Source: Escherichia coli (lineage in GTDB: Bacteria > Pseudomonadota > Gammaproteobacteria > Enterobacterales > Enterobacteriaceae). Taken from it: a stretch of DNA of 64,000 bases. The DNA is taken from NCBI RefSeq assembly GCF_024502345.1, contig NZ_JALDNN010000001.1; one strand, written 5' to 3'. Below the pieces are notes generated by a model that saw nothing but the letters and a program-made list of their open reading frames with translations, was not told where the DNA came from and made no database searches. Position 1 is the stretch's first letter. The number at the start of each line of letters is the position of its first letter. Both the position numbers and the translations under genes were made by a program. Shown piece after piece: positions 1 to 64,000 of the stretch.

Positions 1-716
1 ATGCGGCAGGCGTCGGCTTCCCAGCGGTAACCAACGCCGTAAACGGCGCGGATAAATGACTGTTCGGCGTCGAGAGATTCCAGCTTGCGGCGCAGGTTTT
101 TAATGTGGCTGTCGATGGTGCGGTCGGTTACTACGCGGTAGTCGTCATAAAGATGATTGAGCAATTGCTCGCGGGAGAACACTTTTCCTGGTTCATGAGA
201 GAGCGTTTTCAGCAGACGAAATTCCGCAGGCGTCAGGTCAAGCATTTTACCGCGCCATGAAGCCTGAAAACGACCTTCGTCGATAATCAACGGGCTTTCA
301 GCATCCTGTTGCTGCAACTCGCGCTGCGGTTTGCAACGGCGCAAAATGGTTTTGACGCGCGCTACCACTTCCCGTGGGCTGTACGGCTTACAGATATAAT
401 CATCTGCGCCAATCTCCAGTCCGAGCAGGCGGTCGATCTCTTCGATTTTTGCCGTGACCATCACGATAGGAATGTCAGAAAAACGACGAATTTCCCGGCA
501 CAGCGTCAAGCCATCGGTACCAGGGAGCATCAGATCCAACAGGATCAGATCCGGTGGTGTCTGGCGCACATACGGCAGTACCTGATCGCCGTGGCTGATA
601 AGCGTCGGCGCATAGCTCGCAGCACGCAGATAATCAATGAGCAACTGCCCCAGCTTCGGTTCATCTTCCACGATCAAAATACGCGGTGTGTTTTCGTCGA
701 TTGGTAACTCGGTCAT
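1..716 (-). CDS. baeR: BaeR response regulator (OmpR family), 3' end cut by window edge
   Basis: Minus-strand translation from ATG at 716..714 gives [19 protein letters not shown]...; C-terminus ...[19 protein letters not shown] runs off the window start. Start overlaps baeS stop. Confidence 0.93.
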
Positions 717-2116
717 ACTTCTCTCTGTAAATCCCGTTCCAGCGGTAACTCAACTGTAATGCTTACCCCGCCAAAAGGCGAATGGGCAGCAATAATGCGG
801 CCATTATGTGCTTCAACAATGTTCAGGCAAATCGCCAGCCCCAGCCCGGAACCGCCGCTGGCACGGTTGCGGGAACCTTCGGTGCGATAAAAACGTTCAA
901 ACAATTTTTGTAGCTGATCGTCACTGACACCTGGCGCACTGTCGGCAAAGGTCAGGCGCACCGTTTTGTCGTGTTGCTCGGCAGAGATTTTCAGGCTGCC
1001 GCCGCTGTCAGTGTAGCGCAGGCTGTTTTCAAGTAAGTTATTGAATAACTGCATTAAACGGTCGCGATCGCCAAATACGGTAATACTGTCTGGCAGGGAA
1101 AATTGCAGTTTCAGGCCACGGCTGGCGAATCGTTCGCGAAATGCGCCTCCCGCCACTTCCAGCAGTGGGATCAAATCTACCGGTGCTTTTTGATAGGCGA
1201 GAGCGCCTTCATCAGACATCGACAACTGATGGAGATCGTCAACCAGTTTGGTCAGTGTACCGACCTCCGCCTGTAAAGACGCCACCGTCTCCGGCGTGAA
1301 TTTACGCACGCCATCCTGAATGGCTTCCAGTTCACCGCGCAGCACCGCTAATGGCGTACGCAGTTCGTGAGAAATATCGGCCATAAAATCGCGCCGCATT
1401 TGCTGGTTTTTCTCCAGCGTGCTGGCAAGCTGGTTGAAGTCTTGCGCCAGTTTGCCCAGTTCATCTTCACTGGTGGGCGTTACGCGGGTAGTGAAATCGC
1501 CCGCCGCCAGTTTGTGCGTGCCGTCCACCAGCCGTTTGACCGGGGCCAAAAGGCCACGCGCCAGCAGAAAGGTGGCGAGCGCCGCGAGTAACGTTGCCAG
1601 GGCGACAATCAGCCAGCTGGTTTGCCGCTGTTGTTTATCGAAATTGATATCAGTATTGCGGGTCAGCCGCTCAACGGGGGAGGCAATCACCGCGCCCACT
1701 TCCGCACCGTTGACCAGAATGGGTCGCCGTGTACCGTCAGGTGGAATCGGCGCTCGCGGACCAACCAGCACCTTGTTGTTTTGATCAACCACCCAGAACT
1801 GAGTACGCCAGCCGTGTGGTGGCATACCCGGGCCGGGTTTATCTTCCGAATTATCGTGTTCAAATGAACGCAGGATCTGAAAGACAAAACGATCATTGTT
1901 GCGCAGGAAGCGCCAGTTGCCATGCTGCGCATACTGCTCGCCAAGCGCATCACTTAACAGTTGTAATCGCTGTTCATTACCATGCTTGATGTAATCAATA
2001 AAGCCACGCTCAAAACTGATACGCACCGCCCAGTGCATACTGATCAGCAAGACAATGCAGGTGGCGAAAATCGCCAGAAACAGTTTGCCGGTAATACCGG
2101 GTCGCCAGAACTTCAT
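713..2116 (-). CDS. baeS: BaeS sensor histidine kinase
   Basis: 467-aa ORF with HAMP and HisKA ([10 protein letters not shown]) plus HATPase regions; expected length and position downstream of mdtD. Confidence 0.95.
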
Positions 2117-3528
2117 TGCGCGCTCCTTTTTCGCCGCGAAATAGCTACATTTTGATGCGTATCGTTCGGCACTCTGGCAAAGATGAACGCCGGAAGGGCG
2201 ATGATAAACGCCATGCTAAGCCAGGTGTACATAAAGACGGTTTGTGTGGTGCCGCTGTCGACGCTGACATGCTGCGAACCAAAAAGTCCCAGCAACAGCC
2301 CGGCGATGGTGACGCCGATACTCATCGACAATTGCATAATCATCGACAGCAGACTGTTGCCGCTGCTCGCCAGATTGTCCGGGAGATCTTTCAGCGTCAG
2401 GGTGTTCATGGAGGAGAAACGGGTCGAGTTGACCATCCCTTGTAAAAACAGGACGAACGGCAAAACGTAGTACCAGCCCAACAGAGCGGTAGTCATAAAC
2501 AACAGGGTGACCAGCGACAGACCCTGCGTGGTCGCTACCAGTACCCGACGATAACCAAAGCGATTCACCACCTGTACCACAATTCGCTTCATTCCCATGC
2601 TGCCAAGCACCATCGGGATCATCATCAGTCCGGCATGAAACGGTGAGAAGCCAAGGCCAATTTGCAGGAAAACTGGTGTCATAAAGGGCAACATGCCGCT
2701 ACCGATACGTCCGGCAAAGCTCCCCGCCAGGCCCAGCGAAAAGGTACGAGTACGGAACAGTTTCAGACTGAACAGGGCGCGGTTGTTATTTCTGGCGTGC
2801 AGCAGATAAAGCACCAGTGCCACCACACCAACTGCGACCAGGCCAGCAATCGCCAGCGGCGATAAACCTGTACCTTTACTGCCGTCCAGCGCCAGGGTTA
2901 ATACCGCCATGCCAACCGCCAGCAATAAAAAGCCGGAAAGATCAAAGCGCCGCGTCTGCATGGTGTAGTTCGGCATTAACATCAATGTGGCGATCGCACC
3001 GATAATCCCCACCGGAATGTTGATCAAAAAGATCCAGTGCCACGACGCGTACTCCACCAGCAGACCGCCGAGCGCCGGACCGAGCAGCGGACCGACCTGA
3101 CCGGGTAACGTGACAAAGGTCATCGCCGCCATATACTGCTCGCGCGGTACGATTTTCATCACCGTCAATCTGCCGACCGGCACCATCATCGCGCCGCCAA
3201 CGCCCTGTAACGCGCGTGCCAGCAACAATTCGTTCAGCGTGCCGGAAAGCGCGCAAAACAGTGAACCGAGAGTAAACAGCACGATAGCGGTAAAGAAAAT
3301 ATTGCGCACGCCGACTTTGTCCGCCAGCCAGCCGCTGGCGGGCAGCATCACCGCCACGGTCAGCACATAAGAGACAATGACCATGTGCATATGCAACGGA
3401 CTTTCCCCGAGGCTTTGCGCCATTGAGGGAAGGGCGGTGTTTACGATGGTGGTATCCAGCGACTGCATAAAGAAGCCGAAAGCCACAATCCACAATTGCC
3501 AACGGGTGCTGTCGGGAAGATCAGTCAT
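2113..3528 (-). CDS. mdtD: MFS transporter MdtD
   Basis: 471-aa multi-TM ORF; 4-bp overlap with baeS; last gene of mdtABCD. Confidence 0.93.
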
Positions 3529-6500
3529 TTACTCGGTTACCGTTTGTTTAGGTTTACGCGAAAAACGCAGCCGTAGACGGTCGAAAAAGAGATACACCAC
3601 CGGCGTGGTGTACAGCGTCAGGAGCTGACTCATTACCAGACCGCCGACAATGGTGATCCCCAAGGGTTGCCGCAGCTCCGAGCCGTCACCGCCCGACAAC
3701 ACCAGCGGCAGCGCGCCAAACAGCGCCGCCAGGGTAGTCATCATAATCGGGCGAAAACGCAGCAGACAGGCCTGGAAAATAGCTTCCTTCGGCGTCAGGT
3801 TACCGTGCCGTTGGGCTTCAAGCGCAAAATCGACCATCATAATGGCGTTTTTCTTCACAATGCCGATTAATAGCATGATCCCTATCAGGGCGATTAGGCT
3901 GAACGGGGCATTGAACAGCTCCAGCGCCAGCAGCGCTCCAACGCCCGCCGAGGGCAGGGTGGAGAGAATCGTCAGCGGATGTACGTAACTCTCGTAAAGG
4001 ATACCCAGCACGATATACACCGTGGCGATGGCGGCGATAATCAGGAGCACCTGTGAGTTCATCGTCTCCTGGAACACCTGCGCCGTGCCGGCAAAACTGC
4101 CGCGCACCGTCGAAGGCACACCAAGCTGGGTCATTGCGCGATCGATCGCCGCACTGGCGTCCGAGAGCGATTTTCCGGTCGGCAGGTTGAACGAGATGGT
4201 CGAGGCTGCCGATAATCCCTGATGATTCACCGATAGTGGGGCATTCGCCGGTTGCCATTTAGCGAAATACGACAGCGGGATCGCTTTTCCTTCGTTATTG
4301 ATAACGAACATTTTTTCTAGCGCGCTGATGTCCTGGGTATAGCGCGGATCTACTTCCATCACCACTTTATACTGGTTCATCGGCTGGTAAATGGTCGAGA
4401 TTTGCCGCTGACCGAAGGCGTTATTTAACAGGCTGTTGGCGGCCTGTACGTCGATTCCCAGCCGTGCCATGGTGTCGCGGTCGTAAACCAGATTCATCTC
4501 CGCGCCGTTATCCTGCTGATCGGAGTTCACGTCCGCTAGTTCCGGCAATGTCGCCAGTTTTTTGCGGATTTTCGGCTCCCATTCGCGCAGTGCCGCCAGG
4601 TCGTCGGATAACAACGTGTACTGATAACTGGCGTTAGACTGACGTCCGCCAACGCGAATATCCTGTACCGCCATCAGGAACAGATTCGCCCCCGGTTCTT
4701 TCGCCAGCTTCACCCGCAGACGGTCGATAATTTGCTGCGCCGTTTCGCTGCGTTCGTCGCGTGGCTTGAGGGTGATAAACATCATCCCACTGTTAACTGG
4801 TGAACCGCCGGTAAAGCCGGTGACATTATCCACTGCCGGATCGTCACGGATAATTTTCATAAAATCCTGCAATTTGCCGCGCATCGCCTGAAACGAAATA
4901 CTCTGATCCGCCTGTATCCCGCCCATCAACACGCCAGTGTCCTGCTCCGGGAAGAAGGTTTTCGGGATCGAGATATACAGCCAGATATTCAAAGCAATGG
5001 TGCCAAGCAGCACCACGCCCACCAGACGGGTATGATTGAGCACCCATTTCAGCGACTTACCATAGCCTTGTTGCAGGGCTACCAACATTCGACCAAAACC
5101 ACGCAGTCGCTTTTGCTCGCGCGGCTTGCTGGCTTTCAGCATCCAGCCACACATCATCGGCGTTAATGTCAGAGAAACCAGCAACGAAATACCAATGGCG
5201 ACAGAAAGCGTCACGGCAAACTCGCGTAACAGTCGGCCCGGCAATCCGCCCATCAACAGCAGCGGCAGGAACACCGCCACCAGTGACAGACTCATCGACA
5301 GCACCGTAAAACCGACTTCGCGAGTACCTTGCAGTGCGGCTTGCAACGGTTTCATTCCCGCTTCCAGATGACGTGCAATGTTTTCCAGCACCACGATGGC
5401 GTCATCCACCACGAAACCAGTAGCGATGGTGAGCGCCATTAACGAAAGGTTATTGAGGCTGAATCCGCACAGGTACATCGCCGCAAACGTACCAATCAGC
5501 GAAACCGGCACCGCAACGGCGGGAATAATAGTGGCGCGACCCGAGCGTAGGAATAAAAACACCACCAGAATCACCAGCGCCACCGAGATAATCAGCGTTT
5601 GCTCGACTTCTTCCAGCGAGGCGCGAATGGTGGGGGAGCGATCCTGGGCAATTTGCAGATCAATCGCCGCCGGAATGGTTTCCTGCAACTCCGGTAATTT
5701 TGCCCGGATGCTGTCAACCGTCTGGATAATATTGGCTTCCGGCAGCTTGCGGATCATCAGCAAAATAGCCGGTTTGGCGTTGGTCATCCCGGCGTTGCGC
5801 ACATCCTGCACTGAGTCGGTCACCGTCGCCACATCACCCAGACGAACCGCGCCGCCGTTGTTGTAATGAATAATCAACGGCTGATATTCAGCGGCGGTTT
5901 TTAGCTCATCATTGGTCTGGATCTGCCAGCGGTGAGTGCCATCTTCCAGCGCCCCCTGCGGTTTACGCACGTTGGCATTGCTGATGGCAGTGCGTACGTC
6001 GTCCAGCGACACGCCCTGATTAAACAGCGCCTGCGGGTTCAGCCCGACGCGCACGGCGGGCAGCGAGCTGCCGCCGACATCGACATCACCGACACCGTCG
6101 ATTTGCGAAATCGTCGGAGCCAGCTGCGTCGAGGCGAAATCGTACAGTTCACCCTGCGAATAAGTATCGGATGTCAGCGTGAGGATCATAATTGGCGCAT
6201 CCGACGGGTTCGCTTTGCGATAGGTCGGACGGCTGGGCATCCCGCTGGGCAGCAAACTTTGTGCAGCGTTGATCGCCGCCTGCACATCGCGCGCCGCGCC
6301 GTTGATATCCCGGTCAAAATCAAACTGCAAAATAATACGCGTGCTGCCGAGCGAACTGCTGGAGGTCATTTCACTGACTCCGGCAATGCGCCCAAGTGAG
6401 CGCTCCAGCGGCGTGGCAACGGAAGACGCCATTGTTTCTGGTGACGCACCGGGCAGCGAGGCGCTGACCATAATCACTGGAAAATCGACCTGCGGCAGCG

Positions 6501-6606
6501 GGGCGACCGGCAGCATACGGAAGCCCAGTATGCCGCACAGGGTAATGGCAACCGACAGTAAAATCGTCGCCACCGGGCGGTAAATGAAGAGGGCAAAAAA
6601 CTTCAC
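3529..6606 (-). CDS. mdtC: RND efflux pump subunit MdtC
   Basis: 1025-aa ORF, AcrB/RND family, paralogous to adjacent MdtB. Confidence 0.95.
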
Positions 6607-9600
6607 TTACGCCTCCTCTTCATGACGGGCAAAGCGGCTTTTGGTCCACAATGCCAGGCGGTCGAACAGCAAATAAATCACCGGCGTGGTAAACAGCGTC
6701 AGCACCTGGCTGATAATCAGACCGCCGACCATGCCGATACCTAACGGACGACGCAGTTCCGCGCCGACCCCGGTACTCAACATCAGCGGCAGCGCGCCAA
6801 GCAGAGCCGCCAGAGTGGTCATCAGGATCGGACGAAAACGCAACAGACAAGCCTGGTAGATTGCCTCGCGCGGCGACATGCCTTGCTCGCGCTCGGCAGC
6901 CAGCGCGAAGTCGATCATCATGATGGCGTTCTTCTTCACGATACCGATCAGCAAAATAATGCCGATAATCGCAATCACATCCAGTTCGCTACCAGCAATC
7001 AGCAACGCCAGCAGTGCGCCAACCCCTGCGGTGGGTAGCGTCGAGAGAATGGTGATCGGGTGAATAAAGCTCTCGTACAGAATGCCGAGCACGATATACA
7101 TCGCCACCACCGCCGCGACAATCAGCCAGACAGTGCTGCCCAGCGCCGACTGGAAGGCGAGGGTGCTGCCCTGGAACTGCGTGGTGATATCCACCGGCAG
7201 ATTCAGCGTCTTTTCGGTGTCCATAATCGCCTGCACCGCATCGCCCAGCGAATAGTTATCCGGCACGTTAAAGGAGATGGTCGTTACCGGGAACTGATCC
7301 AGATGGTTGATGGAGAGCGGCGCAAAACGCTGCTCAATTTTGGCAATTGAGCTTAACGGCACCACGCCACCATCGCTGCTGGTCAGGCGAATGGTATCCA
7401 GCGCCGCGAGGCCTGGGGTATTTTCGGTGTTGTGTTCCAGCACCACGCGATACTGGTTAGCCTGAGTATAAATAGTGGAAATCAGCCGCTGACCAAACGC
7501 GTTGTACAGGGCGTTATCGACATCCGCCATACTGATCCCCAGACGGCTGGCGCTGTCGCGATCAACATTGACATACGCCACCAGCCCTTTGTCCTGCCAG
7601 TCGCTGGAGACATCAGAAAGCTGTGGTAGTTGCTGGAGTTTTTCCATCAACTGTGGCACCCAGGTACTGAGCGCATCCAGTGACGTGGCCTGCAAGGTAA
7701 ACTGGTACTGGGTGCGGCTGACCTGAGTATCGATGGTCAGGTCCTGCGTTGGTTGCAGGAAGAGATCGACGCCCGGCAATTTATCCACCGCCGTTTGCAG
7801 ACGGGCGATGACTTTTTGCACCCGATCATCACGTTCATCCAGCGGTTTGAGGTTGATCTGCAAACGCGCACTGTTCAGCGACGGGTTAGTGCCATCAACG
7901 CCAACAAATGAGGTCAGACTTTGCACTGCCGGATCCTGCAAAATCACGTCCGCGACCTGGCGTTGCCGCTGGGCCATATTGGCAAAGGAGCTGGATTGCG
8001 GTGCCTGCAAAGTGCCCTGAATAATGCCGTTATCCTGTACCGGGAAGAAACCTTTCGGAATGAACACCCACAATAGAACGCTAAGCAGCAGCGTGCTGAG
8101 CGCCACGCTTAAGGTCAGCCACGGATGATTCAGCACTTTCGCCAGTCCACGACCATAGGCGGCGATTATCTTGTCGAACATTTTTTCCGAGGCACGGGAG
8201 AAGCGGTTCTGTTTACGCAACGACTCCTGGCTGAGCATCCGTGCGCACATCATCGGTGTCAGGGTTAGCGACACCACGGCTGAGATTAAAATCGCTACCG
8301 CCAGGGTAATAGCAAATTCGCGGAACAGTCGCCCGACGATATCGCCCATAAACAGCAGTGGGATCAACACCGCAATCAGCGAGAAGGTCAGCGAGATAAT
8401 GGTAAAGCCGATTTCACCTGCGCCTTTGAGCGCCGCCGCCAATGGTTTTTCGCCTTTTTCGATATAGCGGGAAATATTTTCGATCACCACGATGGCGTCA
8501 TCGACCACGAACCCGGTGGCGATAGTTAACGCCATCAGCGTCAGGTTATTGATTGAAAAATCGAGAAACACCATGACCGCGAAGGTGCCGATTAACGACA
8601 GCGGCACTGCGACGCCGGGAATGATGGTCGCCGGAATATTGCGCAAAAACAGGTAGATAATCATGACTACCAGCGCGATAGCCATCATCAATTCAAACTG
8701 AGTATCATCGACGGATGCGCGGATATTGGTGGTACGGTCAGAAAGTACCGTCACCTTCACCGATTTCGGCAGACTCTCGGTGAGCTGTGGCAGCATCTGC
8801 CGGATGCTGTCGGCGGTGGAGATAATGTTAGCACCGGGCTGGCGCTGAACATTCATCACAATGGCCTGTTCTTTGTTCGCCCATGCGCCGAGCCAGCTGT
8901 TTTCTGCACCTTGCTCTACGGTTGCGACATCGCCCAGACGAATCGGCGCGCCGTTCTGGTAGGCGATAATCAACTGGCGATATTCTTCCGCAGATTGCAT
9001 TTGGTCATTCGCGGAAAGCGTAACCGCGCGGGAAGGGCCGTCGAGGCTACCTTTTGCCGAGTTAACGTTAGCGCCGGTAATGGCGGTGCGCACGGTTTCG
9101 CTGGTCAGGCCGAGGGCGGCAATCGCCTGAGCGTTAAGTTTGACGCGAACAGCCGGACGCTGGCCGCCGGAAAGCGTCACCAGGCCGACGCCGGAAATCT
9201 GCGAGATTTTCTGCGCGACGCGGGTTTCCACCATATCTTCCACTTGCGTCATCGGCATGGCTGTTGAGGTGACGGCGAGCGTCATGATCGGCGGATCTGC
9301 CGGGTTCACTTTGCTGTAAACCGGCGGGTTAGGCAGATCGCTCGGCAACAAGTTGGTCGCAGCGTTAATCGCGGCCTGCACTTCCTGCTCGGCGACATCG
9401 AGCGGTAATGTTAGCTGGAACTGTAAAGTGATAACTGACGCACCGCCGGAACTTTGCGACGACATCTGTTTCAGGCCAGACATCTGCCCGAACTGGCGTT
9501 CGAGCGGCGCGGTAACGGCAGAGGTCATGACATCCGGGCTCGCACCTGGGTAGAGCGTGACCACCTGAATGGTCGGATAGTCCACTTCCGGCAGCGCCGA

Positions 9601-9729
9601 AACGGGCAGGGCGCGATAACCGATAATCCCGGCGAGTAAGATCGCCACCATCAGCAGCGTGGTGGCCACAGGACGCATAATAAACAGGCGCGACGGGCCG
9701 CCTGTGCTGCCCGGGGGTAACACCTGCAT
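6607..9729 (-). CDS. mdtB: RND efflux pump subunit MdtB
   Basis: 1040-aa ORF, AcrB/RND family; directly abuts mdtC. Confidence 0.95.
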
Positions 9730-10976
9730 CAGGAGCGAGCTCCTTTTTTCGCGTATTCGCGGCTGGTGGCTTTCTCTTCCGGAGTGGTGGCGCTCTGGGC
9801 TTCCACCACTTCCACTTTCGCCCCTTCGGTCAGGCGATCAATGCCGTCTGTCACCACGCGATCGCCCGCAGAAATACCTGCGCGGATCACCACTTTCTGA
9901 CTGTCCTGAATGCCCGGCGTCACCAGATGTTTGCTGACCTTGTTTTCGCTATTCAGCACCCAGACAAAATGGCCTTCATTGCCCATTTGCAGGGCGGCGG
10001 TGGGGATCACTACGGCGTTTTGTTCGGTGTCGACTAACATGCGCGCGTTAACAAACTGATTGGGAAACAGCGCATCATCCTGATTATTAAAGCGTGCTTT
10101 CACTTTAATCGTACCGGTAGTGGCATCGATTTGGTTATCGAGACTTAACAGCGTGCCTTCACTTAATTTCTTCGAGTTGGTGCGATCCCAGGCTTCTACC
10201 ACCAGCGGTTTTCCGGCTTTTTGCGCCTGCACGACGGTAGCGATATCGCTTTCCGGCAGGGTAAAGAGCAAATCGATAGGATGCGTCTGGGTGATCACCA
10301 CGATCCCGGTGGTATCACCACTGGAGATTTGGTTACCAACATCAACCTGCTTGAGACCAACGCGACCATCGACTGGTGCGGTAATACGGCTCCAGTCGAG
10401 TTGCAGCTGCGCGCTGGCGACGCTTGCTTCATCAGCCTTAATGGTGCCTTCGGTTTCACTGACCAGCGCCTGTTGGGCATCCAGCTCCTGGCGGGAGACG
10501 AGATTGGTTTTTGCCAGTTGCTGATAACGCGCCAGATCACGGCGGGCGTTGGTAAGCGTGGCTTTATCTTTTGCCAGTTGGCCCTGGGCTTGTGCTAATG
10601 CAACTTTGAACTGGCTGGGGTCAATTTCTGCCAGTAAATCGCCTGCTTTGACCTGCTGGCCTTCCTGGAAATGTAACGCCATCAGTTGACCGTCCACGCG
10701 GCTGCGCACCGTAACAGTATTAGCAGCGGTAATGGTGCCAAGCCCGGTGAGGTAACGCGGAACTGCCTGTTCTACGGCGGTCGCCGCCTGAACCGGGGCT
10801 AATGGGCCGGAACGCATACCACGGCGACCACCCGCTGGCGATTGCTGCGCTTGTTTCGTCGCCCCTGGGGCTGCACTCTGGGAGTCATTGCGGCCTTGCC
10901 AGAACCAGAATGCGGCGATGGCGGCGATAACCACCACGATTACGATTACCCAACGGGATTTATAACTGCCTTTCAT
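9729..10976 (-). CDS. mdtA: Membrane fusion protein MdtA
   Basis: Start set at internal ATG ([16 protein letters not shown]...) giving 415 aa; the track ORF extends 49 codons further upstream, which I treat as spurious. 1-nt overlap with mdtB. Confidence 0.9.
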
Positions 10977-11029
10977 CGTTAAGAGTTTCTCTTCCTGAAA
11001 CGTTTCGCGGAATGATACTAGTGTAGCCA

Positions 11030-11047
11030 GCCAATAAGGGAGAAAAA
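11030..11047 (-). promoter_or_regulatory. Candidate BaeR binding box upstream of mdtA
   Basis: Minus-strand sequence TTTTTCTCCCTTATTGGC matches the BaeR consensus I recall (TTTTTCTCCATDATTGGC) at 16 of 18 positions, about 55 bp upstream of the mdtA start. Confidence 0.55.
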
Positions 11048-11194
11048 TGGAGGAATTATGAAACACTATCGGGAATCGTCTGAATGGCGGGCACATTTGC
11101 GAGCACGCATCCAGTAATAACACAGGAAACTATTTTATCTACGCGTTAGCGATAGACTGCTTGCATGGCGAAAGGAGGTAAGCCGACGATTTCA

Positions 11195-11340
11195 GCGGGA
11201 CGCTGAAACGGGAAAGCCCCTCCCGAGGAAGGGGCCATAAATAAGGAAAGGGTCATGATGAAGATACTCATCATCGTGGTGCTCTTAGTGATTAGCTACC
11301 CAGCATACTAAGACTACCAGGGCGGGGGAAACCCCGCTCT
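11195..11340 (-). ncRNA. Sib-type antisense antitoxin RNA, copy 1 (ends approximate)
   Basis: Inferred from Sib/Ibs organisation (Sib is fully antisense to ibs); a hairpin followed by a T-rich tract on the minus strand lies near 11200-11245. Ends not determinable from sequence alone. Confidence 0.4.
11255..11311 (+). CDS. Ibs-family hydrophobic toxin peptide, 18 aa (MMKILIIVVLLVISYPAY)
   Basis: Small ORF with RBS ggaaagggtc 5 nt upstream; Ibs signature MMK + hydrophobic core + PAY end. Confidence 0.75.
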   Translation: MMKILIIVVLLVISYPAY

Positions 11341-11522
11341 ACCCTCACTCCTGAAAGTATGCCTTCACGTTCAGAATGTCAATCCGCAGGCTTTGCAGTC
11401 TGCGATCCTGCCAGCAAATATTCTTTGCGAGACGTTACGCAATAATCACAGAGGAAACTATTTTGTTCACGCGTTAGCGATAGACTGAATTCAGGGCGAA
11501 AGGAGGTAAGCCGACGATTTCA

Positions 11523-11668
11523 GCGGGACGCTGAAACGGGAAAGCCCCTCCCGAGGAAGGGGCCTTAAATAAGGAAAGGGTCATGATGAAGTGGATCATC
11601 ATCGTGGTGCTCTTAGTCATAAGCTTCCCGGCTTACTAAGACTACCAGGGCGGGGGAAACCCCGCTCT
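11523..11668 (-). ncRNA. Sib-type antisense antitoxin RNA, copy 2 (ends approximate)
   Basis: Same reasoning as copy 1, shifted by one repeat unit. Confidence 0.4.
11583..11639 (+). CDS. Ibs-family hydrophobic toxin peptide, 18 aa (MMKWIIIVVLLVISFPAY)
   Basis: Second repeat unit, same RBS context; Trp at position 4. Confidence 0.75.
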   Translation: MMKWIIIVVLLVISFPAY

Positions 11669-11850
11669 ACCCTCACTCCTGAAAGTATGCCTTCACGATA
11701 AGATTGTCAATCTGCAGGCTTTGCAGTCTGCGATCCTGCCAGCAAATATTCTTTGCGAGACGTTACGCAATAATCACACTGGAAACTATTTTATCCGCAA
11801 GTCAGCGATAGACTGCATGCATGGCGAAAGGAGGTAAGCCGACGATTTCA

Positions 11851-11996
11851 GCGGGATGCTGAAACGGGAAAGCCCCTCCCGAGGAAGGGGCCTTAAATAA
11901 GAAAAGGGTTATGATGAAGCACGTCATCATACTGGTGATACTCTTAGTGATTAGCTTCCAGGCTTACTAAGAACACCAGGGGGAGGGGAAACCTCT
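11851..11996 (-). ncRNA. Sib-type antisense antitoxin RNA, copy 3 (ends approximate)
   Basis: Same reasoning as copy 1. Confidence 0.4.
11911..11970 (+). CDS. Ibs-family hydrophobic toxin peptide, 19 aa (MMKHVIILVILLVISFQAY)
   Basis: Third repeat unit; closest to the K-12 IbsA sequence as I recall it. Confidence 0.75.
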   Translation: MMKHVIILVILLVISFQAY

Positions 11997-12189
11997 CCCT
12001 AACCCTCACTCCTGAAATTATGTCACTCCGCCCTTAGTGTCAATCGACGGCTCTCCGTTCTTGCGAGGCGAATAGCAAAATTTTCTGCGCCGCCGGGACT
12101 AATTCTGAAAGTTTCTTCGTTTGCTCTTATTTCATTATTGCAGTCGGTATGATACCGGACCTCAATAATTCTCTAAGAAAGGATTTCTT

Positions 12190-12849
12190 ATGAGCGAACA
12201 AATCACGTTTGCCACCAGCGATTTTGCCAGTAACCCGGAACCACGTTGCCCCTGCATTCTGCTGCTGGATGTTTCTGGCTCGATGAGCGGCAGACCTATT
12301 AATGAACTTAACGCCGGATTGGTTACCTTTCGTGATGAACTGCTTGCTGATCCGCTGGCTTTAAAAAGAGTGGAACTCGGCATTGTGACGTTCGGCCCGG
12401 TGCATGTGGAACAACCCTTTACCAGCGCCGCTAACTTTTTCCCGCCCATCCTGTTTGCCCTGGGGGATACGCCTATGGGGGCCGCCATTACCAAAGCCCT
12501 GGATATGGTAGAGGAGCGGAAACGTGAGTACCGCGCAAATGGTATTTCGTATTATCGCCCGTGGATTTTCCTGATCACCGATGGCGCTCCAACCGATGAG
12601 TGGCAGGCTGCCGCCAACAAAGTGTTTCAGGGGGAAGAAGATAAGAAGTTTGCCTTCTTTTCCATCGGTGTTCAGGGGGCGGATATGAAGACGCTGGCAC
12701 AAATCAGCGTTCGTCAGCCTTTGCCACTGCAGGGATTACAATTCCGTGAACTGTTTAGCTGGTTATCCAGTTCGCTGCGTTCGGTTTCCCGCTCCACGCC
12801 GGGAACGGAAGTTGTGCTGGAAGCGCCAAAAGGCTGGACGTCAGTGTGA
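12190..12849 (+). CDS. yegL: von Willebrand factor A (vWA, TerY-like) domain protein YegL
   Basis: 219-aa ORF with vWA/MIDAS-like start ([12 protein letters not shown]); first gene of a three-gene unit with overlapping junctions. Confidence 0.9.
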
Positions 12850-22969: not shown

Positions 22970-24823
22970 ATGAGACGATTTCTGACGACGCTGATGATAC
23001 TCCTGGTCGTGCTGGTGGCCGGGTTATCTGCGTTAGTGTTGCTGGTGAATCCGAATGATTTCCGCGACTATATGGTCAAGCAAGTTGCTGCACGTAGCGG
23101 TTATCAATTGCAGCTCGACGGGCCACTGCGTTGGCACGTCTGGCCGCAGCTTAGTATCCTCTCCGGGCGAATGTCTCTCACCGCCCAGGGCGCAAGCCAG
23201 CCACTGGTTCGCGCCGACAACATGCGTCTGGACGTGGCGCTTTTACCACTACTGAGTCATCAACTGAGCGTTAAGCAGGTGATGCTAAAAGGGGCAGTGA
23301 TCCAACTGACGCCGCAGACGGAAGCGGTGCGCAGTGAAGACGCTCCGGTTGCACCGCGCGACAATACCTTGCCGGATCTGTCAGACGATCGCGGATGGTC
23401 GTTTGATATATCCAGTCTTAAGGTGGCGGACAGCGTGCTGGTGTTCCAGCATGAAGATGACGAGCAGGTGACAATCCGCAATATTCGCCTGCAAATGGAA
23501 CAAGATCCCCAACATCGTGGTTCATTTGAGTTCTCCGGGAGGGTTAATCGCGATCAGCGCGATCTCACGATATCCCTTAACGGTACGGTAGATGCTTCTG
23601 ATTATCCGCATGATTTAACGGCGGCTATTGAACAAATTAACTGGCAGTTGCAGGGTGCAGATTTACCAAAACAAGGTATTCATGGGCAGGGGAGTTTCCA
23701 GGCCCAGTGGCAGGAGTCACATAAACGCCTTTCATTTAACCAAATCAGCTTGACCGCCAATGACAGCACGCTGAGCGGGCAAGCACAGGTCACGCTGACA
23801 GAGAAACCTGAATGGCAGCTGAGACTGCAATTCCCGCAACTGAATCTTGACAACCTCATCCCGCTTAATGAAACCGCTAATGGTGAAAACGGTGCCGCGC
23901 AGCAGGGGCAGAGCCAATCAACGTTGCCGCGCCCGGTTATTTCTTCGCGTATTGATGAACCGGCCTATCAGGGACTGCAAGGCTTTACGGCTGATATTTT
24001 GTTGCAGGCCAGTAACGTGCGCTGGCGCGGAATGAATTTTACAGATGTTGCCACGCAAATGACCAACAAGTCGGGTTTGCTGGAAATTACTCAACTGCAG
24101 GGCAAGCTTAACGGTGGACAGGTTTCACTGCCGGGCACGCTGGACGCGACATCAATAAATCCGCGGATAAACTTCCAGCCACGGCTGGAGAACGTTGAGA
24201 TTGGTACCATTCTGAAGGCGTTTAACTATCCGATTTCGTTGACCGGAAAGATGTCACTGGCTGGTGATTTCTCCGGTGCTGACATAGATGCCGACGCATT
24301 CCGCCACAACTGGCAAGGACAGGCACATGTCGAAATGACCGACACGCGCATGGAAGGGATGAACTTCCAGCAGATGATTCAGCAAGCGGTAGAACGTAAT
24401 GGTGGTGATGTGAAGGCCGCTGAAAACTTCGATAACGTAACGCGTCTTGACCGCTTTACCACCGATTTGACGTTGAAGGATGGCGTCGTGACGTTAAACG
24501 ACATGCAAGGTCAATCGCCTGTGCTGGCGCTGACAGGGGAAGGCATGTTGAATCTGGCAGATCAAACCTGCGACACCCAGTTTGATATTCGGGTCGTGGG
24601 TGGCTGGAGCGGGGAAAGCAAACTGATTGATTTCCTCAAAGAAACGCCAGTACCGCTGCGGGTTTATGGCAACTGGCAGCAACTCAATTACAGCCTGCAG
24701 GTGGATCAGTTACTGCGCAAACATCTACAGGACGAAGCGAAACGTCGCCTGAATGACTGGGCCGAGCGGAATAAAGATTCCCGCAATGGCAAAGATGTGA
24801 AGAAGTTGCTGGAGAAGATGTAG
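22970..24823 (+). CDS. asmA: Outer membrane assembly protein AsmA
   Basis: 617-aa ORF with N-terminal signal/anchor (MRRFLTTLMILLVVLVAGLSALVLL). Confidence 0.93.
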   Translation: MRRFLTTLMILLVVLVAGLSALVLLVNPNDFRDYMVKQVAARSGYQLQLDGPLRWHVWPQLSILSGRMSLTAQGASQPLVRADNMRLDVALLPLLSHQLSVKQVMLKGAVIQLTPQTEAVRSEDAPVAPRDNTLPDLSDDRGWSFDISSLKVADSVLVFQHEDDEQVTIRNIRLQMEQDPQHRGSFEFSGRVNRDQRDLTISLNGTVDASDYPHDLTAAIEQINWQLQGADLPKQGIHGQGSFQAQWQESHKRLSFNQISLTANDSTLSGQAQVTLTEKPEWQLRLQFPQLNLDNLIPLNETANGENGAAQQGQSQSTLPRPVISSRIDEPAYQGLQGFTADILLQASNVRWRGMNFTDVATQMTNKSGLLEITQLQGKLNGGQVSLPGTLDATSINPRINFQPRLENVEIGTILKAFNYPISLTGKMSLAGDFSGADIDADAFRHNWQGQAHVEMTDTRMEGMNFQQMIQQAVERNGGDVKAAENFDNVTRLDRFTTDLTLKDGVVTLNDMQGQSPVLALTGEGMLNLADQTCDTQFDIRVVGGWSGESKLIDFLKETPVPLRVYGNWQQLNYSLQVDQLLRKHLQDEAKRRLNDWAERNKDSRNGKDVKKLLEKM

Positions 24824-24840
24824 GTTACCAGGTGACCAGT

Positions 24841-24885
24841 CCTGTAGGCCTGATAAGACGCGTAAAGCGTCGCATCAGGCGTTCG
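24841..24885. repeat. REP element downstream of asmA
   Basis: gtaggcctgataagacgcgtaaagcgtcgcatcaggcg. Confidence 0.75.
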
Positions 24886-25115
24886 TGGCGGCATCATTAT
24901 ATTCTGAATATGTAAGATCGAAGGCTGTTCCGTTCACTTGATGTTCCTCGCTACTATGGAACGCTCAAGCCGGTGAACGTGCCATGGTGGCTCAATCTCC
25001 ACCACCCTGGCAACCCGGGCCCACACCCCCGCTGTGATGTCCGTTTACCACAGACAACGCTTCATTGCTGAAGTTATAAGGCGTTACGCAGCATCGGGTA
25101 AAATGACCGATACCA

Positions 25116-26699
25116 TCACACCTCGTACTCCATCTCGCCATCCTTACGCAGCGGTATAATCTGCACCTTCTGCACGCGATGGCTTTCTACCTGCAACGTT
25201 TTAAGCAAATAATCCCCCACCTGAACTTCTTCGCCAGGTTTTGGAATACGCTGCAAATACTCCATCAACAGCCCGGCAATGGTGTGATATTCACGTTTTT
25301 CATCCAGCGGCAGCGGCACATATTGCACCAGATCCTCCAGCGGCATATGACCATTCGCCGTCCAGGAACCGTCCGCATTTTTCTGAATATCATGGCGGGC
25401 GTCGATCTCTTCCACTTCGTTCGGTAAGTTACCGGCAATGGTTTCAGTGACGTCACTTAATGTCACAATCCCTTCCACCGAGCCAAACTCATCCACTACA
25501 AAAGCAAAGTGCGTGCGGGCATTACGGAACTGCTCCAGGGCAGGTAACAACGGCAAGGTTTCCGGGAACACCAGCGGCTGGCGAATCAACACCCGCAGGT
25601 TGAGCGGTTCGCCGCGCAGTGACTGTTGTAGCAGGTCGATAACGTGAACAACACCGAGCAAATCTTCTGCGTCATCACCGTCGGTAACCACCAGCCGCGT
25701 ATGCTGATTTCGCTCCAGTAACTGGCGGATCTCGTCTTCCGGCGCGTTGAGATCGATATGCTCAATATCGTGGCGCGACGTCATAATGCTGCTGACGGTA
25801 CGCTGGTTAAGATTTAGTACCCGCTCAATCATCCGCCGTTCCTGCGGATTAAAGATCTGCTGGTTACCATGATCCACCAGCATGGACGCGGTTTCGGCGT
25901 CCAGTTCCGCATCTTCTTTTTGCCCGCTAAGCAGGCGCATTACCGCTTCGGTAGTCCGCTGGCGTAGCGTCTGGTTAGCGGAAAGAAAACGTCGCCGGTT
26001 AAAGATAGCCAACTGATTGAGCGCCTCGATCATCACCGAGAAACCAATGGCAGCGTACAGGTAGCCTTTCGGAATGACGAAGCCGAAACCTTCTGCCACC
26101 AGGCTAAAGCCAATCATCAACAGGAAGCTTAAGCAGAGAATAACGATGGTCGGGTGACTGTTAACAAATTGCGTTAACGGCTTGCTGGCCATCAACATCA
26201 GGCTGATAGCGATAACCACGGCGGCCATCATGACCAGTAAATGGTCGACCATCCCGACGGCGGTAATCACTGAGTCGAGTGAGAAAATGGCGTCCAGTAC
26301 CACAATTTGCGTCACCACGCCCCAGAACTTCGCACCTTTGCGTTGTGTGGGATTATTGCTGTCTTTCCCTTCCAGCCGTTCGTTCAGCTCCATCGTGGCT
26401 TTGAACAACAGGAATAAACCACCAAACAGCATGATTAAGTCGCGGGCGCTAAAGGTAAACGAGCGGAAGCTGAACAGCGGTTGAGTCAGGGTGACCAGCC
26501 AGGAGATTGACGCCAGCAGTAACAGGCGCATTAACATTGCCAGCAGCAGCCCGGTAACCCGTGCGCGGTCACGCTGCTTCGGCGGTAGTTTTTCGGCGAG
26601 GATGGCAATAAAGACCAGGTTATCAATGCCGAGGACCAGTTCGATCACAATCAGCGTGATTAACCCGGCCCAGATAGACGGATCGGCAATCCATTCCAT
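25116..26699 (-). CDS. yegH: Inner membrane protein YegH (TerC-family membrane domain plus CBS/CorC domains)
   Basis: Start set at [18 protein letters not shown] (527 aa); the track ORF has a 22-codon upstream extension I discount. Confidence 0.9.
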
Positions 26700-27139
26700 A
26701 GTAAGTACAAAACCTATTCGTTGTATGACAAATGTCACAATTCGATCATGGATAAATCGGGGCAAAAATGCAATGTTGCAGCACTATTTATCTCATATTA
26801 TTTGAGGGTAATAACCTCACATTATCCCTGAATTAAAAGTGGTAATAATAAAACATTATTTAAGAAATATCGCATGTGGAGACACTATATTAAATATTGT
26901 CAACCTAAAGAAACTCCTAAAAACCATATTGAATGACACTTAATATAATTCTTAAAAATAGCCAATTACCGAATTGTTATCTTGCCTGCTATTCCGTTAG
27001 CTGTAACACTTCCTCCTGCATTATTGGAAAGCCAATATTCAATTACCATAATGTCACCTTATATTCGGAAGTTAATTTCCGTAATAACCCTTTCTCATCA
27101 ACGACTGCATGCTGAGAGGGTGTGAAAAATTAAACTAAA

Positions 27140-27180
27140 TCAGTGTATTGGTAGCTAAAAAGCCAGGGGCGGTAGCGTGT
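27140..27180 (+). promoter_or_regulatory. JUMPstart element with ops site (GGCGGTAGCGTG at 27168..27179) in the wza leader
   Basis: ggtagctaaaaagccaggggcggtagcgtg matches the JUMPstart/ops (RfaH recruitment) consensus; lies about 180 bp upstream of wza. Confidence 0.85.
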
Positions 27181-27357
27181 CTGGATGCCTGAAAGACCAG
27201 TCTGAATTATTCTGTCAATAGCCTGCGGATGAAATCAATTTTTTTAGGACTGATGCCAGTTAAATTTTTATTCAATTAACTGCAAGGTAAATGTGCATGG
27301 CGACATTGCTATTAATAGTGCACAGGATAATTACTCTGCCAAAGTGATAAATAAACA

Positions 27358-28497
27358 ATGATGAAATCCAAAATGAAATTGATGCCATTATTGGTGTCAG
27401 TAACCTTGATAAGCGGTTGCACAGTACTTCCGGGCAGCAATATGTCGACGATGGGCAAAGACGTCATCAAACAGCAGGACGCTGATTTCGATCTCGACAA
27501 AATGGTGAATGTTTATCCGCTGACCCCGCGCCTGATTGACCAATTACGCCCACGCCCGAATGTAGCGCGCCCCAATATGACGCTGGAAAGTGAGATCGCG
27601 AATTACCAGTATCGCGTCGGGCCGGGGGACGTTCTTAATGTCACCGTCTGGGATCACCCGGAACTCACCACGCCAGCCGGTCAGTACCGCAGCTCCAGCG
27701 ACACCGGCAACTGGGTACAGCCTGACGGCACTATGTTTTACCCGTATATCGGCAAGGTCCACGTAGTCGGGAAAACGCTCGCTGAAATCCGCAGTGATAT
27801 TACCGGGCGCTTAGCGACGTACATCGCTGACCCGCAGGTGGACGTTAATATCGCCGCCTTCCGCTCACAAAAGGCCTATATCTCCGGTCAGGTGAATAAA
27901 TCCGGTCAACAGGCGATCACCAACGTGCCACTGACTATTCTCGACGCCATCAACGCCGCAGGTGGCCTGACCGACACCGCTGACTGGCGCAACGTGGTGT
28001 TAACACACAATGGTCGTGAAGAACGCATTTCTTTGCAGGCGCTGATGCAAAACGGCGACCTCAATCAGAACCGACTGCTTTATCCCGGCGATATTCTCTA
28101 CGTGCCGCGTAATGATGATCTGAAAGTGTTTGTGATGGGTGAAGTGAAGAAACAGAGCACCCTGAAAATGGACTTTAGCGGCATGACCCTGACTGAAGCC
28201 CTGGGCAATGCTGAAGGCATCGACATGACCACCTCCAACGCCAGCGGCATCTTTGTCATTCGTCCGCTGAAAGGCGAGGGCGGGCGTAACGGCAAGATTG
28301 CCAATATCTACCAGCTGGATATGTCCGATGCGACGTCGCTGGTGATGGCGACAGAATTCCGCCTGCAACCTTATGACGTGGTGTATGTCACCACCGCCCC
28401 GGTTTCCCGCTGGAACCGTCTGATCAATCAGTTGCTGCCAACTATTAGCGGTGTCCGTTACATGACGGATACAGCCAGCGACATTCATAACTGGTAA
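27358..28497 (+). CDS. wza: Colanic acid outer membrane export lipoprotein Wza
   Basis: 379-aa ORF with lipoprotein signal ([21 protein letters not shown]). Confidence 0.96.
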
Positions 28498-28502
28498 TCG
28501 TC

Positions 28503-28946
28503 ATGTTTAACAACATCTTAGTTGTCTGTGTCGGCAATATTTGCCGTTCCCCGACGGCGGAACGCTTACTGCAACGTTATCACCCGGAGCTGAAAGTGGA
28601 GTCCGCTGGACTCGGCGCGCTGGTCGGTAAGGGCGCTGATCCTACCGCTATCAGCGTCGCCGCAGAACATCAACTGTCTCTGGAAGGTCACTGTGCACGG
28701 CAAATCAGCCGCCGCCTGTGTCGCAACTATGACCTGATTTTGACCATGGAAAAGCGCCATATCGAACGCTTATGCGAGATGGCACCTGAGATGCGCGGCA
28801 AAGTGATGCTGTTTGGTCACTGGGATAACGAATGTGAAATCCCCGATCCGTATCGCAAAAGCCGGGAAACGTTTGCAGCGGTGTACACATTACTTGAACG
28901 GTCTGCCCGCCAGTGGGCGCAGGCATTGAACGCAGAGCAGGTATAA
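28503..28946 (+). CDS. wzb: Low-molecular-weight protein-tyrosine phosphatase Wzb
   Basis: 147-aa ORF with CVGNICRSP motif. Confidence 0.96.
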   Translation: MFNNILVVCVGNICRSPTAERLLQRYHPELKVESAGLGALVGKGADPTAISVAAEHQLSLEGHCARQISRRLCRNYDLILTMEKRHIERLCEMAPEMRGKVMLFGHWDNECEIPDPYRKSRETFAAVYTLLERSARQWAQALNAEQV

Positions 28947-28948
28947 GA

Positions 28949-31111
28949 ATGACAGAAAAAGTAAAACAACATGCCGCTCCGGTAACGGGCAGTGATGAAA
29001 TCGATATTGGTCGCCTGGTCGGCACCGTCATTGAAGCGCGCTGGTGGGTGATTGGCATCACCGCTGTATTTGCCCTCTGTGCTGTGGTTTACACTTTCTT
29101 CGCCACGCCGATTTATAGTGCCGACGCACTGGTACAAATCGAACAAAACAGCGGCAATTCGTTAGTGCAGGACATTGGCTCGGCATTAGCCAACAAACCG
29201 CCTGCATCGGACGCCGAGATCCAGTTGATTCGTTCGCGTCTGGTGCTTGGTAAAACGGTGGACGATCTAGACCTCGATATTGCGGTGAGCAAAAACACGT
29301 TCCCGATTTTCGGTGCGGGTTGGGATCGCCTGATGGGACGTCAGAACGAGACGGTGAAAGTGACCACCTTTAACCGCCCGAAAGAGATGGCGGACCAGGT
29401 GTTTACGCTTAATGTGCTGGATGACAAAAACTACACTCTGAGCAGTGATGGCGGCTTTAGCGCCCGTGGGCAAGCGGGCCAGATGCTGAAAAAAGAAGGC
29501 GTCACGCTGATGGTTGAAGCCATTCACGCCCGCCCGGGCAGTGAGTTTACCGTCACCAAATACTCCACGTTGGGGATGATCAACCAACTGCAAAACAGCC
29601 TGACGGTAACGGAGAACGGCAAAGACGCAGGCGTACTGAGCCTGACTTATACCGGTGAAGATCGCGAACAGATCCGCGACATTCTTAACAGCATCGCCCG
29701 TAACTATCAGGAACAAAATATTGAGCGCAAATCGGCGGAAGCGTCGAAAAGCCTCGCTTTCCTCGCGCAACAGTTACCGGAAGTACGTAGCCGCCTCGAT
29801 GTTGCCGAAAACAAACTGAATGCCTTCCGTCAGGATAAAGATTCTGTTGATCTGCCGCTGGAAGCGAAAGCGGTGCTCGATTCGATGGTGAACATCGACG
29901 CGCAGTTGAACGAACTGACCTTTAAAGAGGCGGAAATCTCCAAGCTGTACACCAAAGTTCACCCCGCGTACCGCACGCTGCTGGAGAAACGTCAGGCGCT
30001 GGAAGACGAAAAAGCCAAACTTAATGGTCGCGTAACGGCGATGCCGAAAACCCAGCAGGAAATTGTCCGTCTGACCCGCGATGTCGAGTCTGGTCAGCAG
30101 GTCTATATGCAACTGCTGAATAAAGAGCAGGAGCTGAAAATCACCGAAGCCAGCACCGTCGGCGATGTGCGCATTGTTGACCCGGCAATCACCCAGCCAG
30201 GTGTACTGAAACCGAAGAAAGGGCTGATTATCCTTGGGGCGATTATTCTTGGCCTGATGCTCTCTATCGTGGGTGTGCTGCTGCGCTCGTTGTTTAATCG
30301 CGGCATCGAAAGCCCGCAGGTGCTGGAAGAACACGGTATCAGCGTCTATGCCAGCATCCCGTTGTCGGAATGGCAGAAAGCGCGCGATAGCGTCAAAACC
30401 ATCAAAGGGATTAAACGCTATAAACAGAGCCAGCTACTGGCGGTGGGGAATCCAACCGATCTGGCGATTGAAGCCATCCGTAGTCTGCGTACCAGTTTGC
30501 ACTTCGCGATGATGCAGGCGCAGAACAATGTGTTGATGATGACCGGGGTTAGCCCGTCAATCGGTAAAACCTTTGTCTGCGCCAACCTGGCGGCGGTGAT
30601 CAGCCAGACCAATAAACGCGTGTTGTTGATCGACTGCGATATGCGCAAAGGCTACACCCACGAGCTGTTGGGCACTAATAACGTTAATGGCCTGTCGGAA
30701 ATTCTGATTGGTCAGGGCGATATTACTACCGCTGCTAAACCGACCTCTATTGCCAAATTTGACCTGATCCCGCGCGGTCAGGTGCCGCCAAATCCTTCTG
30801 AACTGTTGATGAGCGAACGCTTTGCCGAACTGGTGAACTGGGCGAGTAAAAACTATGACCTGGTGTTGATTGATACGCCGCCGATTCTGGCAGTGACCGA
30901 TGCGGCAATTGTTGGTCGTCATGTTGGAACCACGTTAATGGTGGCGCGTTATGCGGTCAACACATTGAAAGAAGTGGAAACCAGTCTGAGCCGCTTTGAG
31001 CAAAACGGTATTCCGGTGAAAGGGGTGATTCTGAACTCCATCTTCCGCCGCGCCAGCGCGTATCAGGATTATGGCTATTACGAATACGAATATAAGTCGG
31101 ATGCGAAATAA
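28949..31111 (+). CDS. wzc: Tyrosine autokinase / polysaccharide co-polymerase Wzc
   Basis: Start set at MTEKVKQHAAPVTG (720 aa); Walker A GVSPSIGKT and C-terminal Tyr-rich tail YQDYGYYEYEYKSD. Confidence 0.95.
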   Translation: MTEKVKQHAAPVTGSDEIDIGRLVGTVIEARWWVIGITAVFALCAVVYTFFATPIYSADALVQIEQNSGNSLVQDIGSALANKPPASDAEIQLIRSRLVLGKTVDDLDLDIAVSKNTFPIFGAGWDRLMGRQNETVKVTTFNRPKEMADQVFTLNVLDDKNYTLSSDGGFSARGQAGQMLKKEGVTLMVEAIHARPGSEFTVTKYSTLGMINQLQNSLTVTENGKDAGVLSLTYTGEDREQIRDILNSIARNYQEQNIERKSAEASKSLAFLAQQLPEVRSRLDVAENKLNAFRQDKDSVDLPLEAKAVLDSMVNIDAQLNELTFKEAEISKLYTKVHPAYRTLLEKRQALEDEKAKLNGRVTAMPKTQQEIVRLTRDVESGQQVYMQLLNKEQELKITEASTVGDVRIVDPAITQPGVLKPKKGLIILGAIILGLMLSIVGVLLRSLFNRGIESPQVLEEHGISVYASIPLSEWQKARDSVKTIKGIKRYKQSQLLAVGNPTDLAIEAIRSLRTSLHFAMMQAQNNVLMMTGVSPSIGKTFVCANLAAVISQTNKRVLLIDCDMRKGYTHELLGTNNVNGLSEILIGQGDITTAAKPTSIAKFDLIPRGQVPPNPSELLMSERFAELVNWASKNYDLVLIDTPPILAVTDAAIVGRHVGTTLMVARYAVNTLKEVETSLSRFEQNGIPVKGVILNSIFRRASAYQDYGYYEYEYKSDAK

Positions 31112-31134
31112 CGACGCCTGCATTCGCACCGCCC

Positions 31135-31170
31135 CGTAGGCCGGATAAGGCGCTCACGCCGCATCCGGCA
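31135..31170. repeat. REP element between wzc and wcaA
   Basis: gtaggccggataaggcgctcacgccgcatccggca. Confidence 0.75.
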
Positions 31171-31203
31171 AGCAAACCAGCTCATAAGCCGGGAGAACAA
31201 CCT

Positions 31204-32043
31204 ATGAAAGATAATCCGCTGATCTCAATCTATATGCCAACCTGGAACCGCCAACAACTGGCGATTCGGGCGATAAAATCGGTCCTGCGCCAGGACTACA
31301 GCAACTGGGAGATGATCATCGTGGATGATTGCTCCACCTCCTGGGAACAACTGCAACAGTACGTCACCGCCCTCAACGATCCGCGTATCACTTACATCCA
31401 CAACGATATTAACAGCGGGGCGTGCGCGGTACGTAACCAGGCTATTATGCTGGCGCAAGGGGAATACATTACCGGGATCGATGACGATGACGAATGGACA
31501 CCCAACCGCCTGAGCGTCTTCCTCGCCCATAAACAGCAACTGGTCACTCACGCCTTTTTGTACGCTAACGACTACGTATGCCAGGGAGAAGTTTATTCCC
31601 AACCAGCAAGCTTACCACTGTATCCCAAATCGCCGTACTCACGCCGCCTGTTCTATAAACGCAATATCATTGGCAATCAGGTTTTTACCTGGGCGTGGCG
31701 TTTCAAAGAGTGCTTGTTCGATACCGAACTGAAAGCAGCACAGGATTACGACATCTTCCTGCGGATGGTGGTGGAGTATGGCGAACCGTGGAAAGTGGAA
31801 GAGGCGACGCAGATCCTGCATATCAATCACGGTGAAATGCAGATCACCTCGTCACCGAAAAAATTCTCCGGGTACTTCCACTTTTACCGCAAGCACAAAG
31901 ATAAATTTGACCGTGCAAGCAAAAAATATCAGCTGTTTACCCTCTACCAGATCCGCAATAAACGTATGACCTGGCGCACTTTGCTGACGCTGCTGTCGGT
32001 GCGTAACGGCAAACGTCTGGCTGATGGTATTCGGGGGCGCTAA
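31204..32043 (+). CDS. wcaA: Colanic acid glycosyltransferase WcaA (GT2)
   Basis: 279-aa ORF, ISIYMPTWNR...DDCS GT2 signature. Confidence 0.93.
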   Translation: MKDNPLISIYMPTWNRQQLAIRAIKSVLRQDYSNWEMIIVDDCSTSWEQLQQYVTALNDPRITYIHNDINSGACAVRNQAIMLAQGEYITGIDDDDEWTPNRLSVFLAHKQQLVTHAFLYANDYVCQGEVYSQPASLPLYPKSPYSRRLFYKRNIIGNQVFTWAWRFKECLFDTELKAAQDYDIFLRMVVEYGEPWKVEEATQILHINHGEMQITSSPKKFSGYFHFYRKHKDKFDRASKKYQLFTLYQIRNKRMTWRTLLTLLSVRNGKRLADGIRGR

Positions 32044-32045
32044 AG

Positions 32046-32534
32046 ATGCTGGAAGATCTGCGTGCCAACAGCTGGAGTTTACGCCCGTGCTGCATGGTTC
32101 TTGCCTATCGTGTTGCTCATTTTTGTTCGGTGTGGCGCAAAAAGAACGTCCTCAACAATCTGTGGGCGGCCCCGCTGCTGGTGCTGTATCGCATTATCAC
32201 CGAATGCTTTTTCGGTTATGAAATCCAGGCCGCCGCGACCATTGGCCGCCGCTTTACTATCCATCACGGTTACGCCGTAGTGATCAATAAAAACGTGGTA
32301 GCGGGGGATGATTTCACCATTCGCCACGGCGTCACTATCGGCAATCGTGGTGCCGATAACATGGCATGTCCACACATTGGCAACGGCGTCGAACTCGGTG
32401 CCAACGTCATTATTCTTGGTGATATCACGCTTGGTAACAACGTCACCGTGGGCGCGGGCAGCGTGGTGCTCGACTCTGTCCCGGACAACGCGCTGGTGGT
32501 GGGAGAAAAAGCGCGAGTGAAGGTAATTAAATGA
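32046..32534 (+). CDS. wcaB: Colanic acid acetyltransferase WcaB (hexapeptide repeat)
   Basis: 162-aa ORF with left-handed beta-helix hexapeptide repeats. Confidence 0.93.
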   Translation: MLEDLRANSWSLRPCCMVLAYRVAHFCSVWRKKNVLNNLWAAPLLVLYRIITECFFGYEIQAAATIGRRFTIHHGYAVVINKNVVAGDDFTIRHGVTIGNRGADNMACPHIGNGVELGANVIILGDITLGNNVTVGAGSVVLDSVPDNALVVGEKARVKVIK

Positions 32535-33748
32535 ATATTCTGCAATTTAATGTGCGACTGGCGGAAGGCGGGGCGGCAGGTGTGGCGTTAGATCTCCATC
32601 AGCGTGCGCTGCAACAGGGGCTGGCGTCACATTTTGTCTACGGCTACGGCAAAGGCGGCAAAGAGAGCGTCAGCCATCAGAACTATCCGCAGGTCATCAA
32701 ACATACGCCGCGGATGACCGCGATGGCGAACATTGCGTTGTTTCGTCTGTTTAATCGCGATCTGTTCGGCAATTTCAATGAGTTATATCGCACCATTACT
32801 CGCACCCCGGGGCCGGTGGTTCTGCATTTTCATGTGCTGCACAGCTACTGGCTAAATCTTAAGAGCGTGGTGCGCTTTTGCGAAAAGGTGAAAAACCATA
32901 AACCGGATGTCACTCTGGTCTGGACGCTGCACGACCACTGGAGCGTTACCGGGCGCTGCGCCTTTACCGACGGTTGTGAAGGCTGGAAAACGGGCTGCCA
33001 GAAATGCCCGACCTTAAATAACTATCCGCCGGTGAAGATTGATCGCGCACACCAACTGGTGGCGGGCAAACGCCAGTTATTTCGTGAGATGCTGGCGCTG
33101 GGCTGTCAGTTTATTTCCCCCAGCCAGCATGTGGCTGACGCTTTCAATAGTCTGTACGGGCCAGGGCGTTGCCGGATTATCAATAATGGTATTGATATGG
33201 CAACCGAAGCGATTCTGGCGGACTTGCCTCCGGTGCGCGAAACCCAGGGCAAGCCGAAAATCGCGGTGGTGGCGCATGACCTGCGTTACGACGGCAAAAC
33301 TAACCAGCAACTGGTGCGTGAGATGATGGCGCTGGGCGACAAAATCGAACTGCATACCTTTGGTAAGTTCTCGCCGTTCACCGCTGGTAACGTGGTTAAT
33401 CACGGCTTTGAAACCGACAAACGTAAGCTGATGAGCGCGCTCAATCAGATGGATGCGCTGGTATTCAGTTCTCGCGTCGATAACTACCCGCTGATTTTGT
33501 GTGAGGCGCTATCGATTGGCGTGCCGGTGATTGCCACCCATAGCGATGCGGCGCGTGAAGTGCTGCAAAAATCCGGCGGTAAAACCGTCAGTGAAGAAGA
33601 GGTGCTGCAACTAGTGCAGTTAAGCAAACCGGAAATCGCGCAGGCGATATTTGGTACCACGCTGGCTGAGTTCAGCCAACGCAGCCGCGCCGCCTACAGT
33701 GGACAACAGATGCTGGAGGAGTATGTCAACTTCTATCAGAATCTGTAG
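32531..33748 (+). CDS. wcaC: Colanic acid glycosyltransferase WcaC (GT4)
   Basis: 405-aa ORF, 4-bp overlap with wcaB. Confidence 0.93.
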   Translation: MNILQFNVRLAEGGAAGVALDLHQRALQQGLASHFVYGYGKGGKESVSHQNYPQVIKHTPRMTAMANIALFRLFNRDLFGNFNELYRTITRTPGPVVLHFHVLHSYWLNLKSVVRFCEKVKNHKPDVTLVWTLHDHWSVTGRCAFTDGCEGWKTGCQKCPTLNNYPPVKIDRAHQLVAGKRQLFREMLALGCQFISPSQHVADAFNSLYGPGRCRIINNGIDMATEAILADLPPVRETQGKPKIAVVAHDLRYDGKTNQQLVREMMALGDKIELHTFGKFSPFTAGNVVNHGFETDKRKLMSALNQMDALVFSSRVDNYPLILCEALSIGVPVIATHSDAAREVLQKSGGKTVSEEEVLQLVQLSKPEIAQAIFGTTLAEFSQRSRAAYSGQQMLEEYVNFYQNL

Positions 33749-34940
33749 CTACCTGCTGCTGCCGCTGATCTACCTGCTGGTTAACGTCAAAATCGCCCAG
33801 CTTGGCGAAAGTTTCCCCATCACTATCGTCACTTTTTTACCTGTCTTGTTACTGCTGTTTTTAGAACGCATCAGCGTTAAAAAATTGATGATTGCCTTAG
33901 GGATTGGTGCGGGACTCACGGCGTTTAACTACCTGTTTGGTCAGTCGCTGGATGCCGGTAAATACGTCACTTCAACCATGCTGTTTGTCTATATTGTGAT
34001 CATTATTGGCATGGTGTGGAGTATTCGTTTTAAAACAATTTCGCCACACAACCATCGCAAGATATTACGTTTCTTTTATCTGGTGGTCGGGCTGGTGGTG
34101 GCGCTGGCGGCGGTGGAGATGGCGCAAATTATCCTCACCGGCGGCAGCAGTATTATGGAGTCGATTTCGAAATATCTGATTTACAGCAACAGCTATGTGC
34201 TGAATTTCATCAAATTCGGCGGCAAGCGCACGACAGCACTTTATTTCGAACCGGCATTTTTCGCTCTGGCATTAATCTCAATTTGGCTCAGCATCAAACA
34301 GTTTGGTATCAAAACGCCTAAAACCGATGCTATGATTCTCGCAGGGATAATATTATCCGGATCGTTTTCAGGGGTTATGACCTTTATCCTGTTTTATTTG
34401 CTGGAGTGGGCATTTCAATATCTGAATAAAGAGGCGATTAAGAAAAAGTTACCGTTGGCATTGATTTCTCTGGCTGTATTCCTGGTTGGTGTGGTAATCG
34501 CGTTTCCTTATATTTCCACCCGTCTGGGCGATTTAGGTACGGAAGGATCGTCATCGTATTATCGTATTGTCGGTCCGCTGGTGATGGTCGGTTATTCTTT
34601 GACCCATATTGACGGTGTAGTCAGATTTGGCTCACTTTATGAATATGTCGCATCATTCGGAATATTTAACGGTGCGGATGTCGGAAAAACCATAGACAAT
34701 GGTTTGTATCTGCTGATTATTTATTTTTCCTGGTTCGCGGTGTTTTTATCGCTGTGGTACATGGGGGAAGTGATAAAAATGATGATCAACGCTTTTGGTG
34801 ATAACCGCAATTTTCGCGTGCAATTATATCTTTTTACTCCGGTATCGCTGTTTTTTACCGGTTCGATATTTAGCCCGGAATATGCATTTTTAATCGTCTG
34901 TCCGTTTATTTTGCGAAAAGCGTTAAATATTACGAGGTAA
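33723..34940 (+). CDS. wcaD: Putative colanic acid polymerase WcaD (multi-TM)
   Basis: Start set at [21 protein letters not shown] (405 aa); overlaps the wcaC 3' end by 26 nt. Confidence 0.9.
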
Positions 34941-34950
34941 GAATAAGAAC

Positions 34951-35697
34951 ATGTTGCTTAGCATAATCACTGTCGCGTTTCGTAACCTCGAAGGGATAGT
35001 CAAAACACATGCCTCGCTGGCGCATCTGGCGCAGGCGGAAGATATCAGCTTCGAATGGATTGTTGTCGATGGCGGTTCCAATGACGGCACCCGTGAGTAT
35101 CTGGAAAATCTCAATGGTATCTATAACCTACGCTTTGTCAGCGAGCCAGATAACGGTATCTATGACGCCATGAACAAAGGCATTGCGATGGCACAAGGCA
35201 AGTTCGCGTTGTTTCTCAACTCGGGCGATATTTTTCATCAGGATGCCGCAAATTTTGTCCGTAAGTTAAAAATGCAAAAAGATAACGTGATGATCACCGG
35301 CGATGCGCTGCTGGATTTTGGCGACGGGCATAAAATTAAGCGTAGTGCTAAACCGGGTTGGTATATTTATCACAGCCTGCCCGCCAGCCATCAGGCGATA
35401 TTTTTCCCGGTATCCGGCTTGAAAAAATGGCGTTATGACCTGGAATATAAAGTATCTTCCGATTACGCGCTGGCGGCTAAAATGTATAAAGCCGGTTATG
35501 CATTTAAAAAACTCAATGGCCTGGTGTCTGAATTTTCCATGGGTGGGGTATCAACCACCAATAATATGGAATTGTGTGCTGACGCCAAAAAAGTCCAACG
35601 GCAAATATTACATGTGCCTGGCTTCTGGGCAGAATTATCCTGGCATTTACGCCAACGTACTACCTCAAAGACGAAAGCCTTATATAACAAAAGCTGA
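34951..35697 (+). CDS. wcaE: Colanic acid glycosyltransferase WcaE (GT2)
   Basis: 248-aa ORF. Confidence 0.93.
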
Positions 35698-35712
35698 ATA
35701 TAAGGGAAAACG

Positions 35713-36261
35713 ATGCAAGATTTAAGCGGTTTCTCGGTGCCGAAAGGGTTCCGGGGCGGCAACGCTATTAAAGTGCAATTATGGTGGGCAGTACAGGCAA
35801 CAATATTTGCCTGGTCGCCACAAGTATTGTATCGCTGGCGGGCTTTTTTATTACGTTTATTCGGCGCAAAAATAGGAAAAAACGTAGTTATTCGTCCGTC
35901 AGTAAAAATTACCTATCCGTGGAAATTAACCTTAGGTGATTACGCGTGGGTCGGCGATGACGTCAATTTATATACCCTCGGTGAAATAACCATTGGCGCA
36001 CATTCGGTGATATCGCAAAAAAGTTATTTATGCACCGGTAGCCACGACCATGCAAGTCAACATTTCACCATTAACGCCACGCCTATTGTGATTGGCGAGA
36101 AATGCTGGCTGGCAACCGATGTCTTTGTTGCCCCAGGCGTCACAATCGGCGACGGCACCGTCGTGGGTGCACGAAGCAGTGTTTTTAAATCGCTTCCGGC
36201 AAATGTGGTTTGCCGGGGGAATCCCGCAGTGGTGATACGCGAACGCGTTGAAACTGAATAA
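35713..36261 (+). CDS. wcaF: Colanic acid acetyltransferase WcaF (hexapeptide repeat)
   Basis: 182-aa ORF. Confidence 0.93.
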   Translation: MQDLSGFSVPKGFRGGNAIKVQLWWAVQATIFAWSPQVLYRWRAFLLRLFGAKIGKNVVIRPSVKITYPWKLTLGDYAWVGDDVNLYTLGEITIGAHSVISQKSYLCTGSHDHASQHFTINATPIVIGEKCWLATDVFVAPGVTIGDGTVVGARSSVFKSLPANVVCRGNPAVVIRERVETE

Positions 36262-36286
36262 ATTCAAAAATACAGAGGAATAAGAC

Positions 36287-37408
36287 ATGTCAAAAGTCGC
36301 TCTCATCACCGGTGTAACCGGACAAGACGGTTCTTACCTGGCAGAGTTTCTGCTGGAAAAAGGTTACGAGGTGCATGGTATTAAGCGTCGCGCATCGTCA
36401 TTCAACACCGAGCGCGTGGATCACATTTATCAGGATCCGCACACCTGCAACCCGAAATTCCATCTGCATTATGGCGACCTGAGTGATACCTCCAACCTGA
36501 CGCGCATTTTGCGTGAAGTACAGCCGGATGAAGTGTACAACCTGGGGGCAATGAGCCACGTTGCGGTTTCTTTTGAGTCACCGGAATATACCGCTGACGT
36601 CGACGCGATGGGTACGCTGCGCCTGCTCGAGGCGATCCGCTTCCTCGGTCTGGAAAAGAAAACCCGTTTCTATCAGGCTTCCACCTCTGAACTGTATGGT
36701 CTGGTGCAGGAAATTCCGCAGAAAGAAACCACGCCGTTCTACCCGCGATCTCCGTATGCGGTCGCCAAACTGTACGCCTACTGGATCACCGTTAACTACC
36801 GCGAATCCTACGGCATGTACGCCTGCAACGGTATTCTCTTCAACCATGAATCCCCGCGCCGTGGCGAAACCTTCGTTACCCGCAAAATAACCCGCGCAAT
36901 CGCCAACATCGCCCAGGGGCTGGAGTCGTGCCTGTACCTCGGCAATATGGATTCCCTGCGTGACTGGGGCCATGCCAAAGACTACGTAAAAATGCAGTGG
37001 ATGATGCTGCAACAGGAACAGCCAGAAGATTTCGTTATTGCTACCGGCGTTCAGTACTCCGTGCGTCAGTTCGTAGAAATGGCGGCAGCACAGCTGGGCA
37101 TCAAACTGCGCTTTGAAGGCACGGGCGTTGAAGAGAAGGGCATTGTGGTTTCCGTCACCGGGCATGACGCGCCGGGCGTTAAACCGGGGGATGTGATTAT
37201 CGCTGTTGACCCGCGTTACTTCCGTCCGGCTGAAGTTGAAACGCTGCTCGGTGACCCGACCAAAGCGCACGAAAAACTGGGCTGGAAACCGGAAATCACC
37301 CTCAGAGAGATGGTGTCTGAAATGGTGGCTAATGACCTCGAAGCGGCGAAAAAACACTCTCTGCTGAAATCTCACGGCTACGACGTGGCGATCGCGCTGG
37401 AGTCATAA
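36287..37408 (+). CDS. gmd: GDP-mannose 4,6-dehydratase
   Basis: 373-aa [35 protein letters not shown]. Confidence 0.97.
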
Positions 37409-37410
37409 GC

Positions 37411-38376
37411 ATGAGTAAACAACGCATTTTTATCGCTGGCCATCGCGGAATGGTCGGTTCCGCCATCACGCGGCAGCTCGAACAGCGCGGTGATGTGGAA
37501 CTGGTATTACGCACCCGCGACGAGCTGAACCTGCTGGACAGCCGCGCCGTGCATGATTTCTTTGCCAGCGAACGTATTGACCAGGTCTATCTGGCGGCGG
37601 CGAAAGTGGGCGGCATTGTTGCCAACAACACCTATCCGGCGGATTTCATCTACCAGAACATGATGATTGAGAGCAACATCATTCACGCCGCGCATCAGAA
37701 CGACGTGAACAAACTGCTGTTTCTCGGATCGTCCTGTATCTACCCGAAACTGGCAAAACAGCCGATGGCAGAAAGCGAGCTGTTGCAGGGCACGCTGGAG
37801 CCGACCAACGAGCCTTATGCCATTGCCAAAATCGCCGGGATCAAACTGTGCGAATCTTATAACCGTCAGTACGGACGCGATTACCGCTCGGTCATGCCGA
37901 CCAACCTGTACGGGCCGCACGACAACTTCCATCCGAGTAACTCGCATGTGATCCCAGCATTGCTGCGTCGCTTCCACGAGGCGACGGCACAGAATGCGCC
38001 GGACGTGGTGGTATGGGGCAGCGGTACGCCGATGCGTGAATTTCTGCACGTCGATGATATGGCGGCGGCGAGCATTCATGTCATGGAGCTGGCGCACGAA
38101 GTCTGGCTGGAGAACACCCAGCCGATGCTGTCGCACATTAACGTCGGCACGGGCGTTGACTGCACTATCCGCGAGCTGGCGCAAACCATCGCCAAAGTGG
38201 TGGGTTACAAAGGTCGGGTGGTTTTTGATGCCAGCAAACCGGATGGCACGCCGCGCAAACTGCTGGATGTGACGCGCCTGCATCAGCTTGGCTGGTATCA
38301 CGAAATCTCACTGGAAGCGGGGCTTGCCAGCACTTACCAGTGGTTCCTTGAGAATCAAGACCGCTTTCGGGGGTAA
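37411..38376 (+). CDS. fcl: GDP-L-fucose synthase
   Basis: 321-aa [22 protein letters not shown]. Confidence 0.97.
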
Positions 38377-38858
38377 TGATGTTTTTACGTCAGGAAGACT
38401 TTGCCACGGTAGTGCGCTCCACACCGCTTGTCTCTCTCGACTTTATTGTCGAGAACAGTCGCGGCGAGTTTCTGCTTGGCAAAAGAACCAACCGCCCGGC
38501 GCAGGGTTACTGGTTTGTGCCGGGAGGGCGCGTGCAGAAAGACGAAACGCTGGAAGCCGCATTTGAGCGGCTGACGATGGCGGAACTGGGGCTGCGTCTG
38601 CCGATAACAGCAGGCCAGTTTTACGGTGTCTGGCAGCACTTTTATGACGATAACTTCTCCGGCACGGATTTCACCACTCACTATGTGGTGCTCGGTTTTC
38701 GCTTCAGAGTCGCTGAAGAAGATCTGCTACTGCCGGATGAGCAGCATGACGATTACCGCTGGCTGACGCCGGACGCGCTGCTCGCCAGTAACGATGTTCA
38801 CGCTAACAGCCGCGCCTATTTTCTCGCTGAGAAGCGTACCGGAGTACCCGGATTATGA
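38376..38858 (+). CDS. gmm: GDP-mannose mannosyl hydrolase (Nudix)
   Basis: About 160 aa (start at 38376 or 38379), Nudix-like. Confidence 0.92.
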
Positions 38859-40078
38859 AAATACTGGTCTACGGCATTAACTACTCGCCGGAGTTAACGG
38901 GCATCGGCAAATACACCGGAGAGATGGTGGAATGGCTTGCGGCACAAGGTCATGAGGTGCGGGTCATTACCGCACCGCCTTACTACCCGCAATGGCAGGT
39001 GGGTGAGAACTATTCCGCCTGGCGCTACAAACGAGAAGAGGGGGCCGTCACGGTGTGGCGCTGCCCGCTGTACGTGCCAAAACAGCCGAGCACCCTGAAA
39101 CGCTTGTTGCATCTCGGCAGTTTTGCCGTCAGCAGTTTCTTTCCACTGATGGCGCAACGTCGCTGGAAGCCGGATCGCATTATTGGCGTAGTGCCAACGC
39201 TGTTTTGCACGCCGGGAATGCGCCTGCTGGCGAAACTCTCTGGTGCGCGTACCGTGCTGCATATTCAGGATTACGAAGTGGATGCCATGCTGGGGCTGGG
39301 CCTTGCCGGAAAAGGCAAAGGCGGCAAAGTGGCACAGCTGGCGACGGCGTTCGAACGTAGCGGACTACATAACGTCGATAACGTCTCCACGATTTCGCGT
39401 TCGATGATGAATAAAGCCATCGAAAAAGGCGTGGCGGCGGAAAACGTCATTTTCTTCCCAAACTGGTCGGAAATTGCCCGTTTTCAGCATGTCGCAGAGG
39501 CCGATGTTGATGCCCTTCGTAACCAGCTTGGCCTGCCGGATAACAAAAAAATCATTCTTTACTCCGGCAATATTGGTGAAAAGCAGGGGCTGGAAAACGT
39601 TATTGAAGCTGCCGATCGTCTGCGCGATGAACCGCTGATTTTTGCCATTGTCGGGCAGGGCGGCGGCAAAGCGCGGCTGGAAAAAATGGCGCAGCAGCGT
39701 GGACTGCGCAACATGCAATTTTTCCCGCTGCAATCGTATGACGCTTTACCCGCACTGCTGAAGATGGGCGATTGCCATCTGGTGGTGCAAAAACGCGGCG
39801 CGGCAGATGCCGTATTGCCGTCGAAACTGACCAATATTCTGGCGGTAGGCGGTAACGCGGTGATTACCGCAGAAGCCCACACCGAACTGGGGCAGCTTTG
39901 CGAAACCTTTCCAGGCATTGCGGTTTGCGTAGAACCGGAATCGGTCGAGGCGCTGGTGGCGGGGATTTGCCAGGCGCTCCTGCTGCCCAAACACAACACG
40001 GTGGCACGTGAATATGCCGAACGCACGCTCGATAAAGAGAACGTGTTACGTCAATTTATAAATGATATTCGGGGATAA
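38855..40078 (+). CDS. wcaI: Colanic acid glycosyltransferase WcaI (GT4)
   Basis: 407-aa ORF. Confidence 0.93.
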
Positions 40079-40080
40079 TT

Positions 40081-41517
40081 ATGGCGCAGTCAAAACTCTA
40101 TCCAGTTGTGATGGCAGGTGGCTCCGGTAGCCGCTTATGGCCGCTTTCCCGCGTACTTTACCCCAAGCAGTTTTTATGCCTGAAAGGCGATCTCACCATG
40201 CTGCAAACCACCATCTGCCGCCTGAACGGCGTGGAGTGCGAAAGCCCGGTGGTGATTTGCAATGAGCAGCACCGCTTTATTGTCGCGGAACAGCTGCGTC
40301 AACTGAACAAACTCACCGAGAACATTATTCTCGAACCGGCAGGGCGTAACACTGCACCGGCCATTGCGCTGGCGGCGCTGGCGGCAAAACGTCATAGCCC
40401 GGAGATCGACCCGTTAATGTTGGTATTGGCGGCGGATCATGTGATTGCCGATGAAGACGCGTTCCGTGCCGCCGTGCGTAATGCCATGCCGTATGCCGAA
40501 GCGGGCAAGCTGGTGACCTTCGGCATTGTGCCGGATCTACCTGAAACCGGATATGGCTATATTCGTCGCGGTGAAGTATCTGCGGGTGAGCAGGATACGG
40601 TGGCCTTTGAAGTGGCGCAGTTTGTCGAAAAACCGAATCTGGAAACCGCCCAGGCCTATGTGGCAAGCGGCGAATATTACTGGAACAGCGGCATGTTCCT
40701 GTTCCGCGCCGGACGCTATCTCGAAGAACTGAAAAAATATCGCCCGGATATTCTCGATGCCTGTGAAAAAGCGATGAGCTCCGTCGATCCGGATCTTGAT
40801 TTTATTCGTGTGGATGAAGAAGCGTTTCTCGCCTGCCCGGAAGAGTCGGTGGATTACGCGGTCATGGAACGTACGGCAGATGCTGTTGTGGTGCCGATGG
40901 ATGCGGGCTGGAGCGATGTTGGTTCCTGGTCTTCATTATGGGAGATCAGCGCCCACACCGCCGAGGGCAACGTTTGCCACGGCGATGTGATTAATCACAA
41001 AACTGAAAACAGCTATGTGTATGCCGAATCTGGCCTGGTCACCACCGTCGGGGTGAAAGATCTGGTAGTGGTGCAGACCAAAGATGCGGTGCTGATTGCC
41101 GACCGTAACGCGGTGCAGGATGTGAAAAAAGTGGTCGAGCAGATCAAAGCCGATGGTCGCCATGAGCATCGGGTGCATCGCGAAGTGTATCGTCCGTGGG
41201 GCAAATATGACTCTATCGACGCGGGCGACCGCTACCAGGTGAAACGCATCACCGTGAAACCGGGCGAGGGCTTGTCGGTACAGATGCACCATCACCGCGC
41301 GGAACACTGGGTAGTGGTCGCGGGAACGGCAAAAGTCACCATTGATGGTGATATCAAACTGCTTGGTGAAAACGAGTCCATTTATATTCCGCTGGGGGCG
41401 ACGCACTGCCTGGAAAACCCGGGGAAAATTCCGCTCGATTTAATTGAAGTGCGCTCCGGCTCTTATCTCGAAGAGGATGATGTGGTGCGCTTCGCGGATC
41501 GCTACGGACGGGTGTAA
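40081..41517 (+). CDS. cpsB: Mannose-1-phosphate guanylyltransferase (ManC)
   Basis: 478-aa [27 protein letters not shown]. Confidence 0.96.
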
Positions 41518-41520
41518 ACG

Positions 41521-41640
<120 letters not shown>

Positions 41641-41709
41641 TAAATAACGACAAAAACAAAATTGGCCGTTTCGGTCAGGGCCAACTATTGCCTGAAAAAG
41701 GGTAACGAC

Positions 41710-43080
41710 ATGAAAAAATTAACCTGCTTTAAAGCCTATGATATTCGCGGGAAATTAGGCGATGAACTGAATGAAGATATCGCCTGGCGCATTGGTCGCG
41801 CCTATGGCGAATTTCTCAAACCGAAAACCATTGTGTTAGGCGGTGATGTCCGTCTCACCAGCGAAACCTTAAAACTGGCGCTGGCAAAAGGTTTACAGGA
41901 TGCGGGCGTTGACGTGCTGGATATCGGTATGTCCGGCACCGAAGAGATCTATTTCGCCACGTTCCATCTCGGCGTGGATGGCGGCATTGAAGTCACCGCC
42001 AGCCATAATCCGGTGGATTATAACGGCATGAAGCTGGTGCGCGAAGGGGCTCGCCCGATCAGCGGTGATACCGGACTGCGCGACGTCCAGCGTCTGGCTG
42101 AAGCCAACGACTTTCCTCCCGTCGATGAAACCAAACGCGGTCGCTATCAGCAAATCAACCTGCGTGACGCTTACGTTGATCACCTGTTCGGTTATATCAA
42201 TGTCAAAAACCTCACGCCGCTCAAGCTGGTGATTAACTCCGGGAACGGCGCAGCGGGTCCGGTGGTGGACGCCATTGAAGCCCGCTTTAAAGCACTCGGC
42301 GCGCCCGTGGAATTAATCAAAGTGCACAACACGCCCGACGGGAATTTCCCCAACGGTATTCCTAACCCGCTACTGCCGGAATGTCGCGACGGCACCCGCA
42401 ATGCGGTCATCAAACACGGCGCAGATATGGGCATTGCCTTTGATGGCGATTTTGACCGCTGTTTCCTGTTTGACGAAAAAGGGCAGTTTATTGAGGGCTA
42501 TTACATTGTCGGCCTGCTGGCAGAAGCATTCCTCGAAAAAAATCCCGGCGCGAAGATCATCCACGATCCACGTCTCTCCTGGAACACCGTTGATGTGGTG
42601 ACGGCCGCGGGCGGCACGCCGGTGATGTCGAAAACCGGACACGCCTTTATTAAAGAACGTATGCGCAAGGAAGACGCCATCTACGGTGGCGAAATGAGCG
42701 CTCACCATTACTTCCGCGATTTCGCTTACTGCGACAGCGGCATGATCCCATGGCTGCTGGTCGCCGAACTGGTGTGCCTGAAAGGAAAAACGCTGGGCGA
42801 ACTGGTGCGCGACCGGATGGCAGCGTTTCCGGCAAGCGGTGAGATCAACAGCAAACTGGCGCAACCCGTTGAGGCGATTAACCGCGTCGAACAGCATTTT
42901 AGCCGCGAGGCGCTGGCGGTGGATCGTACCGATGGCATCAGCATGACCTTTGCCAACTGGCGCTTTAATCTGCGCTCCTCCAACACCGAACCGGTGGTGC
43001 GGTTGAATGTGGAATCGCGCGGTGATGTGCCGCTGATGGAAGCGCGAACGCGAACTCTGCTGACGTTGCTGAACGAGTAA
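41710..43080 (+). CDS. cpsG: Phosphomannomutase (ManB)
   Basis: Start set at [17 protein letters not shown] (456 aa); the track ORF is extended 16 codons upstream. Confidence 0.95.
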
Positions 43081-43084
43081 TGTC

Positions 43085-43200
43085 ATTACTTTCCCCCTCA
43101 CCCTGACGCTCTACTGCCTGCGAAGAGAAGTGAGCACGGAACTTTCTTCTCCCCCTCGCCCCTTTGGGGAGAGGGCCGGGGTGAGGGGCGAGGCGACAAT
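43085..43200. repeat. GC-rich nested inverted repeat between cpsG and wcaJ
   Basis: ccccctcaccc (near 43093) pairs with ggggtgagggg (near 43180); inner cctcgcccc/ggggcgagg and cccctttgggg palindromes. Confidence 0.6.
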
Positions 43201-43215
43201 AGAACAGGAACAACG

Positions 43216-44610
43216 ATGACAAATCTAAAAAAGCGCGAGCGAGCGAAAACCAATGCATCGTTAATCTCTATGGTGCAACGCTTTTCAGATATCACCATCA
43301 TGTTTGCCGGACTATGGCTGGTTTGCGAAGTGAGCGGCCTGTCATTCCTCTACATGCACCTGTTGGTGGCGCTGATTACGCTGGTGGTGTTCCAGATGCT
43401 GGGCGGCATTACCGATTTTTATCGCTCATGGCGCGGTGTTCGGGCAGCGACAGAATTTGCCCTGTTGCTACAAAACTGGACCTTAAGCGTGATTTTCAGC
43501 GCCGGACTGGTGGCGTTCAACAATGATTTCGACACGCAACTGAAAATCTGGCTGGCGTGGTATGGGCTGACCAGCATCGGACTGGTGGTTTGCCGTTCAT
43601 GTATTCGCATTGGGGCGGGCTGGCTGCGTAATCATGGCTATAACAAGCGTATGGTCGCGGTGGCGGGGGATTTAGCCGCCGGACAAATGCTGATGGAGAG
43701 CTTCCGTAATCAGCCGTGGTTAGGGTTTGAAGTGGTGGGCGTTTACCACGACCCGAAACCGGGTGGCGTTTCTAACGACTGGGCGGGCAATCTGCAACAG
43801 CTGGTCGAGGATGCGAAAGCGGGCAAGATTCATAACGTCTATATCGCGATGCAAATGTGCGACGGCGCACGAGTGAAAAAACTGGTCCATCAACTGGCGG
43901 ACACCACCTGTTCGGTGCTGCTGATCCCCGACGTCTTTACCTTCAACATTCTCCATTCACGTCTCGAAGAGATGAACGGCGTTCCGGTGGTGCCGCTGTA
44001 CGATACGCCGCTTTCCGGGGTTAACCGCCTGCTAAAACGTGCGGAAGATATTGTGCTGGCGACGCTTATTCTGCTGCTGATCTCCCCGGTGCTGTGCTGT
44101 ATTGCGCTGGCGGTAAAACTCAGTTCACCAGGACCGGTTATTTTCCGCCAGACTCGCTATGGCATGGATGGCAAGCCGATCAAAGTGTGGAAGTTCCGTT
44201 CGATGAAAGTGATGGAGAACGACAAAGTCGTGACTCAGGCGACGCAGAACGATCCGCGCGTCACCAAAGTGGGGAACTTTCTGCGCCGCACCTCGCTGGA
44301 CGAATTGCCGCAGTTTATCAATGTGCTGACCGGGGGGATGTCGATTGTCGGGCCACGTCCACACGCGGTGGCGCATAACGAACAGTATCGCCAGCTCATT
44401 GAAGGCTACATGCTGCGCCACAAAGTGAAACCGGGCATTACCGGCTGGGCGCAGATTAATGGCTGGCGCGGCGAAACCGACACGCTGGAGAAAATGGAAA
44501 AACGCGTCGAGTTCGACCTTGAGTACATCCGCGAATGGAGCGTCTGGTTCGATATCAAAATCGTTTTCCTGACGGTATTCAAGGGCTTCGTTAACAAAGC
44601 GGCATATTGA
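43216..44610 (+). CDS. wcaJ: Undecaprenyl-phosphate glucose-1-phosphate transferase WcaJ
   Basis: 464-aa ORF, polyprenyl-phosphate hexose-1-P transferase family (C-terminal PGITGWAQINGWRGET). Confidence 0.95.
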   Translation: MTNLKKRERAKTNASLISMVQRFSDITIMFAGLWLVCEVSGLSFLYMHLLVALITLVVFQMLGGITDFYRSWRGVRAATEFALLLQNWTLSVIFSAGLVAFNNDFDTQLKIWLAWYGLTSIGLVVCRSCIRIGAGWLRNHGYNKRMVAVAGDLAAGQMLMESFRNQPWLGFEVVGVYHDPKPGGVSNDWAGNLQQLVEDAKAGKIHNVYIAMQMCDGARVKKLVHQLADTTCSVLLIPDVFTFNILHSRLEEMNGVPVVPLYDTPLSGVNRLLKRAEDIVLATLILLLISPVLCCIALAVKLSSPGPVIFRQTRYGMDGKPIKVWKFRSMKVMENDKVVTQATQNDPRVTKVGNFLRRTSLDELPQFINVLTGGMSIVGPRPHAVAHNEQYRQLIEGYMLRHKVKPGITGWAQINGWRGETDTLEKMEKRVEFDLEYIREWSVWFDIKIVFLTVFKGFVNKAAY

Positions 44611-44611
44611 T

Positions 44612-46090
44612 ATGAGCTTACGTGAAAAGACCATCAGCGGCGCGAAGTGGTCGGCGATTGCCACGGTGATCATCATCGGCCTCGGGCTGGTGCAGATGAC
44701 CGTGCTGGCGCGGATTATCGACAACCACCAGTTCGGCCTGCTTACCGTGTCGCTGGTGATTATCGCGCTGGCAGATACGCTTTCTGACTTCGGTATCGCT
44801 AACTCGATTATTCAGCGAAAAGAAATCAGTCACCTTGAACTCACCACGTTGTACTGGCTGAACGTCGGGCTGGGGCTTGTGGTGTGCGTGGCGGTGTTTT
44901 TGTTGAGTGATCTCATTGGTGACGTGCTGAATAACCCGGACCTGGCACCGTTGATTAAAACATTGTCGCTGGCGTTTGTGGTGATCCCCCACGGGCAACA
45001 GTTCCGCGCGTTGATGCAGAAGGAGCTCGAGTTCAACAAAATCGGCATGATCGAAACCAGCGCGGTGCTGGCGGGCTTTACTTTTACGGTGGTTAGCGCC
45101 CATTTCTGGCCGCTGGCGATGACCGCGATCCTCGGTTATCTGGTCAATAGTGCGGTAAGAACGCTGCTGTTTGGCTACTTTGGCCGCAAAATTTATCGCC
45201 CCGGTCTGCACTTCTCGCTGGCGTCGGTGGCACCGAACTTACGCTTTGGTGCCTGGCTGACGGCGGACAGCATCATCAACTATCTCAACACCAACCTTTC
45301 AACGCTGGTGCTGGCGCGTATTCTCGGCGCGGGCGTGGCCGGGGGATACAACCTGGCGTACAACGTGGCCGTTGTGCCGCCGATGAAGCTGAACCCGATC
45401 ATCACCCGCGTGTTGTTTCCGGCATTCGCCAAAATTCAGGACGACACCGAAAAGCTGCGCGTCAACTTCTACAAGCTGCTGTCGGTGGTGGGGATTATTA
45501 ACTTTCCAGCGCTGCTGGGGCTGATGGTGGTGTCGAATAACTTCGTACCGCTGGTCTTTGGTGAGAAGTGGAACAGCATTATTCCGGTGCTGCAATTGCT
45601 GTGTATTGTGGGTCTGCTGCGCTCCGTAGGTAACCCGATTGGCTCGCTGCTGATGGCGAAAGCGCGGGTCGATATCAGCTTTAAATTCAACGTATTCAAA
45701 ACATTTCTGTTTATTCCGGCGATTGTTATAGGTGGGCAGATGGCGGGCGCAATCGGCGTCACGCTTGGTTTCCTGCTGGTGCAGATTATCAACACCATTC
45801 TGAGTTACTTCGTGATGATTAAACCGGTTCTTGGTTCCAGTTATCGCCAGTACATCCTGAGTTTATGGCTGCCGTTTTATCTCTCGCTGCCGACGCTGGG
45901 GGTCAGTTATGCGCTGGGCATTGTACTGAAAGGGCAACTGGCGCTGGGGATGCTGCTGGCGGTGCAAATAGCCGCGGGCGTGCTGGCGTTTGTGGTGATG
46001 ATTGTGCTGTCGCGCCATCCGCTGATGGTGGAAGTGAAGCGCCAGTTTTGTCGCAGCGAAAAAATGAAAATGCTTTTACGGGCGGGGTGA
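44612..46090 (+). CDS. wzxC: Colanic acid repeat-unit flippase WzxC
   Basis: 492-aa multi-TM ORF. Confidence 0.93.
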   Translation: MSLREKTISGAKWSAIATVIIIGLGLVQMTVLARIIDNHQFGLLTVSLVIIALADTLSDFGIANSIIQRKEISHLELTTLYWLNVGLGLVVCVAVFLLSDLIGDVLNNPDLAPLIKTLSLAFVVIPHGQQFRALMQKELEFNKIGMIETSAVLAGFTFTVVSAHFWPLAMTAILGYLVNSAVRTLLFGYFGRKIYRPGLHFSLASVAPNLRFGAWLTADSIINYLNTNLSTLVLARILGAGVAGGYNLAYNVAVVPPMKLNPIITRVLFPAFAKIQDDTEKLRVNFYKLLSVVGIINFPALLGLMVVSNNFVPLVFGEKWNSIIPVLQLLCIVGLLRSVGNPIGSLLMAKARVDISFKFNVFKTFLFIPAIVIGGQMAGAIGVTLGFLLVQIINTILSYFVMIKPVLGSSYRQYILSLWLPFYLSLPTLGVSYALGIVLKGQLALGMLLAVQIAAGVLAFVVMIVLSRHPLMVEVKRQFCRSEKMKMLLRAG

Positions 46091-46094
46091 GTTG

Positions 46095-46440
46095 TTGTTT
46101 TCGGTTTCGGCAATGGTTGCCGGATGCGGCGTAAAACGCCTTATCCATCCTACGGTTCTGTGCTCGGGACCTGTAGGCCTGATAAGACGCGTCAGCGTCG
46201 CATCAGGCACTGAATGCCGGATGCGGCGTGAACGCCTTATCCGGCCTACGGTTCTGTGCTCGGGTCTTGTAGGCCTGATAAGACGCGCCAGCGTCGCATC
46301 AGGCACTGAATGCCGGATGCGGCGTGAACGCCTTATCCATCCTACGGTTCTGTGCTTGGATCTTGTAGGCCTGATAAGACGCGCCAGCGTCGCATCAGGC
46401 AAAAAACGGCAACGAACACAACAAACACAGCCTCACCTGG
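46095..46440. repeat. REP array (BIME cluster) between wzxC and wcaK
   Basis: Six alternating units of gccggatgcggcgtgaacgccttatcc...cctacg and gtaggcctgataagacgcg(c/t)cagcgtcgcatcaggc. Confidence 0.85.
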
Positions 46441-46461
46441 CATCAAATTTATGAGGAAAAA

Positions 46462-47742
46462 ATGAAATTACTTATTCTGGGCAACCACACTTGCGGCAAC
46501 CGCGGCGACAGTGCCATCTTGCGCGGCTTACTTGATGCCATCAACATCCTCAATCCACATGCCGAAGTGGACGTGATGAGCCGCTATCCGGTCAGTTCTT
46601 CCTGGCTGCTCAACCGCCCGGTAATGGGCGATCCGCTGTTCCTGCAAATGAAACAACATAACAGCGCGGCGGGCGTTGTCGGGCGCGTTAAAAAAGTCCT
46701 CCGTCGCCGCTATCAGCACCAGGTATTGCTCTCACGCGTCACCGACACTGGCAAGCTGCGTAATATCGCCATCGCCCAGGGATTCACCGACTTCGTGCGC
46801 CTGATGTCAGGTTACGACGCCATTATTCAGGTCGGCGGATCGTTTTTTGTCGATCTCTATGGCGTGCCGCAGTTTGAACATGCACTTTGCACGTTTATGG
46901 CGAAAAAGCCGCTGTTTATGATTGGTCACAGCGTCGGTCCCTTCCAGGATGAGCAATTTAACCAACTGGCGAACTACGTTTTTGGTCACTGTGACGCGCT
47001 GATCCTACGCGAATCGGTCAGCCTTGATTTGATGAAACGCAGCAATATCACTACCGCAAAAGTGGAACATGGCGTCGATACCGCGTGGCTGGTCGATCAC
47101 CACACCGAAGATTTCACCGCCAGCTATGCCGTTCAACACTGGCTGGACGTTGCCGCACAACAGAAAACGGTGGCAATTACCCTGCGCGAACTGGCACCGT
47201 TCGACAAACGTCTCGGCACCACTCAACAAGCGTATGAAAAAGCCTTTGCCGGGGTGGTCAATCGCATTCTCGACGAAGGGTATCAGGTGATTGCGCTATC
47301 CACCTGTACGGGCATCGACAGCTATAACAAAGACGACCGCATGGTGGCGCTTAATCTGCGCCAGCACATCAGCGATCCTGCCCGTTACCACGTAGTGATG
47401 GATGAACTCAACGATCTGGAAATGGGCAAAATTCTGGAGGCCTGTGAACTCACCGTCGGTACGCGCCTGCACTCTGCCATTATCTCGATGAATTTCTCCA
47501 CTCCGGCAATTGCCATCAACTACGAACATAAATCCGCCGGGATTATGCAGCAGCTGGGACTGCCAGAGATGGCGATTGATATCCGTCATTTACTGGACGG
47601 CAGCCTGCAAGCGATGGTTGCGGATACCTTAGGCCAGCTTCCGGCGCTGAACGCACGACTTAACGAAGCTGTCAGTCGTGAGCGTCAGACGGGAATGCAG
47701 ATGGTGCAATCTGTGCTTGAGCGCATCGGGGAGGTGAAATGA
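46462..47742 (+). CDS. wcaK: Colanic acid pyruvyltransferase WcaK
   Basis: 426-aa ORF. Confidence 0.92.
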   Translation: MKLLILGNHTCGNRGDSAILRGLLDAINILNPHAEVDVMSRYPVSSSWLLNRPVMGDPLFLQMKQHNSAAGVVGRVKKVLRRRYQHQVLLSRVTDTGKLRNIAIAQGFTDFVRLMSGYDAIIQVGGSFFVDLYGVPQFEHALCTFMAKKPLFMIGHSVGPFQDEQFNQLANYVFGHCDALILRESVSLDLMKRSNITTAKVEHGVDTAWLVDHHTEDFTASYAVQHWLDVAAQQKTVAITLRELAPFDKRLGTTQQAYEKAFAGVVNRILDEGYQVIALSTCTGIDSYNKDDRMVALNLRQHISDPARYHVVMDELNDLEMGKILEACELTVGTRLHSAIISMNFSTPAIAINYEHKSAGIMQQLGLPEMAIDIRHLLDGSLQAMVADTLGQLPALNARLNEAVSRERQTGMQMVQSVLERIGEVK

Positions 47743-48959
47743 AGGTCGGCTTCTTTTTACTGAAATTTCCGTTGTCGTCAGAAACCTTCGTCCTCAATCA
47801 AATTACCGCGTTTATTGATATGGGATTTGAGGTGGAGATTGTTGCGCTGCAAAAAGGCGACACCCAGAACACCCACGCGGCATGGACGAAATACAACCTT
47901 GCCGCCAGAACCCGTTGGTTACAGAACGAACCTGCGGGCAAAGTAGCGAAACTGCGCCACCGCGCCAGCCAGACGTTACGTGGCATTCATCGTAAAAATA
48001 CCTGGCAGGCGCTCAACCTCAAACGCTATGGTGCCGAGTCGCGGAACCTGATTTTGTCTGCCATTTGTGGTCAGGTCGCAACACCGTTTCATGCCGATGT
48101 CTTTATCGCTCATTTTGGCCCTGCGGGGGTAACCGCAGCAAAACTACGCGAACTGGGTGTCATTCGCGGCAAAATTGCCACTATCTTTCACGGTATTGAT
48201 ATCTCCAGTCGGGAAGTGCTCAACCACTACACTCCCGAATATCAACAACTGTTTCGCCGTGGCGACCTGATGTTACCAATAAGCAATCTGTGGGCCGGAA
48301 GGCTGCAAAAAATGGGCTGCCCGAGGGAAAAAATTGCCGTATCGCGCATGGGCGTGGACATGACGCGTTTTAGCCCGCGTCCGGTGAAAGCGCCCGCAAC
48401 GCCGCTAGAAATCATTTCCGTCGCACGCTTAACCGAGAAAAAAGGCCTGCATGTGGCGATTGAAGCCTGCCGTCAGTTGAAAGAGCAGGGCGTGGCATTT
48501 CGCTATCGCATCCTCGGCATTGGCCCGTGGGAACGACGCCTGCGCACGCTCATCGAACAATATCAACTGGAAGATGTGGTGGAGATGCCTGGCTTTAAAC
48601 CGAGCCATGAAGTGAAAGCGATGCTCGACGACGCGGATGTCTTCCTGTTGCCATCGGTTACAGGTGCGGATGGTGATATGGAAGGCATTCCGGTGGCGCT
48701 AATGGAAGCGATGGCGGTCGGCATTCCGGTGGTTTCTACTCTGCATAGCGGAATACCGGAACTGGTGGAGGCTGACAAATCCGGCTGGCTGGTGCCTGAG
48801 AACGATGCTCGCGCACTGGCGCAACGCCTGGCGGCATTTAGCCAACTGGACACCAACGAACTGGCTCCGGTTATCAAACGTGCTCGCGAAAAAGTCGAAC
48901 ACGATTTTAACCAGCAGGTGATTAATCGAGAACTCGCCAGCTTGTTGCAGGCTTTATAG
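47739..48959 (+). CDS. wcaL: Colanic acid glycosyltransferase WcaL (GT4)
   Basis: 406-aa ORF, 4-bp overlap with wcaK. Confidence 0.93.
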
Positions 48960-48969
48960 AGGAGAACGT

Positions 48970-50364
48970 ATGCCATTTAAAAAACTCTCCCGACGCACCT
49001 TCCTGACGGCAAGCTCGGCCCTTGCCTTCCTCCATACCCCTTTCGCTCGCGCACTTCCCGCCCGACAAAGCGTTAACATTAACGACTACAACCCTCACGA
49101 CTGGATCGCCTCATTTAAACAAGCCTTCAGCGAAGGGCAAACGGTCGTCGTGCCTGCCGGATTGGTTTGCGACAATATCAACACCGGCATCTTCATTCCT
49201 GCAGGTAAAACGTTACACATCCTTGGAAGCCTGCGCGGCAACGGCAGAGGGCGATTTATCTTACAGGACGGCAGCCAGGTGACAGGGGAGGAGGGCGGCA
49301 GTATGCATAACATCACCCTGGATGTGCGAGGCTCTGACTGCACCATCAAAGGGCTGGCGATGAGCGGCTTTGGCCCGGTAACGCAGATTTATATCGGCGG
49401 CAAAAACAAACGGGTCATGCGTAACCTGACCATCGATAACCTCACTGTCAGCCACGCTAATTACGCCATCTTACGCCAGGGATTTCATAACCAGATTATC
49501 GGTGCCAACATCACCAACTGTAAGTTCAGCGACTTACAGGGGGACGCTATTGAATGGAACGTGGCGATTAACGACAGTGATATTTTGATCTCCGACCATG
49601 TTATCGAGCGCATCAACTGTACCAACGGCAAAATCAACTGGGGCATCGGCATAGGTCTTGCGGGAAGTACCTACGATAACAACTACCCGGAAGACCAGGC
49701 AGTGAAAAACTTTGTCGTGGCGAATATCACGGGATCGGATTGTCGGCAGTTGATCCATGTTGAAAATGGTAAACATTTTGTTATTCGTAATATCAAAGCC
49801 CGCAATATCACGCCGGATTTCAGTAAGAAAGCAGGTATTGATAACGCCACAGTCGCTATTTACGGTTGTGACAATTTCGTGATTGATAATATTGAAATGA
49901 TTAATAGCGCCGGGATGTTAATCGGCTATGGGGTAATTAAAGGCAAATATCTCTCGATACCGCAAAATTTCCGAGTGAATAATATTCAACTGGATAACAC
50001 CCATCTTGCTTATAAATTGCGCGGCATTCAAATCTCCGCCGGGAATGCTGTCTCCTTTGTGGCGCTGACTAACATTGAGATGAAGCGTGCCTCGCTTGAG
50101 CTACACAATAAACCGCAACATCTTTTTATGCGAAATATCAAGGTGATGCAGGAATCCTCAGTTGGACCCGCATTGAGCATGAACTTTGACATGCGCAAAG
50201 ACGTTCGCGGCGTCTTTATGGCGAAAAAAGAAACACTGCTATCTCTTGCAAATGTTCATGCGGTGAATGAAAGAGGACAAAGCTCCGTCGATATCGACAG
50301 GATTAATCACCATATTGTTAATGTGGAAAAGATTAACTTTAGATTGCCAGAACGGAGGGAGTAG
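48970..50364 (+). CDS. wcaM: Colanic acid biosynthesis protein WcaM
   Basis: 464-aa ORF with Tat-like signal ([15 protein letters not shown]). Confidence 0.93.
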
Positions 50365-50521
50365 ATTTGCGACCATTCATAAACTTACTGGATATAATGT
50401 TCTAAAAGATTATAATCCTCACACTAACTGTTAAAGCTGGGGCTGGGCAGCATTGACTACTCAGGGAAGGTACTCATCTTTATCTTGTGTTTCTTACGTA
50501 ACAACCAGACTAAAGTGATTT

Positions 50522-51517
50522 ATGAACGATAACGTTTTGCTCATAGGAGCTTCCGGATTCGTAGGAACCCGACTACTTGAAACGGCAATTGCTGACTTTA
50601 ATATCAAGAACCTGGACAAACAGCAGAGCCACTTTTATCCAGAAATCACACAGATTGGTGATGTTCGTGATCAACAGGCACTCGACCAGGCGTTAGCCGG
50701 TTTTGACACTGTTGTACTACTGGCAGCGGAACACCGCGATGACGTCAGCCCTACTTCTCTCTATTATGATGTCAACGTTCAGGGTACCCGCAATGTGCTG
50801 GCGGCCATGGAAAAAAATGGCGTTAAAAATATCATCTTTACCAGTTCCGTTGCTGTTTATGGTTTGAACAAACACAACCCTGACGAAAACCATCCACACG
50901 ATCCTTTCAACCACTACGGCAAAAGTAAGTGGCAGGCAGAGGAAGTGCTGCGTGAATGGTATAACAAAGCACCAACAGAACGTTCATTAACCATCATCCG
51001 TCCTACCGTTATCTTCGGTGAACGGAACCGCGGTAACGTCTATAACTTGCTGAAACAGATCGCTGGCGGCAAGTTTATGATGGTGGGCGCAGGGACTAAC
51101 TATAAGTCCATGGCTTATGTTGGAAACATTGTTGAGTTTATCAAGTACAAACTGAAGAATGTTGCCGCAGGTTATGAGGTTTATAACTACGTTGATAAGC
51201 CAGACCTGAACATGAACCAGTTGGTTGCTGAAGTTGAACAAAGCCTGAACAAAAAGATCCCTTCTATGCACTTGCCTTACCCACTAGGAATGCTGGGTGG
51301 ATATTGCTTTGATATCCTGAGCAAAATTACGGGCAAAAAATACGCTGTCAGCTCTGTGCGCGTGAAAAAATTTTGCGCAACAACACAGTTTGACGCAACG
51401 AAAGTGCATTCTTCAGGTTTTGTGGCACCGTATACGCTGTCGCAAGGTCTGGATCGAACTCTGCAGTATGAATTCGTCCATGCCAAAAAAGACGACATAA
51501 CGTTTGTTTCTGAGTAA
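50522..51517 (+). CDS. gnu: NAD-dependent epimerase of the Z3206 (Gnu/Gne) type; GlcNAc-P-P-Und 4-epimerase candidate
   Basis: 331-aa ORF with Rossmann motif LLIGASGFVGTRLL, between wcaM and galF where K-12 has no gene, as I recall. Confidence 0.7.
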   Translation: MNDNVLLIGASGFVGTRLLETAIADFNIKNLDKQQSHFYPEITQIGDVRDQQALDQALAGFDTVVLLAAEHRDDVSPTSLYYDVNVQGTRNVLAAMEKNGVKNIIFTSSVAVYGLNKHNPDENHPHDPFNHYGKSKWQAEEVLREWYNKAPTERSLTIIRPTVIFGERNRGNVYNLLKQIAGGKFMMVGAGTNYKSMAYVGNIVEFIKYKLKNVAAGYEVYNYVDKPDLNMNQLVAEVEQSLNKKIPSMHLPYPLGMLGGYCFDILSKITGKKYAVSSVRVKKFCATTQFDATKVHSSGFVAPYTLSQGLDRTLQYEFVHAKKDDITFVSE

Positions 51518-51759
51518 TGCAGACGAGTCAGAGAAAAAAGGACCAGGTTGGACTACGATTATTCGGAAAGAGGTACTGATTAAATTATCAGTATGTGGAA
51601 TTCCGAGTAATCCGAGTAACCCAGATGCTGATGGTGTGTAGTGTTATCGTAAGGTTTAATCAAAGTTATGCGGAACTAAGCTTTGGTATATAGCCATACC
51701 GTTTGGCTAACCTATGGCAATAATTTACGCACTATCAGCCACTTAGAGGTAGGAAAATA

Positions 51760-52653
51760 ATGACGAATTTAAAAGCAGTTATACCGGTAGCGGGTCTTGG
51801 GATGCATATGTTGCCTGCCACTAAGGCGATACCCAAAGAGATGCTACCGATCGTCGACAAGCCAATGATTCAGTACATTGTTGACGAGATTGTGGCTGCA
51901 GGGATCAAAGAAATCCTCCTGGTAACTCACGCGTCCAAGAACGCAGTCGAAAACCACTTCGACACCTCCTATGAATTAGAATCTCTCCTTGAACAGCGCG
52001 TGAAGCGTCAACTACTGGCGGAAGTGCAATCTATCTGTCCACCGGGAGTGACCATTATGAACGTGCGTCAGGGCGAACCTTTAGGTTTAGGCCACTCCAT
52101 TTTGTGTGCGCGACCTGCCATTGGTGACAACCCATTTGTCGTGGTACTGCCAGACGTAGTGATCGACGACGCCAGCGCCGACCCGCTGCGTTACAACCTT
52201 GCCGCTATGATTGCGCGCTTCAATGAAACGGGACGCAGCCAGGTGCTGGCAAAACGTATGCCGGGTGATCTCTCTGAATACTCCGTCATTCAGACCAAAG
52301 AACTGCTGGATCGCGAAGGTAAAGTCAGCCGCATTGTTGAATTCATCGAAAAACCGGATCAGCCACAAACGCTGGACTCAGACATCATGGCCGTTGGTCG
52401 CTATGTGCTTTCTGCCGATATTTGGCCGGAACTTGAACGCACTCAACCTGGTGCATGGGGGCGTATTCAGCTAACTGATGCCATTGCCGAACTGGCAAGA
52501 AAACAGTCCGTTGATGCAATGCTGATGACTGGTGACAGCTACGACTGCGGTAAAAAAATGGGGTATATGCAGGCGTTTGTGAAGTATGGACTACGCAACC
52601 TGAAAGAAGGGGCGAAGTTCCGTAAAGGTATTGACAAGCTGTTAAGCGAATAA
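51760..52653 (+). CDS. galF: UTP-glucose-1-phosphate uridylyltransferase-like regulatory subunit GalF
   Basis: 297-aa [46 protein letters not shown]. Confidence 0.96.
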
Positions 52654-52886
52654 TGAAAATCTGACCGAATGTAACGGTTGATAAGACAAATTATAACGGC
52701 AGTGAAGATTCCTGTGGGGAGTAATTTGTTGCGATTACCACTGTCGTTATTCAACTATAAGCATAAAAAAGTTAAATATAATTTGGGGATTTTAAGTATA
52801 TGGAAACGCCTTTGTCTACTGAATAAGTAAAGTATTAACTGTAAGAAAAGCGTGAATGGTGTTCCCTACATAATTTAAAGATATTC

Positions 52887-52925
52887 AGTCTACTGGTAGC
52901 TGTTAAGCCAGGGGCGGTAGCGTGG
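52887..52925 (+). promoter_or_regulatory. JUMPstart element with ops site (GGCGGTAGCGTG at 52913..52924) upstream of the O-antigen cluster
   Basis: cagtctactggtagctgttaagccaggggcggtagcgtg matches the 39-bp JUMPstart consensus closely. Confidence 0.9.
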
Positions 52926-52956
52926 ATAATTTTGAAAAAAAAGATTAGAGCATAAA

Positions 52957-54348
52957 ATGAATTTACTTAAAGGGACAATAATATATACATTGTCAAATTT
53001 GACAATTAAATTTGGTGCAGTTTTACTGCTTCCTATATTAACTCATTTACTTAATCCAGAAGAGTATGGGATGGTAGGATTGTATGTTACACTTACTTCC
53101 TTTCTTACAATAATTTTAGGGCTTGGTTTTTATACACCCTTAATGAAAACTCAGTCGGAGCAGAAAAGCAATATTGCAACTTCAAACCATGTAAATTTTT
53201 GTGCGATAATATTTCTTATCGCAGTTTATTTATTATTGCTTTTATTTCTTTACTTTATATTGAAGTCGTCTTTAGTTATTGATTTGTTGGGGGAGGTGAA
53301 ACTAGATAGCAAATTAATTTATTTGGCAGTTATTGTATCAATGTTTTCTGCAATTAATATTATTATGAACACGTCGTTTAGAATGGACGAGAATTATATA
53401 TTAGTTGCAATATTGTCAATTTTATCTTTTGTGTTATTTTATTCCTCTGCTATAATATTCATTAAACTGTTCAATTATGGAGGCCTTGGCTATATATATG
53501 GCAATTTATTAAGTTCAATAATCATTTTTTTTATAAGTTTCACTTGTTACTATAGAAAATTATCTATTGCATTTTCATGGCACAACGTGAAATTTTTGTG
53601 TAGGAATGGAATTCCAATGGTTTTTGTAGAGTTATCTGATAAAATAATTGAAGCCAGCGATAGATTTATTTTAGTCAGATATATTTCACTATCCTCTTTA
53701 GGCGTATATACACTAGCACTAACGGGATGTAAAGTATTAAACGTAGTTTTCAATTCTTATATTAGCGCTATCCTTCCCTCTATCTATAAAAGCGTTGAAA
53801 GCCGTGAAGATTCAAATTATATAAAAGTGAAGCTTGAGAATGCATACGTGCTTGTAGTGATGATGGTTTTTTTGGGACAGTTGATATCAAAAGAAATAAT
53901 TGACATAATTTTTCCTGCATCATATTCAAATTTATTTTTTGTATTTATATTAGCTTTGCCTGCAATATCTCTTCAATATTATTATTTCTTAGATTTCTAT
54001 TTTCATAGAAGTGAAGATAGCCGATTTATTTTATGTTTTACAATAGCAACCTCGATAATAAATATTATTCTAAACTTAATTTTTGTTCCCAAATATGGAG
54101 TTTATGCATCTCTTTTATCAACGTATATATCCTATTTAATCAGAACGCTAGTAGAAATAAAATTTATAGCGAGACGGTATAAATTGAAGTTTAGTGTGCT
54201 TAACGTCCTTATGGGAAGCTTTGTTCTGTATACTGTTCCTTTATTATATCATTATGGTTATTATACAGTGTTGTTGAGAGTAACTTTGTCAATTGTTTTA
54301 TTTATAGGTATTATTATGTTTTATAAAAAAAGTAGAATATTCAATTAA
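52957..54348 (+). CDS. wzx: O-antigen flippase Wzx
   Basis: 463-aa multi-TM ORF of the polysaccharide-transporter family; first gene after JUMPstart; low GC. Confidence 0.8.
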   Translation: MNLLKGTIIYTLSNLTIKFGAVLLLPILTHLLNPEEYGMVGLYVTLTSFLTIILGLGFYTPLMKTQSEQKSNIATSNHVNFCAIIFLIAVYLLLLLFLYFILKSSLVIDLLGEVKLDSKLIYLAVIVSMFSAINIIMNTSFRMDENYILVAILSILSFVLFYSSAIIFIKLFNYGGLGYIYGNLLSSIIIFFISFTCYYRKLSIAFSWHNVKFLCRNGIPMVFVELSDKIIEASDRFILVRYISLSSLGVYTLALTGCKVLNVVFNSYISAILPSIYKSVESREDSNYIKVKLENAYVLVVMMVFLGQLISKEIIDIIFPASYSNLFFVFILALPAISLQYYYFLDFYFHRSEDSRFILCFTIATSIINIILNLIFVPKYGVYASLLSTYISYLIRTLVEIKFIARRYKLKFSVLNVLMGSFVLYTVPLLYHYGYYTVLLRVTLSIVLFIGIIMFYKKSRIFN

Positions 54349-54361
54349 AAGTGAGTGCTAA

Positions 54362-55546
54362 GTGATCATGGTTAATGCTAAAAATTTTGTATTAATTATT
54401 TTTGATGTAATATGTCTTTTTTTTAATGTTTTTATTTATGTCCCACGTCTAATTATTGGTGTTTTAACAGTAGATAAAACATTGATTATTACATTTCCCT
54501 TGATGTTATCAGTGTTGGCATATAATTTTATTCCACCAGAAACATATGATCTTTACAGACATTATGAAAACTATCAAAATTTTTTGAATAATAATGAAGT
54601 AAGTTTTATCAGGGATTTTTTTCTTTATTTTTTATTTACCGTAGGGAGGTTTTTTGATTTAAATAATGGATTTATAGCATTTGTATCTTGTTATATCCTC
54701 TATTTTTATTGGTTAAAAATATTATACATTAACTTTGATTATAAAGCCAAGAAGAAAAATTTCCCGTTATACTTTCTTATATTTTTTATTACTCCACCTC
54801 TTGTTATATATACAGGCGTTCGATTTTCCACAGGGCTTATATTAACACTGTATGGGATTGTAAACTGGATTCAATTACGGAATGTAAAACTTGGTATAGT
54901 ATATATTATTTGCGGGTTAACAGCCCATTTTTCAATGGCATTGATTGCTTTAATATTTATTTTCACATCATATTTCAATAATATCTTTTCAAATAAATAT
55001 TTAAGGGTTGGGTTCGTATTTTCTGCATTACTTGTAATCTCATTTAATGAACAGTTAGTAAGGTTTTTGACAACAGTAATTGAGTTCATTAATCAGTTAT
55101 TTGATTGGAACTTTATTAGTATCGATACATATATTACTGGTAAATGGGGGCTGGAGAGGGCGCAGGAATTGAATTCAACCGGACAATTAGTATTAGGTAT
55201 ACGTAATTATGGTATGCTCTTTCTAATATTGCTATTTTGCCCACTAATATCTTTTAATAAAAATAAATATACGAACTTTTATTATGTAATGTGTGCTGTT
55301 ACAATATTAGTTTTCCCTTTTACAGCAGTATTTGATAGATATGGAACATTTTTAATTTTTTTTATTGTATACTATCTTAGTACTCTTCAGAAAAAAACTA
55401 ACATTGAAATAATATATTTTTTAACGTTGATTGTATATTTGATTTTCTTTAGAGCAATAGACATCAAAGATAATATTTCCGTATACACTGAAAGCTATAG
55501 TAATATATTGAATCTTTCTTTAATTAAAGTACTGTTAGGAATATAA
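54362..55546 (+). CDS. wzy: O-antigen polymerase Wzy (putative)
   Basis: 394-aa highly hydrophobic multi-TM ORF next to wzx; start may be ATG at 54368. Confidence 0.65.
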   Translation: MIMVNAKNFVLIIFDVICLFFNVFIYVPRLIIGVLTVDKTLIITFPLMLSVLAYNFIPPETYDLYRHYENYQNFLNNNEVSFIRDFFLYFLFTVGRFFDLNNGFIAFVSCYILYFYWLKILYINFDYKAKKKNFPLYFLIFFITPPLVIYTGVRFSTGLILTLYGIVNWIQLRNVKLGIVYIICGLTAHFSMALIALIFIFTSYFNNIFSNKYLRVGFVFSALLVISFNEQLVRFLTTVIEFINQLFDWNFISIDTYITGKWGLERAQELNSTGQLVLGIRNYGMLFLILLFCPLISFNKNKYTNFYYVMCAVTILVFPFTAVFDRYGTFLIFFIVYYLSTLQKKTNIEIIYFLTLIVYLIFFRAIDIKDNISVYTESYSNILNLSLIKVLLGI

Positions 55547-56526
55547 TGCGTAAATATGAAAATAATATTGTTATAAGTGTGATTATTCCAACATATAACA
55601 ATGATAAAACAATCATAGAGGCTATTCAATCTATAGTAAATGTTGAGATGCCTGTGAAATATGAGGTGCTAGTAATAGACGATGGTTCGGTAGATCAGAC
55701 ATCAAATTTAATTGCAGAATATATAAGTCAAAGAAAAGATAATACTATTAAATATTTTTATCAAAAAAACAGTGGTGTAAGCGCTGCGAGAAACGTGGGA
55801 ATAAAAAATGCATTAGGGAAATATGTTCTATTTTTAGACGCAGATGATACATATAGTGAACATGTGTTAAAAGAAATAGATGAAATATTAAGTACTAACA
55901 ATGATATATATGTGTTTTCATATGAAAAACTGAATAATAAAAAGGCTATAATATCAAATAAAAAAAATATTATAACTCATTATAATAGTAAATATGATTT
56001 TTTAAACTCCTATATCTCAGGTGAACTTTTCGGGTGCGTTAGTGTTTGCTCTTGCATTTTTAGTAAAGAATCATTAATTAGCAATAATATTTTTTACGAT
56101 AGTAAAATTGCTTATGGGGAAGATCAATGGTTTTTGATAAATGCTCTCAAGGTTTGCAATGATGTAGAGTTCAGATTAGAACTAAATTTACTGAATTATA
56201 CTTATAATACGGAGTCGGCGACTAATCGTTTCAACCTAAGACGTTTTGACGCGATTACAATGCTAGAAAGAATCAATCAAGAAGCATTTAAGGTTAATCA
56301 AGATATAATTAATGCAAGAATTAATAAAGAATTGGTAAATATAGCAACAATATATACGAAATTCAATTCGTTACAGAAATCAATAATGTTTGTTAATAAC
56401 GTTATACTCCCAAAAATAAAAACGGATAGTGACAAAAGACTATATATGTTCAAAGATATGGTTTTCACTAGATTACCATATTTATATATAATACTTTATA
56501 AACTCTATATTAAGCTATTTAAGTAA
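55546..56526 (+). CDS. Glycosyltransferase family 2
   Basis: 326-aa ORF, ISVIIPTYNN...DDGSVD...LDADD (GT-A, DXD). Confidence 0.8.
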   Translation: MRKYENNIVISVIIPTYNNDKTIIEAIQSIVNVEMPVKYEVLVIDDGSVDQTSNLIAEYISQRKDNTIKYFYQKNSGVSAARNVGIKNALGKYVLFLDADDTYSEHVLKEIDEILSTNNDIYVFSYEKLNNKKAIISNKKNIITHYNSKYDFLNSYISGELFGCVSVCSCIFSKESLISNNIFYDSKIAYGEDQWFLINALKVCNDVEFRLELNLLNYTYNTESATNRFNLRRFDAITMLERINQEAFKVNQDIINARINKELVNIATIYTKFNSLQKSIMFVNNVILPKIKTDSDKRLYMFKDMVFTRLPYLYIILYKLYIKLFK

Positions 56527-56532
56527 ACTAAT

Positions 56533-57714
56533 ATGAATATTCTTATAATTATTCCTAAGTTATGTAACGGTGGGATTGAAAAAATTGCATCAAACTTTTC
56601 TCAATACTTACCAGAAAGATATAATCAATTTGTATATTCAATCATGTCACAAGACTCTTCTTATGATTTTGCGGTAAAGCCCATTATATTAAATAAAAGT
56701 TTAGGTAAAACCTTTATTGGAAAATTGATTACATTTTTCTACAGGCTTCATTTGGCACGTAAAATTATTAGAGAAAATAACATAGATATATGCATTAGTT
56801 TTGGGGAGAGATGTAATATTATAAATATTCTATCTATGGGGAAAACAAAAAAAATCATTACTATACATAGTCAGCTATCTATTGAAAATAAAACAAAAGG
56901 ATTATATGGGAAAGTTACAACACTATTTTCAAAATTGCTTTATAAAAATGCGGATGCTACTGTAGCCGTATCAGAAATAGTGAAGAAGGATGCGTGCGGT
57001 TTATTAAATTTAGATGCGAATAATGTAGAGCTAATTTATAATGGACACGATATTGATTATATCAAAGATAAGTCTACTGATTATAAAGAATTTGATACAC
57101 CTGTGATCGACTTCGTGTCTGTAGGGCGAATTACATATGCTAAAGGGCATTATCATCTATTGAGAAGTCTTGCCATAGTAAAGGAGACGTATCCTAATGT
57201 AATACTATATATTGTTGGCACGTATGAAAAAGATAATTTAAAAAGCATAATTGATCATTTAATTGAGAAATACGATTTATATGATAATGTGATTTTTACC
57301 GGCTTTAGTGACAATCCATATCCTTACATAAAATCAGCAAAGGCTCTTATACTTAGTTCAATTTTTGAAGGTTTTCCAGGCGTTGTTATCGAGAGTATTG
57401 CGCTTGGAACTCCTGTCATAGCGACAGATTGTGGCGGTGCTTCAGAAGTTTTAAAAAGTCCAGATGCCAAAATAAAGAATAATACGGGAGATGTGGAAAT
57501 TACTAAATTAGGAGTACTGTTACCAAAATTCGATGGGATTTATGATATTAATTTGGATTTTTCGCCCACAGAAAAAAAGATGGCGCAAGTTATGAATGAT
57601 ATTATATCAGGGAAGCTGAAATTTAATGAAGACTTTTTAATTACAAAAGCAAACGAATATGATATAGATTCTATGATGAAAAAATATACGGACTTAATAG
57701 AGAAAATAAAATAA
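56533..57714 (+). CDS. Glycosyltransferase family 4 (GT-B)
   Basis: 393-aa ORF with C-terminal EGFPGVVIESIALGTPVIATDCGG motif. Confidence 0.8.
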   Translation: MNILIIIPKLCNGGIEKIASNFSQYLPERYNQFVYSIMSQDSSYDFAVKPIILNKSLGKTFIGKLITFFYRLHLARKIIRENNIDICISFGERCNIINILSMGKTKKIITIHSQLSIENKTKGLYGKVTTLFSKLLYKNADATVAVSEIVKKDACGLLNLDANNVELIYNGHDIDYIKDKSTDYKEFDTPVIDFVSVGRITYAKGHYHLLRSLAIVKETYPNVILYIVGTYEKDNLKSIIDHLIEKYDLYDNVIFTGFSDNPYPYIKSAKALILSSIFEGFPGVVIESIALGTPVIATDCGGASEVLKSPDAKIKNNTGDVEITKLGVLLPKFDGIYDINLDFSPTEKKMAQVMNDIISGKLKFNEDFLITKANEYDIDSMMKKYTDLIEKIK

Positions 57715-58685
57715 TGAAAGAAGCTACTACCTCATATAAATCAATTCATACTATATTAGATTATTTTGGTTGGTCTCATGAAGATTATTGGCATATCAAC
57801 TATAAAGTAAATTATGATTTTTCAAAATTTAATTATTATTGGGATTTGACAAAAAAGTATAATTGGTTTAGTGGACCTTTTGATCAAAATAATATTCCTT
57901 TATATCTTGGCACTGATTCAAAACTGCATTACTCGCCAATTTTTTTAGGGCATTATGCTCTTGGAGCATATCAAGAATATCTATTATCAAATGATAAAAA
58001 AGCATATGACGATTTTATAAGAATAGCGGATTGGTTTGTTGAAAATACAACGACATATAAAAAATGTTCTGGAATATGGATAAATACATACCCAATGTCA
58101 ACTTTTAACTTAAAAGGTAAATGGCAATCGTGTTTAGCCCAGGCAAAAGGTATATCTGTCCTATGTAGAGCTTATTATCTTACGCAAAATTTAAAATATT
58201 TGAAGGTAGCTCTTGACGCATTTGAATCTTTCAAAATATATAAAGAAGAAGGTGGAGTTAAGGTAAGGCATAAAAACGTATTCTTTTGGGAGGAATATCC
58301 AACTATAACCAATTCTATCGTATTGAATGGACATATTTTTGCAGTTTGGGCATTGTACGATTTATCTTTTGTATTAAAAGATAAGAACGAATTTAAGCAA
58401 CAATGGACGGATATTTACAGTTATTATAAAAAATCACTGATTATATTAAAAGAGAATTATAAGTTATGGGATACGCGCTATTGGACTAGATATGATATAT
58501 GGGATAAACATTTTAATGTTTCAAGTTTGTTTTATCATAATCTCCATATTAAACAATTCTATATATTGGCTGTTTTGGGAGATGATGATGATTTCAAGAA
58601 AATTGCTAATAAATGGGCTGGTAAATTAAAAAATCCGCTTTTCAGAATGTATGCGCTTATAAAGAAAGTAGTTTTTAGGTTATGA
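57714..58685 (+). CDS. D-glucuronyl C5-epimerase-like protein (C-terminal domain family), putative hexuronate epimerase
   Basis: 323-aa soluble ORF; AQAKGISVLCRAYYLT and FWEEYPTITNSIVLNGHIFAVWALYDL resemble, from memory, conserved blocks of the glucuronyl C5-epimerase C-terminal domain. Confidence 0.5.
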   Translation: MKEATTSYKSIHTILDYFGWSHEDYWHINYKVNYDFSKFNYYWDLTKKYNWFSGPFDQNNIPLYLGTDSKLHYSPIFLGHYALGAYQEYLLSNDKKAYDDFIRIADWFVENTTTYKKCSGIWINTYPMSTFNLKGKWQSCLAQAKGISVLCRAYYLTQNLKYLKVALDAFESFKIYKEEGGVKVRHKNVFFWEEYPTITNSIVLNGHIFAVWALYDLSFVLKDKNEFKQQWTDIYSYYKKSLIILKENYKLWDTRYWTRYDIWDKHFNVSSLFYHNLHIKQFYILAVLGDDDDFKKIANKWAGKLKNPLFRMYALIKKVVFRL

Positions 58686-59563
58686 TTATGAATGTTATTG
58701 ATAAAATTATTATGGGTTTGAAAAGTATATATTTAAGCTTTCTTTATACAATATATAATTTATTTCTTAATGAAAATAGATTCGAAGAGACAAATGAAGT
58801 ACATGTTGTTGTAAGTTTGACGTGTTTTCCTGGACGTATAAAAAAAGTATATCTTACTTTGGAGTCAATTATGGCTCAACAATATAATAACTTTAAAGTG
58901 GTATTGTACTTGTCTCATGAAGAGTTTCCAAAGGGTTTAGAGGATTTACCTCGTAGTTTAATACGATTACATAAAAGAGGTGTCGATATTAATTTTACGT
59001 GTGAAAATATTCGATCTTATAAGAAGTTACATTATGCGCTGAGTGATTTCCCGGAACTACCTGTAATAACAGCTGATGATGATGTCTTATATCCCTCGCG
59101 ATGGGTAAATGATTTTATGGAGTCACATAAGCTTTTTCATGATGATATATTATTTGCGAGGGGGCATCAGATAACATTTGACCGAAATGGAAATGTTAAA
59201 AAATATATCTCTTTCGGAAAACCAGCTGGATATTCAGCATCAAGTTTATATATTCCTACAGGAGTAAGTGGAATTCTATATCCGCCAGGATGTTTTTTTC
59301 AAGATGTGCAGAATAAAGATATTTTTATGAAGTTGGCACCTAACGCAGATGATATATGGTATAAAGTAATGACTTTGTTAAACGGTCGAAAATCCAGATT
59401 GATCTATAAAAAGCCAATTCATTATCCACCTATCCTTGGCACACAGAAGATCTCCTTGCGTAAACAAAACTTATCGAAACAACATTTAAATAATGATACA
59501 CAATTATTAAATTTAATTGATTATTATTCTATCGAATTAGCTGATTTTAAGAAAAAGGAATAG
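58682..59563 (+). CDS. Putative glycosyltransferase, family unassigned
   Basis: 293-aa ORF with N-terminal hydrophobic segment and DXD-like ITADDDV motif; 4-bp overlap with the upstream gene. Confidence 0.45.
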   Translation: MIMNVIDKIIMGLKSIYLSFLYTIYNLFLNENRFEETNEVHVVVSLTCFPGRIKKVYLTLESIMAQQYNNFKVVLYLSHEEFPKGLEDLPRSLIRLHKRGVDINFTCENIRSYKKLHYALSDFPELPVITADDDVLYPSRWVNDFMESHKLFHDDILFARGHQITFDRNGNVKKYISFGKPAGYSASSLYIPTGVSGILYPPGCFFQDVQNKDIFMKLAPNADDIWYKVMTLLNGRKSRLIYKKPIHYPPILGTQKISLRKQNLSKQHLNNDTQLLNLIDYYSIELADFKKKE

Positions 59564-59568
59564 CTCCT

Positions 59569-60309
59569 ATGGAATTAGTTTCAATTATAATGCCTTGTTT
59601 TAATAATGAAGCAACTATAAAAGAAAGTATTAACAGCGTACTATCTCAAAGTTATAAATGCTGGGAGTTAATTATTATCAATGACAACTCAACAGATGAT
59701 TCACAAAATATTATTAACGACTATGTGAATAGTGATGAAAGAATAAAACTGATTACTAATGAAAAAAATATCGGAGCTGGAGGTAGTAGAAATAAAGGAA
59801 TTGAAATTGCAAATGGAAGATTCATTGCTTTTTTAGATGCAGATGATGTTTGGTTGCCAGAAAAACTTGCAAAACAAATAAAGTTTATGAGAGATGGTAA
59901 TTATGCACTGACATATAGTTATTATCAAAAGTTTGATTCAACTGGATTGGGAGCGATCGTCCGGTCACCTGCTACAACAACCTATAGGAAATTGTTATAC
60001 AGTAATGTTATTGGATGTCTAACAGGAATGTATGATACTGATTTTTTGGGTAAATGCTATATGCCTTTAATTCGTAAACGACAAGATATGGGGCTTTGGT
60101 TGTCAATATTGAAAAAGTGTAATAAAGCATATTGCTTACCTGAAGTTTTGGCATATTATAGAATTGACTCAGGAATGACAAAAAATAAACTTGATGCGGC
60201 AAAATATCAGTGGCGATTTTATAGGGACGTAACTAAACTTAATTTGATTCAATCAAGTTGGTATTTTGTTTGGTATTCAGTTTTAGGTTTGGTAAAGTAC
60301 AAAAAATAA
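59569..60309 (+). CDS. Glycosyltransferase family 2
   Basis: 246-aa ORF, VSIIMPCFNN...NDNSTDDS...LDADD. Confidence 0.8.
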   Translation: MELVSIIMPCFNNEATIKESINSVLSQSYKCWELIIINDNSTDDSQNIINDYVNSDERIKLITNEKNIGAGGSRNKGIEIANGRFIAFLDADDVWLPEKLAKQIKFMRDGNYALTYSYYQKFDSTGLGAIVRSPATTTYRKLLYSNVIGCLTGMYDTDFLGKCYMPLIRKRQDMGLWLSILKKCNKAYCLPEVLAYYRIDSGMTKNKLDAAKYQWRFYRDVTKLNLIQSSWYFVWYSVLGLVKYKK

Positions 60310-60318
60310 TAAGGAGGA

Positions 60319-61332
60319 GTGATGACAATTTTAGTCACTGGTGGTGCTGGATATATTGGCAGTCACACTGTTATTGAATTACAGAAAAATGGTTTTGACG
60401 TGGTAATAGTAGATAATTTTTGTAATTCATCGCCATCGGTTTTAAAAAGAATTGAATTAATTACAGGGAAGGAAATTAAATGTTACGATATTGATCTTCT
60501 GGATTTTAATTCTTTGCAGAAGGTTTTTGTAACTAATAATATTAACTCTGTGATTCATTTTGCATCTTTAAAATCAGTTTCTGAATCACTAATCAAACCA
60601 ACTGAATATTATCATAATAATTTGAGTGGTTGCCTCAATGTCTTGAAAATAATGAAAGAACATAACGTGAATAATTTCATTTTCAGTTCTTCGGCAACTG
60701 TATATGGCAGTAATAACAACAATCCTGTTTCAGAATCTTCATCAGTCGGCACCGCAACAAATCCTTATGGAAAATCCAAGATTTTTTTAGAGCAAATATT
60801 GTCTGATTGCTGTAAATCAAATCCTAATTTAAATGTAACTTGCCTGAGGTATTTCAATCCGGTTGGTGCACATTCTTCAGGTTTGATAGGAGAATCTCCG
60901 AATGGTGTTCCTGCCAATTTAGTTCCATATTTAACTCAGGTTGCTTTAGGTAAATTGCCCGTATTACATATATATGGTAATGACTATGATACCAAGGATG
61001 GGACGGGAGTAAGAGATTTTATTCATGTTACGGATTTAGCTAATGGACACATAGCTGCGCTGAAAAAAATAAATGGTCATAATGGTTTTAAAGTTTATAA
61101 TCTTGGTACTGGGCGAGGTTATAGTGTGTTAGAAGTCGTTAGATGTTTTGAGGCTATTACAGGAAAAAGTATTCCAATCGAATTTTCGCCTCGCAGAGAA
61201 GGTGATATCGCTGAAAGTTGGGCAAATGTTTCCGCAGCAAATTATGAGTTAGAGTGGTTCGCTAAAAAGACATTAACTGATATGTTACGAGATGCATGGA
61301 AATGGCAAACGTTAAATCCAAATGGATTATAA
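60319..61332 (+). CDS. UDP-hexose 4-epimerase, GalE family (UDP-Glc/UDP-GlcNAc 4-epimerase)
   Basis: 337-aa ORF, MTILVTGGAGYIGSHTVIELQKNGFDVVIVDNFCNS, closely GalE-like; last gene of the O-antigen cluster. Confidence 0.85.
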   Translation: MMTILVTGGAGYIGSHTVIELQKNGFDVVIVDNFCNSSPSVLKRIELITGKEIKCYDIDLLDFNSLQKVFVTNNINSVIHFASLKSVSESLIKPTEYYHNNLSGCLNVLKIMKEHNVNNFIFSSSATVYGSNNNNPVSESSSVGTATNPYGKSKIFLEQILSDCCKSNPNLNVTCLRYFNPVGAHSSGLIGESPNGVPANLVPYLTQVALGKLPVLHIYGNDYDTKDGTGVRDFIHVTDLANGHIAALKKINGHNGFKVYNLGTGRGYSVLEVVRCFEAITGKSIPIEFSPRREGDIAESWANVSAANYELEWFAKKTLTDMLRDAWKWQTLNPNGL

Positions 61333-61417
61333 AGATATTTAATTTATATTAAACCTTGCTTATTTAAGATAATGTAAACCGCACCTTTGCGGTAACCCCC
61401 CCTGACAGGAGTAAACA

Positions 61418-62824
61418 ATGTCAAAGCAACAGATCGGCGTCGTCGGTATGGCAGTGATGGGGCGCAACCTTGCGCTCAACATCGAAAGCCGTGGTTATAC
61501 CGTCTCTATTTTCAACCGTTCCCGTGAAAAGACGGAAGAAGTGATTGCCGAAAATCCAGGCAAGAAACTGGTTCCTTACTATACGGTGAAAGAGTTTGTT
61601 GAATCTCTGGAAACGCCTCGTCGCATCCTGTTAATGGTGAAAGCAGGTGCAGGCACGGATGCTGCTATTGATTCTCTCAAGCCATACCTCGATAAAGGCG
61701 ACATCATCATTGATGGTGGTAACACCTTCTTCCAGGACACCATCCGTCGTAACCGTGAGCTTTCTGCAGAAGGCTTTAACTTCATTGGTACCGGTGTCTC
61801 CGGTGGTGAAGAAGGCGCGCTGAAAGGTCCTTCCATTATGCCTGGTGGGCAGAAAGAAGCCTATGAACTGGTTGCGCCGATCCTGACAAAAATCGCCGCA
61901 GTGGCTGAAGACAGCGAACCGTGCGTTACCTATATTGGTGCCGATGGCGCAGGTCACTATGTGAAGATGGTTCACAACGGTATTGAGTACGGCGATATGC
62001 AGCTGATTGCTGAAGCCTATTCTCTGCTTAAAGGTGGTCTGAACCTCACCAACGAAGAACTGGCGCAGACCTTTACCGAGTGGAATAACGGTGAACTGAG
62101 CAGCTACCTGATCGACATTACCAAAGACATCTTCACTAAAAAAGATGAAGACGGTAACTACTTGGTTGATGTGATCCTGGATGAAGCGGCAAACAAAGGT
62201 ACGGGCAAATGGACCAGCCAGAGCGCACTGGATCTCGGCGAACCGCTGTCGCTGATTACCGAGTCTGTGTTTGCACGATACATCTCTTCTCTGAAAGATC
62301 AGCGCGTTGCTGCGTCTAAAGTTCTCTCTGGCCCACAAGCGCAGCTAGCTGGCGACAAGGCTGAGTTCATCGAAAAAGTTCGCCGTGCACTGTATCTGGG
62401 CAAAATCGTTTCTTACGCTCAGGGGTTCTCTCAACTGCGTGCGGCGTCTGAAGAGTACAACTGGGATCTGAACTACGGCGAAATCGCGAAGATTTTCCGT
62501 GCTGGCTGCATCATCCGTGCGCAGTTCCTGCAGAAAATCACCGATGCTTATGCCGAAAATCCGCAAATCGCTAATCTGCTGCTGGCTCCGTACTTCAAGC
62601 AAATTGCCGATGACTACCAGCAGGCGCTGCGTGATGTCGTTGCTTATGCAGTACAGAACGGTATCCCTGTTCCTACCTTCGCTGCTGCGGTTGCCTATTA
62701 CGACAGCTACCGCGCCGCTGTTCTGCCTGCGAACCTGATCCAGGCACAGCGTGACTATTTCGGTGCGCATACTTATAAGCGCATTGATAAAGAAGGTGTG
62801 TTCCATACCGAATGGCTGGATTAA
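61418..62824 (+). CDS. gnd: 6-phosphogluconate dehydrogenase (decarboxylating)
   Basis: 468-aa [33 protein letters not shown]. Confidence 0.97.
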
Positions 62825-62852
62825 TCTGATTTAAATCAATTAATCAATGCAA

Positions 62853-62883
62853 GGCCCGGAGAAACCCTCCGGGCTTTTTTATT
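62853..62883 (+). terminator. Rho-independent terminator downstream of gnd
   Basis: ggcccggagaaaccctccgggc hairpin followed by ttttttatt. Confidence 0.8.
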
Positions 62884-63072
62884 ATACAAAGCGGCATGTT
62901 ATGGCCTTTTTTTATAATTTATAGTTAAAAACGCGATATAATACAGCGCCGCACAGCAGGATCGCTGCCTTGACAGTTCATCTACATCAGCGTTAAAAAT
63001 CCCGCAGTAGATGAAGTTGTGGTGGTGGATTAATGACCACTCTAAATGTTTAACCGGAAGAAGTCAGAGCTA

Positions 63073-64000
63073 ATGAAAATAACAATTTCAGGAACAGGTT
63101 ATGTTGGTCTTTCAAATGGTATTCTGATTGCGCAAAATCACGAAGTGGTTGCACTGGATATCGTTCAGGCCAAAGTGGACATGCTTAACAAGAAGCAGTC
63201 ACCGATTGTTGATAAGGAGATTGAAGAGTATCTGGCGACTAAAGATCTCAATTTCCGCGCTACGACAGATAAGTATGACGCGTATAAAAATGCCGATTAC
63301 GTTATTATTGCCACGCCTACCGATTATGACCCGAAAACAAATTATTTTAATACCTCAAGCGTGGAAGCGGTCATTCGCGATGTGACAGAAATTAATCCCA
63401 ACGCGGTAATGGTGATTAAATCTACAATTCCGGTAGGTTTCACCAAATCAATTAAAGAACGTCTGGGTATCGATAATCTTATTTTCTCTCCGGAATTTCT
63501 CCGTGAAGGTAAAGCCCTTTACGATAATCTCCATCCTTCACGTATTGTCATTGGTGAGCGTTCAGAACGCGCAGAACGTTTTGCTGCGTTGTTACAGGAA
63601 GGCGCGATTAAGCAAAATATCCCGACCCTGTTTACCGACTCCACTGAAGCAGAAGCGATTAAACTTTTCGCTAATACCTATCTGGCGATGCGCGTAGCAT
63701 ACTTTAATGAACTGGATAGCTATGCAGAAAGTTTAGGTCTGAATACTCGCCAGATTATCGAAGGCGTTTGTCTCGATCCGCGTATTGGCAACCATTACAA
63801 CAATCCGTCGTTTGGATATGGTGGTTATTGTCTGCCGAAAGATACCAAGCAGTTACTGGCGAACTACCAGTCTGTGCCGAATAACCTGATTTCGGCAATT
63901 GTCGATGCTAACCGCACACGTAAAGACTTTATTGCCGATGCCATTTTGTCACGCAAACCGCAAGTGGTGGGTATTTATCGTCTGATTATGAAGAGCGGTT
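63073..64000 (+). CDS. ugd: UDP-glucose 6-dehydrogenase, 5' part (continues beyond window)
   Basis: ATG at 63073; translation [59 protein letters not shown]...; not in the ORF track because no stop lies within the window. Confidence 0.93.

Follow-up and report, generated by a model that had tools for sequence, protein, structure and literature searches.

The window analyzed here, a 64,000-nucleotide stretch of Escherichia coli DNA, carries an O-antigen gene cluster; the gene order of the region is galF-cluster-gnd-ugd-wzzB-his. This is the E. coli O112ab O-antigen cluster: along 8501 bp its nucleotide sequence is 100% identical to that of O112ab:H8 and of six other genomes, and PGAP labels its wzx and wzy genes “O112ab family”. 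The features of the cluster are as follows, with coordinates being those of the window.

50522..51517, + strand: GlcNAc-PP-undecaprenol 4-epimerase, a lipid-linked-sugar epimerase by annotation only (annotation; SDR epimerase-type matches)
52913..52924, + strand: ops-like motif GGCGGTAGCGTG, 33 bp upstream of wzx
52957..54348, + strand: wzx, O112ab flippase (annotation)
54362..55546, + strand: wzy, O112ab polymerase (annotation; PGAP start 54368)
55546..56526, + strand: GT2 glycosyltransferase (annotation and profile matches)
56533..57714, + strand: GT4 glycosyltransferase, PglJ-like; its stop codon shares one base with the gae start
57714..58685, + strand: gae, 323-aa D-glucuronyl C5-epimerase family protein (ORF, PF06662, GLCE structures, Foldseek, RefSeq WP_032261840.1)
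58682..59563, + strand: predicted GT-A glycosyltransferase of 293 aa, related to KfiA and to the GlcNAc-transferase of heparosan synthase, the fourth glycosyltransferase of the cluster (PGAP start 58688, “hypothetical protein”)
59569..60309, + strand: GT2 glycosyltransferase, TuaG-like at 268 bits, which is under the curated cutoff (annotation and profile match)
60319..61332, + strand: GalE-type UDP-hexose 4-epimerase (annotation and profile match; PGAP start 60322)
61418..62824: gnd, with ugd downstream
63073..64000, + strand: ugd (UDP-glucose 6-dehydrogenase), the 5' 309 codons, truncated by the end of the window (annotation)

The initial annotation placed the epimerase-like gene among glycosyltransferases, with ugd just downstream of gnd, and this arrangement holds. 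The gae ORF begins with an ATG and is tightly packed between its neighbors: it overlaps the preceding GT4 gene by 1 nt, and it overlaps the following gene by 4 nt or is separated from it by 2 nt. The presence of four glycosyltransferases plus WecA agrees in number with the published pentasaccharide. No sulfotransferase genes were found between galF and gnd.

The 323-aa product, Gae, first drew attention for sequence blocks reminiscent of the C-terminal domain of D-glucuronyl C5-epimerases. All of these blocks are present in the protein: AQAKGISVLCRAYYLT at residues 142-157, WEEYPT at 192-197, VLNGHIF at 203-209, and LYDL at 214-217. A search against the corresponding domain family, Pfam PF06662 (C5-epim_C), gave a strong match (E=1.8e-35, 122.6 bits) that covers residues 129-302 of Gae and positions 17-187 of the 188 in the model. 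Using phmmer against PDB sequences, Gae matches zebrafish Glce (4pw2; E=2.5e-23) and human GLCE (6hzz; E=2.1e-22), i.e., with E in the region of 1e-23; the homology spans Gae residues 101-307 and begins near position ~405 of the human enzyme. At the level of sequence, this resemblance lies far beyond chance. NCBIfam returned zero matches to Gae even at E<=1, meaning that the protein is without a curated equivalog model; the family assignment was decided by the Pfam and PDB searches. A homologue search with Gae gave a best match that is 59% identical, and its own cluster was absent from the output; the same search with the 293-aa neighbor returned its own 100% match, and we take the missing self-match of Gae to be a database or indexing quirk.

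The predicted structure leads to the same family. An AF2 model of Gae (pLDDT 93.2, pTM 0.92) consists of an alpha-domain with short strands only. In a Foldseek search of the PDB with this model, the top eight matches are all GLCE chains, with E-values from 5e-11 to 4e-10 (6i01, 6hzz, and 4pw2 are among the GLCE matches). The model superposes best on GLCE, with an rmsd of 2.1-2.2 Å and 30-32% identity over ~220 columns. The runner-up fold class has E-values of at least 4.6e-4, ~10^6-fold worse than GLCE. As described in PMC13308652, the catalytic residues of human GLCE are E499, Y500, N510, Y560, and Y578, with their roles set out in the account given by PMC12834895. These residues align with E194, Y195, N205, Y260, and Y274 of Gae, and in our alignment all five are invariant across 17 bacterial sequences. 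The domain and the codons concerned are located as follows.

58098..58619, + strand: C5-epim_C domain region, residues 129-302 (PF06662 match)
58293..58298, + strand: codons for E194-Y195, corresponding to human GLCE E499-Y500, the catalytic acid and Tyr (alignment, invariance, PMC13308652)
58326..58328, + strand: codon for N205, corresponding to human N510 (alignment, invariance, PMC13308652)
58491..58493, + strand: codon for Y260, corresponding to human Y560 (alignment, invariance, PMC13308652)
58533..58535, + strand: codon for Y274, corresponding to human Y578, the general base (alignment, invariance, PMC13308652, PMC12834895)

In the Y578 column of the structural comparison, the 6i01 chain has F, while 6hzz and Gae both have Y.

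The ORF at 57714-58685 encodes a bacterial member of the GLCE family and is the gae gene of E. coli O112ab; we consider its enzyme identity and its role as a C5-epimerase for the O112ab O-antigen very probable. Gae is a member of the PF06662 family, not an orthologue of the heparan-sulfate epimerase proper.

L-Iduronic acid (L-IdoA) is a source of conformational flexibility in heparin and dermatan sulfate, and is very rare in bacteria. Its presence in the O112ab O-antigen was reportedly described by Perepelov in 2008. The initial suggestion that the O-unit contains an epimerized hexuronic acid such as L-IdoA is thus supported by published O112ab chemistry, in which the O-polysaccharide is described as containing L-IdoA, the sole E. 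coli O antigen of this kind (PMC3068255, PMC7685785). The two outcomes that the initial annotation named as refuting, a missing profile or structural match to C5-epimerases and an O-polysaccharide devoid of hexuronic acid, were therefore both decided in its favor. The gene, too, is known. A 2011 survey lists the identical 323-aa protein as a candidate for a C5-epimerase, with GI 187880578 / 187880569 as the entries for O112ab and Shigella boydii type 15, and a 2019 review names it Gae (PMC3068255, PMC7685785); RefSeq WP_032261840.1 is annotated as “D-glucuronyl C5-epimerase family protein”. The published gae of E. coli O112ab and S. boydii type 15 is the same gene as the one described here, with no difference. 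The assignment of an iduronic acid epimerase is therefore right, yet it is not new: the chemistry dates from 2008, the candidate gene from 2008-2011, and both a name and a RefSeq annotation exist.

Comparison with known epimerases shows which features of Gae are shared and which are not. Gae and animal GLCE are homologous throughout the catalytic (alpha/alpha)-barrel domain, where the E, Y, N, Y, and Y residues are conserved, and Gae is predicted to perform the same chemistry, converting GlcA to L-IdoA. However, animal GLCE is considerably larger (617 aa versus 323 aa), and its type-II membrane anchor, beta-hairpin dimerization domain, and beta-sandwich domain are all absent from Gae. Animal GLCE is located in the Golgi lumen, whereas Gae appears to be cytoplasmic. 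The animal enzyme acts on N-sulfated heparosan of at least six sugars, which cannot be the substrate of Gae; instead, Gae would use either UDP-GlcA or an O-unit intermediate that carries no sulfate.

The Bermanella marisrubri protein RED65_08024 (RED-C5epi) is, like Gae, a bacterial PF06662 protein from the 2011 survey, and is the only bacterial GLCE homologue whose activity is presented as biochemically demonstrated in the accounts of PMC13308652 and PMC12834895 (Raedts 2013). As described in PMC12834895, it epimerizes glycan-borne GlcA at C5, the substrates tried there being heparosan-type polymers. At 448 aa, RED-C5epi is longer than Gae and is much nearer to human GLCE, with a BLAST E-value of 2e-76 versus 1e-23 for the O112ab protein in the 2011 survey. 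In contrast to RED-C5epi, the natural product is known for Gae. A third enzyme, Agl32 of Halobacterium salinarum, is described in PMC13308652 as converting GlcA to L-IdoA within a short, lipid-carried glycan that is assembled at the cytoplasmic face, before translocation, and as consisting of an alpha-helical domain only. According to the same account, the catalytic residues of GLCE are missing from Agl32, which presumably has another active site, whereas Gae keeps all of them. By analogy, Agl32 would be the best functional counterpart of the mechanism that we propose for Gae.

In the proposed mechanism, Ugd would supply UDP-GlcA, and an inverting GT2 enzyme, working at the cytoplasmic face of the membrane, would extend the Und-PP-linked oligosaccharide by a beta-D-GlcA residue. 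Gae would then epimerize the lipid-linked beta-D-GlcA to alpha-L-IdoA at the same face. By homology to the human enzyme, Tyr274 (Y578) would take the C5 proton from D-GlcA to give an enolate, and Glu194 (E499) would reprotonate the opposite face of the enolate to give L-IdoA, with Y195, N205, and Y260 rounding out the active site. GLCE catalysis is reversible. A regular IdoA-containing polymer therefore requires a selective downstream step, which would lock in the IdoA form before Wzy-dependent polymerization in the periplasm; it could be carried out by the neighboring KfiA-like transferase, by Wzx, or by Wzy.

The main alternative is that Gae is a cytoplasmic nucleotide-sugar epimerase that converts UDP-alpha-D-GlcA to UDP-beta-L-IdoA, with a dedicated IdoA-transferase of the cluster using this donor. 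This is the route drawn in the main review of E. coli O antigens (Liu 2019), although the review itself says that it drew this pathway without an experimental basis (PMC7685785). The alternative gains from the apparently soluble, cytoplasmic nature of Gae and from the view that all other E. coli O-unit sugars are delivered as nucleotide sugars. Because Gae has no beta-hairpin and beta-sandwich domains, it must bind a much smaller substrate than animal GLCE does, and that substrate could equally be a nucleotide sugar. By contrast, the characterized family members described in PMC13308652 and PMC12834895 (animal GLCE, a snail enzyme, and Bermanella RED-C5epi) take as substrate GlcA that is part of a glycan chain, and none of the PF06662 members covered in those accounts acts on a nucleotide sugar. 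In addition, Agl32, the archaeal functional analogue, acts on a lipid-linked tetrasaccharide before membrane crossing, as described in PMC13308652, and the conserved position of gae, tightly flanked by two glycosyltransferase genes, suits an assembly-line step slightly better, albeit as a weak argument. The kinship of the downstream neighbor to heparosan-type transferases and the synteny of the GT4-gae-KfiA-like trio in other bacteria, both described below, also count toward the lipid-linked level. On balance, we regard the nucleotide-sugar route as rather unlikely and prefer, with some confidence, action of Gae on the GlcA residue of the Und-PP-linked O-unit.

Gae could instead act after export, on GlcA of the polymerized O-antigen in the periplasm, in the manner of the alginate epimerase AlgG or of animal GLCE in the Golgi lumen. 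The C5-epimerases of alginate act on the finished polymer, which counts in favor of such a scheme. Animal GLCE likewise works at the polymer level, as described in PMC13308652 and PMC12834895, and many prokaryotic homologues carry predicted signal peptides (Raedts 2011). However, neither a signal peptide nor a TM segment was found in Gae: its N-terminus, MKEATTSYKSIHTILDYFGW, has no hydrophobic h-region, and its maximum 19-residue Kyte-Doolittle hydropathy is 1.5, as compared with 2.7-3.2 for Wzx and Wzy. Moreover, this N-terminus is invariant within the Gae clade and likewise non-hydrophobic. Since Gae has no export signal and Wzy polymerization is periplasmic, action on the polymer is very improbable, and we reject it. 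The initial annotation had offered the polymer and lipid-linked levels as the possible sites of GlcA-to-IdoA conversion; the former falls away, and the latter stays live alongside UDP-GlcA. Finally, we give next to no credence to Gae being inactive as an epimerase, i.e., being a remnant or an (alpha/alpha)-barrel enzyme akin to lyases or hydrolases, with IdoA coming from another route: the fold is common to cellobiose 2-epimerases, GH76, GH105, and polysaccharide lyases, all of which are weaker Foldseek matches to Gae (E>=5e-4), but a non-epimerase barrel enzyme is rejected on the conserved, invariant catalytic residues and the ~10^6-fold gap in E-value, the cluster holds no other candidate for an IdoA-making enzyme, and 10 full-length O112ab clusters all carry an intact ORF with 99-100% conservation.

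If Gae acts on the lipid-linked O-unit as we favor, this would be the first bacterial lipid-linked uronic acid C5-epimerization by a GLCE homologue, and Gae would be a compact enzyme for introducing IdoA into glycans that are short and unsulfated. A bacterial enzyme this small, acting on a short substrate that carries no sulfate, would aid the chemoenzymatic synthesis of IdoA-containing glycans, and establishing the level at which Gae acts would confirm or correct the pathway in the standard review.

The 293-aa ORF immediately downstream of gae has no match in Pfam or NCBIfam. A profile of its family matches PmHS2 (E=1.2e-8) and KfiA (E=3.3e-8) in the PDB, with the next match at 0.011. Its AF2 model (pLDDT 93.3) has KfiA as the best Foldseek match (E=1.1e-7), with PmHS2 also among the top matches and generic GT-A folds close behind (E~3e-6). 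The protein is thus a predicted glycosyltransferase with KfiA and heparosan synthase as its relatives, with a modest margin over other GT-A folds. It shares with KfiA and PmHS2 the GT-A fold and the DDD motif (residues 132-134, invariant), but its identity to them in structural alignments is just 14-16%. In heparosan, KfiA and PmHS2, to which the 293-aa protein is related, attach alpha-GlcNAc at O4 of GlcA. By sequence kinship, we infer that the protein would be a retaining enzyme that joins HexNAc to a uronic acid in alpha-1,4 linkage, with a HexNAc-(1->4)-IdoA link predicted in the O112ab repeat.

The KfiA-like transferase is not an obligate partner of a C5-epimerase: we rejected this possibility because no PF06662 neighbor is present at the loci of three distant homologues (33-35% identity), from Clostridium, Vibrio astriarenae, and Xaviernesmea. 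It is thus only in the close clade that the two genes go together. Within that clade, the trio of GT4, gae, and KfiA-like genes is syntenic, at 45-50% identity, in Aeromonas, in Vibrio parahaemolyticus, and in another enterobacterial-type locus. We see an even chance that Gae is a minimal, single-domain GLCE-type epimerase that acts on a short Und-PP-linked oligosaccharide at the cytoplasmic membrane face, rather than the maker of UDP-IdoA assumed in the E. coli O-antigen literature, and that it works jointly with the KfiA-like transferase as part of a mobile “mini-heparin” module (GT4, epimerase, and KfiA-like transferase) found in E. coli O112ab, S. boydii 15, Aeromonas, Vibrio, and probably Providencia.

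The gae gene is an ORF on the + strand at 57714-58685 that starts with ATG and encodes a 323-aa protein, Gae. All sequence blocks quoted in the initial annotation lie within it, at residues 142-157, 192-197, 203-209, and 214-217. From those blocks, the product had been read as resembling D-glucuronyl C5-epimerases in their C-terminal domain, and an epimerised hexuronic acid such as L-iduronic acid (IdoA) had been suggested for the O antigen. This is correct but already published, so the central claim is not new. A review of L-IdoA in prokaryotes by Raedts, Kengen, and van der Oost (2011, PMC3068255) attributes to Perepelov 2008 and Liu 2008 an identical L-IdoA-containing pentasaccharide common to Escherichia coli O112ab and Shigella boydii type 15; its candidate pfam06662 C5-epimerases include “Escherichia coli O112ab, 323 aa, GI 187880578” and an S. 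boydii 15 protein. According to Liu et al. (2019, PMC7685785), L-IdoA occurs among E. coli O antigens in O112ab only; the authors name the enzyme “Gae, C5-epimerase” and propose a UDP-L-IdoA pathway that is, in their words, “not based on experimental data”. The residual question is a modest one: the substrate level at which Gae acts and the role of the KfiA-like glycosyltransferase (GT) encoded next to it.

The gene order follows RefSeq annotation, with which NCBIfam scans of the cluster genes agree, and places gae among GT genes and ugd downstream of gnd, as initially described.

Genes in and around the O112ab cluster
Upstream: wcaL and wcaM, colanic acid genes
50522-51517 (+): GlcNAc-PP-undecaprenol 4-epimerase, SDR-type, upstream of galF; specificity from annotation only
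51760-52653: galF
52957-54348: wzx, O112ab family
54362-55546: wzy, O112ab family
55546-56526: GT2
56533-57714: GT4, PglJ-like
57714-58685 (+): gae, D-glucuronyl C5-epimerase family protein
58682-59563 (+): 293-aa ORF, “hypothetical protein” in RefSeq, KfiA-like GT
59569-60309: GT2, TuaG-like
60319-61332: galE
61418-62824: gnd
63073 onward: ugd; the translation from 63073 is the Ugd N-terminus, and the window ends inside the gene

In the full RefSeq record, ugd is followed by wzzB and hisIE. The annotated 4-epimerase at 50522-51517 implies that the O-unit is initiated with GalNAc. The GT4 stop codon and the gae start codon share one base, and the 293-aa ORF starts either at 58682, 4 nt before the gae stop, or at the PGAP start, 58688, 2 nt after it. 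G+C content is 26-32 % over ~8.5 kb around gae (52500-61000), against 43-55 % on either side, where the colanic-acid genes, galF, and gnd lie. Such a drop typifies enterobacterial O-antigen clusters and is consistent with horizontal acquisition. The ops-like motif GGCGGTAGCGTG (+ strand) occurs twice in the window (chance expectation 0.1), at 27168-27179 and at 52913-52924; the latter copy lies in the galF-wzx gap, 33 bp upstream of wzx, a position expected for a JUMPstart/RfaH-dependent operon.

Family, fold, and catalytic residues all support the reading of Gae as a C5-epimerase, in line with the published L-IdoA. The Pfam C5-epim_C model (PF06662) matches residues 129-302 over almost its whole length (E=1.8e-35); an NCBIfam scan of Gae found no covering model. 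A phmmer search of PDB sequences returned only three significant sequences, each a D-glucuronyl C5-epimerase (GLCE), aligned to Gae residues 101-307: zebrafish 4pw2 (E=2.5e-23) and human 6hzz and 6i01 (E~2e-22 to 7e-22). An AlphaFold2 model built from an alignment of 17 bacterial sequences (pLDDT 93.2, pTM 0.92) superposes on GLCE, which accounts for all of the best eight Foldseek matches in the PDB (E 5e-11 to 4e-10, rmsd 2.1-2.2 Å, 30-32 % identity); a second group, starting at E=4.6e-4, comprises cellobiose 2-epimerases and other (alpha/alpha)-barrels. The catalytic residues of human GLCE are given as E499, Y500, N510, Y560, and Y578 (Debarnot 2019, as quoted in PMC13308652), with Y578 as base and E499 as acid (PMC12834895). 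In the phmmer alignment, the 6hzz chain is offset by 90 from human numbering, as confirmed at chain position 488, which is Y in 6hzz but F in 6i01. With this offset, the five residues correspond to Gae E194, Y195, N205, Y260, and Y274, which show no variation among the 17 bacterial sequences. Unlike animal GLCE, which also carries beta-hairpin and beta-sandwich domains (PMC13308652), Gae consists of the catalytic alpha-domain alone: homology begins at approximately human residue 405, and the two beta domains are therefore absent. Neither the Pfam match nor the alignment to GLCE sequences extends into residues 1-~72 (57714-57930). Within these N-terminal ~70 residues, E3, A4, T5, S7, Y8, Y17, D24-H27, Y30, Y41, K48, D57, L63, Y64, and G66 are invariant in the bacterial clade, and the segment may be a clade-specific element that binds substrate or a partner.

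The 293-aa ORF alone matches nothing in Pfam or NCBIfam. A profile of 41 homologues searched against the PDB matches the C-terminal domain of PmHS2, the Pasteurella heparosan synthase (residues 294-525, E=1.2e-8), and E. coli K5 KfiA (E=3.3e-8), followed by SpsA (0.011). PF00535 is found in 13 of the 41 homologues and GT64 in one, and a DDD at 132-134 is invariant. Foldseek ranks KfiA first for the AlphaFold2 model (pLDDT 93.3; E=1.1e-7), then PmHS2, with generic GT-A folds not far behind; one matched entry has polysaccharide bound in its GlcNAc-T site. Judging from its relatives, the ORF is a candidate alpha-HexNAc transferase with a uronic acid as acceptor. The published pentasaccharide requires WecA and four GTs, and the cluster has exactly four if the 293-aa ORF is counted; family profile and predicted fold suggest that it is probably the missing fourth.

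Relatives of GT4, Gae, and the 293-aa ORF are syntenic in four loci from other genomes (L002-L005), with 45-59 % protein identity to the E. coli proteins (tblastn for L002-L004, homologue tables for L005) and ugd in each locus. Identities for the three proteins, respectively, are 45 %, 50 %, and 46 % in Aeromonas dhakensis (L002) and 46 %, 48 %, and 46 % in Vibrio parahaemolyticus (L003, L004); in L005, an enterobacterial-type gnd-ugd-his locus, they are 59 % for Gae and 55 % for the 293-aa ORF. The trio has GT2 genes and ugd nearby (L002:5318-13845, L003:4046-18676, L005:405-9556), and is preceded by wzx and wzy in L002-L004; the L005 sequence ends just upstream of GT4. Polysaccharides of these organisms may likewise contain IdoA. 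The homologue tables hold eight further Gae/GT pairs in which both members come from contigs of identical length, suggesting that each pair lies on one contig. No epimerase neighbour was found for more distant relatives of the 293-aa ORF at the loci examined.

Wzy-dependent polymerisation is periplasmic, and Gae is predicted to be cytoplasmic: hydropathy indicates no signal peptide or TM segment (19-residue maximum 1.5, versus 2.7-3.2 for Wzx and Wzy of the same cluster). Epimerisation at the polymer level is therefore unlikely, which leaves UDP-glucuronic acid (UDP-GlcA), whose supply is provided for by the adjoining ugd, or a GlcA residue of the O-unit linked to undecaprenyl pyrophosphate (Und-PP). 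We infer that the Und-PP-linked residue is the somewhat likelier substrate, for four reasons. First, characterised PF06662 enzymes use GlcA embedded in a glycan (PMC13308652, PMC12834895). Second, archaeal Agl32, a functional analogue in this respect, epimerises GlcA of a lipid-linked tetrasaccharide before translocation and requires the flanking sugars (PMC13308652). Third, gae has a GT gene on either side of it, as part of a conserved trio. Fourth, the same locus has a gene annotated as a lipid-linked-sugar epimerase (50522-51517). These points make action on UDP-GlcA the less likely option but are not decisive, and the absence of GLCE's extra beta domains fits a nucleotide-sugar substrate equally well.

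E. coli O112ab:H8 and six other complete genomes match the region 52900-61400 at 100 % identity across its full length of 8501 bp. Among 5426 complete E. coli genomes, just 13 contain any part of it. In three of these (B19374, 162.2, and OY757949), the locus has a ~6.8-kb deletion (52963-59726) that begins 6 nt into wzx and ends within the last GT2 gene, so that gae, wzx, wzy, and three GTs are missing; at the junction, the two flanks share an overlap of 18 bp (L009:9044-9061, in a comparison locus). These genomes presumably represent rough derivatives. In E. coli strain S43 (NZ_CP010237.1:3700286-3708378), the match to the cluster is broken into four pieces that together span 95 % of the query, pointing to an insertion or a rearrangement within the cluster.

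Follow-up and report, generated by a model that had tools for sequence, protein, structure and literature searches.

The 293-aa open reading frame at 58682–59563 of the window, that is, of the whole 64,000-nucleotide stretch of Escherichia coli DNA that was analysed, is wfeH, a gene of the E. coli O112ab / Shigella boydii 15 O-antigen cluster, and its product is almost certainly a glycosyltransferase of the GT-A fold. The nearest characterised relatives of WfeH are KfiA of E. coli K5 and the C-terminal domain of PmHS1/PmHS2, and GT45 can be named with good confidence as the family to which it lies closest. The comparisons moderately favour a transferase that is active, is related to GT45 and takes part in O-unit synthesis at the uronic-acid step, where it would probably place an alpha-linked HexNAc onto GlcA or IdoA.

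The wfeH gene and its junction with the epimerase gene

The gene, its upstream neighbour and their junction are located as follows.

57714–58685, + strand: gae, D-glucuronyl C5-epimerase-like (PF06662, E 9e-36), directly upstream of wfeH
58682–58685, + strand: ATGA overlap, formed by the wfeH ATG (58682–58684) and the TGA stop codon of the C5-epimerase gene (58683–58685)
58682–59563, + strand: wfeH, 293-aa ORF, very probable GT-A fold glycosyltransferase (AlphaFold pLDDT 95.2, GT-A fold matches)

The reading frame described in the sequence-only reading begins with an ATG on the plus strand, and a protein identical over all 293 aa is present in public databases as WfeH (UniRef B5L406_ECOLX). 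RefSeq lists the product (WP_126502564.1) as a "hypothetical protein" of 291 aa translated from an ATG at 58688, with an AGG (58676–58678) 9 nt upstream of this alternative start. The G+C content of the region is 26–32%, at which stop codons are frequent, and since the best homologues match with E = 3e-101, wfeH is without doubt a real gene and not a chance ORF. The open-access literature was also searched for the name WfeH, and no relevant paper was found.

The epimerase encoded upstream has been named Gae in O112ab (PMC7685785). Its gene had been described in the sequence-only reading as translationally coupled to wfeH; the ATGA overlap is indeed present, junctions of the gae-wfeH type are tight in seven other loci as well (the genes overlap by up to 4 bases or lie at most 2 bases apart), and both start codons, 58682 and 58688, are compatible with coupling, which may be deduced from this arrangement.

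Fold, family and mechanism of WfeH

No family signature had been recognised in the sequence-only reading, and the profile scans agreed with it: Pfam gave no match at E ≤ 1 and NCBIfam a noise match only. WfeH stays below the gathering threshold of the GT2 model PF00535, and the GT64 model PF09258 (EXT/EXTL), matched by two of the 74 relatives aligned, likewise failed to match it. The further suggestion of a glycosyltransferase from an uncommon family gained support from the predicted fold, a single Rossmann-like alpha/beta/alpha nucleotide-sugar-binding domain with the DXD motif where the central strand ends, as in GT-A enzymes, and from the invariance of this motif in a family without a dedicated Pfam or NCBIfam model, to which KfiA and PmHS are nearest among characterised proteins. 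The features of the protein are given below with the nucleotides encoding them.

58694–58765, + strand: N-terminal helix, residues 5–28 (DSSP on the AlphaFold model; hydropathy)
58826–58837, + strand: F-P-G-R motif, residues 49–52, with R52 invariant (alignments)
59075–59083, + strand: DDD (D132–D134), DXD metal/nucleotide-sugar motif, invariant in 74 sequences
59348–59353, + strand: D223-D224 (ADDIW), acidic pair, invariant in the family
59399–59461, + strand: residues 240–260, candidate acceptor-recognition segment (subclade-versus-rest comparison)

The ITADDDV motif that had drawn attention to the protein corresponds to residues 129–135, and beside its three aspartates (D132, D133 and D134) the residues R52, S112, Y113, K115, Y137, G194 and D223/D224 are invariant among the 74 homologues. 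DDDVLYP of WfeH aligns with DDDIIYP of KfiA and PmHS2, the DXD motifs of which are required for activity (PMC3418500), and R52 aligns with the S/T-x-P-x-R motif of the same two enzymes. D224 falls on an Asp that is invariant in the GT45-like set and also on the Asp that occupies the catalytic-base position in GT2; the 223/224 position, used by inverting and retaining GT-A enzymes alike, is non-discriminating.

The sensitive profile and structure searches recommended in the sequence-only reading revealed, beside the GT-A fold, a remote relationship to GT45, and the 14–19% identity of WfeH to KfiA/PmHS is too low to place it clearly in a well-characterised family whose specificity is known. Both KfiA and the PmHS1/PmHS2 C-terminal domain (CAZy GT45) are retaining alpha-1,4-GlcNAc transferases of heparosan (heparin precursor) synthesis. 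In hmmsearch, a profile of the 74 WfeH-family sequences detected KfiA (5z8b) with E 3.6e-9 and residues 294–525 of PmHS2 with E 8e-9, as against E 0.0066 for SpsA/GT2. In hhalign, the family aligned with the GT45-like alignment at a probability of 98.9% (E 3.1e-17, 217 columns), while a control GT2 profile of 14 sequences gave 76.8% (E 2.1e-5, 173 columns); the match to the inverting GT2/PF00535 transferases, such as SpsA, TarP, WfeF and WfeI, is thus far weaker. The WfeH and GT45-like motifs pair one by one (P-x-R, Q, K, DDDxxYP, (R)GH/HG, (P)TG/GTG and the late Asp), although two invariant motifs of GT45 are altered in WfeH, which has RSYKK in place of DNGKF and lacks the D of Q-x-D. Likeness to the heparan sulfate alpha-GlcNAc transferases of the EXT/EXTL group (GT64: EXTL2, EXTL3, EXT2) is found at the fold level only.

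From these comparisons we lean towards a retaining mechanism. Weak PF00535 matches in 44 of the 74 relatives, together with some multidomain members that exceed the threshold of this model, allow for another reading, in which WfeH is an inverting GT2-like beta-glycosyltransferase, adding for instance a beta-HexNAc, and shares with KfiA just the nucleotide-binding core of the GT-A fold. We regard this as unlikely, because the E-value of the GT45-like match is better by 12 orders of magnitude and this match extends over the C-terminal, acceptor-side half of the domain, because PF00535 does not match WfeH itself even at E ≤ 1, and because beta linkages can already be assigned to two canonical GT2 enzymes of the cluster.

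WfeH also differs from KfiA and PmHS in having an extra N-terminal amphipathic helix. The sequence-only reading had seen a hydrophobic anchor here. Residues 5–28 are helical in the model, but the maximum Kyte-Doolittle hydropathy in a 19-residue window is 1.26, below the usual membrane-span threshold of 1.6, by which a transmembrane anchor was ruled out; in the family, the median of this maximum is 0.83 and 7 of 72 members reach at least 1.6. The modelled helix looks amphipathic rather than membrane-spanning. Towards the other end of the protein, the residues specific to the epimerase-linked subclade gather in the 240–260 segment (H247, P250, L252, S258 and R260), where the AlphaFold pLDDT is lower, and it is speculated that this segment may recognise the acceptor.

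The WfeH domain family is large, comprising 10,925 clusters at E ≤ 1e-3 and more than 4,500 clusters at 50% identity, whereas the KfiA-type group is tiny (12 matches). The search for a characterised member covered 2007 relatives and found none, all the names being "hypothetical" or generic, and neither Pfam nor NCBIfam has a model dedicated to the family, which results in recurrent "hypothetical protein" calls in polysaccharide loci. Since its wider membership is fused to varied partners (GT2, GT8, FkbM methyltransferase, ATP-grasp) and includes proteins with no epimerase beside them, a uronic-acid acceptor is not deducible from family membership and cannot be generalised across the family.

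Linkage to the epimerase gene and the transferases of the cluster

The genes surrounding gae and wfeH in the window are the following.

50522–51517, + strand: GlcNAc-PP-undecaprenol 4-epimerase gene, upstream of galF
55546–56526, + strand: wfeF, GT2 glycosyltransferase whose conservation is limited to the most similar clusters
56533–57714, + strand: GT4 glycosyltransferase (profile match, best model PglJ-like), presumably wfeG
59569–60309, + strand: wfeI, small TuaG-like GT2 (profile match), candidate beta-GlcA transferase
60319–61332, + strand: galE/gne-type 4-epimerase, likely UDP-GalNAc supply
63073–64000, + strand: ugd, UDP-glucose 6-dehydrogenase for UDP-GlcA supply, running off the window end

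In O112ab the repeat unit is a pentasaccharide that includes L-iduronic acid (IdoA), GlcNAc and GalNAc (PMC3068255), in which the linkage made by the polymerase is ambiguous (PMC10920833), and the GlcNAc-PP-undecaprenol 4-epimerase gene suggests GalNAc as its first sugar. A pentasaccharide needs four transferases after WecA, and the cluster holds exactly four candidates, WfeF, the GT4 enzyme, WfeH and WfeI; WfeH is therefore the expected fourth transferase rather than a new kind of system.

A C5-epimerase gene lies immediately upstream of the wfeH homologue in all eight loci showing at least 44% identity, namely in E. coli, Providencia rettgeri, Vibrio parahaemolyticus (two loci), Photobacterium kishitanii and three assemblies of public sequencing runs, while it is absent from the four distant loci compared (32–40% identity). 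The protein from one of the sequencing-run assemblies has also been recorded from Vibrio crassostreae. A GT2 gene of about 250 aa is found in each of the eight epimerase-linked loci, and a GT2 of this size adjoins the distant wfeH homologue of Vibrio pelagius. The GT4 gene is co-conserved with gae-wfeH and lies directly upstream in seven of the eight, and ugd was found within the examined stretches of six, the window included, as well as near the distant homologues of V. pelagius and a Clostridium species. Outside these shared genes, the cluster content differs among the epimerase-linked loci.

The idea of the sequence-only reading that WfeH may be a partner of the epimerase is thus supported, and the support is genetic. 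A linker-fused Gae-WfeH construct modelled by AlphaFold gave a pLDDT of 89.2 and an intermediate pTM of 0.66, two global scores that we count neither for nor against a physical complex. As this pTM exceeds the expectation for two independent domains and the two genes are tightly coupled, WfeH might be viewed as a protein that retains a glycosyltransferase fold but no catalysis and serves the epimerase as structural partner or scaffold; a precedent for such dependence is that KfiC activity needs its partner KfiA, according to the passage of PMC3418500 that cites Sugiura 2010. We consider this role highly improbable: a pTM of 0.66 does not amount to confident docking, the catalytic-type residues (DDD, R52, S112/Y113/K115, D223/D224) are invariant in 74 diverse sequences, the family is abundant where there is no epimerase at all, and with WfeH taken away the cluster would lack one of the transferases that a pentasaccharide requires.

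The strict gae-wfeH adjacency (eight of eight loci) would equally be explained if WfeH were a glucuronosyltransferase using UDP-GlcA, which produces the GlcA that Gae converts to IdoA, and the frequent presence of ugd in the same clusters fits with this. Such an activity appears improbable, since KfiA, the PmHS C-terminal domain and EXTL2/3, the closest relatives that have been characterised, use GlcA as the acceptor to which they transfer GlcNAc, and beta-GlcA transfer would more conventionally be assigned to the TuaG-like GT2, which is equally co-conserved. Moreover, a retaining enzyme would make alpha-D-GlcA, and hence beta-L-IdoA would arise from it, whereas the alpha-L-IdoA of known glycans derives from beta-D-GlcA.

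Proposed role of WfeH and its implications

The reading that we prefer is that WfeH is a catalytically active, metal-dependent (DXD) Leloir glycosyltransferase of the GT-A fold, which would act as one of the four transferases extending the WecA-primed, undecaprenyl-PP-linked O112ab repeat unit. The small GT2 WfeI would add beta-GlcA from the UDP-GlcA supplied by Ugd, WfeH would then put an alpha-linked HexNAc (GalNAc or GlcNAc) on that uronic acid, and Gae would turn the lipid-linked GlcA into L-IdoA just before or after the WfeH step, which may fix the IdoA configuration. We infer donor, acceptor and stereochemistry alike from sequence comparison; a uronic acid is the acceptor that we somewhat favour, and HexNAc as the donor has about an even chance. 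KfiA is described as an alpha-UDP-GlcNAc transferase acting on GlcA-terminated heparosan in those parts of PMC3418500 and PMC2811250 that cite Hodson 2000. The pathways differ, as KfiA and PmHS are capsule polymerases, while WfeH would belong to a Wzx/Wzy O-unit pathway and act on a lipid-linked oligosaccharide.

An epimerase of the PF06662 type stands beside uronic-acid glycan transferases in other systems as well, such as animal Glce (heparan sulfate) and archaeal Agl32 (Halobacterium N-glycosylation), and the GlcA on which Agl32 acts is an internal residue of a lipid-linked tetrasaccharide (PMC12624080). A 2019 review assumed, with no experimental data, that IdoA reaches the O112ab unit as the nucleotide sugar UDP-L-IdoA (PMC7685785). 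As a tentative and rather less probable extension of the preferred reading, gae-wfeH together with the TuaG-like GT2 and ugd could form a portable bacterial "iduronic acid cassette" providing beta-GlcA, an alpha-HexNAc cap and epimerisation at the glycan level. The cassette might then work on an undecaprenyl-PP-linked oligosaccharide as a heparan-type pathway reduced to its minimum, with a KfiA-like retaining WfeH and a Glce-like Gae, in which internal GlcA would be converted to IdoA on the glycan and not through the UDP-IdoA assumed by the E. coli O-antigen review, and it might have spread between surface-polysaccharide loci of Enterobacterales and Vibrionaceae.

With these results, a protein listed as hypothetical in RefSeq gains a fold and a nearest family, a useful assignment for an ordinary gene. 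Among E. coli O-antigens, O112ab is the only one with L-iduronic acid, and its transferase count thereby becomes complete. That gae and wfeH are so strictly paired suggests epimerisation of the lipid-linked glycan, not of a nucleotide sugar, by which the order of the IdoA incorporation steps in bacteria becomes concrete and testable. If the proposed role is true, the epimerase and a GlcA/IdoA-accepting transferase could be useful for the chemoenzymatic synthesis of IdoA oligosaccharides (heparin and dermatan mimetics), and if the cassette exists as outlined, WfeH would be the founding characterised member of a GT45-related family without a model of its own.

The O112ab cluster and the wfeH gene

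The window contains the Escherichia coli O112ab O-antigen cluster, in which the 57700..60320 segment, carrying the epimerase gene, wfeH, and wfeI, matched ten complete genomes, including one typed O112ab:H8, at 99–100% identity. The genes follow in the order given below.

Genes of the O112ab region in the window
From 50522: GlcNAc-PP-Und 4-epimerase gene, before galF
Between this gene and wzx: galF
From 52957: wzx
From 54362: wzy
From 55546: gene of WfeF, a GT2
From 56533: GT4 gene
From 57714: gae, C5-epimerase gene (PF06662, E 9e-36)
58682..59563, + strand: wfeH, ORF of 293 aa with ATG start (ORF listing)
From 59569: wfeI, TuaG-like GT2
From 60319: galE/gne
From 61418: gnd
From 63073: ugd, incomplete at the window end

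Exact-sequence look-ups identified the first GT2 of the cluster as WfeF, the last as WfeI, and the protein under study as WfeH (UniRef B5L406_ECOLX), which is known but uncharacterised; no mention of it was found in open-access papers. Since the wfe series is the nomenclature for O-unit transferases, whoever deposited the sequence evidently regarded WfeH as a putative transferase already. The name Gae for the C5-epimerase comes from a 2019 review of E. coli O-antigens (PMC7685785).

The 293-codon frame described by the sequence-only reading was recovered, with homologues up to E = 3e-101, and it is far from chance because G+C content is only 26–32% in the O-unit genes (window 53000–61000), whereas it is 44–49% around galF and gnd on either side. 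Such low G+C is typical of O-antigen genes that were acquired laterally, which fits with the nearest relatives of the gae–wfeH module lying in Providencia, Vibrio, and Photobacterium. The start codon is ambiguous: UniProt places it at 58682, where the ATG overlaps the TGA stop of gae (ATGA, 58682–58685), while RefSeq starts two codons further in, at 58688 (291 aa, labelled "hypothetical protein"), a position better spaced from the AGG at 58676–58678. The N-terminal hydrophobic anchor proposed earlier proved weaker than claimed, as the best 19-residue Kyte–Doolittle value was 1.26 (family median 0.83) and only 7 of 72 family members reached 1.6. We read the helix at residues 5–28 of the predicted model as probably amphipathic.

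Several variant alleles were seen. In strain SC492 (NZ_LR778150.1), an extra A at the equivalent of window 59483/59484 truncates WfeH to 268 aa with loss of the C-terminal helices, and PGAP calls this product a "glycosyltransferase family 2 protein" and the intact allele a "hypothetical protein"; since the assembly carries a frameshift in gnd as well, a sequencing error is possible. Strain S43 (NZ_CP010237.1) has a rearranged cluster with a truncated epimerase gene, a wzy fragment between it and wfeH, and wfeH 5′-shortened to 693 bp; the strain is a rough variant, or else the assembly is at fault. In strain B19374 (NZ_CP142915.1), wzx through wfeH are entirely deleted and galF is annotated as directly followed by 5′-truncated wfeI, galE, and gnd, suggesting a strain derived from O112ab that no longer makes O-antigen. 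Two other genomes (H12 and H13) probably carry the same deletion, because they matched over the same query interval (2028–2621). One 90%-identity protein cluster unites 323-aa C5-epimerases with 392-aa "O112ab family O-antigen polymerase" proteins, a link that chimeras or rearrangements of the S43 kind may have created; users of this clustering should take it as a caution.

Kinship and breadth of the WfeH family

The lack of a recognisable family signature was confirmed, as the Pfam search gave no match at E ≤ 1 and the NCBIfam search only noise, and the ITADDDV motif was found at residues 129–135. The first database search returned 122 relatives, nearly all "hypothetical". In an alignment of 74 sequences R52, S112, Y113, K115, D132, D133, D134, Y137, G194, D223, D224, and L259 were invariant, and the derived profile matched only glycosyltransferases among solved structures: KfiA (5z8b, E 3.6e-9), residues 294–525 of Pasteurella heparosan synthase 2 (8vh7/8viw, E 8e-9), and, far more weakly, SpsA (0.0066). 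Ten sequences from the 12 matches collected as relatives of the PmHS2 C-terminal domain were aligned as a GT45-like set. Profile–profile comparison with this set gave 98.9% probability (E 3.1e-17, 217 columns), versus 76.8% (E 2.1e-5) with a GT2 profile of 14 sequences, taken from GT2 genes nearby in the fetched loci. The following motifs of WfeH and the GT45-like set correspond one by one: S/T-x-P-x-R (R52), Q66, the basic K115, DDDxxYP (D132–P138), GH, TG, and the late Asp (D224). PF00535 matched weakly in 44 of the 74 members and PF09258/GT64 in two, which places the family inside the GT2-like GT-A superfamily. The profile search proposed earlier thus points to GT45 as the nearest characterised, albeit remote, neighbour.

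A profile search found 2,007 clusters (90% identity) at E ≤ 1e-5, all of them lacking a specific name, and an exhaustive HMMER search of 50%-identity representatives found 4,574 proteins at E ≤ 1e-30, rising to 10,925 at E ≤ 1e-3, with lengths of 500–1,700 aa in many cases; despite these 10,925 clusters, there is no dedicated Pfam model. In sampled multidomain members (including P0227, P0235, P0237, P0243, P0231, P0211, and P0209), the WfeH-type domain follows a canonical GT2 domain, the same layout as in Pasteurella heparosan synthases, or a GT8 domain, precedes an FkbM methyltransferase or TupA-like ATP-grasp domain, or stands in tandem. Because of the family size and the varied architectures, it is evidently a polysaccharide-synthesis domain in wide use, only without its own model. 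The multidomain layouts also suggest roles in polymerases and chain terminators.

Pairing with the C5-epimerase

Contigs encoding WfeH homologues were compared at decreasing identity. In the window and all seven loci fetched at 44–55% (Providencia rettgeri, two different Vibrio parahaemolyticus, Photobacterium kishitanii, and three public-run assemblies, the homologue of one being also recorded from Vibrio crassostreae), a PF06662 gene lies directly upstream of the wfeH homologue, with junctions ranging between an overlap of 4 bases and a gap of 2. GT4 adjoins the epimerase on its upstream side in seven of these eight loci, and all eight contain a GT2 of roughly 250 aa. By tblastn against four close loci GT4, Gae, WfeH, and WfeI were co-conserved (32–61% identity), while wzx, wzy, WfeF, and sugar-precursor genes were variable. 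No epimerase was found in four distant loci at 32–40% identity (a metagenome contig, Vibrio pelagius, a Clostridium species, and Xaviernesmea oryzae); even so, a 252-aa GT2 and ugd come after the V. pelagius homologue, and two ugd genes are present in the Clostridium locus. The family as a whole stands on its own, and coupling to an epimerase is confined to the WfeH subclade.

Of the two roles offered by the sequence-only reading, a glycosyltransferase of an uncommon family and a partner of the epimerase, both gained computational support, the latter as a genetic link: WfeH is supported as a putative GT-A glycosyltransferase, a remote relative of GT45 whose gene is locked to that of an iduronic-acid epimerase. 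That it is a non-catalytic partner is highly improbable, since residues of catalytic type are invariant and the family is abundant where no epimerase is present.

Conservation confined to the epimerase-linked subclade is concentrated at residues 240–260 (H247, P250, L252, S258, and R260; window 59399–59461), a C-terminal stretch predicted with lower confidence and, speculatively, a candidate for acceptor recognition. Two of these residues have basic side chains, which might bind the carboxylate of a uronate. When Gae and WfeH were modelled as a fusion with a 30-residue linker, using the 8 natural pairs and 37 unpaired WfeH relatives, both domains were predicted to be well folded (pLDDT 89.2), and pTM was 0.66, between independent domains (~0.5) and confident docking (>0.8) by our own estimate of these bounds.

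Proposed role in O112ab unit synthesis

The O112ab unit, identical to that of S. boydii 15, is a pentasaccharide with L-IdoA, GlcNAc, and GalNAc (PMC3068255), and no other E. coli O-antigen contains L-IdoA (PMC7685785). Five sugars need WecA and four transferases, and the cluster offers WfeF, GT4, WfeH, and WfeI; this count is the simplest argument for a catalytic WfeH. KfiA is described as an alpha-UDP-GlcNAc transferase whose acceptors are chains ending in GlcA (Hodson 2000, cited in PMC3418500, PMC2811250); in archaea, the PF06662 enzyme Agl32 acts on a lipid-linked tetrasaccharide, where it epimerises a GlcA in internal position (PMC12624080). From the analogy of both enzymes, and because a TuaG-like GT2 and ugd are co-conserved, we infer that WfeI would add beta-GlcA, WfeH would attach an alpha-HexNAc to it, and Gae, working on the lipid-linked intermediate immediately before or after the WfeH step, would turn this GlcA into IdoA. 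WfeH could itself be the GlcA transferase, which would equally account for the gae–wfeH adjacency, but this is unlikely, since it fits poorly with the donor specificity of its relatives.

The 2019 review instead assumes a UDP-L-IdoA nucleotide-sugar route, by its own words not based on experiment (PMC7685785). Characterised PF06662 relatives, such as Agl32, act on polymers or lipid-linked glycans (PMC12624080), and the fact that gae is so strictly paired with a transferase speaks for a glycan-level route. A further reading, possible but less than likely, is that of a heparan-like, lipid-linked "iduronic acid cassette".
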